Translations under genes and position numbers: made by a program | Notes under the pieces: generated by a model | Seen by the model: the letters and a program-made list of their open reading frames with translations, nothing else | Told to the model about the DNA's origin: nothing | The model's database searches: none | Assembly (NCBI RefSeq): GCF_035594765.1 | Contig: NC_085846.1 | Span: 68,187,190 to 68,251,189, forward strand | DNA: 64,000 bases | DNA from: Anolis carolinensis | Taxonomy: Eukaryota | Reading direction: 5' to 3' | In this document: positions 1 to 64,000 of the stretch, piece after piece | Layout: every line of letters starts with the position of its first letter | How positions within the stretch are numbered: the stretch's first letter is position 1

Positions 1-1408
1 GCATTTTGAAAGCATGAATTTTATACATAAATAGGAGCAACTCAAGCTTTTTAGTATTTATTGGCATTTGAGGCTGGTAGTGCCAAAGAAGAGGTAAGAA
101 CTGTTTTTGTTCTTTTTCTTCAAATTGTTACCGATTTATAGAGACCCTAAGGTGACTTTATCATAAAGTTTTCTTTGGGGAGGGGAAAGTTGTCTTGGCC
201 TCCCTCCGAGGCCAAGGAAGTGTGACTTGTTCTGCCCTGTTCTCCAGAGTCCTAGTTCATGCTGACTCAATACAGATAAGAATACAGTTGCAAAAATGCA
301 CTGAAATTACAGTGTAATCTACAGGAATCGAGGTTTTGAGTCAATTGTGAATTTGTTTCAAGTGTCAAGGTCCCATACATACATGTATATATACACAAGC
401 ATGTTTCTTTCTCCTCCTGCCTGATTACAGTTGAATAGTCTTTAACAAGAAGTCTGTCAGTTTAGAGTTCAGTAGAAAAGCAATTTTACAAACAGTTTCC
501 GAAATATATCTAGTGTTATTCCAGCAAGCAAAGATGGACTGAAAGGAGTGCTTAAATCCTACAGTAGTTGAAGTGAACCCCACTAATTGTAGGACTGCTT
601 CTCTTCTGGATTGAAGCATCTCATTCAGATAGCTGGAGAATAACTTACAAATATGTACAGTACTTCAGAAAAGTAACCATTACTTTAAATTTGTATTATT
701 AAAAATACTTGTTACAGGGTACAGCAAAGATGGTGACAGACTTTCACAGGTTTTAACTATTCCTTATTCGCCTTGCCTCCACCATTTTTGATAGCTGCAT
801 AATCAACAGGCAGGTTTTTATGCAGAAGTCTTATTCTCTCCCAACACAGTACAATTTTTATTATATTCAGTTTTGCGTTCACAAGTAACAGGCACAGAAA
901 AACGTGATTTTTGGATTCAAGGAACACTTAAGACCTCATGATTCATACTGAGGCAAAGTGTTGTAAAGGAAGTAACAGGCATGTGTGATGCATTACAAAA
1001 TGATGGACCTTGTTTACAATACAATGCTAAATTATGATGTAAGGTGACATGTCCTGTCAGCCTAGCGAAGTTTTAGGCTGCCAGAAGAAATATAGGAGAA
1101 ATAATTCTTTCACTTTTCTCAGCTCCTGGCTTGTAGTTACATATAAACCATTCATCGTGCAATTCCACTGCAAAACAAATGATTGTGTAATGAAACTGGT
1201 TAATTTAACAACATAGTCCTTCAAAGCCATATTTCTACATGACAATAAAAAACCAGTATTCTAATACAGACAATGTGACAATTAGAGAGTGCTCAAGCCT
1301 GCAGTTTTTCTTATGCTAGCAGAGATAAGTGCATAAGAAAACTGTTTTTTACAATATAGACCCCTTTAATTGGTTTGACTGACAACTCCCAGAATTTCAT
1401 CATCCACA

Positions 1409-1672
1409 ATGAGCCCCCGGTGACGTAATGGGTTAAACCCATGTGCTGGCAGGACTGCTGACCAAAAGGCGGTTCAAATCTGGGGAGCAGGATGAGCTGT
1501 CTGTCAGCTTCAGTTCATGCGGGACATGAGAGAAGCCTCCCACTGGATGGTAAATAACATCTGGGCGTCCCCTGGGCAATATCCTTGCAGACAGCTAATT
1601 CTCTCAAGTCACTTCTCACACCAGAAGCGACTTGCAGTTTCTCAAGACGCTCCTGACGTGAAAATAAATAAA
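1409..1672 (+). mobile_element. tRNA-derived SINE (Anolis SINE2-like)
   Basis: tRNA-like head (GGTTCAAATC box B) and A-rich tail. Confidence 0.7.
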
Positions 1673-2089
1673 TCATCCACTGTGACTAAGGCTGATGGGA
1701 GCTGTAAGCCGAAACATTTCAGAGCTGCCTATGTAGAGGAAGGTCTATGAAATTACCAAGTAATGTTTTAAATAGGAACTAAGGTTACAACAGCTATTAA
1801 GGTATTTGAGTCTAAATTACACATTTTAGAAAATATTAGATATTTTGTACAATTACTTTATGTCTGTTTTTCTTATATTGTCATGCTAGCAAGTAAACTG
1901 CTTACCATCCATACTTGGTCTACAAGGCAGTTGCCATTGTGGATTACACACAAGTAAATTTTGTTGGACCCTCATACATTCTGAAAGATGTGAGTTTACA
2001 GTTATTAAGTTAACATAAATAAGCGGACTAAAAATGGGCCGTCATCCATGAAAGGCCAAACATGATACAAAAGTAATGCTGAAGTAGTG

Positions 2090-14629
<12,540 letters not shown>

Positions 14630-14841
14630 GGCCGGCCTCCCCGAAACGACGCCTCAGGAAAAGGTCCCAGGATCCTCTGAGGCTACAAGGCAGCCGCTCT
14701 CCTCTTTGCGACTGAAGAAACTCGGCCGACAAGAGACACGTCGCCTTGAATGGCTCTTCCTGGAGTAACAGCAAAAGGCGTCCGCGGTTTGCTAAATCTC
14801 GTTGCTGAGGTTCCGGCTACAAATGGTTCCTCCCTCTATCC

Positions 14842-15036
14842 CAGGCATAGGCAAACTTGGCCCTCCAGGTGTTTTGGACTTCAACTCCCACCATTCCTAA
14901 CAGCCTCAGCCCCTTTCCTTTTCCCCCTCAGCCGCTTAAGCGGCTGAGGGGGAAAAGGAAAGGGGCTGAGGCTGTTAGGAATGGTGGGAGTTGAAGTCCA
15001 AAACACCTGGAGGGCCCAAATTTGCCCGCCATGCTG
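14842..15036. mobile_element. Palindromic hAT-type MITE
   Basis: Perfect 158-bp palindrome 14859-15016 centred on GCTTAAGC; related short MITEs at 12458-12590, 36392-36510, 45148-45419 and 49868-50003. Confidence 0.75.
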
Positions 15037-15043
15037 TAGTTTC

Positions 15044-15265
15044 TCCTGCCAACCTAGCAGTTTGAAAACATGCAAATGTGAGTAGATCAATAGATACCGC
15101 TCCGGCGGGAAGGTAACGGCGCTGCATGCAGTCATGCCGGCCACATGACCTTGGAGGTGTCTACGGACAACGCCGGCTCTTCGGCTTAGAAATGGAGATG
15201 AGCACCAACCCCCAGAGTCGGTCACGACTGGACTTAACGTCAGGGGAAAACCTTTACCTTACCTT
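15044..15265 (+). mobile_element. Sauria SINE (3' part)
   Basis: Conserved core; (ACCTTT)n tail. Confidence 0.85.
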
Positions 15266-15589
15266 GCTGTAGTTTCACAAGGCCTTTCACCATCTCTGCC
15301 CGACTTGAGCATCGCCAAACTACAACTCCCAGAGTCCCATAGATGTTTCAGACATGGCAGTAAAAGTGGTATCAAACTGCATTTATTCTACAATCTAGAT
15401 GCATCCTTGTTTGTCATTGGGATTCCACAGCATAGTTGAGGCACCTTACAAATTTGGAGGCCAGGGTTTGAATCCCTGCTCAGTCAGAGTGCCTTGGGCG
15501 AGTTGCACTCTGTCAGCCTCAGAGGAAGGCCATGGCAAAACAAAAACTTGTCAAGGAAACTCCACGATCGATGGGTTTTGACATCAAGG

Positions 15590-15830
15590 GCTTGGGCCGG
15601 GCTGTGGCGCAGGATGGTGAGCAGCCAGCTGCTGGCTGCAACAAATCACTCTGACCAAGAGGTCATGAGTTCGAGGCCAGCTTGGAGTCTGTGTTTGTCT
15701 CTGTCTCTGTTCTATGTTAAGGCATTGAATGTTTACCTTATATGTGTAATGTGATCCGCCCTGAGTCCCCTTCGGGGTGAGAAGGGCGGAATGTAAATGC
15801 TGTAAATAAATAAATAAATAAATAAATAAA
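15590..15830 (+). mobile_element. tRNA-derived SINE with L2-type tail
   Basis: Box B GAGTTCGAGGCC; tail CCGCCCTGAGTCCCCTTCGGGG...(TAAA)n; a reverse copy lies at about 13850-14073. Confidence 0.7.
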
Positions 15831-16017
15831 ACACACCTAAGGATAGAATATAGCATCATTGTGATGTGATTTTATAAGCTCTTGTGGTTTTAGTTTTAAT
15901 ATTAATGTTGTTTAAAATATTGTTTGAATATTTGTATACTACTTTTAACTAGACCTATTGCTTACACCAGCAAGAGCAGGTTATACGAGCAGGTTAATGT
16001 TTTATATGTCCTAAATA

Positions 16018-16325
16018 GAGTCCCCGGTGGCTGAACTTGTTGACCAAAAGGTCGACGGTTCGAATCCGGGGAGCGGGGTGAGCTCTCGCAGTTAGCCCCA
16101 GCTTCTGTCAACCTAGCAGTTTGAAAACATGCAAATGTGAGTAGATCAATAGGTACCACTCCGGCGGGAAGGTAACAGCGCTCCATGCAGTCATGCTGGC
16201 CACATGACCCTGGAGGTATCTACAGACAACACCGGCTCATCGGGTTAGAAATGGAGATGAGCACCAACCCCCAGAATTGGACACGACTAGACTTAATATC
16301 AGGGGAAACCTTTTGCTTTACTTTT
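16018..16325 (+). mobile_element. Sauria SINE
   Basis: Box B GGTTCGAATCC head plus the core shared with the copies at 15044 and 17856. Confidence 0.85.
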
Positions 16326-17520
16326 GTGTCCTAAATTTTACTTAGTTTTATACTTATGAGTGATGTTAGAGTGATACTCAACGTGTCTATTGTTATTTTT
16401 CTTTCTTATGAATTTTATTTGGCTTTACTTTGTTGATTTAATTCTCCCGTATTGTTATGCGCCTACTTTTATTTAATGTGTTGTCAAAGGCTTTCATTTA
16501 TATTGTGTTTTGTTTACTTTTATTTACTTTTATTTATATTGTGTTCCTGTTGTAAGCCTCTCTGAGTCCCCTCAGGGAATGGTGGCGGGATATAAATGAA
16601 GCTTTATTATTATTTATTCATTCATTAAATATTTATTTATTTACTTTATTTCTACTCTGCTCATCTTGCCCCGAAGGGGACTCAGAGCAGCTTACAGTTG
16701 AGCCACCTCAGTGCCATATTGGAAATACAAAGTGTATAAATATAATACAATACAAATCAAAGCACATTTAACATAAAATACAAGACAAAAATCACACAAA
16801 GCATAATAACGTCCAGAAACAAGATATAAATAAATATTAAGCATTAAAAACATTTAAAACCAATTACAATTATTGTGGAGACTCATCAATTAAACAGTAT
16901 ATTTCACTAAGCTCAGTCATCAGTGATAAACATGAGCCAGTGAGAAAATTAAGAGAGATCTCCACAAAATTATTTACTTATTTACTTTATTTCTACCCCG
17001 CTCTTCTCACCCTGAGTGGGACTCAGAGTGGCTTACACATTTTGGTAAAGATTCAATGCCACAGTTATACAATAAATACAATATATCATTAAAATCAATA
17101 AACATATAAAATTACAATTAAAACCAGTTAAAACATATATAGCTTTTATGCTGTGTAGTTCACTTTACGTTATAGTCACTTCAACATAAAGGACACAAAG
17201 AAAAAAAATAATGGCTCTACAGCTTTGTTAAAAAACAAATGGAAGAGAAACTATTTATTTATTTATGTAATTTCTATCCTGCCTTTCTCACCCGAAGGTA
17301 CTCAAGGCGGTTTACAGACCTGGCAAAAATTCAATGCCAATAAAAAAAATTAAAAACAATTTACATTAAGCATTAAAACATATAAGACACTATACAAAAC
17401 TTAAAATATAAGAAGTGATTAGAAAAGAATTATTGAGTGAACACAAACACTGCTGTCATTGTTCCTAGGCAAAGTTTAATAATAATAATAATAGTAGTAA
17501 AACTGCAATTTTTACTATTA

Positions 17521-17841
17521 CAATAGAGTCTCACTTATCCAACACTCGCTTATCCAACGTTCTGGATTATCCAACGCATTTTTGTAGTCAATCTTTTCAA
17601 TACATTGTTATATTTTGGTGCTAAATTCGTAAATACAGTAAATACTACATAGCATTATTGCGTATTGAACTACTTTTTCTGTCAAATGTGTTGTATAACA
17701 TGATGTTTTGGTGCTTAATTTGTAAAATCATAACCTAATTTGATGTTTAATAGGCTTTTCCTTAATCCCTCCATATTATCCAACATATTCGCTTATCCAA
17801 CATTCTGCCGGCCCGTTTATGTTGGATAAGTGAGACTATTG
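17521..17841. mobile_element. Tc1/mariner MITE (same family, inverted)
   Basis: TIRs and TA flanks. Confidence 0.85.
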
Positions 17842-17855
17842 TATTTACAAAAGCT

Positions 17856-18146
17856 GCTAAACTTGCAGACCGAAAGGTCCCAGGTTCAAACCCTGGAAGC
17901 GGCGGGAGCGGCCGCTGTTAGCTCCAGCTCCTGCCAACCTAGCAGTTCGAAAACATGCCAATGTGAGTAGATCAATAGGTACCGCTCCGGCGGGAAGGTA
18001 ACGGCGCTCCATGCAGTCATGCCGGCCACATGACCTTGGAGGTGTCTACGGATAACGCCGGCTCTTCGACTTAGAATTGGAGATGAGCACCAACCCCGAG
18101 AGTCAGACATGACTGGACTTAACGTCAGGGGAAACCTTTACCTTTA
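17856..18146 (+). mobile_element. Sauria SINE
   Basis: Same family; ACCTTTACCTTT tail; another 3' fragment lies at 27193-27323. Confidence 0.85.
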
Positions 18147-18289
18147 ATAAAACTGCAATTATTCCATAGCATTGAACCTTGGCACTGAAAGTGGTGTCAA
18201 ATTACATTCCTTCCACAACAGAAAAAAAAAATGCAAGAAGCTGCAGGCAAAGACTCTTGTGTTGTTAATTGGCCTGGGCTTTCATTCCA

Positions 18290-18480
18290 GCAGGCGGTAC
18301 GCAGTTTGCGTGAGGTAGTGTCTCCCAGCTGTGAGAATACGACTTTGCCGCTACCAATCGGAGGCTTGACGCTGTTGTCGCGAGCGAGGGGCGTGGAGCC
18401 TGGGCCCTTTCCCTCGCGGGGCAATTCTCGCAAAGTCTTTAGACAGGCAGGCTGTGGAGGCAGTGAGGGGCGACTCAACA
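18290..18480 (+). promoter_or_regulatory. CpG-rich ACAD11 promoter
   Basis: CCAAT (about 18354), TCGCGAG and GC box GGGGCGTGG (about 18388) upstream of the ATG. Confidence 0.55.
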
Positions 18481-18616
18481 TGGCCAGTGAGCCGGACACC
18501 ACCGAAGTGAGGGCCCAGCACAGGTTTGACCAAGGAGCCTTGGAGAGATACCTGTCCCAGCACCTCTCGGGCTTCCCTCAGCAGCAGAACGAAGCGCTGG
18601 AAATCAAGCAGTACAG
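18480..18616 (+). CDS. ACAD11: ACAD11 coding exon 1
   Basis: [45 protein letters not shown]; good Kozak context (AACATGG); donor AG|GTAAG. Confidence 0.9.
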
Positions 18617-21600
18617 GTAAGGCTGGCCAAGGCCCTGAAATTACCATCCTTGTGCAAAGGTTCTTCACAGGTAAATAGGTCCTGAATCATTGCTCCCTAT
18701 TTAAGCCAGTTCTTGTCAGCCACAAAGGACAACAGTTTCCACAACTGGCAAAAGTTTCTTTCTGTTTACTTCTCCATTCTTCTTATTTACTTTACATGCC
18801 ATGACCCCTTAATACAGTTCCTCATGTTGTGGTGACCCCCAAACATAAAATTATTTTCATTGCTACTTCAGAACTGTAATTTTGCTACGGTTATGAATCG
18901 TAATGTAAATATCTGATATTTATTTATTTATTTGCTACATTTATATGCCGCCCTTCTCACCCCGAAGGGGACTCAGAGCGGCTTACAAATTAAATTTACA
19001 TACAATATTATATTATTAGCCTAGTACAATACTGGTAATAAATTACTATATTGTACTGTATCAATATATTGTAATATTTTTAGAAATATTACATGTAAAA
19101 TATAATATATAATTAATATTATTATATTGTATTATTAGTATTATATCGTATTACAATATAATATTATGAATATTATATGTATATACAATATGTTATAATT
19201 ATTATACATTATTGTAAATTATATTGTGTATATATATACACACAAACACACACACGTGTGTGTATATATATATATCTACACATATATACATATATATAAA
19301 ACTAGCATAGCATGTTATTGCGGGGAGGAGCCTTCAGCTGATGCAAAGAGATAAGATGGAACTCTCTTCATGGCTCCCACTTAGCTCTGGCACCTGAGCA
19401 TCAGTTGGACATGCAGGATGTATTTTGATTCAATGGACCAAATTTGGCACAAATACTCGATACGCTCAAATTTGAACACTGGTGGTTTTGGGGAGGGGTT
19501 GATTTTGTCATTTGGGAGTTGTAGTTGCTGGGATTTACCGTTCACTTATGCTCAAAGAGCATTCTGAACTCCACCAGTGATGGATCTGAACCAAATTTGG
19601 CACACAGAACTCCCATGACCAACAGAAAATACTGGAAGAGTTTGGCAGGCATTGACCTTGAGTTTTGAAGTTGTGGTTCACCTACATCCAGAGAGCACCG
19701 TGGACTCAAACAATGATGGATCTGGACCAAATTTGGAACGAATACTCAATATGCCCAAATGTTGACTTCTGGCAACCTCGTTAATTTCATAGGGTTTTCT
19801 TAGGTGAGAAATCTGTCATTCGTTGGCAGTCTCCCATCCAAGTACTAACCAGGACTGACCTGCTGAGCTTCCAAGATCAGACAGGATCTGGAGCCTTTTG
19901 GATACTTACAACAATGTAAAAACTGGAGACAATGCTGGAACCTATTCTTACCTTTTGACATCTGTGTTTCTCATGCGCAACTTTGAGAAATTTGGATGTC
20001 ACCGAATTAGAGTTACGTACAGTTTCTTAAAACCAGCTGCCCTTCAAAAACACCAGAATAATTCCTCCCCATTGCCAATTATGCAATTGGTGGTATAAGG
20101 AACAGGCCCAGCGTGAAGCAGCCGCCCCAAGCATTACCAAACGGCCCCAAGTTGTTACTTAATTTGTCATTGTTACATTTTCTTTGCTGCTTTTTGTCAG
20201 ATTTATCTTGTCTCCTTGCTGACTTTGGACTTTAATACACTATTATGCAAGTTCTCCAGGGAGTGAAGAGTTTGGAGTTGCAGGTGGGCCGGGGGGGGGG
20301 GGGGGGGGGGAGAGAGAGAGAGAGAGAGAGAGTTTTGTCAGGTTGGGTTTTCTTTTGGTTAAAATTGTATACCTATATACAGGTTGAATATAGGTAGTAC
20401 GCCACACCAGAAAGCTCCAGCTGTCACCATCACCCCATCCCTGAATTCTAGAGAGACATTTGGCAGTGTGATTAAAATACCTACAACTTCTTCAGTTTCA
20501 CTCCAAATTCTTTACAGACAACTAATTTATAACTGGATCCTTTAAAATAATATTATGAATATGATCCACGTATTGGGTCTTGATGTTATAACTTGTTATG
20601 TTTTGAGTTTTACCTGTATTTGGTCATGTTGTGGGGACCATGGGTCGTGGTATTGCTTGAAAGGCAGGCTATCAAACAAATTAACTCATCTTTCTGGGAG
20701 TAAAGGGAGAGAAAGGGCTGTCTCTTATCTTGCTGAGCTTTTTTTTTGTTCCAGGGCAATGAGATTTACCTGACAAACAATAGTTGGTAACTTTGCAAAT
20801 AATGCAGCTTACAGCAGTGACCCTAGATCCATTAACTCCTTCCTGTCCAGTCTACCAATTTTAGTACAATAGTAAACAATTTCCAGTTAATCTTGCTCAA
20901 CTTCTTACCTCTCAAGAAAAAATGAAGCCTCCTTCTAAGTTCATAAGTTGGTATGGTTTGGCAATTGCTTTATTAGAATCAGCCCACATGCACATGAAAT
21001 TGTGCAACCTTAATGCAACTTGCTTGTGCTGGTTGCATTTGAACAGGTTTAGGAGAGGTTGGGGAGGATGCAAAGGAGATTATTGCTTACAGTTGTTGTT
21101 GCGTCCCTTCGTGCTGTTTCCAGTTTATGGCAACCCACGGGATTTTCATTCCAAGAGTATGTTTGCATATGCCTTCACCTTCCTCTGAGAAAGTGTAACT
21201 TGCCCAAGGTCTTCTAATGGGTTTCCATGGCCAAATGGAGATTTGACCCCAGCTCTCCAGAGTCATAGTCCAATGCTCAAATAAATCATTATAGCATTGC
21301 TGGCTCTCGCATTGCTTACTGCAGTTGCTACTACTTAACTAGTTTTGAAACAGTGTTAACAAATAGAAATATTGTGATATTACAATACTCTTTGTTCTTC
21401 AGAATCGGTTAGCGTTTGAAATGGGCATTGTAGAACTAAATTGTTTCTCATACCATAAAGCAGAGAAACACATTGTATTTTTCTTTCAGACTGTTTTCCC
21501 ATTGCAATACAGAATAGGAGAAAGAAATCACCCCCTATGTAGTTTTCAAGGATTAAATTCATTAATCACGCTAGTGCATGTTTTGACTATCAGTTACAGA

Positions 21601-24600
21601 GTTGGCATCTGGGCCAAAGGTGTGTCAGTTTTATCAGCAAATCATTATGTTTATGTAATGGAATTTTATTAAAGACTATCATAGGCATGGTTGTTCTCCC
21701 ATGTACTCCCTGACATAACTCTCCACAAGGTAATGAAATACAGTACTATAGTCTGTGGGATTTAAGCAACTGGGGCTATGGGTTTGTAGCGATTACAGGT
21801 ATTGACCCGAAGGATTAAACTGTGTTTATATGGGAGGTATATATACAAGATCAGGGATCTTGGGAGACAAACTTAAGGTCTTCAGAAGGGTTGCACACAG
21901 CCTTTGGCATGTAAGGTGTAGATTCCTGATTTAGGGGAACCATGATGTTTGTGGGATACTGTGTGGATTAATCCCCATCTAGAATGTTTCTATGGCTTTC
22001 TTAGGGATTGATTTGCATTTTTTCATGACTCCGAAATTAGAATTTGCCTCTTGAATAACATGTAACATCTGTACTGATTTTTGGCCACTTCAGTATCATT
22101 TGGTTAATAAAGCATATTTCAGAAATGTTTCCAAGTGAAATAAAATGCATGCATTTCTCTCTGGCCCACGATGGCTGTAATCTGTCTCTTTACTCACTTA
22201 GCTCTGGACAATCCAACCCAACCTTTTATTTGAAGAAAGGCTCAAGAACATATGTGCTTAAGAAGAAGCCTCATGGTCCTCTACTCCCTGGAGCTCACAG
22301 GGTATAGTAAAATTAGTTCTAACACTCCCTTCAGGATATATGCTTGTGGAATGGATTTCATTTAGAAGCACTGATGCCTTTAGTATTATCATATGTAATT
22401 TGGACAGATAAGGATTGGGAAACCTGTGCCCTCCAGATGTTGCTGTACTACAACAGCCATCATATCTGACATTGGGCATAGTATTGTGATGCGAGTCAGA
22501 GTTTAATTAACATCCAAAGGACTATGAACTCCACAAGTTCTTCACCATAGGGTAGGTGCTAAAGACTGTAATGATGTGATTATATCTCTGTTATTTCAGT
22601 GGTGCTTACTCCCAGGAAACTGTGAGATTGCAGCATTCACACTGTAGTCTTTAAAACATTTTGTCTGGAGGAACAGCCTACCATTAGGCAGAATAAGGCA
22701 TCTGGCTCAGGCACAAGGTGCTGAAGGCAGTAGCAATCCCATTTCTCCTGAATGTCTAACCATTCTGGTTTGTTTAAGTGCTGCTTTTACAGGGCCTGCC
22801 CAAATAGTTTTCTTCCTGCTATTGCCAATATGGTTGGTTGCTTTGTATAAAAAGGAATGGAGTGTCATTTTGTCATTTGCCTTGAGTAGCAAATTGTCCC
22901 ATACCAACCATAGAGTAGTTTCCATTTCACTTAGTAGAACATGCACAATGGGATGTAGTCACGCAATCCCAATTTTGACCCCTTTGAACTTGCGGCAAGG
23001 CAACACTCAACATTAATGCGGGCTTTGGTTGCTTTCACCCCATTCTCAAAATAACTAGAAATTTACCTAAAGTTTTTATTTTCCCACTCTATTGCATACC
23101 CATTTGGTAAAGCAAGACCTAATTCCTTGTTTATATTTCAAGGATAATCACCATTTCTGGAGGGAATTATTTATCCTTGTTTTATTCCAAAGATATTTTT
23201 CTGGTGAGTGGGGATGAGATGTCTAATTTCCCACATAATTGTCGGGCACACATAAGGCACATGTTGCCTCATAACTTTTTCTTAAGACTAATGGTAATCT
23301 ATATAGATCAAGCAAGTAGTTGAATTACTCACTTCTGCTGATCTGAAAGGGTCAAGAGCATAATTTTCTGTGATTACATCCCAAATCATTTATGTTTTTA
23401 CCTTCTCTCGTCTGTCATGTCCTGTTCAGATTGACAGGGAATACCGTGTTCAAAAAGCCTTGCTTGCCACTGGATTTCCTGTTCCTGAGCCCCTCTTATA
23501 CTGCAGTGATACTTCTGTGATTGGAACAGAATTTTATGTGATGCAGCATGTTCAGGTTAGTATTTTCCTTTTCGTATTTTGTGAATTTTAATAAAAAAAT
23601 TTTGTAAGATCCCTTGGTCTCAAGCTGGGAAAATTACTGGATAGAAATAAATATCATCATCATCTGAAGCATATGTGGAATGCTACTGTATTCCTTCTAG
23701 CTCCCATCATCTCCAGCCAACCTGGCCAATGTTTGGGGGATGATGGGACTTGCCTTTAACATCTGGAGGGACATGATTGACCCATCTCCCTCTCTTCATT
23801 TGAATATTTTTGTTTCTTTCATGTATGTTATTTTTAAAATTGATTTCTGTTTTTTACCTATATCTCAGCTAACAAAGTAGATATGTTACTGGACCTTCCT
23901 TTGGTACTTTGGTCAAAATAACATGAACAAAGAGGGACAGGTTCCTGCACCACAAAAAGGAACAGTGAACTTTTTATTCAAAACCAACATTCTAGATGTG
24001 TGAAATTAAAGAACCAGATCAGATAAGCCTTATATAAATGAAAAATTTCTGCATTTTCAAGAGACAATTTGAAAGCTTCTTCCAAAATACATCCAGAGAT
24101 GATCTTTCCCTTTCAATAGTCTCCAGTTTTCTTGTCTCTTTTATTTCAATGGCCAGACTTATAGATCTATGCTTTTTTAAACATGGTGGATGTATCTGGT
24201 GATACATTTTCTCTCTCCTTTCTACATGTTTTAGGGCTTGTGCATATTTTGCCTATGTTTATCTTGCCAGTTGTAGGCAAGCACCCATGGGCAACTGTGG
24301 GATTGATTTTCTGGATTTCTAAATTAGAATCCCAGTCTTTCATACCTCTGGCTATTATTGCATTACACACTTGTCTTTCCAACCCAGCACCAAAAGTCTG
24401 TTTCTTTATCTCTCCTTCAACATCCTCCCAATGGTGCTGCTGTTGGAAAACTTCTATACAGATAGAATGAGAAGTTGGGACTGGAGGCCCTTAAAAAAGA
24501 CTTTGTAAAAATGAGCTTCATTGTCAAAAGTTTGTTAATTGAAGTATTACCACAATTTTATTGTATATTTAAAGTTGTATTGTAAACTTACCAGATAATG

Positions 24601-27600
24601 ACAATCAACCACTAAAGGAAAAGGCATGCATTTCAGAAATAAATATTTAGTGTCAGTATGGAAACTGGGTCATTGCTGGTATTATACTGTTCTGTTCCCA
24701 ATGCTTTTTAACCTTCAATGAAAAGGTGGAAGAGATCATCTGAATGCATGGGGTAGGGTGCTATTAGTATGCTGATGATACCAAAATATATTTCTCCATG
24801 CCTTCCAAAACAGCTAAGGATCACATATTTCCTCTGAATGAAAGCCTGGAGGATGTAATGGGCTGGATGAGGAAAAACAAATTGAAACTGAATTCATATA
24901 AGACAGAGGTGCTTGCCATTAAGGGTCCTAATCTGTGGATGGAGGTGTGTCAGCCAGCCCTGGATGGGTTTACATTCCTGTTGAAAGACTGTTCACAGCT
25001 TGGAAGTGCTCATGGATCTGTCTATCCAAATGTCAGCTATGGTGAGGAGTGCTTTCTACCAGCTTTGGCTGATACACCCAATCCGAGAATTAGAATAACT
25101 AAAGATGGCAGTGCATGCACTGGTAACCTCAAGGCTGGACTTCTGCAATGCATTATATATTGGGCTACTTCTGTGCCAAATTCGGAAACTCCAATTAGTT
25201 CAAAATACAGCAGCCAGACTAGTTACAGGAACATCTAGGAGTTAGTATATTAAAACCAATTAGTTATTGTGCAAAGAACAAAATGTTGGTTTGATCTTTA
25301 AAGCCCCCCATACAATGCGCATGGTACACTTTGGTCCTCTGTGGGCGGCTGCTCCAACCAGTCAAAACCCAACTGGTGACTGTCACCCACAGGACCTTTT
25401 CATCAGCTGTTCTGAGACTGTGGAATGACTTGCCAGAAGAGCTCTGACAGCTAAATGAGTTGTCAGAATTAAAAACACAACTAAAAACCCATCAAAGTTA
25501 ATGTTGATGTATTAGATTCATCTTATTTTTGTCAAGTTTTAATGTTACTCTGTCTTCCAATGTCTAACTCACAATGTCCATAGGGTCGCATTTTTCGTGA
25601 CATCACACTGTCTGAAGTAAGCCCAGTAGAGCGGTCTGCCTTGTATGTAGCTTTGATGGAAACCTTGGCCCAGCTGCACTCATTCAACATGAATTCACTT
25701 GGACTTCAAAGCTATGGAAAAGGAGCTGGCTACTGTAGGAGACAAGTAAGTGCCTAAATTCTCCACTTTATTGTATGATTTCTTGTGCTAGTATTTTGTA
25801 TGCAAACACTCTCCTTGCCATTTGAAGAAAGAATGAGTGTATTTTGCATTTCAGACATTGCAGGTTTAATTCCAAATTTGCAGGTTTAACTTTTGTGGAT
25901 TTGATTATTCACATATTTGATTAATGTCTGGTAGAAGTTGACAATACAGCTACTTTGGAAGTTCTAAAATTTCCTAAAGAGAATAACTCCATGGCCAACT
26001 TACAGAGTCACACTGGAGGGCCTAGAGATTCCTAGAGGAGTGTTACCTCAAGTGAAAACAATAGTATTTATTATTCATGCTTTTGTCACTTTCACAGTGG
26101 TGCTGCACCCCTAACACCTACTAAAAGTGAAGGGCCTGGGGTCATATGAACATCTGAATTTCCACAAAATCTGTCATTTCTTTATTTTTTGTTGCAGAAT
26201 CCCTATAGAAATAGACCTTCAGTACTGACCTTCGATGACTTTGTCAAACAATTATAAATGGATTGCCATGTCCATTTCTTCTATAAACAAACAAGGGAGT
26301 GGGTGGGAAATCTGGAACAACTCCCTCCCCAACAAATCTACGATTTCAAGTGGCGTATCCCTCCCACACACTCCATAACATGATTTATTACTACAAATCA
26401 TGCCCTATGCTTTTTGGAAGATTGCCAAACCATGATGCAATGGAGTTGAACTGATTTAGTCAGTGTCATTGGATTCAGGAGGATGTGAAAATTCTCACTG
26501 AGTTGAATAAATGCAAATTGCATATCCATTTGGATTTGTTTTTAGGTATCTGGTTGGAAAAGACAGTATAAAGCAGCTGCTCATACCGACATCCCCGCAA
26601 TGAATGAGTTGGCTGAATGGTTAATGAACCATCTCCCTTCCAATGATAATGAAGACAAGATAACCCATGGAGACTTCAGATTAGAAAACATCATATTTCA
26701 TCCACGAGAGGTATCTGTCAAGCGGCTTGTAACATTCTCAATTCTGTTTGTAGTGATGGGGAACCATTCCAAAGGTTCAGACATTGGTAGTGGTTGGGGG
26801 TTGTGGAAGCCTTAGTTAAAATGGAGGACCAAGATTCCCTTCATTTGGCATAGAGGCTTAATATCAACATAAATACAGAGGCTGAATTTACAATCCTAAT
26901 CTAAGTGCTAAATTGAAAGTGACTGAGGAAATGTCTGCGTGAAAGACCACAAGAACACTTCTCCCCCCCCCAAAAATCCAAGGATTGTTTTTTCTTTCTT
27001 TCACTAGTCTCTATTTTTGTTATGATTCCATTTTGATGGCCATACTTATATATCTCTGCTTTTTTTTACATGCTGGATGGAGCTGATGAAATAAACTTAT
27101 CTGCTTTTTCCTCTTTTCTCAATTTTGCTGCTCACACATGGTCGGTATGGGGTTCTGGAAGCAGCTTCTGTTCACCTTGCCCTTTTGTAAACATGCCGGC
27201 CACATAACCTAGGTGGCGTCTATGGACAACGCTGGCTCTTTGGCTCAGAAATGGAGATGAGCACCACCCCCAGAGTTGGACATGACTAGACTTAATGTCA
27301 GGGGAACCTTTACCTTTACCTTTTGAAATGGAGCGGTTATGGCCCAAGAATACCATAGAGTCATGCTGGAGGATATAGAAAGTGCCTAAAATGAACATGG
27401 TTTGTTGGACAAGGATAAATGAAACTACGCATAACAGTCCTTTAGATCCAGAGGGTTGTACCGTATGTGCAAATATATATGTTACAAAATTTATAACATG
27501 CATATAAATTTACTCTTTTGAGGTGGTGAATCTTTCTAAACCATTTTATAGCCAATTATTCAAAGTTTTCTTTCTGCATTTCTCCACCTCCAGACTCGTG

Positions 27601-30600
27601 TTGTAGCGGTGCTGGACTGGGAACTTTCAACTGTGGGACATCCTCTCGCAGACTTTGCTTATGCTGCTTCATTCCTCTTTACCCCCAGATCTCTTAAGCA
27701 TGTATCCTTCAAGAATGTAAGAAATGTTGCAGGTATGTATCCTTCTGTATTGGATTCCTTCTTTATGTTGTCCCCACAGTTCCAAACACGTGGGTTCCTG
27801 ACACTCATTTGTCCCCTTGTCTGCTTGTTATCCCTCCATGAATCAAATAGTTGGGAGAGGGCCTTCTCCATGGTGGCCCCCCGGCTCTGGAACTCGCTTC
27901 TCATGGAGATCAGGCAAGCCCCCACTCTGGCAGTATTTAGGAAGAGCTTGAAAACCTGGCTCTTCACACAGGCCTTTGGATAATTAGGATTGCCAATCTC
28001 CATGATAAATCCTGTATCTATGACCAATTCCCCACCGGTTGTACTTCTGCCTTTTTAATCTGATATAACCGCAGGGTTCATTCCCAACCCAAATTGCCCT
28101 CTCATGAAGTTATAGCACTTTATCTTCTACCTTGGGTTTACAAAATTCACATGGCACACTTTACCCAGTTTGTTTTATAATCTTTCTGTGTTTAAATTAT
28201 GTTTTATTAAGTTTGCTATTTTATTTTTATATGTTAATGCTTAAATTTTATAATTGTGCATGTCTTTTTATTGATGTGTTTTATATTGTTATTGTTTTTA
28301 TTTGGGCTTGACCCCATGGAAGCTGCCCCGAGTCCCTTCGGGGAGATGAAGGCGGGGTATAAAAATAAAGTAGTAGTAGTTGTTGTTGTTGTTATTATTA
28401 TTATTAGTGACTGTCTTTTTTATTGCAAGCTGGCAAGTTCTGTATGAGCTAATATGGATTTCAGATAACTTAATACAGCATATCTAGAAATTATATCTGC
28501 AGCAACACTTAATTTCCCAGAATAATGTAATTAATTTTATTCTGGGGACTGTTTTTGTAGAAATATTAAATTTGGTGTGGGTGTGCACACATTTTTTTTT
28601 ACTTAAAAAGAAGGGAACATAGAAATAGAAGCAGGAAAAGATCAGGATAGTGCTTTTGTGTTGCAATCCCTCACTCCCCACATTCCTGAGAAATAAGATA
28701 GGCCTGGGATCAGGAGAGGAGTATGTGCAATAGTGAGTCAGGGCACAGAATCTTCTTTTTGCAGACCTCCTTGTGTAAATGCCACATTGACTTAACCAAT
28801 CTGCTTGAAGAGAGATCCCATTCAAAATTTGGAATAGTTCATTTTGGGAGGCTTCAATATGCAGAAGTCCCAGTGGCCATGCTGACTGAAGCCCAAAACA
28901 ATGCCCAAGCTTTGGTTCAGCATACCTGAGGGGGCTGTAGGTTTTTTAAACACCTGTGTAAATCACGTGCCAAAATCAAAATTCTCACCCCATTCTGTGT
29001 GTTTTTTCTAGGAATTCCTTCATTTGAAGAACTCTGCATGGTTTACTCTCGCAGCAGAGGTATCAGTCATGCTCTGCCTGACCTGAATTTCTTTCGTGCA
29101 CTAGCATGTTTTAAATTAGCATCAATAAGCCAGGTAATATACCCACTGTTATGAATATATGAAAGTTGTGTAAGTTTCAAATGGGAATGTGAAGAACCCT
29201 ATTTCTCAGTTTAATGATACTAAAGCAATCTATAAGAAATAAAAATATTATAAGCTATTTTAGCTAGGAGCAATCTCTCAAATGTATCAATTATTTCTGA
29301 GGAAGATTTGTTCATTTGTGTTGTATTATACGTTGTAGATTATTCAGGTATGTCTCAACATTATAGCATTTTAGACAGATTCACCTGTCTGTACAGTTAT
29401 TGTACTATAATTCCACTTTAACTATTGTACTATAATTCCACTTTGACAACACCCATTGGAATACTAGGATTTGCTGTTTGGGGAGAAGCATTTTGAATTT
29501 TCATTTAGAAATCTTGAACTCTAATATTTTACCAAACTACAGGTCACAGCAGATAATTGTATACTGTGAAGAGAACCCAGATGTTCCATATTTATGTTCT
29601 GGGAGGAAGTGATAGAATGTATTTCTTTCTTTAGCCACTGTTCACATTTGCCTTTCATATTTTGATACTTTTTTTAAAAAAAACCACAACCAAATCAATC
29701 TATCTGAGCTGCTAGCTCCATCACTCAGATGTAATATATTTGTTCTTTAGGGTGTTTATGCCAGATACCTCATTGGAAATTCTTCCGCAGAAAGCAGTGT
29801 TGAGTTTGGTGAGATGGTAAAACCTTTGGCAGAAGTTGGATTACAGTTCACAAAAAAGTAAGTACTGTTTATTTGGAGGGTTTTTGGCATGTATCTTGTT
29901 CATACCAAAGTAATTGCTGTGTGTGAGTGATAGTGGATGTATGGCAACTCTCCATTCTGTTGTTGTATTCAATGCCTGGGATAAAAATTGTTGAAATTTG
30001 AAATATATATAGTTTGGAGTGGTCAATAGTTGTTTGATCTTGGGGTTCTCGTGAAAAGTCGGCAGAAGTCTGGCCCTCCCTAGTCCATTTACATGAAAAT
30101 GCAAATTATAATCTTGCCTAGTCCAAAGGAAAGATGTTAATTAATATTTGCAAAGCTTTTAGAACATCTATAGCCCTAAACCAGTAGCACCAGTGTCAAG
30201 CTTATAAGTGGCTGGGTAAAACTATTCTGCTGTTGAAGACAAAGGACAAAATGGTATCTTTTTGTTCCACATCCAGCAACTTACTGATTTGGCAGTTGAG
30301 TTTTACTGGCAATGAGACAGTATCTTCCAGTGCATAGATGGCAACAGGCTACTTTAGGGACACACAGGGCATCCTGAGCAATATGCACATCCAGGCCCAT
30401 ATTCAGAAATTTTTTTGGGAGGGGTTGAAACTTCTTTCTCCTGTGGTGACTTTTCAGGCCAGTGTCTCCTGATCTCGCACAAGATCACAACAAGGCCCTG
30501 AAATTTCCATTATTATGCAAAGGTTCTTTACAGGTAATAGATTCTGGATCATTGCTCCCTCTTAAATTCAGTTCTTATCAGCCACAAAGGACAATTGTTT

Positions 30601-33600
30601 CCACAATTGATGCTTCTTCTTATCCACAGAAAATACATATCCTGGCAATGTTGTCCATGGATTTTGCACTAACTGAGCATTCACTTGGTCATCAGAAACA
30701 GTCTCGTTTGTATAGAGTTCAAGGTCTAACAATGGCACAGCTTATCTTTGCTCCTGTTCCATGGTTTCCTTGGCAGGACTTGGATTAGATGAGCTAGTGG
30801 GAGATACCTCAGTTTCCACCTGCAATCCAGGTCAAATCCTTCCCTTCTGCCCCGTACCTTAGGCCTCGTCTGCCGGCTACGGGTAGACCATCTTGGTCAC
30901 TTTCACTATGTCAGCTATTGCTACTATTGCAATGTAAATTGGTAGAAAGGTAGCTAATGACAGTGTGAATAATTAAAATTTGATTGAGATGGTGCTTGCA
31001 GTTCTGGAGAGACTCTAATTTTTGTTTCTTATATATTTGGCAGTTAATATTCATAAATAAACCTGTTTTTTTTATTTGAAGAGATTCAGGGATGGTTTGA
31101 ACCCCAAAACTGTCTTCTTGGCTACAGGCTTGTGCACATCTTTAGCCCACCATATCATATTGTTTACCATCCATCAATAACTGTTGCTTGAGGTACCACT
31201 ACTTACTAATTACAGTGTTAGTGTCTCAGCTCTTTGGCAAGGTGATCAAAGGGATAAAACCGTTCAGTTTCATAGTAGAATAAATTTTCTTCTTATTAGG
31301 TAACCCTAGACGCGATTCCATTCTTACCAACAAATGGGAAGGAATGTTGTTGTTGTTTTGAAAAAAAAAGAGTTGAAGTTTTGTTCAGGCCTCATTTTAG
31401 TTTTTCTTCCAGAACATTTGTCCCCACTGATACCCAATGTGGTAGCACAGGGGAAGGGTTCCAGCAGTCTAAAGAGGGCATGGAAATGCTCCAAAAGGTG
31501 AAGGAATTCATGAAAAAATATGTCTTCCCAGCCGAAAAGGTGAGATATATTAAGAACATTGATGCAAACAGACAGAAATTGGGGTCCTACCATCACTTTA
31601 TGAACAGGAAAGAGACTTGATTTTACTTTGGTTCATATTGTATTTGTATGTGGACTGAATTGTGATTCCAAACGTGAGACACCATTTTTACTCCCTATCA
31701 CAGTTCAACAGCACTAGTAAACAGAACCTTGTTTCTCCCACATTAGTTCCATGCTTACTAGACAGAAGGAACCACAGGTGAAAAAGGTCAGGATTCCTGT
31801 ATCATTAGTAAGGTTTATAAAGAGGAGATTTCCATGGGTCTCCTGAGTAGGTGCATAATGAAGAGGTTTCAGTTGGTTTTGTGGCAAGGACTACCTTTAG
31901 GCTGTTAGCAAAGTGTCCTTTAATGGGAAATTATTTTCGTTGTTGCCCCCTCGGACCCACCAGGTAAATAGTGTAGTGTGACTTGTATTAAGCATCTGAG
32001 AGCTCTCTGCCATCTTAATTTACTGTAATTGTAGAGTGATCATAGCCTGAATCGTGTTGGTTAATCCCAACTATGGCTGACTTGCTAAATGATTATTTAA
32101 AACATAGACATTCCTTGTACTCAGTTGGTATATTCTAATTAAGGCTAGTAATCAGATTCAAGGTCATTTATCATGTTTTGTAAAAAAAAGTAGTTCCAAA
32201 TTTGTGGATGAAGGCAGTCTTCTATTTAAAGCTGCCTTCTATATGAAATACAATGTATTCCAAATCTGGTATGAAGATAAAGAACTGTAAGAAGGAAAAA
32301 TGGATATCTTGATACAAACAACTCCTGGGCAATTGTTGAGGCAGATACATAAGTTGCCTGGTCACATTCTTTCTCTTTATTGTGGGTTACAGTTCTTTCA
32401 AAATTTGTACTTCTGTTTCTAAATTTGTGCCACACTTTTTATGCCACTGTGTCTTGTTTTGCTTGGTGATGTTTAAATGGCTGTGTTAATAACAAGGAAA
32501 TAACAGACACTGAAACAGTGTGTAACACAGTTATTTTCTGATTGAATTGATAGGTAAAATATTAAGTAATGTGTAAGTTTAATGGTATTTTACTTTGAAG
32601 CAACTTAATTATGGTTTGTATTATTGTTATTTGTCCATTCTATAGCTCTTGTTATTTAAAGTTGAAGTTACTAAATTTTAATGATCTTTCCTTCAGTTAT
32701 TTATATATTCTTATCAATTTGAGGAAAATAGAATGACGTTGTAATAGTAATATGATGAGGTGTATATATAGAAATATTATGCACTGATCTCAGTATATTA
32801 CCTTATTGTGTTCTCTATTGATTTGATTCATTTTCTCAGGAAATGGCAGAGTATTATGTCAGAAATAAAAATTCCCCTGATGTATGGAAAAAGCCTGCTG
32901 TGCTCGAAAGACTGAAGGTACTCACCTTTCCATTTTGCATACTGTAATTGCAAGACATATTTTATGCAGCTTTATACCCCTTCAGTGATTAGTTGAAGAA
33001 TATTGTATACAGTATATGTCTTTAAAAATAATGTGTACTTAGAGGCTGTTATGTAATGTAGAGGAGTTTATACATCTTGAAACCGGGAGTACAATGTATT
33101 TGCTCGGTTCATAGGCCAGACAAAGTGAGTCTGATGATCGAGATTTGAAAGAGATTTCTCCCACTGATTTTAGCAGCAGATAAGAAATGCCAAGTTCCTC
33201 TCTATTTTCACTGGCTTATGTGTCAAACTATTCATTACAAAAGTTTTACTAAGGATGTTCTCTGCAGCACTTTAAGCTTTTGTATCTGTGTTATGATTTT
33301 TGTATAATAAAATAAAAACATATTTTCCAAGTAATACTGTGGGTATTGTTGTCCAAGTAATACACATGGACAACAATATAAATATTGAACTGTTTTGTCC
33401 TTGGAATCAGGACAAATAATCCTCCCTCTCTCTCACAAACACACACACACACACTGCTGTGTTGGTGTAGTATTTGTACATCTTGAAGTGTTTAGGGAAA
33501 CTCTATGCAGAATATATATGAGAACCATGGGTTTTTGGGAAAAATTTATTTTGTGCAAAACACAATACAAATACAGTACCGCAATCTGGCACCAAAAATA

Positions 33601-36600
33601 GCCAAGTGTGTGAGTGTGTGTGTGTGTAAGATTACTCTTTTTGTGTGCATCAAACAGCAATTTTGCATATGCCTATTTGTTAACTATGCCCCCTCTGTAT
33701 GTATGTATGTATGTGTGTGTGTATAGCCACTTGTGCAGTATAATTTGCCCAAAAAACTAGGGTTATTGGAATACTTGTAGGTAAAAACCATGCAAAAAAT
33801 TCACCTCTTTTTATTCTTCCTGGCTATTGTGAAACCATTTTTTGGCCAGGAAATGAAAAACTGAATATTCCAACCATGTAGGACTCATTATTATGTATAG
33901 ATTCAGTTTGTACAGGACGAGAGTTCAAGAAAGGTTGGGTGTGGATATGCATGGAACTGATAATATTTCTAACCATACTGATTTCAGTTCTAGCTTGAAA
34001 AGAGAGCATTACTGTCTTTTAAAATAGTATTAAGATTTTGTCCTTAAGTCAATTTCCAAAAGTTCTGTAAGCATCTTTGTTGTTAATTTATTTTTATATA
34101 GTTTGTGTCTTCAAAAAACATATGTCTTTTCTAAGTAAAGTAGTGAAAAACAAGAGCTTAGTCCATTCCAAGAGAACCCAAAAGAAGCATTGATCCACCC
34201 TCTCTCTGCTATGGCACCATTTTTGGTCTTTTTGAATGCCTGTTTTGGAAAATGGATAGAGCTACTCGACTTATCCAGAGGTTATATGTAAGGCCATCAA
34301 TTTTAGCTCCAAAGCCTGCCCTAGACTTATACATGAGTATATGCAGTACTCAAAAAGTATCACCTTGTCCTAGCTACCATATTTACTCGAGTGTAATGCA
34401 CAATTGAATCCAAAGCACATCTCAATTTTCAAAACCCTGAAACCAAAAAATGTAATGCGCAGCAGCAAAAAGTGCACTCTTTGAAATTTGGATTAAAAAG
34501 GTGCAAATTACAATGGCTGCATGCTTATAATTCCTTCTTTTAAAACAAAAATGTTAGAACACCAAAGCTTTCAGCAATGGAAAAGAAAACGTTAGGGTGC
34601 ATCTGTGCTATAGAATGAATCCACGTTGACTTTAATGTGAGCTCCAGGCGCTCCTGAAGTACTGGGTTGCGGTGATTTTCTGGGCTGTATGGCCATGTTC
34701 CAGAAGCATTCTCTCCTGATGTTTTGCCCACAACTATGGCAGGCATCCTCAGAGGTGTGAGGTCTGTTGGAAACTAGACAAGTGGGGTTTATATATCTGT
34801 GGAAAGTCTAGGGTGGGAGAAAGAACTCTTGTCTGTTTGAAGCAAATGTGAATGTTGTGAATGTCGCCTTAATTAGCATTTAATGGCCTTGCAGATTCAA
34901 AGCCTGGCTGCTTCCTGCCTTAGGGAATCCTTTGTTGGGAGTGTTAGCTGGCCCTGATTGTTTCATGTCTGGAATTCTCCTGTTTTCAGAGTGTTGTTCT
35001 TTATTTAGTGTCCTGATTTTAGAGTTTTTAAATACTGGTAGCCACTAGCCAGATTTTTGTTTTCATGGTTTCCTCCTTTCTGTTGAAATTGTCCACATGC
35101 TTGTGGATTTCAATGGCTTCTCTGTGTAGTCTGACGTGGTAGTTGTTAGAGTGGTCCAGCCTTTCTGTGTTCTCAAATAATATGATCCTGAAGTAATTTG
35201 CACTTTTGCTTTGGCCCAGCACAAAGATTACAAATTTACCGTATTTCGCAAATCTAATGCACAGCAACTCTAATTTTGGGAAGGTAACTTAACCAAAACA
35301 AGGTGAGCATTAGATTCAAGTAAATATAATATTTTTACATGTACATGTTTGCCACTGATTTCTGTACAAATAGACCCCAACCAACATCTGCTTAGGATTT
35401 CAATTATATTACAATTAGTTTTGAGCACCTCAGATTTGAAAAGTTACTTTTTTGAACTTCTACTCCAAGGAATCTCCAGTACAATTGCTGGATGAGGGAT
35501 ATGAGGAATTATATCAAAATAAAACCCTCCCACCACTTTTTCATATTGTGAACATATTGTTGGTTCATCTTCCTCCTGTTCTCAGGAAAAGGCCAAAGAA
35601 GAGGGTCTCTGGAATCTTTTCTTGCCTGCAGTCAGTGGTATTGGCCAGCTGGACTATGCATTAATTGCAGAAGAGACTGGGAAATGTTTTTTTGCTCCAG
35701 AGGTGTTCAACTGCCATGCACCAGGTTTGTGAAACTCCAACTTCCTTGTCAATTTTTTTTTTAGGTTTTATACCTTATGCAATTTGGTATAGAGCTTTAA
35801 AATCGCACCCTTCTTTGTGTCCCTTAGATACTGGAAACATGGAGGTCTTGCACTTGTATGGGACAGAGGAACAGAAGAAGCAATGGTTGGAACCTCTCCT
35901 AGATGGGAAAATTAGCTCTTGCTTCTGCATGACAGGCAATTATTATTTTTTTCTTTTGTAGTTAGAACTGTTCCCCATGCAACATGGGGGAATAACACAA
36001 TTTTTAAAGACTTCTTGGGCATAACTTCTGTTATAACAGAAATATAGATTAACATGTTTCCAGATTTTCTCTCTCTTCCTCAACATCCTGTATCTTTCTG
36101 TGCCTCATAGAAGTAAACATCTGTGTAGTATTTCAAATCTAATTAGAAAGCATAGTTCAAATGCACATGTCTCTGTCAATATATTGTAGGGATGGTTGAG
36201 GTTTTCTAAGCTTATAGAAATCTAGAAATTATTAAATATCTTCAAAAAGTAAATGTAAAATCTCTTTTAATTTTTTTGAGTTTCTTTCAGAAAACTTCCA
36301 GTCCTTTTGACTCTAAAGTCTTATTTATCTTTACTCTCAGCCAGAGCTTGGAAAAATTACTTTATATTAGACTTAATTTCCCAGCAGTGTATCCCAGTAT
36401 TTCTCAAACTGTGTTCCTCCCAGAAATCCTAGCTAGTTTAGTAGCTGTTAGGAATTGTGGGAGCTGAAATCCAAAACATCTGGGGGAACACAGTTTGAGA
36501 AACTCTGGTGAAGTCAATTTTAGAGTTATAATCTTTAAATGGTAGCTTTTCCTAGTTCTGCTTTCAGTCCTGAAAAATCATCTTGCCTCTCCTTCTACGG

Positions 36601-39600
36601 TTGATGATGGCAGCAGCTCAAGGATATATTGAGGAAGAAGGAGGGGAAGGAAATTGATTTCCCTTTTGCCATTCCTTCTCCATCTCATCCTTACATCTTT
36701 ATAGGAGCATTGGATGCATGATGAGGAATTGTGTATGAGAGATATATCTGCAAATACACAGTCCATGCATTTTGACATGCTGCTACTCAGAGTCATGAAA
36801 GAAAGGGAGAACTAGGGACTGAAAGAACGTTTTATCTTATTCATTTCCCAGTTCGAACTAGGTTTTTCTGACAATAAAAAGGAAGCATACTGGTAATAAA
36901 ACTTGGACATTTTTGTACACTCTGTGCACAAAACACCCACCTTTTTTGCACAGAAAAATTATAACACATAGTAACACTAACATATGGAAGTAATAGTGTG
37001 TAAAGTATTTGTACTCTCTTACAGTAGTGAGATTATTTTTCCACACAGGTGAGGGGAAAACAATTGAAGAGTTTCAACCCATTCTTGTTGTGTGCCTTCA
37101 TGTTGTGTCTGACAGATGACAACCATAGAACAAAGCTATCTCGGCAAGATTTCTCTTCCTCTAAGGCTGACAGAGTGAGCCAACATGCTGTAGTGGGACA
37201 CTGGAAAACCAGGGTTTGAATCTCCACATAGAAACCTTCAGGTCACACTCTCTCAGCCCCAGAAGAAGGCAATGACAATCCTACTCTGAACAAATTCTGC
37301 CAAGAGAGCCTCATGATATGTTTGTAGGGTTGTCATAAATAAAAAATGGTTTGAAAGCACCCAACAGAGCTGACGGACTGTGACTTGACCAAGTGTATTT
37401 CTATGGTTGAGTGGAGATTAAAACCCTACTCAGCCATGGAAACCAGCTGTAGCTCTCCACCTATTATTCCATGCTGCTTCTCATCTTTTGCAGGAGCTTA
37501 CTTCATTCCTCTCCTTGCCTAGTAACCCTGATAATATTATTCTCACCTGCTACTTGCACGTGAGAAAATATTTTATTTATTTATCATGCCAGAAGCGAAC
37601 CTAGGGTACAGTACATGTGAAAAAGATCTTGGAGTCCTTGTGGACAACAAGTTAAACATGAGCCAGCAATGTGATGCAGCTGCTAAGAAAGCCAATGGGA
37701 TTTTGGCCTGCATCAATAGGGGAATAGCGTCTAGATCCAGGGAAGTCATGCTCCCCCTCTATTCTGCCTTGGTCAGACCACACCTGGAATACTGCGTCCA
37801 ATTCTGGGCACTGCAGTTGAAGGGAGATGTTGACAAGCTGGAATGCGTCCAGAGGAGGGCAACTAAAATGATCAAAGGTCTGGAGAACAAGCCCTATGAG
37901 GAGAGGCTTAAAGAGCTGGGCATGTTTAGCCTGCAGAAGAGAAGGCTAAGAGGAGACATGATAGCCATGTACAAATATGTGAGGGGAAGTCATAGGGAGG
38001 AGGGAGCAAGCTTGTTTTCTGCTGCCCTGCAGACTAGGACACGGAACAATGGCTTCAAACGACAGGAAAGGAGATTCCACCTGAACATCAGGAAGAACTT
38101 CCTCACTGTGAGGGCTGTTCGGCAGTGGAACTCTCTCCCCCGGGCCGTGGTGGAGGCTCCTTCTTTGGAGGCTTTTATAAGCAGAGGCTGGATGGCCATC
38201 TGTCGGGGGTGCTTTGAATGCGATTTCCTGCTTCTTGGCAGGGGGTTGGACTGGATGGCCCATGAGGTCTCTTCCAACTCTACTATTCTATGATTCTATG
38301 ATTCTAGTTGTAATGCATTTAAAAACACAAACAAAGTTAAAAACTTGACATACTAAATGTCCTTTGACCAGTACCTGGGCACTTGGAGTGCCTCTGGTGT
38401 TGCTATAAGATCCTCTATTGTGCATGTGGCAGGGCTCAGACTGCATTGTAATAGGTGATCTGTGGTTTGCTCTTCTCCACACTCGCATGTCGTGGACTCC
38501 ATGAGAAAAGATGAAAGTATGCTAAGTCTCTTTAGTGTGGCTTCAGAAAGAAGTGATTGATGGCCCAAGCAACAAGGCATGTTTTATACCAAAATGGTTG
38601 CGTAAGCCTCCCCTTTTCACTTGGATCATGAACGTCTAGATCAGAGGTTTCCAAAGTTTTCATGCTGGTGATGTGCTTCTTAGACATGCATCCTTTTGTG
38701 ACATACATGGCAATTCAGTTTTACTAGCAAATGGGAAGTTAAACCATCCCCTTAAAAGAGTTTCATACTATATATATAGCATATAGTACTAATATATATG
38801 TTTCATATGTTTCTGTCATTCTGCTTGATACAGAACCTGATGTTGCTTCCAGTGATGCTGCCAATATGCAATGCAGCCTTCAGAGAGATGGGGACATCTG
38901 TATTATCAATGGCAAGAAATGGTGGAGCAGTGGTAAGTCAAAAATATTTCCCATTGCAAAATGTGTTGATTCTACTACTTAGTCTATTCCTCCCATATTT
39001 TTGCATTTGCTTCACGAATGCTAGAAAGATAGACTCTGGAGAGCATATGTTTTGTTTGAACAGCGTTTGCAAACATGAAGTTCCAACTTCAGTGTTTATT
39101 TCACTCATGGATTAGCTCATATATGACTTAAATATAGAATCATCTATTTTAGTTGAAACCTGAACTCAGTTTATCTCAACCGTTCTAAAAATAATGGAGA
39201 ATTGTTTCTGAATCTTGTTATATATCCGGTGTCTCTTGGATGTAAATAAATCCAATAATGTTGGAATATGTTTTAAATATTTTAAATAATTTAAATAATT
39301 CTTGTAAATGTTTCAAAGGCTGTTTGAAAAACAGTTTTATTTAGATACAGTGTTTATGTTTTATTCTGCGTAATATAAACAAATTCCAAACAGTTTACAT
39401 CAAGCATATTTCCTACCTTTCCCTAATCGTTGAGATTCAAAACCACTTACAAAATTTAAATAAAAATGATTAAAATACATACAAAAATAGCAGTAAAACA
39501 TATAAAAGTTTTTTTTAAAAAATGCAGGTAAACAATTCATAGAGTTAAAAGACAGTATAAAAGATACAATACAAATCTTGTTTAAACATTACACATTAAC

Positions 39601-42600
39601 GTAACTGTATTATTCAGTGACAGTAACTTACATTATTATGGTAAATCTGGAATGATATCCTGTTAACTTCCCAAATGGCAGAATACAATTCCTTACTTTT
39701 TATGAATTGCAAAGGATGCAACTGTGTTACCACTTATTTGAAAATAATCCAAGTTGAACTCACTGGAATGTCTGTATAGATGCAGAAACACTGTTCCATC
39801 AATTCAAGTCTCATCTGTTTTGTTTACTAGATCTGCTTCTACTTTGGTCCTCTTTTTTGGGGGGAGGGGAGGAATAAATGCCGCCTACTTGATTTGAAGG
39901 ATTGATAAATCTAGGCTTTGGATTGTCATGATATCTCAGTGTCCTTTAAGTAGCACATAGAGATGCCTTTAGATATGTTATTATCATATATAGAGTATAC
40001 TTATTATTAATATGTCATTATAATATATAGAGTATAGTTTGGAGTAGCTTGCCAGAAGATATTTGACTACTGAATGAGCTGTCAAAATGTAAAACAGAAT
40101 TAGACATCTATCTTCTGGCAGGCCTACCCAATCAATTTTAAATAATGAATTCTAACTTTTCATTAGTATTGGTGTTTTCATCTTTGTCCTATGTACTTTA
40201 ATGTAACATATTTTAATGGCATTGTGTTTTATCTCTCTGTTCTACGTTGTATCTGGCTTTGAGCCATGTGGGGAGGTGGGTAACAAAATTTATTATTATA
40301 TTGTTATTACATATTGGAATTCAGCTCTGACATGAAGACTGTTGCAGATTCAAGCCTTGAAATCTCCAGATCAGACTAAAAAAGACGGAATGTTTGGCCA
40401 GAAAAAAAACCATTGGCAATGGGAAATTGCATTATTTCATTAAGACATGTGAAAATGAAGTATTTCCAAAGTTGGCTTCCTGTTAGCTGAGTTTATAAGT
40501 GTTTTCAAGTATTTTTTTATTATTTGGGGACTCATAAGGAATATTTTTGCTAAAATTCTGTAAAACTATATTTCCACCCAAAATTTGTGTTTTTTTTAAA
40601 GCATATTTTGTTTTTCATAATGATATTATTTCCTGCAAAATGCAACAGTGTTGGCTTGCAGGTATAAAAGAAAACAAAGTATGAGGTTGCTAAGCAATTG
40701 AGTACATTTTTCTACAATAAAACCAAAATCAAACATAGCACTAAGATGATAATGTGGAAATAAAATATAGAAACAAGTGATGCAAATTAAAATGGTTGTA
40801 AAACAAACGCAACATGGGATTACATTTAATCAACAAAGCTCAAATTATAGTTAAACAATGCTCAGAATGCAACAGCTAAAACCAGAAGCAAATATTAAAA
40901 TAGCAGCCATTTGAAAATTATTGTAACGGCAGTTAACATATTCTTTAGAGTCCTTGAATTGTTCACTGTACTGCCTCCTGGCCAGTTAATAAAAGCTTTT
41001 TGAATTCCTGATTTTCAGCTACATAAAATTTTAATCAAAAGAAAATTAAGGAAAGGGTGATTAAATCCACAGCTGAAGCCTGATAAGTTAAAATAGGCAT
41101 GTTTGAATCAAAGTCTTTAAAAACTAGCTTCTTTAAAAAGATTAATTTAATTGTTCCTATTTCAGTATGATATATGTTGTCTTCTGGACTAAATTCTACA
41201 GTTAATACCATTAGAATAGGTAGGGATTTACAGTGTTCCCTCAGTTACCACGTGGGTTACGCTCCAGGACCACCTGCAATAAGTGAAAATTCGTGAAGTA
41301 TGGACACTATATTTATTCTGTTTGTGGAGGAGAGCAAACCACGGACCACTTACTACAATGCAGTCTGTACTTTATTTTAGCAGTTACAATGTACAGTACA
41401 CCGGCAGAGAAGAAGAATGGAAGCTAAATAACCCTTTTTTATTTCCAACCCTTCCCTACCCTCCCCCCTCCCTTTATTTCTTCCTTATTTCTCCCTACCT
41501 CCCCCCTTCCAAAACCCTTTGCACACCGCAATAACCTGCGAAACAGAGAAAATACCACGATAAATGATTACATTAATATTTATTGAAAACCCACAAAACA
41601 GCGAGGGAGCGAAAAGTGAACCCCTAAGTAGTGAGGGAACACTGTGTATTACCCAAGCATCCACACTGCATACTTGTGAACAGTTTGATCTCATGTGTTG
41701 TCGAAGGCTTTCATGGCCGGAATCACTGGGTTGCTGTGAATTTTCCTAGCTGTATGGCCATGTTCCAGAAGTATTCTCTCCTGACGTTTCACCCACATCT
41801 ATGGCAGGCATCCTCAGAGGTTGTGAGGTCTGTTGGAAACTAGGCAAGTGGGGTTTACATATTTGTGGAATGTCCAGGGTGGGAGAAAGAACTCTTGTCT
41901 GTTGGAGGCAGGTGTGAATGTTGCAGTTGATTATCTTGATTAGCATTTCCAACCCTGGACATTCCAGATATAGACACCCCACTTGCCTAGTTTCTAACAA
42001 ACCTCACAACTTTGAGGATGCCTGCCATAGATGTGGGCTAAACGTCAGGAGAGAATGCTTCTGGAACATGACCATACAGCCCAAAAAACTCACAGCAACC
42101 CAGTTGATCCCACTTTAAAATGATGACTCCCTCCAATGGAATTCTGGAATGTGTAATTCATTGAAGTACTTCTGCTAAAATACTAGTTATCTGGCTGACA
42201 ATTCTAAGGACAGCCGCAAACTACAAATCCCAAGATTACGTAAAGTGGGATCTAATTGTTAGGAACTGTGCAGTATGGAGATCTCTTTTATTGCATATCT
42301 ACTGCAGTTAATAAAAGCACAGTACATACATTCAGATCTATTCAGCAGTAAAAAGTTGGTGCAAGCATCACTGTGATCATCATAATCCTTTGAAGATACA
42401 TATTTGTGTCAAGATTCTTTGATTGTGTGATTATGGCTGGGAGGGGAGGTCACATGAAATACTTATTTGAAGGGTTTATTTCTCAATGTCCCTGAAATTT
42501 CTTGCTTGGTTACTTGCTCCATCTTTCTGACTTCTTCCGCGTAAAATGGGATTTCAAATTAGTTTTTGCAAGGTAGAAAAAACTCTCGAATGTTTTATTT

Positions 42601-45600
42601 AAGTTGTGGGATTACTTTGCTCTCTATCTTTATCAGTAGGCTCAAACTTCAGTTACTTCAGGTACTAAAGTTGTATAGGAGTCATAACAGCGTTTTTAGC
42701 TTGCTCTCTGATCTAAATAAAGCTCATTCGGCAGATTTGTGTGTTTCCTTTTACATTCCAGTCCCAAGGACAAACCAATAACAGAGGAAGAAAGGAGTCT
42801 GGGGGAAGGGGATAATTATAGCCCAATTTTTTGGCTCAGAAGAAAATCCAGACATGCCTGGTCCTCCTTCCTTTTTCCTAGAAACCCTCCAGTGGATCAG
42901 ATAAAACAGCATCCTTTTTTCTGATCCAGGCTCCCAGACAAAAAATGTCAAAGGAAGAACAATAGTTTTTGAATGCTTCTGAATACCCCACTTCCCTGCT
43001 TTAAGCACATCCCACATTTTGCCTAATACAAATTGCTTGAAATAAAGTATTTGCTCTACTTGTAAATTAGGTTGTATAAACTAGATTGCATTCCAAGGGG
43101 GGGGGGGGGGGGTTCTTTTCAGAACACAACTCTCATTATATCTATGTGACCATTCTGGCAACTGATTGGGAAATTCTGGGAGCTCTAGTCCACTGAAATA
43201 AGTTATTTTTATTTTTTTATTATATTGCACTATAAGGTGTAAATAAAACATATATGTTATGCCTGTGTTGACTGGAGGTCAGATAACTCCAGGTATCCCT
43301 TTAAAAGTGACCTTACTAGAGCTACTCAGTTTAATCAACATGAAGTTTTTAATTAGCCAGTCTTTTTAGATGTCTTGGAAACTGTGGACTGCTGGAAAGA
43401 CAGATAAATGGGCCCTAGCTCAAATTAAGCCTGAACTACTCCTAGAAGCTAAGATGATTAAACTGAGACTTGTACTTGGGATACATAATGATAAGGCATA
43501 ACCAACTAGGGAAAAAACCAGTAACGCTTCATATGATGGAAGGCAGGAAGCCATAGCCCTGAATCTGAAGAACCTATTCAGGGCTGTTTATGACTTGGAA
43601 GACTGCCATTCACAGGGTCACCATAAATTAATGGCGGTTAACAACAACAGAGGAATTATTCCCAAATAATTATGCAATGAGTAGCCAAAACAGACTGAGT
43701 TTAACAGTAATCTATCTCTGCGTTTTCCAAAATGGTTGAAGACCCTGTTGTTGGTAAATTTCAGATGTTGCAAAACTTCAGATCCCATCAGTCCTGATCA
43801 ACATGGCTAGTGGTCAAAGATATTGAGATGTCCAGCAACAGGCTGGCCATTTCCTAAATAATAAGACTGCTTGTTTGTTCTGCTGACTCTTCATAGTCCA
43901 TGGGAATCTCTTCAGGTGGTATGTTCTGTTGTCTTCTCCAATAGCCATAACGTTTTGCCAGTTTCACCATATGCATTTTGAGGGATGCTCCCATAAAAAA
44001 ATACAAGAGCGGGTTCAGGCAACTATGAAACAAAGCAATGCTGTTTGTTACTTCGAATGCAACATCCATGGCTTTGCTTGCTTTGCAGTTTGTGATCAGG
44101 GGATAGATAATGTCTATGGCTCTCCAAAGTTTGATCACATTGTAGGGCAGCTGGGTGACAATAAAGACAGAAACAACTGCTGCAAGAACTTTCAGAGGCT
44201 GGGTCTTTTTAACACTGGGACTCTTGAAGAGAGCCCTGGCCACAGCTGAATAGCAGGTCAGCATGATGAAGAAAGGCAACACAAAACATAAGGCCATTTC
44301 TCCAACTTCAATTGTTACTTTAATTATTTTGCTCAGACTCTCTGGAAATGTAGAAACACATGCAATCTTGCCATGAAACTCCTTGACTTGGTTGAAAATG
44401 AGATCAGGAAGGCAAAGAAATGTACCCGCCATCCAGACAAAGAAACAGATTTTACTGCATAGTTTTGTGGTTCTTTGTTGACTTGGGGATTTGACAATGG
44501 CATTGTACCTATCCACACTGATCCAGGCCAGAAACTGCATGCTGACACTGAAGGTCATGGTGTAGATGGCAGTGGTGATTTTGCATAATGGGTTACTAAA
44601 CACCCATCCATGTACAGCATTCGTAGCCCAAAATGGAAGAGTAAAAAGCAGTAATAAATCAGCAATTGCCAAATGCATGATGTATACGTCAGTCCTGGTC
44701 TTTAGCTTCTTGATGTAGGCATAGATTGCAATCACAAGCGAATTCCCAGGAAGTCCAATAAGAAAAGCAATGGAATAAAAGGCTGGTAGAAAAGACTTGT
44801 TGAATGTTCTCACTTCTTCTTTGAGGCAAAGCATTTCATGTAAGGCATAGTCCACAGTAGCATTAGATTCATCATAATAAGAGTCGTAATATAGTTCAGA
44901 AGGGTTTGTAGCAGATTCCATGGAAGAAGCTGGCAGATGATACAAAAGGTCACTGTCATTTATATTGTGAAACATTTATGAGCATGTTTTCAATTAGTAA
45001 AGAACGCTTTCCAGATAATTTGAAAGTGAGACTCTAAATACAAATGTATTTGAATTATGCACCTTTTCTGCATGTCAGTCAAAACAAGATGAAATAATGA
45101 ATACACAGTGTTGTCAAAAATGGAAACTGCAGCAGAGTGATTTAGAACAGTGGTCCCATCCTTTGTTCCTTCATAGGTTTTGGACTTCAGCCCCCCCCCC
45201 CCCCCCAAATGAAGGTGGCTAGGGCTTCTGGGAGTTAAAGTTCAAAACACTTGAAGAAACAAAATTTGGAAACCATTGACCTAGAACAGTGGTTCTCAAC
45301 TTGTGGGTCCCCAGGTGTTTTGGCCTACAACTCCCAGAAATCTCAGCCAGTTTACCATCTGTTAGGATTTCTGGGAGCTGAAGGCCAAAACATCTGGACC
45401 CGTAGGTTGAGAACTACTGACCTATAGGAACTGGGAGAGGGGCAGGGCAAAAAAGAGGACAGTTTGTCAAGGGATCCTTGATCGCTGCCCCAGGCCTATC
45501 ATATTGGTTGCCTAGACCCCCACACAAACATGGGTTCCTGTGTAGGGCTGCGCTGACACTTCCAACATAATGTTTCATTAAGGACCCATAAACCCTTTGG

Positions 45601-47590
45601 TTGTATGCAAGGATAGAAATGAAATCTGCACTAACTGAGATTTTTTAATGAATTTGTCCAAATGCTGCTCTTATGAGATTACTAACATTATTAACATTTA
45701 ACATTATATGCACATTTTTTAGTTAGCTGCCTGCAAATGTGAATGAAAAGGTCTTTTCTTGAGCCTATTATGTTGTTACTGATTAAAGACTGCTATTGTG
45801 TGTGAAGCCTCCCGCATCTGATTTAATCAGTATGAAAATGATATCACTGAACAACATTCCCAAGCTTCTTTGATGTAAGAGACCAGGATTTCAAGAGCTA
45901 TGTTTGATCTATGGGGATTTCTCAGCCTTTTCTTTACTCTTTCTTAGTGAAAATATTAATGGTTGTAGGGAAGTAGACGTTGGGTTCTTCCAGTCCAGGC
46001 AAATGTGCAAGGTGGTTGCTGGAAGTTGAAGTATTGGTTGCTGTCGTTCTCAAGGAGCGGGGTTGTTTTGTTTTAAAAAAATATCCAAACAATGGTTGAC
46101 ATCCTGTTTGGGACATCTGCATGTTGAAGTTTCCCTTATCCATGAGAATCTTTTTGTTTTCCTTCCTCTGTAGAGTCTGATCTGTACTCCTCTTCAGCTT
46201 ACTGAACAGTCTCTGACACATCCTCCCTTGCAACTACTGTCATTCCTTGCTTTGTGGGGAGCAGAAAGGATTACAGAAATACTTCCCCTTAGCCTGATGC
46301 AAAAATGTTGACATCAGACTAAGAATTGTCAGGGTCTTCCATCTACAGGCCCTCTTGATCCCCATGAAGCAGGTAGTAGCAGTGGGGGGCATCAGAAGTT
46401 GTTCAGTAAGTCAAAGGCTCAATTTAATGTAGGTCTTCATGCCAACCTACTATGCAAGTACAATATTGCGTCTAAGCAAATATACAAAAGAGAAAGAGAA
46501 ACCCATGAATGTGGAAGGTTGATTATAGTCTACAAATTTCCGCTTACAAAGTATCTGTGGTTTGTCCAGTTTTTGGATTACAGCCTAAGGAATGTATTTA
46601 TTTTGCCAGTAGGGAGGTAAATAAAGAATATGTGCACAATCCGTTCTCAAAAGGAGAAAAGCTGGAAGTGGCATCTAGCCATCCTAATTCCTTCACCAAA
46701 AAGATTCAGAATACATCTAGCAACTATCCGTCTTACTAATTATAAAACCTGATGTTGCAAGACACTCTGGTAATAATTAGCAAAGTAGAAATGCAAGAGC
46801 CTATTCAACTAATTAGTCAAATAGTTTGAACATGTTTTCGAAATGCTTGACATCGATTTGCTTTGGTTGGAACTTTGAAAGTATGTGAAACATTTTGCTG
46901 CAAATTCATGACCTTTCTGGTTTTGCCATCTAAGACAGAGAATAATTTGTGGGCAGATTTGACTGCCACAAAATTAAAAAAATCCAATTAAAATAAGGGT
47001 GTTCACTCACAAAATAGGCATCCATTATCTACCCTTCCACTCAAATAAAAAAGTCGGAGAATAACCAATGTGTGCGTATTAAAAGTATGTTCCATCTTCA
47101 AAAGGAAAGTTAGTAATACAACAAGATAAAAACCATTCTTGGATTATAACATTTTCTTAAATCAGACGGCATTCCTGTTTCCATCACTCATTTTATCTCC
47201 ACATTTTATCTTCACTTGTGAAGAAGATTATACTTTAAGACACTGACTAATTTGAGGTCACCCAGTGAGTTTCCTGGTTTTTGGAAGATTTTAACTTGGT
47301 ACTTTGTAGCTCTAACTGGATACTATGACCTACAGCAGGGATTTTATGGATTACAACTCCCATTATCTTCCTGTATTAGACTCAGGCTGAAACTTGTCCT
47401 GTATCTGTTTGCAGTGTTCTTATCCTTGTTCATATGCATCTTGTATTGCATGTTGTCCTGTGTTTAATTAGTTTTATCAGTTTATTAATCTGTTTGCAGT
47501 TGTGCACCTTTTACCGCTGAGCAAATTGGGTCTTTGGACTGTAATAAAGTTTTAATTGATTGAATTTCTGTCCATCATCACTGGTTCTAG

Positions 47591-47623
<33 letters not shown>

Positions 47624-50600
47624 TGCTTACTTTTCTATAGCACTTTGGTATCAACAACACCCAAAGGGGTGGCCGGATAGATATAACTTGACTATGAATG
47701 ATGTTTAACCTCAGTGGTGTCATCATATATGCTCTTTATTCACATTCATTCCACATTCATTCCTCTTCAAGATAATTTTGATAGAAAATGATAAGGGGAA
47801 AAGGAAATCTTTAGACTTGTCAACATCAGAGCAAGGGGAACAGAAACTGTCCATCATTCACCATGGATGCAGAAGGTCCTGGGTTTAATTCCTGGCACCT
47901 CCATGCAAAGCTATGTAAAATCATTATAATAGAATTTCTAGAAAGCCTATTCTGTTCCACTTAGTGAAGATGAGACAGAGACAAACTAATGAGAGTTAAT
48001 ACAAGACAACGTCTTCTGTCTCTTCATCCCCTTGGTTCTATGATGGAAAAACTGCTAATTGTTTCTAAACAAAACCCTCCCAGATTTTCCTCCTTTTTTC
48101 AAATGCAAGTAAGCCTGCTACAATTCAGAATAAAAAGGAAAAACCAACCTGTTTTTTCCTTCTCAGTCAAAGGAGCTGCCGTTTTGATCTTTGCTGGTGG
48201 AATGCAGTTTCCTTTTCAGCTTCAGGATTTCTGTCTCCCCTCCAACACTACCACGCCTTTTGTTTCCAATGCATCATTGCTCATGAGTTGCCATTGTCGG
48301 CATGGGTTGGGATTTCCTGAAAATCATCAGTCACATCTGGACTGCTCCAAATTGGCCTTCAACCTAGAAGTCCAAAGCTTTGCAAAAAATCAAAAATCTC
48401 ACTAAAGTCACAGAGCTCCCAAGTGTTAAGCTTAAGGAATAGTGAAGCCATTTGGGCAAAGATATGGCTTTGGTGTGGTCAGTGGTATGAATGCAGTCCA
48501 TAGGGCAAAGATTTAGAGAATCAAGACTTCACTTCTAGACAGCATGGTCAATGTTGAAAGATGGAAGCAGTAAGCCATCACATCTTGAAAGCCACAGGTT
48601 TTCCACCCCCCCCCCCCCCAAATAGGGTAAATACCTGACTTTTCATTTACAGTATCTCTCTCTCATTCTTTAGTACTAATTTTAGTAGGATAGGTGTTAA
48701 TCACTAGATTATGCTCTAAAAGAAATGAAAAATCATCCCAATATAGGCTGTCAATGAGGCCTGTCCAACCCTTGGCCCATGGTCTAGGAAGGCTATGAAA
48801 ACAATACAAAAACGTAAACTTACTTAAAACATAATGAGATTTTTTGCGATTTCAACTGCATGGTTCTCAGGTGCAAACTTTGTAGATGAAAACGGAATGG
48901 AATAAATTAATCATAGTATGTTATATCAATGAATATTGGAGTAATTCACATTATAATTGCAAACAGTTCAGCTAGAAGAAACAAAAAAACCTATAATTTT
49001 CTAATGAAGAGCTAGAGGTACAATTGTGAAATTGTAAATTGCAAAAACAGAATTCAGAATAGTGCCGATGCATGCTGCACTCTTGTTATTTGTACTCTTG
49101 CGTGACTCAGGTTTTACAGTAGTGTGCAGCCCAAAACAATTCTTCTTCCAATGTGCTCCAGGAAAGCCAAAAGATTGCTGTAAATATATGCATTACTCAA
49201 AATTGTATGTTAAACATGTATCAGATTTCAAGTCTATTAATGGATGCATTCCCAAATCACTTAAGTTAGTTGAAATACAAATACTCCAGTTTTGTCTGTT
49301 TTGTGGGAAAATGCTAGTCAACAAGATTCACCAGATTTCTTTCAGGTTGCTAGCCTTATACAGAGCTTGGAGACTTTCCTTTTCGGATTCTCAGAACTGT
49401 AATCCAAACAAGTAACTTTTCCAAGCATTTATGACATATCAATATATTAATCAATCTAACCCAGTATTTTCAACTCTAAATGATAGCAGTTCTCTAGGAT
49501 CTCAGCCAGAACGTTTTTGTTTCACCTGTTCACAGATACATTGTTTTGTATGCATTGCCAAACAGGACTTACAGCCCAATCATTTTAAAACTGTTCCAAG
49601 AGCAGTCTTCTTTCTGTTTGCCTCTTAGGAGCAGGAAATCCAAATTGCAAGTTTGCTATTGTGATGGCCAAAGATAAAAACACATCTGGATCCAGGTAAA
49701 AATTATGTATAATTTTAAAATAATAGCATCAGGAACTGAAATGTTTGATGGGCTTCATATTGCCAGAGAAGCAAAGAGGAACAGTTAAAATGATTGCCCT
49801 TCATTTTTCAGCATTGTATTTGGAGACAGAAATGTTTATGCACCCTCATTTCTCTGTTGGTCAACACCAGTGGTTCTCAACCTGTGGGTCTTCAGGTGTT
49901 TTGGCCTATAACACCCAGAAATCCCAGCCAGTTTACCTAGCTGTTAGGATTTCTGGGAGTTGAAGGCCAAAACGTCTGGGGGCCAACAGGTTGAGAACCA
50001 ATGGTCTACATAAATTAGAGAAAGAAAGGAAACTCTGGAATGGCTTTGTACTATTCTGAGAGTAATCGTGTGTGAATAGCTCTGCAGCATTGGGCTGTGC
50101 TCTTTTCAGTGTAGAGCTTTGAAAAGTTCCTTTTTGCACTCAAAACTCTGGAGCATCTTGCACAGGCAGCATTGGACTAATTCACCCCCTTGCCAATGTA
50201 ATCTTGCTAATGTTAAGTGCCTGGATAGACTTTGTTTAAGATGCATTGGTAATAAAAGTTTGGAAATCCCCATAACATCTTGAGAGCTTATTTCCAGTGT
50301 ATCACGTTACTTACATTTTAAAGACTGAGATTCAGTTATGTTATCTTTCCGTTAGATACAAACAGCACAGTATGATAATTGTGCCAATGGATACGCCAGG
50401 GCTCAAGATCGTAAGGCCACTTTCCGTTTTTGGATATATGGGTAAGTAGAGTTGTTGAACATATGAAAGTTCAGCCTGACAAATAAATTTTAAATCTGGT
50501 GCATTTCAGAGCTGGTTCATCAAAAAATTGATGTTGTTGATCTCACATCTTGAATTGTCAAGATTCTATCCTATTTCTGCCTAGGTTTGCCTGTTAACCT

Positions 50601-53600
50601 AGGATTGTGTGCACTATAAATCAGTTAGGCAGCTTTCTTGGTGCCTGTTTTAAATCATTCATCTTTGTGTACCTACCAAAGCCAGTATCAGGATTCTTAG
50701 TAGTCCTTAGATTTATGTATAACTACTATATACAGGGAATATTTTTCTATGTCAGCTAGGTAAGATAGCAATAGAACACCTAGAAATCTGGACTTGTCCT
50801 TCTCTTACCTAAATCCAGGGATGGACAACTTGCGGCCCTCAGACCAATTCTGTGTCCCTCAACCCAATAACAATATCCCTCTGTAAGTAGTATTTTCAAA
50901 CCTTGTAGCAATTGGAACAGCTGGGCTGAGTTGGAGCAATAATGGAAAGAAAAAGAAGGTCTCATTCGCTTTTGACTGTGACCCCATCTATAACCAGGGA
51001 ATGGGTTTCCCAAAAAATGCTGCTCATAAGTTTGGAAATCTCTTCCATTTTTCTGGTTGTTCATGTCAGTCCATGTAAATGTATGTAAATCAAAACTTGG
51101 AGTAGATAAGAGACAAAGGACTTGCTCAAGGCCATCAACAGAAACAGAAACACAAAGCCTTCAGTATTTCTCTTTTTTTAAAATCACTACTTTGCCTGCT
51201 GTTTGCTGCATGTCCTGTATTACCCTCTCTCCCCCTTTCAGTCTTTCTGTGTTTGCAAAGGGAAAAAGAAATGAATCCACCCAGCCACCTTATTCACACA
51301 AGGCAGAATGAATTTATAGAACTTCCTCCAGTGGATGGCCACATATTTAAGTTTTTTCAAGAGGTTACGCAAAACTGGAAATTCTGAGAGTGAAATAGAA
51401 ACTACATTTCAGGCATTTGTTGTTGTTAACTGTAACTCCACCTATCATCCCTTTACTCCTCTGCCTCCACTTTAAAGGAGTAAAAAGACTCCGAGGAGCA
51501 AAACCTTTACAAGATAAGACATGTGACGTTTAGTCATTGGAGAAATAGTCATGTTGCAAAGACAAAAAAGGGGGTAGAAGAAGAATCTAGCACTAGTGGC
51601 CCTTTTAAGACTATCTTATCTATTTTTGCATGAACTTTCTTAGATTTTTCCTGCTTCTTAGCAAGGGGTTGGACTGGATGGCCCATGAGGTCTCTTCCAA
51701 CTCTACTATTCTATGATTTCAATTTAGGTATCAGATCCTTTGATAAAGTGACATTAATAGTTCAGTACAGATTGAGCATCCCATATACAGAATTCCAAAA
51801 TCCCAAACTTTGTTTCATGTGAAAATTATTTTAAAATAATAATTTTATGTTTGGGTTTAGTTCTCTGCTCCAATGTATGCATGTATATGCATATCCTGTA
51901 AAGGCATTCCAAAATCTGAAGAAAATCCAACATCCAAGACACTTCTGATTCTAAGCATTTTGGATAAGGGATACTCCAACTGTATTTGATAGTTTAAGCA
52001 GATCTTGACAGACATATATGATCTTGCACAGCTCTTTGAAGGTTTACGGCCAGGGGCACAATTTTCATCTTTTAGTTCTATATGGAAGAAATGGATTGAT
52101 ATCCTTTAAAGCACATGCTAAAGTCCCCCCTCTTTCCCACCTTTTTATGTAGTTGGGTCAGCAGCTCTTGAAGTAATTAATTAATCTGACATTACAACAC
52201 TAGCTGAGCTAGGAAAAAACCTGCTTTGATTGCAGCCTTTAGACCAGTCATTCCCAACCTGCGGTCTGTGGACCACCAGTGGTGCCCAAGAACTAAAATA
52301 TAGTCCGCAGCCTCACCATTACTACACTGTTGCAACAAGAGTGATGGGTGTTGCGAAACCCTCTATAGTGCTGAGGCAACAGGGATGTCGGGAGGAGAGA
52401 GGGTGACTACCCACGAAAGGCAAGTGACAAGCCTCCTGACTGGTGCTTCTCTTTCTCCCTCCCCCTGAGCAGAACCATTCCATATGGTGCTTGTAAGTGA
52501 GGGTACCTTGGTGTCTCCGTTTTTAGGCCTGTTCCTGGGGTTATTTGGGGTGCTGATTCCGAAGATTGCATTGGATAGACCACATTAGCTCTGGATTATT
52601 AAATATGGTTTTCTGTGGGCGAGCAGATGGCAACTATTGGATGGCATATGTTCTGTATCAGAAACTAGAGCTGATGTGGTCTATCCAATACAATTTTCTG
52701 AATCGGCACTGCAGACAATCAAACCAAATCTAAAGTGGACCAAAAACTGATTCGTTTTTGATGAGGTGACAGAGAATGGAATCCTTTCGAATCCCACCGC
52801 TGCCACCAATTTATGTGGAGATCTGATGGTGGCAGGGAATGGAATCCCTTTTAGAATCCCTCAGCTATACCACCAATATGTACAGAGGTGAGGTGTCTGA
52901 CAGGAAATGTGTGACAGAGATGGAACCTTTTCGATCCCACACACACACACACAGATACCACCACTTAATAAAGATGTTTTATGAGAGATGATGTTAAATA
53001 ATTATTTGTTTGACTATCTTCTTCTTCGCTGCCACCAATAGAAGAGACGTCAGGCAGATGGTACTGGTTCTTATAAGCTTTCTCTAGATGTTCCACTTTA
53101 GATGTTGATGTTACTTAACTTAATATAAGATTATGACAGAGGCTTGGTTAGAATAAAAACAAAACAAGTTTATTGCAAGTACAGAGCTTGATGGTTTCAT
53201 ATAACTTAGTAAAGGCACTTCGCTTAATGGTTACAAACGGTTATGAGGTGGTCAAACTTTCAAAATACTTCTTTCTCTGGATTACACTAAACCCTGATCC
53301 TCCTGGATCCCCTGGGATTAATGTTCCCTAATCCACAGACTCTATAACTGACCCTAGACAAATCACCTAACTTGCATAGTCTGGTCCAACCTAAATCTGA
53401 CTCAAATCTTTCTATTTAAGCCAGCCTGATTCTCCACACAAGAATCAGATCCTTCTCTGTGACTAGAAAATCACCAACTGCTTCTGGGTTTTAAAATATT
53501 CCCCCTCTTCCTTTCCAGGCGGCGGTTGGCTCCGCCCCTGTTGCTATGGTAACCTGTTCTAGCACTCTAAGATGGCTACCTTCCCCCATACATATTGTCA

Positions 53601-56600
53601 ACTTAAATACTCACCATTTTAAACTTAGCCAAACCTGACTGTTTAAACAAAATTAAATACACATTTCATCTATATACAAAATATAATTATACACTTCTTT
53701 ACACACCTCCCAACCCATAAAGATTATTTTTGACTTTTCTACATCCTAGAATGGTCAAAAATAATAATGTGGATTGTAATTAAAAATATACAACAATACA
53801 TATTAATACACTCTTAACATATAATATCAACACATTATCATGCAACATATATAAACACAAACCTTTATTGTTGCAACCTCTAATATGTCCTGGAAAGTGA
53901 ATCCGCTACAATGTTGTTTTTACCTTTTACATGTTTTATCTCAAAGGGGTATAAATGGTCATACTTATTTAACAATTTCTTAACTTGTTTCTGTTGACTC
54001 TGGGACAATCCCTCGTCAACTTTTACTTGCTCGCTGCTCCTATAGGCTTTCCTATTCCCTTCCGAAAAGGGAAAAGTACCTGTTTCCTCCCCCGAAATTA
54101 TCATACATACATTTACAGATCTATTTACATATGGCTTTAACATATTTACATGCACCAGCTTTTCCACATTAGACTGTTCATCATATATAGAATAGTTCAC
54201 GCCACTGTGTCTTTTGATGACTTTCCATGGTCCAGTCCAATCTACTTGGAGCTTGTTGGTCTTGGTTGGTGTAAGATACAGGACCTCATCCCCTATCTCG
54301 AAGCTCTTGCATCTGGCAGTTGAATCGTAGTGGGCTTTCTGTCTTTGCTGGGCTGTCGCTAGATGTTCTTGGGCGGTGTTCCTGGCCATTTCCATTGTTG
54401 ACTGTAGATCTTTGATGTATTTAGTTACTGAAACAGGTTCCGGTCTTGGACTTGCTTCCCAGAATTCTCGAATTAAATCAAGCGGTCCTCGCACTCGCCT
54501 CCCATACAACAATTCAAAGGGGCTATAGCCAGTGCTGTCCTGGGGAACTTCCCTATAGGCAAATAACAATTGCTGGAGCTTGATGTCCCAGTCATGTGGG
54601 TGTTGCTGACTGTAAGACTTAATCATGCGAACCAAGGTCTTATTTAAGTTTTCAACAAGGCCATTGGTTTGTGGATGATAGGCTGATGATGTCAAGTGCC
54701 TTATTCCACACAGTTCCAGCAATCTTTCCATTAATCTAGAAGTGAACTGGGTTCCCAAATCTGATACTAGTTCTTTAGGGTAACCTGTTCTTCCCCATAT
54801 TGAGAGCAGTGCATTGGCTATGGTTGTTGTCTCGATGTTTGTTAGGGCCACTGCCTCAGGATAACGAGTTGCGTAGTCAATCATAGTCAAAATATATCTG
54901 CATCCTCTCCTACTGGGTTTGGGAAGAGGACCGATGATATCTATGCCCACTCTAGAAAAAGGTTCCCCAATTAATGGCATTGGGACTAATGGAGCCTTAA
55001 GTTTATCTCTTCCTGAGCTGATTCTCTGGCATGTGTCACAGGATTGACAAAACCTTTTAATTTGCTGGTACATGCCAGGCCAAAAGAAATTTTTAGTAAT
55101 CCTTTGAGTGGTCCATCTAATTCCTAAATGTCCCCCTTGTGGGCTGTCATGGGCTACCTCCATCAACTGTTCTCTATACTTCTGAGGTACCACAATCTGC
55201 GTATAGGAAGCGGACATCTCTGGGGCTTTTTGATTTAAAACTTCCCTGTACAAAACTCCATTTTTACTAATAAATCTGGTGGGCTTTTCTAAAGTTAAAT
55301 CTCCCTCAGTGTTTTGGGCTTGCTCAAACAAAGGCTGCAATGTGTCATCAGACTTTTGCTCCTTTAGGATTTCTCCTTCCCCTTCAGTCTTATTTACCAA
55401 ATCAGCCATTACAGAACTTGCCTCAGGATTTTCCTCTAAGTTCTGTTGTATAGGTAAACAGATAACTTCTTTATCAGATTTTTCCTCTATACATTCACCC
55501 TCATTAAGAGTCTTTGGTAACTTTTTGACTTCTCTGGCAAGGTCATTACCAATTAGGCATTTATATGGAATATCAGAACTAATAGCAAAGTCCCATACTC
55601 CTTCCCACTTGCCATATTGAACAGGTAAAGAAACCACTTCGCTTGGGATCACGGGACCCAAACCTTTTAAATTAACTTGATAAGTAGGGTGTTGGCATTT
55701 TGATGGTACTAATTCAGGTCTAATGATACAGACTTCTGAACCTGTGTCCCTCCATCCCTGTATTTGGTTTCCATCAATGTTGATGTTTTCCAAATATTCA
55801 TCTGATGTTTGATCTAACAAAACAAACAGACATTGCCTCTCCTTTTGAATTTCCTGAGGTAAATCTTTTTGAACCTTAGCTGGTTCCTTAGTTGCCTCTT
55901 TGGTTGGGACTTTCTTAACATAGAAAGAGGGTTTTTCTTTCTTTAAAAGACCACATTGTGACCTATAATGTCCTGTTTTACCACAGTGAAAGCATCGAAT
56001 ATTTCCCTCCATTTTGGCAGGGTTCATTACACTAGCCATCCTCCAGGTGGTGTTTTCTATGGAAGCTCCTCTCCCTTGCTGTGCGCGCGTGAGGGAAAAA
56101 GATGGCTGTTTAAACTGTTTTTCCTTAAATCCTCCTTCTTCCCTTTTAAAACCTTCCTTCAATGTAATTAGTTGGTCCACCATCCCAGCTGCTTGATTAG
56201 CAGTCTGAGGCTTTCTATCTTGTACCAGCCATCGATAATCTGATGGAACTTGCTGGTATAGCTGCTCTAATTTTATTAAATCCTTCAGCTGCTGGAAGTC
56301 TTTTACCTCAGAATTCCTCAACCAACTCTCAAAATATTGTGCCTGTTTGGCAGCTAGTTGTAGGAAACTTTCATTTTTCTCTCTCCTCAGTGTTCTGAAT
56401 TTTGTTCTATAAAATTCAGGAGTTAGCTGTAACCTTTGTTGTACCAGCTGTTTAAATATGGTGTAATTTCTGCGTTCTTCTTCCACCATTTCGCTATAGA
56501 TCTCCAATAGCTTTCCACAAATCTGTGGCCTGAGGTAAATCATCCAATTTTCCTCAGCTATTTCCAGATCTTTACAACACCATTCAAACGAAATTAAAAA

Positions 56601-59600
56601 CTGCTCCACATCATCCTCCTTGTTGTATTTAGGAAACCTCTTTAAGGCTGAATCAACAGGATTAATGATGGGAGTCCCTGGTTGTGCCTCCCCAGAAGGC
56701 TGAGACAGTGTCAGCTTCTGTTTTTCCCATTCAATCTCCATCCTTCTCATCTCTATCTCTGCCTGTCTCCGTTTCTCTTCTGCTTGTCTCTCTTTATCTT
56801 TTTCGTCTGCTTCTTTCTCCAATTTCATCTTCTCCATCTGTGCCTGTCTCTGTCTTTCTTTCTCCTGTGCTTCTGCCTGTCTCTCTCTCTCTCCTGTGCT
56901 TCTAATTCTAATTTCCTCATCTCTAATTGATATTTCATCATTGCTTCTGACATGGTGGTCTGTTGTTCCGAATCTGAACTCTCTTCCTCTTGGTACACCT
57001 CTACCTCTCCTGCTCCTCTTTTCTGCTTTCTGGTGGCCATTCTTTATAACTTTTACCTCAGAAATTTTAATGAGCGATCTCAGGCACCAAATTAGGGATG
57101 TTATACGTATCCCGCCGCTTGCCGCCAATTTATGTAGAGAGGTGATGGGGTGACAGAGAATGGAATCCTTTCGAATCCCACCGCTGCCACCAATTTATGT
57201 GGAGATCTGATGGTGGCAGGGAATGGAATCCCTTTTAGAATCCCTCAGCTATACCACCAATATGTACAGAGGTGAGGTGTCTGACAGGAAATGTGTGACA
57301 GAGATGGAACCTTTTCGATCCCACACACACACACACAGATACCACCACTTAATAAAGATGTTTTATGAGAGATGATGTTAAATAATTATTTGTTTGACTA
57401 TCTTCTTTTTCGCTGCCACCAATAGAAGAGACGTCAGGCAGATGGTACTGGTTCTTATAAGCTTTCTCTAGTTGTTCCACTTTAGATGTTGATGTTACTT
57501 AACTTAATATAAGATTATGACAGAGGCTTGGTTAGAATAAAAACAAAACAAGTTTATTGCAGGTACAGAGCTTGATGGTTTCATATAACTTAGTAAAGGC
57601 ACTTCGCTTAATGGTTACAAACGGTTATGAGGTGGTCAAACTTTCAAAATACTTCTTTCTCTGGATTACACTAAACCCTGATCCTCCTGGATCCCCTGGG
57701 ATTAATGTTCCCTAATCCACAGACTCTATAACTGACCCTAGACAAATCACCTAACTTGCCTAGTCTGGTCCAACCTAAATCTGACTCAAATCTTTCTATT
57801 TAAGCCAGCCTGATTCTCCACACAAGAATCAGATCCTTCTCTGTGACTAGAAAATCACCAACTGCTTCTGGGTTTTAAAGTATTCCCCCTCTTCCTTTCC
57901 AGGCGGCGGTTGGCTCCGCCCCTGTTGCTATGGTAACCTGTTCTAGCACTCTAAGATGGCTACCTTCCCCCATACATATTGTCAACTTAAATACTCACCA
58001 TTTTAAACTTAGCCAAACCTGACTGTTTAAACAAAATTAAATACACATTTCATCTATATACAAAATATAATTATACACTTCTTTACACAAAGTTTGGGAA
58101 CCACTGCTTTAGACTTTGAGATCCTGAGATTTGTAATTCCCTCTTACCCCAAAAGTGCTTCTCTGGATTTGGAAATTACCCGTTCTCTGACTTTTTTCAG
58201 ACAATCTCTCAGCCCCTAAAGACGGTTTCTATAAGTAAATGAAGGATGAATAGTAAGCAAGGAAAAAGCATTGAAGTGACTCTTGTGCAACTGTGTTGTC
58301 GAAGGCTTTCATGGCCAGGATCACAGGGTTGTTATATGTCTTTCGGGCTGTGTGGCCATGTTCCAGAAGTATTCTCTCCTGACGTTTCGCCCACATCTAT
58401 GGCAGGCATCCTCAGAGGTTGTGAGGCATGGATAAACTAGGCAAGGAAGGCAACTGATTTGCATTTTGGTTGATGATACACTGCTCTGAACTGAAGGGAG
58501 AAGAATACCAGAAAAGAAATGGGGAAAACAACGTTGTGTTGATGTAATAAAAATCAGTGCATGCATACCAGAGTTCTGACCCAGAGATGTGGATAAATAA
58601 AGAGAAAAAAGAAATGAAGAATATAGCAGTCTCAATTGCTAGCATAAGATCAAGAACTGTGCTGAAAATATTTCTTCCATTAAGTTCCTTTGTTTATTTT
58701 TCAAATAACAAGCAGATTGTTTTTTGTTGTTTTACCCTTAAAAAGGTTCTTTGTCATACTTTCTGTGTACACAAAGAATGACACAGATCTGTTACTTTAA
58801 ATAAATATTGACATTAGCAGAATTTATCTCCACTGACCTTCACTTTTGTTATTGTCTTGGTTTTCTAGATTATTTCCATGGTGGACATTTTGAAGTTCAT
58901 TTTAACAATGTTTGTGTGCCTGCCTCCAATTTGATACTTGGTGAGTATTTATTTTCTTGACAAAACCTGGGAAGCTTTGTGAACATCTGTAGGTAGGAGG
59001 AGCTTCGCCAGGTTTATATCTACAGTTCTGTTGGGCAGTTCAGGACTTTGAATTAAACTTCATGCCACATTTAGTGCACAGCTAAATTTCACTAGAGCCA
59101 AGGTGACATAGTAGTTTGAGTATTGGACTACAGCTCTGGACATTAGTGTTCGAATCCCCACTTAGCCATGGGAGCCTACTGGATAAAGATTCCACCTGAA
59201 CATTAGGCAGAACTTCCTAACTGTAAGAGCTGTTCAGCAGTGGAACTCTCTGCCCCCGAGTGGTGGTGGAGGCTCCTTCTTTGGAGGCTTTTAAACAGAG
59301 GCTGGATGGCCATCTGTCGGGGCTGCTTTGAATGCATTTTTCCTGCTTCTTGGCAGGGGGTTGGACTGGATGTCCCATGAACTCTCCTCCAATTCTATGA
59401 TTCTGTTATTCTAAGTCATATTTTCTCAGCCTCAAAATTAGACTTACTGGCACACTTTTCCAAGAAAACCCTGTGACAGCTTCTTCTCTGGTCACCATAA
59501 GTCAGAAACTACTTTAAGGCATACAACAACAAGAGTATTTTAGCTAAACTAGGTACTTTATTTTTGGGTGGGCTATTTTGCATGGGTACGTGGCACAAGC

Positions 59601-62600
59601 TTAAATTTTTCCTTTTCTTTTCTGTGGGTACATGATATAATCTTACCCCTAACCAGGGAATTAAAAAACCATTGACATCAATGGTATTTCATTCTCCTTT
59701 AGGTAAAAAAGCACTGGTAAAAAGGTTTAAGCTTTTCTTTTTCTTTTTTGTCCATAGTAGTCAATATGTAGATTAGGATCTTGTGTACCTACCTGCGATT
59801 CAAATAAAAGTAAAGTTTAATTGTGTATTGAATGTGTTACATCTCAACAACAGCAAATTGTGTAATTCACTTGTTGAGGATCTGAGTGTTATGAAACCAT
59901 TTAAAGAAAAGGCAACACGTTCTGGTGATGGATTTAGATCACTATTGTAGACAGGCAAGCAGTTCAATCTCTGGGACTGGGACATAAGAAATTAGTTTCC
60001 TACAAAATGGTCTATGTGTCTACTGAGGAGTAGCCCAAGTTCAACATAATGTAAATAGTATTGATATAGAGCATTGCATTGTAAATCTTAACCTTTTGGT
60101 CCAACAGACAGAGATGTTAGAGTATATTCCCTCCTCCAAGGCTGATAACATTAATGATGATGGCTGATTTACAAAATTAGTATATGATATGATTTTTGAA
60201 TAATAAGTCAGACTGTAAAGCTGAAGACCATTTTCCCTTCTGTCTCTGAAACAGATTTTTGCAGATAGCTACAGAGAGATATTTGCTACATGTGATTTTG
60301 TGGGACTCTGAGTGCAAAAGATTTCTAGAACTATCTGCAGCAGCCCTTCTCAGGTCTTGCAAACTCGTGGCTCTGGCTTCCTTTACTGAGTCAATTCTTC
60401 TGTAACACGCTCTTCCTCTTTCCATGATCCTTTAACTTTCCCCAGCATTATTGTATTTTCTTCTGAGTCATGTTTTCTAATGATGGGTCCAAAGGAAATG
60501 GTGATTCTCTGATTTTTAAATCAATGTAGCTAATTCAAGATCTGCAGGACTAGTAACTCTACCTTTCAGTGTCATCTTTCAGAAAAATTATGAGTGAAAA
60601 TATGCTTCCACCTCACTACTTATCTGCAGATATCTGCAAAGATTTGAAAAATGCGCACAAAGGTGCTACAGTCTATGGCTGCATTAAGAAAAATATAAAA
60701 AATACATTGTTGTGTGCCTTCAGGTTGTTTCTAACGTATGGCAAATCTATCATGAGTTTCTTGGCATGTGTTGTTCCGGTGAATTTTCCTATTGCCTTCT
60801 TTGAAGCCTCAGAGATTGAGATTTGTACAAGGTTGCCCAGTAGGCTTTCATGTCTGAATAGGGAATTGAATCTTGGTCTCCAGAACCATAGTCCAACATT
60901 CAAACCATTGCACTATGGCAGCTTTCAAAAACCTACAATGCATATACAGGCAGTCCCTGAGTTACAAACATCTGACTTACAAATGACGCATAGTTACGAA
61001 TAGGGATGAGAAAACAGGAAGTGAGAGAAATGTATTTATTTATATATTTACAACATTTATACCCCGCCCTTCTCACCTGAGGGGACTCAGGGCGGCTTAC
61101 AAAAATTGGCAAAATTTAATGCCCAAAATGCAATCATAAAAGCAAAACAATATAAACAAATCCATTAATAACATTGTTAAAACACATTATAAAAACCTTA
61201 AAACGTATATATAATTATCTATCCCTAGAAATCTATCCCTAGGAAGGGAAACTCATGCCTGAAAGAGTTATCATGGGGAAACCATCTCCACTGAAGTTTT
61301 ATCACCAATCCTTGTTTTTGCAACAAGCCAAATTTTTCAAAATCCCATTCTCACAGGGACAGAAAGTGCAATGAAATCTTCTGAATAGGGGTATAGACAG
61401 CAAAACAAACATCACAGAGGTTTAGCCCTTCCCTATGCTATCCAAAGCTTTAAAAGATATATTTTTGGCTGGAGTCACACTTAAAAATTGTATCTGTTCG
61501 GACCTGGATTCAAATTCAGCCTAAGAACGAACCTACAGAACCGACCTTGTTAATAACTTGGGGACTGGATTTATTAGGAAAATTACATCCAAATTTCACC
61601 CATCCAAATACCATATTGGATTGGGGCAGCTGATGGGTTGCTTCTGTACAATCCGATATGGTACTTGGAGATCTGAATGCTAAGAAATGCAATCAAAATC
61701 AAACAGAATTCATTTGGTAATTAAAATATATCCATGGATCTCAGCAAAATCAATACAAACAAACATAAAACTGTTCCTGCTTAGTGAAATCCCCAGTTTT
61801 GTGCCAGCCATCTAAGGATGTCAGTTGCCATAAGGTAGATGATGCCCCAGAAAGGCAAATGTCACAACTGAAAGTCATTTCTTTGATTTTTTGTTACACA
61901 GGAGAAGGAAGAGGGTTTGAAATTGCTCAGGGAAGACTTGGGCCAGGCCGCATCCACCATTGTATGAGGTCAATAGGGGCAGCTGAAATTGCGCTGAAGA
62001 TCCTGTGTGAACGTGCAGCCCAGAGGGTGACATTTGGGAAGAAACTGTACCATCATGTGAGTCCATAGTCTGTTGTCAATTTCTATGCCCTTAAGGCCCG
62101 ATTCAGGAAGAAAGAAGAATTTCTTGTTTTGTGCTTTTGAGAGATGGTAAACATTCAGTAATGCTATTTATCTCTGTTTTGGGGGTGAGGAGAGTATGGC
62201 TCCTCACCAGGAGATTTTTTTGCGCCCCCCGTCATGCCATAGCCCTCTAGAGCCTTATTCCAATTTCTCGGTGCCAAAATTGCTCCAAAAGTGTTTCAAA
62301 AGTGTTGAAAATATTGGACCACTGGTCGTGGAGCCCCAGAAGAGCTGCAGTTTGTACTCTGATATCCCTTCCATTCTCTTTTTGGTATTTTTAGCAGTTG
62401 TACAAGGGTTTACACATTAATATATGGACCTGATTTTTTTCAAAGCTGGTTTCTGATTCCTTTTTAGATTCATGACTATGTTTCTACAGCAGGGTGATTA
62501 CCATTTTCTTTTTCCTTTCTTTTCTGTTTATGTTCCTAAAGGAAGTTGTGGCTCACTGGATTGCTGAATGCCGCATTGCTATTGAACAGGCAAGACTACT

Positions 62601-62658
62601 TACATTGAAAGGAGCCAGCAAAATAGACTCTTTGGGCAACAAAGCTGCCAGAAAAGAG
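18480..62658 (+). CDS. ACAD11: Acyl-CoA dehydrogenase family member 11 (APH-like kinase domain + ACAD domain), exons 1-18; 3' end beyond the window
   Basis: Eighteen exons splice in frame (2106 nt, 702 codons). Kinase motifs [23 protein letters not shown] motifs [45 protein letters not shown]. Head-to-head with UBA5 and hosting ACKR4, as in mammals. Confidence 0.95.
18629..18785 (-). mobile_element. hAT transposase fragment, same family as 30392-31132
   Basis: Clearly similar to 30492-30610; minus-strand remnant [20 protein letters not shown]... Confidence 0.65.
19822..19900 (-). mobile_element. 5S rRNA-derived SINE fragment / 5S pseudogene
   Basis: Minus strand GATCTTGGAAGCTCAGCAGG...CCTGGTTAGTACTTGGATGGGAGAC matches the 5S internal control region; truncated and diverged. 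Confidence 0.7.
22202..22301 (+). CDS. ACAD11: ACAD11 exon 2
   Basis: [33 protein letters not shown]. Confidence 0.93.
23430..23555 (+). CDS. ACAD11: ACAD11 exon 3
   Basis: [42 protein letters not shown]. Confidence 0.95.
24690..25490 (+). mobile_element. L2-like LINE 3' fragment, degenerate
   Basis: YADDT-like motif near 24768; [17 protein letters not shown]; RLWNxLP-type tail. Confidence 0.7.
25584..25745 (+). CDS. ACAD11: ACAD11 exon 4
   Basis: [33 protein letters not shown]...GYCRRQ. Confidence 0.95.
26546..26710 (+). CDS. ACAD11: ACAD11 exon 5
   Basis: [19 protein letters not shown]...[16 protein letters not shown]. Confidence 0.95.
27594..27732 (+). CDS. ACAD11: ACAD11 exon 6
   Basis: [23 protein letters not shown]... 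Confidence 0.93.
27830..28370 (+). mobile_element. L2-like LINE 3' end
   Basis: [36 protein letters not shown] followed by the conserved 3' stem-loop tail. Confidence 0.7.
29012..29133 (+). CDS. ACAD11: ACAD11 exon 7
   Basis: [40 protein letters not shown]. Confidence 0.93.
29751..29857 (+). CDS. ACAD11: ACAD11 exon 8
   Basis: [35 protein letters not shown]. Confidence 0.93.
30392..31132 (-). mobile_element. Internally deleted hAT transposon with transposase remnant
   Basis: 8-bp TSD TGCACATC (30384-30391, 31133-31140); termini CAGGCCCATA...TACAGGCTTG; minus-strand remnant [16 protein letters not shown]...NGNFRALL...SGD resembles the DUF4371 region of hAT transposases. Confidence 0.75.
31413..31539 (+). 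CDS. ACAD11: ACAD11 exon 9
   Basis: [42 protein letters not shown]. Confidence 0.9.
32840..32917 (+). CDS. ACAD11: ACAD11 exon 10
   Basis: [26 protein letters not shown]. Confidence 0.9.
34664..35190 (-). mobile_element. Penelope-like element fragment nested in a mariner/Tigger-type MITE (about 34376-35330)
   Basis: Minus-strand [30 protein letters not shown] (GIY-YIG endonuclease C-terminus); flanking inverted repeats at about 34376 and 35330. Confidence 0.75.
35586..35724 (+). CDS. ACAD11: ACAD11 exon 11
   Basis: [46 protein letters not shown]. Confidence 0.95.
35828..35935 (+). CDS. ACAD11: ACAD11 exon 12 (followed by a GC donor)
   Basis: [35 protein letters not shown]; donor ACAG|GCAATT. 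Confidence 0.92.
37572..38501 (-). mobile_element. 3' end of a non-LTR element (Vingi/RTE-like) split by the CR1 insertion
   Basis: (TAAA)n tail at 37572-37585; minus-strand C-terminal Cys/His motif [17 protein letters not shown]; the two halves join across the CR1. Confidence 0.6.
37610..38305 (+). mobile_element. CR1 LINE, 5'-truncated (ORF2 C-terminus + 3' tail)
   Basis: [18 protein letters not shown]...[13 protein letters not shown]...VQRRATKMI...; ends in (ATTCTATG)n repeats. Confidence 0.92.
38834..38932 (+). CDS. ACAD11: ACAD11 exon 13
   Basis: [32 protein letters not shown]. Confidence 0.95.
41231..41644. mobile_element. Tigger/mariner-type MITE
   Basis: TIR CAGTGTTCCCTCA ... TGAGGGAACACTG. 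Confidence 0.75.
41695..42105. mobile_element. Penelope-like terminal fragments in inverted orientation
   Basis: 41695-41950 is homologous to 34664-34880; about 41952-42105 is its reverse complement; a further copy lies at 58293-58435. Confidence 0.75.
43340..43650 (+). mobile_element. RTE/BovB-like LINE 3' fragment
   Basis: Degenerate ORF C-terminus and (CAA)n tail; a related minus-strand fragment lies at about 60290-60500. Confidence 0.55.
43854..44921 (-). CDS. ACKR4: Atypical chemokine receptor 4 (CCRL1/CCX-CKR), single coding exon, 355 aa, nested antisense in ACAD11 intron 13
   Basis: 7TM chemokine-receptor ORF with an acidic Tyr-rich N-terminus ([10 protein letters not shown]), C-x-KEEVR, GNSLVI, LAIADLL, TLPFW, DRYNAI and HSCLNPLLY. 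Probable start MESATN (44921) lies 8 nt after a splice acceptor (CCAG|CTTCTTCCATG). The nested position matches mammalian ACKR4. Confidence 0.93.
   Translation of the reverse strand: MESATNPSELYYDSYYDESNATVDYALHEMLCLKEEVRTFNKSFLPAFYSIAFLIGLPGNSLVIAIYAYIKKLKTRTDVYIMHLAIADLLLLFTLPFWATNAVHGWVFSNPLCKITTAIYTMTFSVSMQFLAWISVDRYNAIVKSPSQQRTTKLCSKICFFVWMAGTFLCLPDLIFNQVKEFHGKIACVSTFPESLSKIIKVTIEVGEMALCFVLPFFIMLTCYSAVARALFKSPSVKKTQPLKVLAAVVSVFIVTQLPYNVIKLWRAIDIIYPLITNCKASKAMDVAFEVTNSIALFHSCLNPLLYFFMGASLKMHMVKLAKRYGYWRRQQNIPPEEIPMDYEESAEQTSSLII
49629..49695 (+). CDS. ACAD11: ACAD11 exon 14
   Basis: [21 protein letters not shown]. Confidence 0.92.
50356..50441 (+). CDS. ACAD11: ACAD11 exon 15
   Basis: [28 protein letters not shown]. 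Confidence 0.95.
51768..51982. mobile_element. Tigger-type MITE
   Basis: Termini CAGATTGAGCATCCC ... GGGATACTCCAACTG; TA flanks. Confidence 0.65.
52759..53705 (-). repeat. 3' LTR (947 bp)
   Basis: Direct repeat of 57143-58089; preceded on the element strand by the purine-rich tract at 53706-53716. Confidence 0.93.
53880..57040 (-). CDS. Retrotransposon gag-protease-integrase polyprotein (probable ATG 57040; frameshift at the (GA)7 run 56880-56893; RT/RH deleted)
   Basis: Capsid/SCAN-like region about 56160-56640; [14 protein letters not shown] 55953-55994; RDTGS near 55740; HDSPQGGH...CQSCDTC about 55030-55150; GIDIIGP / SDLGTQF / HPQTNGLVE core; WTGPW near 54230; ends in the RNase H tail [21 protein letters not shown]. 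Confidence 0.88.
57143..58089 (-). repeat. 5' LTR (947 bp)
   Basis: Direct repeat of 52759-53705 with about 6 substitutions by eye; element-sense AATAAA near 57553; GC box and X-box-like motif near 57915-57937. Confidence 0.93.
58869..58940 (+). CDS. ACAD11: ACAD11 exon 16
   Basis: [23 protein letters not shown]. Confidence 0.95.
60947..61570. mobile_element. Tigger-type MITE; second copy at about 63035-63550
   Basis: CAGGCAGTCCC...GACTTAC/TAAATGAC head shared by both copies. Confidence 0.65.
61902..62056 (+). CDS. ACAD11: ACAD11 exon 17
   Basis: [51 protein letters not shown]. Confidence 0.95.
62542..62658 (+). CDS. ACAD11: ACAD11 exon 18
   Basis: [39 protein letters not shown]; donor GAG|GTAAC. 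Confidence 0.95.
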
Positions 62659-63324
62659 GTAACAGAATTATGTGTCTAAGTGCAAAGGGACGGGAGGAGA
62701 ATTCTATTGCCCAAGTTGAGAACGGAAAGGATTGTCGGGCTTCATAACCACCTCTGAGCAATATAGGCCTAAATCCTATTGGTTAATCCTGATTAGCATA
62801 GACCCATTGAATCGCGTCCTGAGTGGTGAGTCCAAAACATATGCAATGTCTAGTGATTCAGTGGATCTGCTCAGGTTGGGACTATCAATAGCCTATAGGC
62901 CACAACAGGTTGGATCCATAAAGTGGGCCTATTGAAATGCAAAGAACTTTAGTAATGAGTAAGGTAAAACTCATTTATAGGTTTACTCACATCTGAATCT
63001 AACTCATAATTTTTAAATTACAAATGAGTAAATGCAGGCAGTCCCAGAGTTTGAAATATCTGACTTATAAATGACTCACAGTTAAGAACGGGGGTGAGAT
63101 GACACGAAGTGTAAGAAATCTAACCCTCTTCACTCCTGAAAGAGTTATCATGGGGAAAAGGGGTCTCCGCTGAAGCTTTCTCACTAATCTTTAGTTCACA
63201 GCAAGCCAAATTTTTTAAAAATGCAGTTAACACAGGGACAGAAAGTGAACTAAAATCTCCTGAACAGAGGCACAGACAGCAAAACAAACACCACAGGGGT
63301 GTGAAGCCTTCTATTTGCTTCCTC

Positions 63325-63470
63325 TCCTCTCTCTGTGTTTGTATCTGTGTCCGTCTCTGTGTTTGTCTGTCTTTGTGTCTGTCTGCCTGCGTGTCTGCCC
63401 GTGTGTCTGTCTGTCTGTGTGTGTGTCTCTGTCTTTGTCTGTCTGTGTATGGTTGTGTCTGTCTTGTCTG
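63325..63470. repeat. Compound (TG)/(TC)/(TGTC) microsatellite
   Basis: Visible low-complexity run; other simple repeats are a G-run+(GA)n at 20291-20332, (CA)n at 47593-47621 and AT-rich sequence at 19000-19300. Confidence 0.9.
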
Positions 63471-64000
63471 TTGCCAGAATGGTCCCCTTCCTGCTGCCCT
63501 TCTGACAGCAGGTTAAAAACTTTTTTGCTTACATACAAATCGTGGTGACTGCCTTTAATTGTAATGGTTTCATGTTATTCGAAGGTACATATTTCTCTTT
63601 CTGTCCACTTTATGCGTGAAAAACCCCTTCTCAGACCAACCAAGGGGTGGGAGTGCCTGCTCCCAAACTTTGGAATCCTGTCTTGAGAGAGACCCTTGCT
63701 CTTCTGGTATTTTTATGCCATCAGGCTTTTATAAGAAGCATAGGCAGAGTGTCTGAAAATATACTTTACAATTTCAACTGACACTCCCCCCCCCCCCCCC
63801 CCCCCGGTATCCGCAGATTCTGCATTCACTGATTCAATTATCCATGGCTTAAAATATGTTTTAAGAATCCAAAAAGGAATCTTCATTGTGTCCATTTTAT
63901 TTAGTGTACACCTTTTAACTACTTGACTGTATATAATGGGATTTGTGCATCCAGACGTTGATATTCACAAAATGTCCTGAAACCAAACCCTAACAGATAT

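Follow-up and report, generated by a model that had tools for sequence, protein, structure and literature searches.

The element on the minus strand at positions 52759-58089 of the window, by which is meant the whole 64,000-nucleotide stretch of Anolis carolinensis DNA that was analyzed, is a young copy of an LTR retrotransposon that contains neither RT nor RNase H (RH). The locus lies at 68.24 Mb on CM069372.1 in the rAnoCar3.1 assembly; it was placed there by means of the 355-amino-acid form of a neighboring receptor gene, for which a 373-amino-acid form is not recorded. Comparison of its sequence with those of related copies indicates that it probably descends by deletion from an A. carolinensis Gmr1-like LTR retrotransposon that is itself active, and that this non-autonomous derivative has probably spread in trans while recombining with full-length members of the family. 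The features of the element are listed in Table 1.

Table 1. Features of the RT-less element (window positions)
Feature	Position	Strand	Description
5' LTR	57143-58089	-	947 bp, taking the repeat as its limits
65-bp tandem array	57109-57275	-	2.6 units; spans the U5/PBS boundary
Primer-binding site (PBS)	57106-57127	-	Starts TGGCGGCAAGCGG.., 5 nt past the ..TCTCTACA LTR end
Long open frame	53880-57128	-	1082 codons: gag (SCAN-type capsid, CCHC), protease (PR), integrase (IN), pre-RT linker, RNase H tail
Canonical gag start codon (MATRKQKRG..)	57038-57040	-	Out of frame with the long open frame in the window copy
(GA)n tract	56878-56894	-	Hypervariable coiled-coil part of gag; window copy 1 nt off frame versus L001, L004 and L002
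Capsid C-terminal domain	56166-56420	-	Residues 237-321 match Pfam SCAN (E = 6e-12; score exceeds the gathering threshold)
CCHC zinc knuckle	55953-55994	-	Pfam zf-CCHC at residue 378 and motif
Aspartic protease RVP	55524-55787	-	Pfam, residues 448-535; DTG at 55751-55737
Integrase	54126-55190	-	H2C2 zinc domain, DDE core, C-terminal SH3/p58_C domain with GPW
Pre-RT linker of full-length copies	53952-54125	-	Ends ..LLNKYDHL
Deletion junction	53951-53952	-	Microhomology of 1 nt; a 1251-nt gap (417 codons) in place of RT and RNase H
RNase H remnant	53883-53951	-	Last 23 codons; stop codon 53880-53882
Polypurine tract (PPT) GGGTTGGGAGG	53706-53716	-	Adjoins the 3' LTR
3' LTR	52759-53705	-	947 bp; without the terminal 10 bp; no TSD

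The long frame of the window copy is free of stop codons, and all of its catalytic motifs are intact. Within the integrase, Pfam matches were obtained for Integrase_H2C2 (residues 647-703), rve (723-819) and Integrase_p58_C/SH3 (954-1001), and the corresponding motifs on the minus strand are located at 55151-55029 (HH..CC), at 54947, 54767 and 54665 (D/D/E) and at 54236-54219 (GPW). A first-pass annotation of this DNA had described a young Gmr1-type element with a frame running from capsid through CCHC and a DTG protease to a complete integrase; this description is borne out by the agreement of the Pfam and motif positions, by the location of PR before IN, by the SCAN-type capsid and by the few differences between the LTRs. 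It had also remarked on the lack of an RT motif, and indeed the Pfam search gave no RVT_1 or RNase H domain match in this frame, nor did a motif scan of the frame find Y.DD or YxDD. The canonical gag ATG is out of frame in the window copy because of an indel in the (GA)n tract (∼56894-56878), and the first ATG in frame with the long frame is at 56837. No annotated protein corresponding to this frame was found by exact look-up from 11 possible starts.

The extent of the deletion was determined by comparison with P0131, an intact 1449-amino-acid gag-PR-IN-RT-RH protein taken from an older annotation and not located in rAnoCar3.1. Its domains are in the order PR-IN-RT-RH (Pfam RVP 398-485, integrase 597-949, RVT_1 1074-1233 and RNase H 1298-1427), and it is 92% identical to the window copy across the whole alignment, with the differences mostly in the out-of-frame N-terminus. 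The window copy reads ..KYDHL|YPFEIKH.. at the junction, whereas P0131 reads ..KYDHL FSDLPGRV.. and continues into RT and RH, such that residues 1010-1426 of P0131 (417 amino acids) are missing from the window copy in the protein alignment. A single in-frame deletion, as had been proposed from the window alone, therefore removed the whole of RT and RNase H except for the tail, the length of which is 23 codons rather than the ∼25 residues originally given. As the Gmr1 gene order ends with RT-RH, gag-PR-IN can stay continuous in one frame after a single deletion. A splicing origin of the deletion was rejected because the breakpoints lack GT..AG.

An RT-containing partner with the same LTR, which the first-pass annotation had suggested seeking, is present in the same genome in addition to the intact polyprotein P0131. 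This copy, L002, carries RT/RH precisely at the junction position of the window copy; its LTR is 93% identical to that of the window copy and its PPT is the same. The two LTRs of L002 show no mismatches over 680 sites and the copy is flanked by the TSD GTAAT. These identical LTRs indicate that the family is currently active and, since the reading frame of L002 contains one stop and one frameshift, that defective genomes are being mobilized in the family now.

The window copy has the termini and priming sites of an LTR retrotransposon, in that the LTRs end in TG..CA, the 5' LTR is followed by a PBS and the 3' LTR is preceded by a PPT. Its two LTRs differ by six mismatches in 947 positions without gaps (0.63%), exactly the number that had been estimated previously. 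The 5' LTR probably extends a further 10 bp, to 57133, as judged from the TSD-defined LTR end of L002. Given L002 and the sequence just downstream of the 5' LTR, the corresponding 10 bp would be expected at the 3' LTR as well, and their absence makes a small deletion at that edge likely; no matching 4-6-mer was found as a TSD of the window copy under any of several definitions of the LTR boundaries. Relative to full-length L002, the PBS has a 1-nt insertion that is shared with L004, another deleted copy. In addition, U5 contains PBS-like units, one of which, at 57192-57175, resembles without mismatch over 18 nt the complement of the 3' end of a tRNA (CCA and acceptor arm); continued into the T-arm, the resemblance has a total length of 23 nt. 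In a search of the window with ARAGORN, no tRNA gene was found by which the primer could be identified, and an Rfam search returned only sub-threshold matches, to a flanking hairpin.

The same deletion was found at at least three loci in a census conducted through annotated family proteins of 288-1893 amino acids. The junction string is identical in the window copy, L001 (CM069368.1, 81.49 Mb) and L004 (CM069370.1, 138.17 Mb), as is a T>C change (Ser>Pro) located 4 nt beyond it; these three copies lie on different chromosomes with unrelated flanks. Neither of the full-length copies, L002 and L003, has the junction. All three deleted copies likewise have A at element position 4114, which lies 24 nt upstream of the junction, and the full-length copies do not. 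Among the annotated proteins of this family, two have the deleted form versus approximately 12 that read through into RT, and no candidates with the junction were found among short proteins (83-262 amino acids). The anole 'genes' LOC134296091 and LOC134298646 are copies of the window element.

The LTR pair of L001 differs by 1.13%, whereas between copies the LTRs are 5-7% apart (6-7% for those of the window copy versus every other copy) and the coding sequences differ by ∼3%; the deleted copies are therefore separate insertions from diverged sources and not duplicates of one locus. None of the three has a verifiable TSD, and no paralogous empty site was found for the flanks of the window copy or of the retrieved loci. 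L001 has a truncated 3' LTR and L004 has no 3' LTR; frameshifts and stops are present in both. Directly after the junction, L001 carries a 32-nt repeat of the tail and an RNase H segment of ∼50 nt not present in the window/L004 type, so that a deleted-type tail (TACCCC) and a full-length-type tail (TACTCC) stand in tandem. This arrangement requires a deleted template, and a switch of template between deleted and full-length RNA at non-homologous positions would produce it. Alternatively, the extra segment could belong to an older intermediate that gave rise to the simple junction through repeat-mediated deletion.

The relationships among the copies are mosaic. The three incompatible four-taxon site patterns are represented by 27, 19 and 18 sites, which occur in blocks. 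When L003 is taken as the outgroup, the signals on the grouping of the deleted copies conflict, a tree of four copies being too small to settle whether they form a clade. In both its LTRs and its coding sequence, the window copy is as distant from the other deleted copies as from the full-length one, the deleted copies do not share an LTR subtype, and upstream of the junction only two fixed differences separate them from full-length copies. These mosaic patterns, together with the extra RNase H segment in L001, point to recombination with full-length genomes.

The ratio dN/dS, the calculation of which had been proposed for gag and IN, is 0.10-0.14 among the three deleted copies (dS 0.11-0.13; binomial p < 1e-18) and remains in this range in gag, PR and IN each taken separately; the changes private to the window copy comprise 25 synonymous and 10 non-synonymous substitutions. 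These values, together with a frame of 1082 codons without a stop and a full set of intact catalytic motifs, would be expected of a semi-autonomous lineage in which the deleted elements are under selection to use their own Gag, protease and integrase preferentially in cis and borrow only RT/RNase H. However, the synonymous bias is seen equally against the full-length copy and extends to the pre-RT linker and the RNase H tail, for which no function is apparent once RT is gone and which are expected to be free to drift; the strong bias can equally stem from recombination with selected full-length genomes. Furthermore, such a lineage is at odds with the mosaic site patterns, with the lack of a consistent clade and of a common LTR subtype among the deleted copies, with the mere two fixed differences that set them apart from full-length copies upstream of the junction, and with the lesions in the frames, namely the off-frame canonical ATG of the window copy and the frameshifts and stops of L001 and L004. 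This explanation is therefore considered to be unlikely, although it retains some plausibility.

It is far less probable that the deletion was remade repeatedly from full-length RNA, by splicing or at a template-switch hot spot, with each copy dead on arrival and the deleted form never serving as a template. The deleted copies are as near to the full-length copy as to one another, and internal deletions seem to be common among anole Gmr1-like elements (L003 and P0136), as this explanation would have it. However, microhomology at the breakpoints is limited to 1 nt and splice signals are lacking, both diagnostic substitutions near the junction occur in all three deleted copies and in neither case in full-length copies, and the tandem tails of L001 need a deleted template. 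Ectopic gene conversion among dispersed genomic copies, by which the deletion would have spread without retrotransposition of a deleted genome, is similarly improbable: conversion at the DNA level would also yield mosaic site patterns, but the LTRs of the window copy, close to each other yet distant from all others, are what a fresh insertion from an unsampled source would show, and the 1.25-kb gap would have to have been carried across chromosomes three times. That the deletion happened just once, after insertion, or that the assembly collapsed at this locus, is favored only by the a priori frequency of such events (the window, being 100% identical to the public assembly, is no independent check on it). 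Both are refuted by the recurrence of the junction and adjacent substitution at two loci elsewhere with different flanks and secondary lesions, from which it follows that the deletion predates insertion. A junction unique to this locus, which the first-pass annotation had named as grounds for rejecting its proposal, is thereby excluded.

The preferred explanation, a deletion derivative mobilized in trans, can be set out as follows. An in-frame deletion of 1251 nt would have arisen once, at a 1-nt microhomology in an RNA or cDNA genome, removing RT and RNase H while leaving the LTRs, PBS, PPT and gag-PR-IN. The deleted variant would then have been transcribed, packaged, probably in particles shared with full-length relatives, and reverse-transcribed several times by the RT/RNase H of those relatives, giving new insertions on at least three chromosomes. 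Rather than founding a separate diverging family, the deleted allele would circulate in, and recombine with, the full-length pool. The structure, the shared junction at independent loci, the young full-length partner, the synonymous bias and the mosaicism are observed; we infer the supply of RT in trans, the co-packaging and the recombination by template switching. Thus, the earlier proposal of a non-autonomous family as opposed to decay after insertion holds with regard to the shared junction, and is not supported with regard to a separate family, given the mosaic sites and the lack of closer kinship among the deleted copies. The accompanying proposal that the element supplies its own particle and integrase is not sustained, as the synonymous bias is explicable by recombination and reaches into the linker and RNase H tail, and the gag start of the window copy is out of frame. 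More speculatively, the RT-less gag-PR-IN genome may be a stable 'cheater' allele in a recombining vertebrate germ-line retrotransposon population, co-assembling and exchanging sequence with full-length genomes; the L001 chimera might then be the fossil of a heterodimeric particle, and an intermediate frequency could perhaps be maintained because the Gag and integrase of the allele feed shared particles.

The element agrees with the Gmr1-like clade of Ty3/mdg4 (Gypsy) elements in that P0131 has the PR-IN-RT-RH order and in the window copy PR likewise precedes IN, with the RNase H tail coming last. A SCAN-homologous capsid C-terminal domain has been described for Gmr1-like elements (bioRxiv 10.1101/2025.03.03.638093; PMC4592553), in accordance with the SCAN match here. 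As the window copy lacks RT it is not placeable by an RT phylogeny alongside Gmr1 of Gadus morhua, and its probable assignment is made via domain order and SCAN. Its nearest relatives are found in frogs, turtles, echinoderms and molluscs, and the relatives of its partner all have the Gmr1 domain order. Gmr1-like elements have been stated to be depleted in reptiles (10.1101/2025.03.03.638093), which contrasts with the recent activity in this lizard evident from the identical LTRs of L002. A recurrent RT-less strategy across phyla was considered and dropped, as the many Gmr1-like proteins of other animals without an RT domain have C-termini of truncated predictions, which break off early within RT or where IN finishes, and not those of a clean deletion with an RNase H tail. 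Databases name relatives 'Gypsy retrotransposon integrase-like protein 1', and domesticated Gmr1-like or GIN-type genes (GIN1 and SCAN-domain genes) have SCAN and integrase domains in common with the element. However, the latter is present in several dispersed copies at non-orthologous sites, flanked by LTRs and equipped with a PBS and PPT, whereas a domesticated host gene is single-copy, without LTRs and at a conserved orthologous site. Separately, the 'trichohyalin-like' gene models of the P0009 type are chimeric and belong to a second family.

Non-autonomous LTR retrotransposons, including TRIM, LARD, TR-GAG and 'defective' derivatives, form a continuum (PMC13570524), and Tos17 is an active element without gag (PMC3977881). 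Like these, the window element retains LTRs, PBS and PPT, has lost an essential function and needs an autonomous partner. However, TRIM and LARD are devoid of coding capacity and TR-GAG encodes gag only, whereas here gag, PR and IN remain in one frame and only RT-RH is lacking; furthermore, the element is not diverged from its partner and recombines with it. In replication-defective retroviruses, helper-dependent mini-Ty1 and BARE2-type elements, defective genomes are packaged in helper-made particles and co-packaged RNAs recombine. The mosaic copies and the L001 chimera may be traces of such recombination among co-packaged genomes, with the differences that this case concerns a vertebrate germ line, is known from sequence alone and involves loss of the polymerase itself. 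The parasitism of the element on its full-length relatives is of a familiar kind, and the understanding of LTR retrotransposons is unchanged; what is added is a breakpoint-level record of a defective LTR retrotransposon genome probably copied in trans in a reptile, in which the RT-RH-last order provides a natural system for studying the cis versus trans action of retrotransposon proteins.

The element occupies positions 52759-58089 on the minus strand of the window (GCA_035594765.1, CM069372.1, 68,239,948-68,245,278; record coordinates on CM069372.1 equal window coordinates plus 68187189) and is a single LTR retrotransposon. Its two LTRs are separated by exactly 6 mismatches and no gaps, in keeping with the approximate count in the first-pass annotation. 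In the stop-free frame between them, Pfam models were matched in the order SCAN (capsid C-terminal domain), CCHC knuckle, retroviral protease (PR), and the zinc, core and C-terminal domains of integrase (IN), and every catalytic motif listed earlier was located. The polypurine tract (PPT) adjoins the 3' LTR, and the primer-binding site (PBS) lies just past the 5' LTR. The reported loss of reverse transcriptase (RT) and RNase H also holds, since Pfam matched neither domain in this frame and no YxDD motif was found in the copy. The N-terminal coiled-coil part of gag consists of purine-rich repeats of 21-29 bp, the length of which is unequal across all copies compared (the window, L001, L002 and L004), with indels of 12 to 60 nt.

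Features of the window and of the related loci
Feature	Position	Strand	Remarks
5' LTR	57143-58089	-	947 bp
3' LTR	52759-53705	-	947 bp
Stop-free frame	53880-57128	-	1082 codons, between the LTRs
Repeats in gag	56745-56900		N-terminal coiled-coil part
U5 repeats	57109-57275; 52759-52891		one block per LTR
U5 18-mer	57192-57175; 52808-52791		one per LTR
Hairpin (long inverted repeat)	52548-52712		arms about 52550-52592 and 52667-52709
ACKR4 (atypical chemokine receptor 4), intronless	43857-44921	-	exact match to annotated anole protein
235-aa ORF	37586-38293	+	
Second repeat-like ORF	24798-25238	+	
GC-rich stretch	14000-16000		49%
L001 extra segment	L001 12587-12720		82 extra nt past the shared junction
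L002 full-length copy	L002 7118-13457		
L003 tandem array	L003 5625-13414		LTR-internal-LTR-internal-LTR

The proteins closest to that of the window are all from Anolis carolinensis, and the cluster of P0001 comprises 15 anole proteins with 88-97% identity to it. A complete polyprotein (P0131, 1449 aa) has the order PR, IN, RT, RNase H, which is the Gmr1-like order (bioRxiv 10.1101/2025.03.03.638093). Relative to P0131, residues 1010-1426 are missing from the window protein, and these 417 codons span RVT_1 and both RNase H models. In the DNA of the full-length copy L002, about 1247 nt separate the two points that adjoin in the window. The breakpoints have 1 nt in common, and no GT..AG was found at them. 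The deletion is in frame, as had been claimed, and the RNase H tail is retained after the junction, although it measures 23 codons rather than about 25.

L002 retains RT and RNase H and supplies the full-length partner envisaged earlier, with an LTR 93% identical to that of the window, an identical PPT and a nearly identical PBS. It is flanked by a 5-bp target-site duplication (TSD; GTAAT), and its own LTR pair shows 0 mismatches over 680 aligned sites; the family has therefore been active very recently. In L002, gag is interrupted by a premature stop, the reading frame shifts between RT and RNase H, and the 3' LTR lacks about 271 bp present in the 5' LTR. Either the stop and the frameshift date from its most recent round of replication, or the proteins of other copies mobilized a genome that was already defective.

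Other arrangements were observed among Anolis relatives. L003 holds a tandem array of a related subfamily (LTRs 75-83% identical), the internal part of which retains RT and RNase H but not gag, PR or the N-terminal half of IN, the opposite kind of deletion; its two internal units are 0.19% apart. P0007, P0009, P0010 and P0136 represent other Anolis Gmr1-like families. In P0136 (LOC134295999) the pre-RT linker is fused straight to mid-RT, reflecting either another internal deletion or an artefact of the gene model, and the P0009-type 'trichohyalin-like' models combine gag-PR from a second family with, downstream of it, unrelated sequence and an integrase fragment of 46 aa.

The junction peptide occurs in two annotated proteins, P0121 and P0135, encoded at L001 (CM069368.1, 81.49 Mb) and L004 (CM069370.1, 138.17 Mb), respectively. 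The window and both of these loci share the same 17-nt junction string and, 4 bases downstream, a T>C change (Ser to Pro); neither was present in L002 or L003. The junction is thus carried by at least three copies, as counted through annotated proteins. Their flanks are unrelated, and the divergence within LTR pairs (0.63% in the window, 1.13% in L001) compares with 5-7% for LTRs and about 3% for coding sequence between copies; these are therefore three separate insertion events, and the diverged genomes from which they came all bore the deletion. A deletion after insertion at the window locus and an assembly collapse at the junction are both excluded by these insertions, and the proposal that the deleted form has propagated is supported.

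Over gag-PR-IN, dN/dS is 0.10-0.14 (dS 0.10-0.13) in every pairing, including deleted against deleted, and the synonymous excess is far beyond chance (p < 1e-18); the changes private to the window comprise 25 synonymous and 10 non-synonymous. Drift of deleted genomes with neither selection nor exchange since the deletion, for which a ratio near 1 is expected, is rejected. The low ratio among deleted copies does not demonstrate that the deleted genomes themselves are under selection. The three mutually incompatible patterns at four-copy sites were counted 27, 19 and 18 times and are arranged in blocks; no clade of deleted copies was obtained with L003 as the outgroup; in their LTRs, deleted copies resemble one another no more than they resemble L002; upstream of the junction, only two sites distinguish deleted from full-length copies; and the synonymous bias extends to the linker before RT and to what remains of RNase H. 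This pattern is expected of a deletion allele recombining with full-length genomes. The evidence leans towards an allele riding in a recombining population; use by the element of its own particle and integrase, as suggested earlier, may still occur.

The extra segment of L001, which the gene model P0121 splices out, consists of a 32-nt repeat of the tail and about 50 nt of RNase H missing from the window and L004 type, and leads into a tail of the full-length type. The simplest explanation would be a non-homologous template switch between deleted and full-length RNAs in one particle; alternatively, L001 may keep an older intermediate.

The window copy is the best preserved of the deleted copies, yet flawed, and L001 and L004 both contain frameshifts and stops. 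An indel within a (GA)n run, located in the hypervariable coiled-coil segment of gag, has put the canonical gag start codon (57040) in a different frame from the long ORF, and the earliest in-frame ATG is at 56837; an assembly error in the dinucleotide run is possible. The 3' LTR is 10 bp short, and no TSD was found around the copy. A hairpin, possibly a MITE, lies some 50 bp away from the element's 3' end, with only sub-threshold Rfam matches on both strands; the absence of a TSD and the shortened LTR end may be related to it.

The U5 end of both LTRs is built of tandem units of about 65 bp, each closed by a PBS-like motif. One unit carries an 18-mer, shared without change by the LTR pairs of the window and L002, whose sequence reads as the perfect complement of the 3' end of a tRNA (acceptor arm plus CCA), with the match extending to 23 nt into the T-arm. 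It resembles tRNA-Leu. The PBS that actually follows the LTR is an imperfect variant, and the 1-nt insertion in it is common to the window and L004. Such variation might matter, as binding of Gmr1-like elements at the PBS has been predicted for SCAN zinc-finger proteins of lizards (review, PMC4592553).

The element lies antisense inside the span of a large ACAD10/11-like gene model that encodes APH and acyl-CoA dehydrogenase domains, presumably in an intron. ACKR4, 8 kb away, is nested in the same gene on the opposite strand. The anole locus containing ACKR4 (L005) matches positions 33854-54921 of the window at 100% identity, which places the window on CM069372.1. Elsewhere in the window, the 235-aa ORF has no Pfam match and resembles the C-terminal portion of ORF2 from a CR1-type LINE, a second repeat-like ORF is present, and the GC-rich stretch may be a CpG island.

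Structurally, the order of its domains and its SCAN-type capsid place the element with the Gmr1-like elements. Functionally, judged from its sequence, it appears to be a defective, trans-mobilized derivative, a category with further examples in plants, yeast and retroviruses. Defective LTR derivatives mobilized in trans are well known (PMC13570524, PMC3977881). The element is set apart from TRIM, LARD and TR-GAG elements because PR and IN are retained.

Follow-up and report, generated by a model that had tools for sequence, protein, structure and literature searches.

Stacked tRNA-Leu primer-binding sites inside the LTRs of a Gmr1-like Ty3/gypsy element of Anolis carolinensis

A minus-strand LTR retrotransposon of Anolis carolinensis carries, inside each of its LTRs, a stack of primer-binding sites (PBSs) matching tRNA-Leu, and comparison of its genomic copies indicates that reverse transcription probably adds modules to this array and removes them, and that perfect inner sites probably act as primer sites at times. 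The LTR end in this family is likely not fixed. In a textbook LTR element a single primer site sets the LTR end and two identical LTRs result, whereas this family departs from the canonical junction, in which one PBS lies outside the LTR and the LTRs are identical at insertion. The element was found in a 64,000-nt stretch of genomic DNA, referred to here as the window.

The window element and its primer-site array

We take the element to be young, since the 947 nt that can be aligned between its LTRs (57143-58089 vs. 52759-53705) contain just six mismatches. Its features, all on the minus strand, are listed below; a module consists of a PBS (the head) and the tail that follows it.

57133..58087, minus: 5' LTR, TGT...ACA, 955 bp, with four PBS modules in U5 (by alignment)
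57553..57558, minus: AATAAA poly(A) signal, ~130 nt upstream of site 1
57411..57421, minus: site 1, the oldest, an 11-nt remnant of the tRNA-Leu PBS
57314..57347, minus: site 2, a PBS split by a (TG)n run
57235..57259, minus: site 3, a degenerate PBS, head of module 3 (57193-57259)
57170..57192, minus: site 4, a perfect PBS, 23-nt complement of the tRNA-Leu(AAG/TAG) 3' end
57149..57192, minus: predicted hairpin of module 4, PBS paired with the anti-PBS in its own tail (-24.5 kcal/mol, z -3.3)
57109..57127, minus: terminal PBS, outside the LTR and before gag, degenerate (two substitutions, one extra base)
53880..57194, minus: stop-to-stop frame of 1104 aa, gag with SCAN, protease and integrase
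53706..53716, minus: polypurine tract
52759..53703, minus: 3' LTR, with the same four sites as the 5' LTR (by alignment)
53027-53037, 52930-52963, 52851-52875 and 52786-52808, minus: sites of the 3' LTR, at an offset of 4384 from those of the 5' LTR

The start and end of the 5' LTR were set from relatives with 5-bp target-site duplications. The sequence-only reading of this DNA had taken CATCA or CCTCA as the LTR-end motif, and this was rejected: 72 of 76 solo LTRs with a target-site duplication end in ACA immediately before it, so the window 5' LTR extends to 57133. The processed LTR end reads ACA, a spacer of 2-5 nt and then TGG. The CATCA end of the window 3' LTR (52759) is a local truncation, the last ~10 nt being missing, and there is no target-site duplication. 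The same reading fared better on the array itself, as all five motifs that it had placed between 57109 and 57421 are present, the four inside the LTR recur in the 3' LTR, and its view of a module as an LTR end joined to a PBS is supported. Since AATAAA lies upstream of the array, the modules appear to sit in U5.

The 23-nt perfect site, proposed to be the CCA-bearing 3' end of tRNA-Leu(AAG/TAG), equals that of the host tRNA-Leu encoded by seven genes. A genome search with a tRNA T-arm/acceptor pattern gave 15 places, and among the 14 examined ARAGORN identified these seven tRNA-Leu genes (four AAG, three TAG). The last 11 tRNA bases occur four times in the window vs. 0.007 expected by chance and the last 23 bases twice vs. 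3e-10; no tRNA genes were found within the 64 kb. Site 4 is the only perfect site in the 5' array, site 1 matching over 11 nt and the other three being degenerate. A search for a second tRNA fitting the degenerate terminal site gave no match with the one pattern used.

We place the element among the Gmr1-like Ty3/gypsy retrotransposons by its SCAN gag and by an integrase that precedes RT and RNase H. The window frame has a SCAN match above the cut-off (PF02023, E 6e-12) and then protease and integrase, with no family match to RT or RNase H in its 1104 aa. The order SCAN-PR-IN-RT-RH is seen in two relatives, L257 and L251, the former belonging to the same family as the window element (RVP 396-483, IN 595-947, RT 1072-1231, RH 1296-1425). 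The window copy is RT-deleted, through an internal deletion. TG...CA LTRs, a polypurine tract, a PBS and target-site duplications are present family-wide. The SCAN gag and PR-IN-RT-RH order are those given for Gmr1-like elements in the available portion of bioRxiv 10.1101/2025.03.03.638093, and the TG...CA LTRs, polypurine tract and 5-bp duplications are likewise shared, while the window copy differs in lacking RT and RNase H; that portion makes no mention of PBS arrays.

The LTR element is harboured by a short inverted-repeat element (52245-52758 and 58088-58105), which we take to be hAT-like. A related copy in L116 has ~70 bases more at this point, and for this reason we think that host-side DNA, the target site and the tip of the LTR were probably lost together from the window, in a single local deletion. 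Elsewhere in the window, purine-rich repeats at 56730-56900 fall in a coiled-coil region of gag and differ in length among copies, and a degenerate (TGTC)n/(TG)n simple repeat lies at 63328-63464.

Array variation among genomic copies and related families

An LTR pattern upstream of the array had 132 exact matches in the genome, of which 100 were used; together with 30 similarity matches, 116 LTRs were parsed. These comprised 76 solo LTRs with a target-site duplication (69 exact, seven with one mismatch), 19 5' LTRs, nine 3' LTRs and 12 unresolved. The solo LTRs fall into the stepwise length classes that had been anticipated, with inner-site numbers of two (2 LTRs), three (16), four (31), five (16), six (8), nine (1) and ten (1) for the 75 that were left after one misparsed row was removed, in three of which the last unit is long and the number may be too low. 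The distribution has the same shape in the 70 solo LTRs from the pattern matches alone.

Most copies of sites 1-3 are old and degenerate. From position 4 onwards, 95 of 115 heads agree exactly with the tRNA over 18 nt, and the agreement drops past this length, with columns 19-21 matching in 83, 74 and 26 of the 115. The m1A58 modification of the tRNA would stop reverse transcriptase, and it is at this point that the match falls. Single exact 18-mers of the tRNA-Leu PBS number 1953 in the host genome. Among 44 terminal sites before gag (two leader-repeat rows of another family having been removed), just two are perfect and five lack the extra base, and from the latter we conclude that repair or recombination reaches the terminal site at times. 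One locus, L028, has a second, diverged LTR (1902-2726, 72% identity) in inverted orientation adjoining a solo LTR.

Inner tRNA-Leu sites extend beyond this family. Twenty elements from three other families, with gag 69-73% identical and U3 without BLAST similarity, all have two to four of them, and in these sister families the module count was equal in 17 of 17 scored pairs. Four further elements were picked for their site spacing, and in one of these (L270, of another family, with a 4-bp duplication) the 3' LTR is one module short of the 5' LTR. A perfect terminal site is present in six of ten cases in one sister family vs. the two of 44 above. In one sister family (L198, L247-L256) the leader has a second tandem repeat of ~31 nt, in two to five copies, just downstream of the terminal PBS. 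Degenerate terminal sites of the same types, with an additional base around position 9, are found in L248, L253, L241 and L256 and so recur across families whose U3 regions lack BLAST similarity, which would point to leader exchange or to a common constraint. Three gag matches spaced at 4322 bp at C5:61.35-61.36 Mb suggest a tandem array of elements.

Unequal LTR pairs and copied tRNA

Insertions that retain both LTRs give an indication of how the array changes. There were 29 two-LTR candidates, 20 of which have a target-site duplication and normal orientation; the nine set aside comprised the window element, a chimeric copy present as three segmental duplicates, three candidates in which an LTR is truncated or interrupted, a pair that does not match and an inverted pair. 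Priming at the terminal site would give both LTRs the same array, and priming at an inner site would give a 3' LTR that stops before it. The array differs between the two LTRs in nine of the 20 pairs, with 99.2-99.9% identity upstream of it. In the other 11 the two LTRs agree in module number and in their last tail (a 14-nt deletion affects a head in one of these pairs), and for this reason the terminal PBS may be taken as the usual priming site. Four of the nine differ in the last tail at equal count, and in two the 3' LTR has an additional module and the 5' LTR shows a crossover within a unit.

In the remaining three pairs (C3:152.1, C3:189.1 and C13:8.18 Mb) the 3' LTR is one module shorter and ends at ACA directly before a perfect inner PBS, the penultimate tail being wholly intact. 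In each the perfect head is unlike both neighbouring heads, and simple duplication does not produce such a head. L270, selected for its spacing, adds a fourth instance of this kind from another family. Priming at the inner site would account for these three pairs with no extra assumption. They could instead reflect a gain on the 5' side, if tRNA-bearing plus-strand DNA transferred onto a second RNA's copy; both are reverse-transcription events. The proposal that inner sites are alternative primers is supported, such use being suggested by the three of 20 copies that stop before a perfect inner site. We expect internal priming to be a minority event, because arrays are equal in 11 of 20 pairs of this family and module counts in all 17 of the sister families. 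At one unequal 3' LTR end, four public sequencing runs yielded short repeat contigs, none bridging the junction.

Some other loci are structurally unusual. L258 (C3:49.25 Mb) has two LTRs in inverted orientation, U3 ends outward, that agree at 667 of 670 positions before the array begins; a 5-bp duplication flanks the structure, which encloses 1.3 kb of unrelated DNA. A lone 5' LTR (L125/L017, C1:200.99 Mb) and a lone 3' LTR (L195, C2:219.45 Mb) have an identical array on different contigs, and the latter has kept, unprocessed, the spacer and first PBS bases.

In rare copies the sequence runs on from ACA and the spacer straight into 25-47 nt of tRNA. In L265, 40 nt are exact to a Leu(TAG) gene (four loci, probably one event), in L077 45 of 47 nt match Leu(AAG), and L263 has 25 nt. 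A solo LTR of another family, L066, contains 27 exact tRNA nt inside the LTR, then a looser continuation, and a second copy of its U5 end follows this internal stretch. Because these loci came from a search for long tRNA matches they show occurrence and not frequency; L065, a 41-nt tRNA complement with no adjoining LTR, was left out. The tRNA sequence copied at module ends identifies tRNA-Leu as the primer of these elements, and these loci show that tRNA-templated DNA can become fixed inside an LTR. Self-priming of the Tf1/sushi type, in which there is no tRNA primer and the transcript 5' end pairs with the PBS, is ruled out by the 25-47 nt of host tRNA-Leu copied at LTR ends.

A multi-copy non-autonomous form (L061-L063 and L266) has 40 nt of tRNA-Leu(TAG) complement fused straight to integrase sequence, and two of its copies lie 3.5 kb apart. 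L077 (C2:299.76 Mb) consists of a 5' LTR devoid of inner sites, a portion of gag and then three modules that end in the 47-nt tRNA-Leu(AAG) complement and unrelated DNA; it looks like an aberrant cDNA.

Proposed mechanism, alternatives and significance

We suggest the following course of events. tRNA-Leu would mostly prime at the last, degenerate site, so that the upstream sites enter both LTRs, while priming at a perfect inner site would cost the 3' LTR one module relative to the 5' side. Plus-strand DNA would transfer by U5 homology, as in Ty1/Ty3, and if it landed with a register shift of one module, or on the copy in a co-packaged RNA, a module would be deleted or the last tail swapped. 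Plus-strand strong-stop DNA with copied tRNA, a dead end in ordinary elements, could land on upstream homology and add a module with a fresh 18-nt head. The anti-PBS in each tail, which the sequence-only reading had not noted, is predicted to fold on its site, which would shrink the binding advantage of the inner sites. Most simply, the array would be a self-propagating, tolerated by-product that also gives spare primer sites. The idea that U5 grew by repeated PBS capture stands in so far as tRNA-templated DNA was captured in rare copies, the direct cases being confined to another family and to aberrant copies. Among the 12 closest neighbour cases, only two combine a degenerate head and a perfect next head with identical tails, and as additional perfect heads occur in both of these arrays, module addition by tRNA capture is unproven for the window element's family.

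Variable arrays could also arise on the chromosome if a single old duplication of LTR end and PBS had become an unstable minisatellite, changing by slippage or unequal exchange with inner sites that never act. Arrays with nine and ten sites do contain runs of identical neighbouring modules, there is a surplus of near-identical neighbours (tails within one edit in 12 of 115 cases vs. 33 of 5000 random pairs) and two pairs have a mid-unit loss in the 5' LTR. All of these fit DNA slippage equally well, and slippage may contribute to array change. Yet for slippage to generate the three 3' LTRs that stop precisely after an intact tail, in insertions with a target-site duplication, the crossover would have to fall in the final 5 of 52, 13 of 51 and 5 of 53 shared bases, a probability product of 0.002 (calculated post hoc), and none of the 20 pairs has a 3' LTR with a chimeric shortened end. 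The last tail was swapped at constant count in four pairs, later heads are exact over 18 nt though tails are highly diverse (171 distinct of 206), and tRNA read-through is located at module ends. In addition, the three segmental duplicates of one insertion have retained the same array. On this evidence we consider a minisatellite origin unlikely.

It is also conceivable that modules were selected as RNA structure, with PBS/anti-PBS hairpins that swap register or form between RNAs and have roles in dimerisation, packaging or primer loading, which would be compatible with array change during reverse transcription. Supporting this are the predicted folds of later modules, 96 of 103 distinct ones having z < -2 with a median of 15 of 18 PBS bases paired, and the occurrence of inner sites in each of the 20 elements from the three other families. 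The anti-PBS arm reads CTGCCAC in 85 of 110 cases and the wobble-compatible CTGTCAC in 16, and a tail is predicted to pair no less well with the neighbouring downstream site (-27.9 kcal/mol, z -4.2). However, these counts share descent and are not independent, site number varies from two to ten, the 5' LTR of L077 lost its array, and sites 1 and 2 fold no better than shuffles, so that selection of this kind seems to us quite unlikely. Nor does the energy model bear out hairpins that fully hide the inner sites. Predicted net tRNA binding in the window is -16.8 for site 4 and -16.9 for the terminal site, or -19.3 and -16.8 with another stretch, and among 18 5' LTRs (in three of which the parser missed one inner site) the best site was a perfect inner one in ten, site 1 in six and the terminal site in two. 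As a perfect inner site is best in ten of the 18, hairpins are predicted to narrow the binding gap but would leave the terminal site's usual win unexplained. The inner sites might, finally, be decoys selected to draw 3' tRNA-Leu fragments or PBS-binding zinc-finger repressors away from the terminal site, an explanation that we regard as very unlikely. The available text of PMC7515703 describes 3' tRNA fragments that block LTR elements at the PBS, and lizard SCAN-ZFPs are predicted to bind a Gmr1-like PBS in the part of PMC4592553 that we used. The tRNA match is indeed better at inner sites than at the terminal site, and the genome holds the 1953 exact 18-mers noted above. Against this, such decoys would share an RNA with the terminal site, and perfect sites on it would make better silencing targets too, the inner sites are predicted to be paired and the oldest sites have decayed.

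Array change during reverse transcription, the reading that we prefer, can be compared with better known systems. The retroviral U5-PBS junction has a CA end, a short spacer and an 18-nt PBS ending where m1A58 would stop reverse transcriptase. These elements share the CA end, short spacer and 18-nt PBS; in contrast to the single retroviral site outside the LTR and its fixed end, they have 2-10 sites inside, a variable spacer of 2-5 nt and unequal LTRs in nine of 20 insertions. In Ty1/Ty3, according to the available portion of PMC5371799, the PBS is not inherited from the primer, transfer occurs via R-U5 homology and the tRNA-bearing plus-strand product is a dead end. The rarity of perfect terminal sites here (mostly unrepaired, two of 44 perfect) may fit primer sequence not being inherited, tRNA-bearing plus-strand DNA appears to exist in both systems, and transfer by R-U5 homology would account for the tail swaps. 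Unlike the one bipartite PBS and identical LTRs of Ty1/Ty3, here full 18-nt sites are stacked in U5, and the product that is a dead end there appears to have been captured. Recombination between co-packaged RNAs of LTR retrotransposons would similarly give a mosaic U5 from two templates, but the scheme in the part of PMC6894440 consulted yields two identical LTRs, whereas the array here is unequal between the LTRs of one insertion. We found no description of PBS arrays inside LTRs in the literature searched, including the available text of PMC11011659; early Gmr1 papers and Repbase, which may mention it, were outside its scope.

Several vertebrate families have many primer sites and a probably mobile LTR end, with unequal LTRs in nine of 20 insertions, and in such families LTR boundary calling and LTR-pair dating can fail. 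They offer, for a vertebrate Ty3/gypsy element, a naturally occurring way to follow the choice of primer site and the transfer of plus-strand DNA, processes studied mostly in yeast and retroviruses, and the series of 2-10 sites is a graded set for testing tRNA-fragment silencing. A further-reading possibility, which we put forward only tentatively, is that this lineage has no fixed LTR end, recycles tRNA-templated DNA into sites and chooses its primer site in each round, with the stack selected as hairpin-gated spare primer sites or as a buffer against tRNA fragments. If the absence of a fixed end is true, one could read from the unequal LTR pairs in the genome which site had been used for priming at each insertion.
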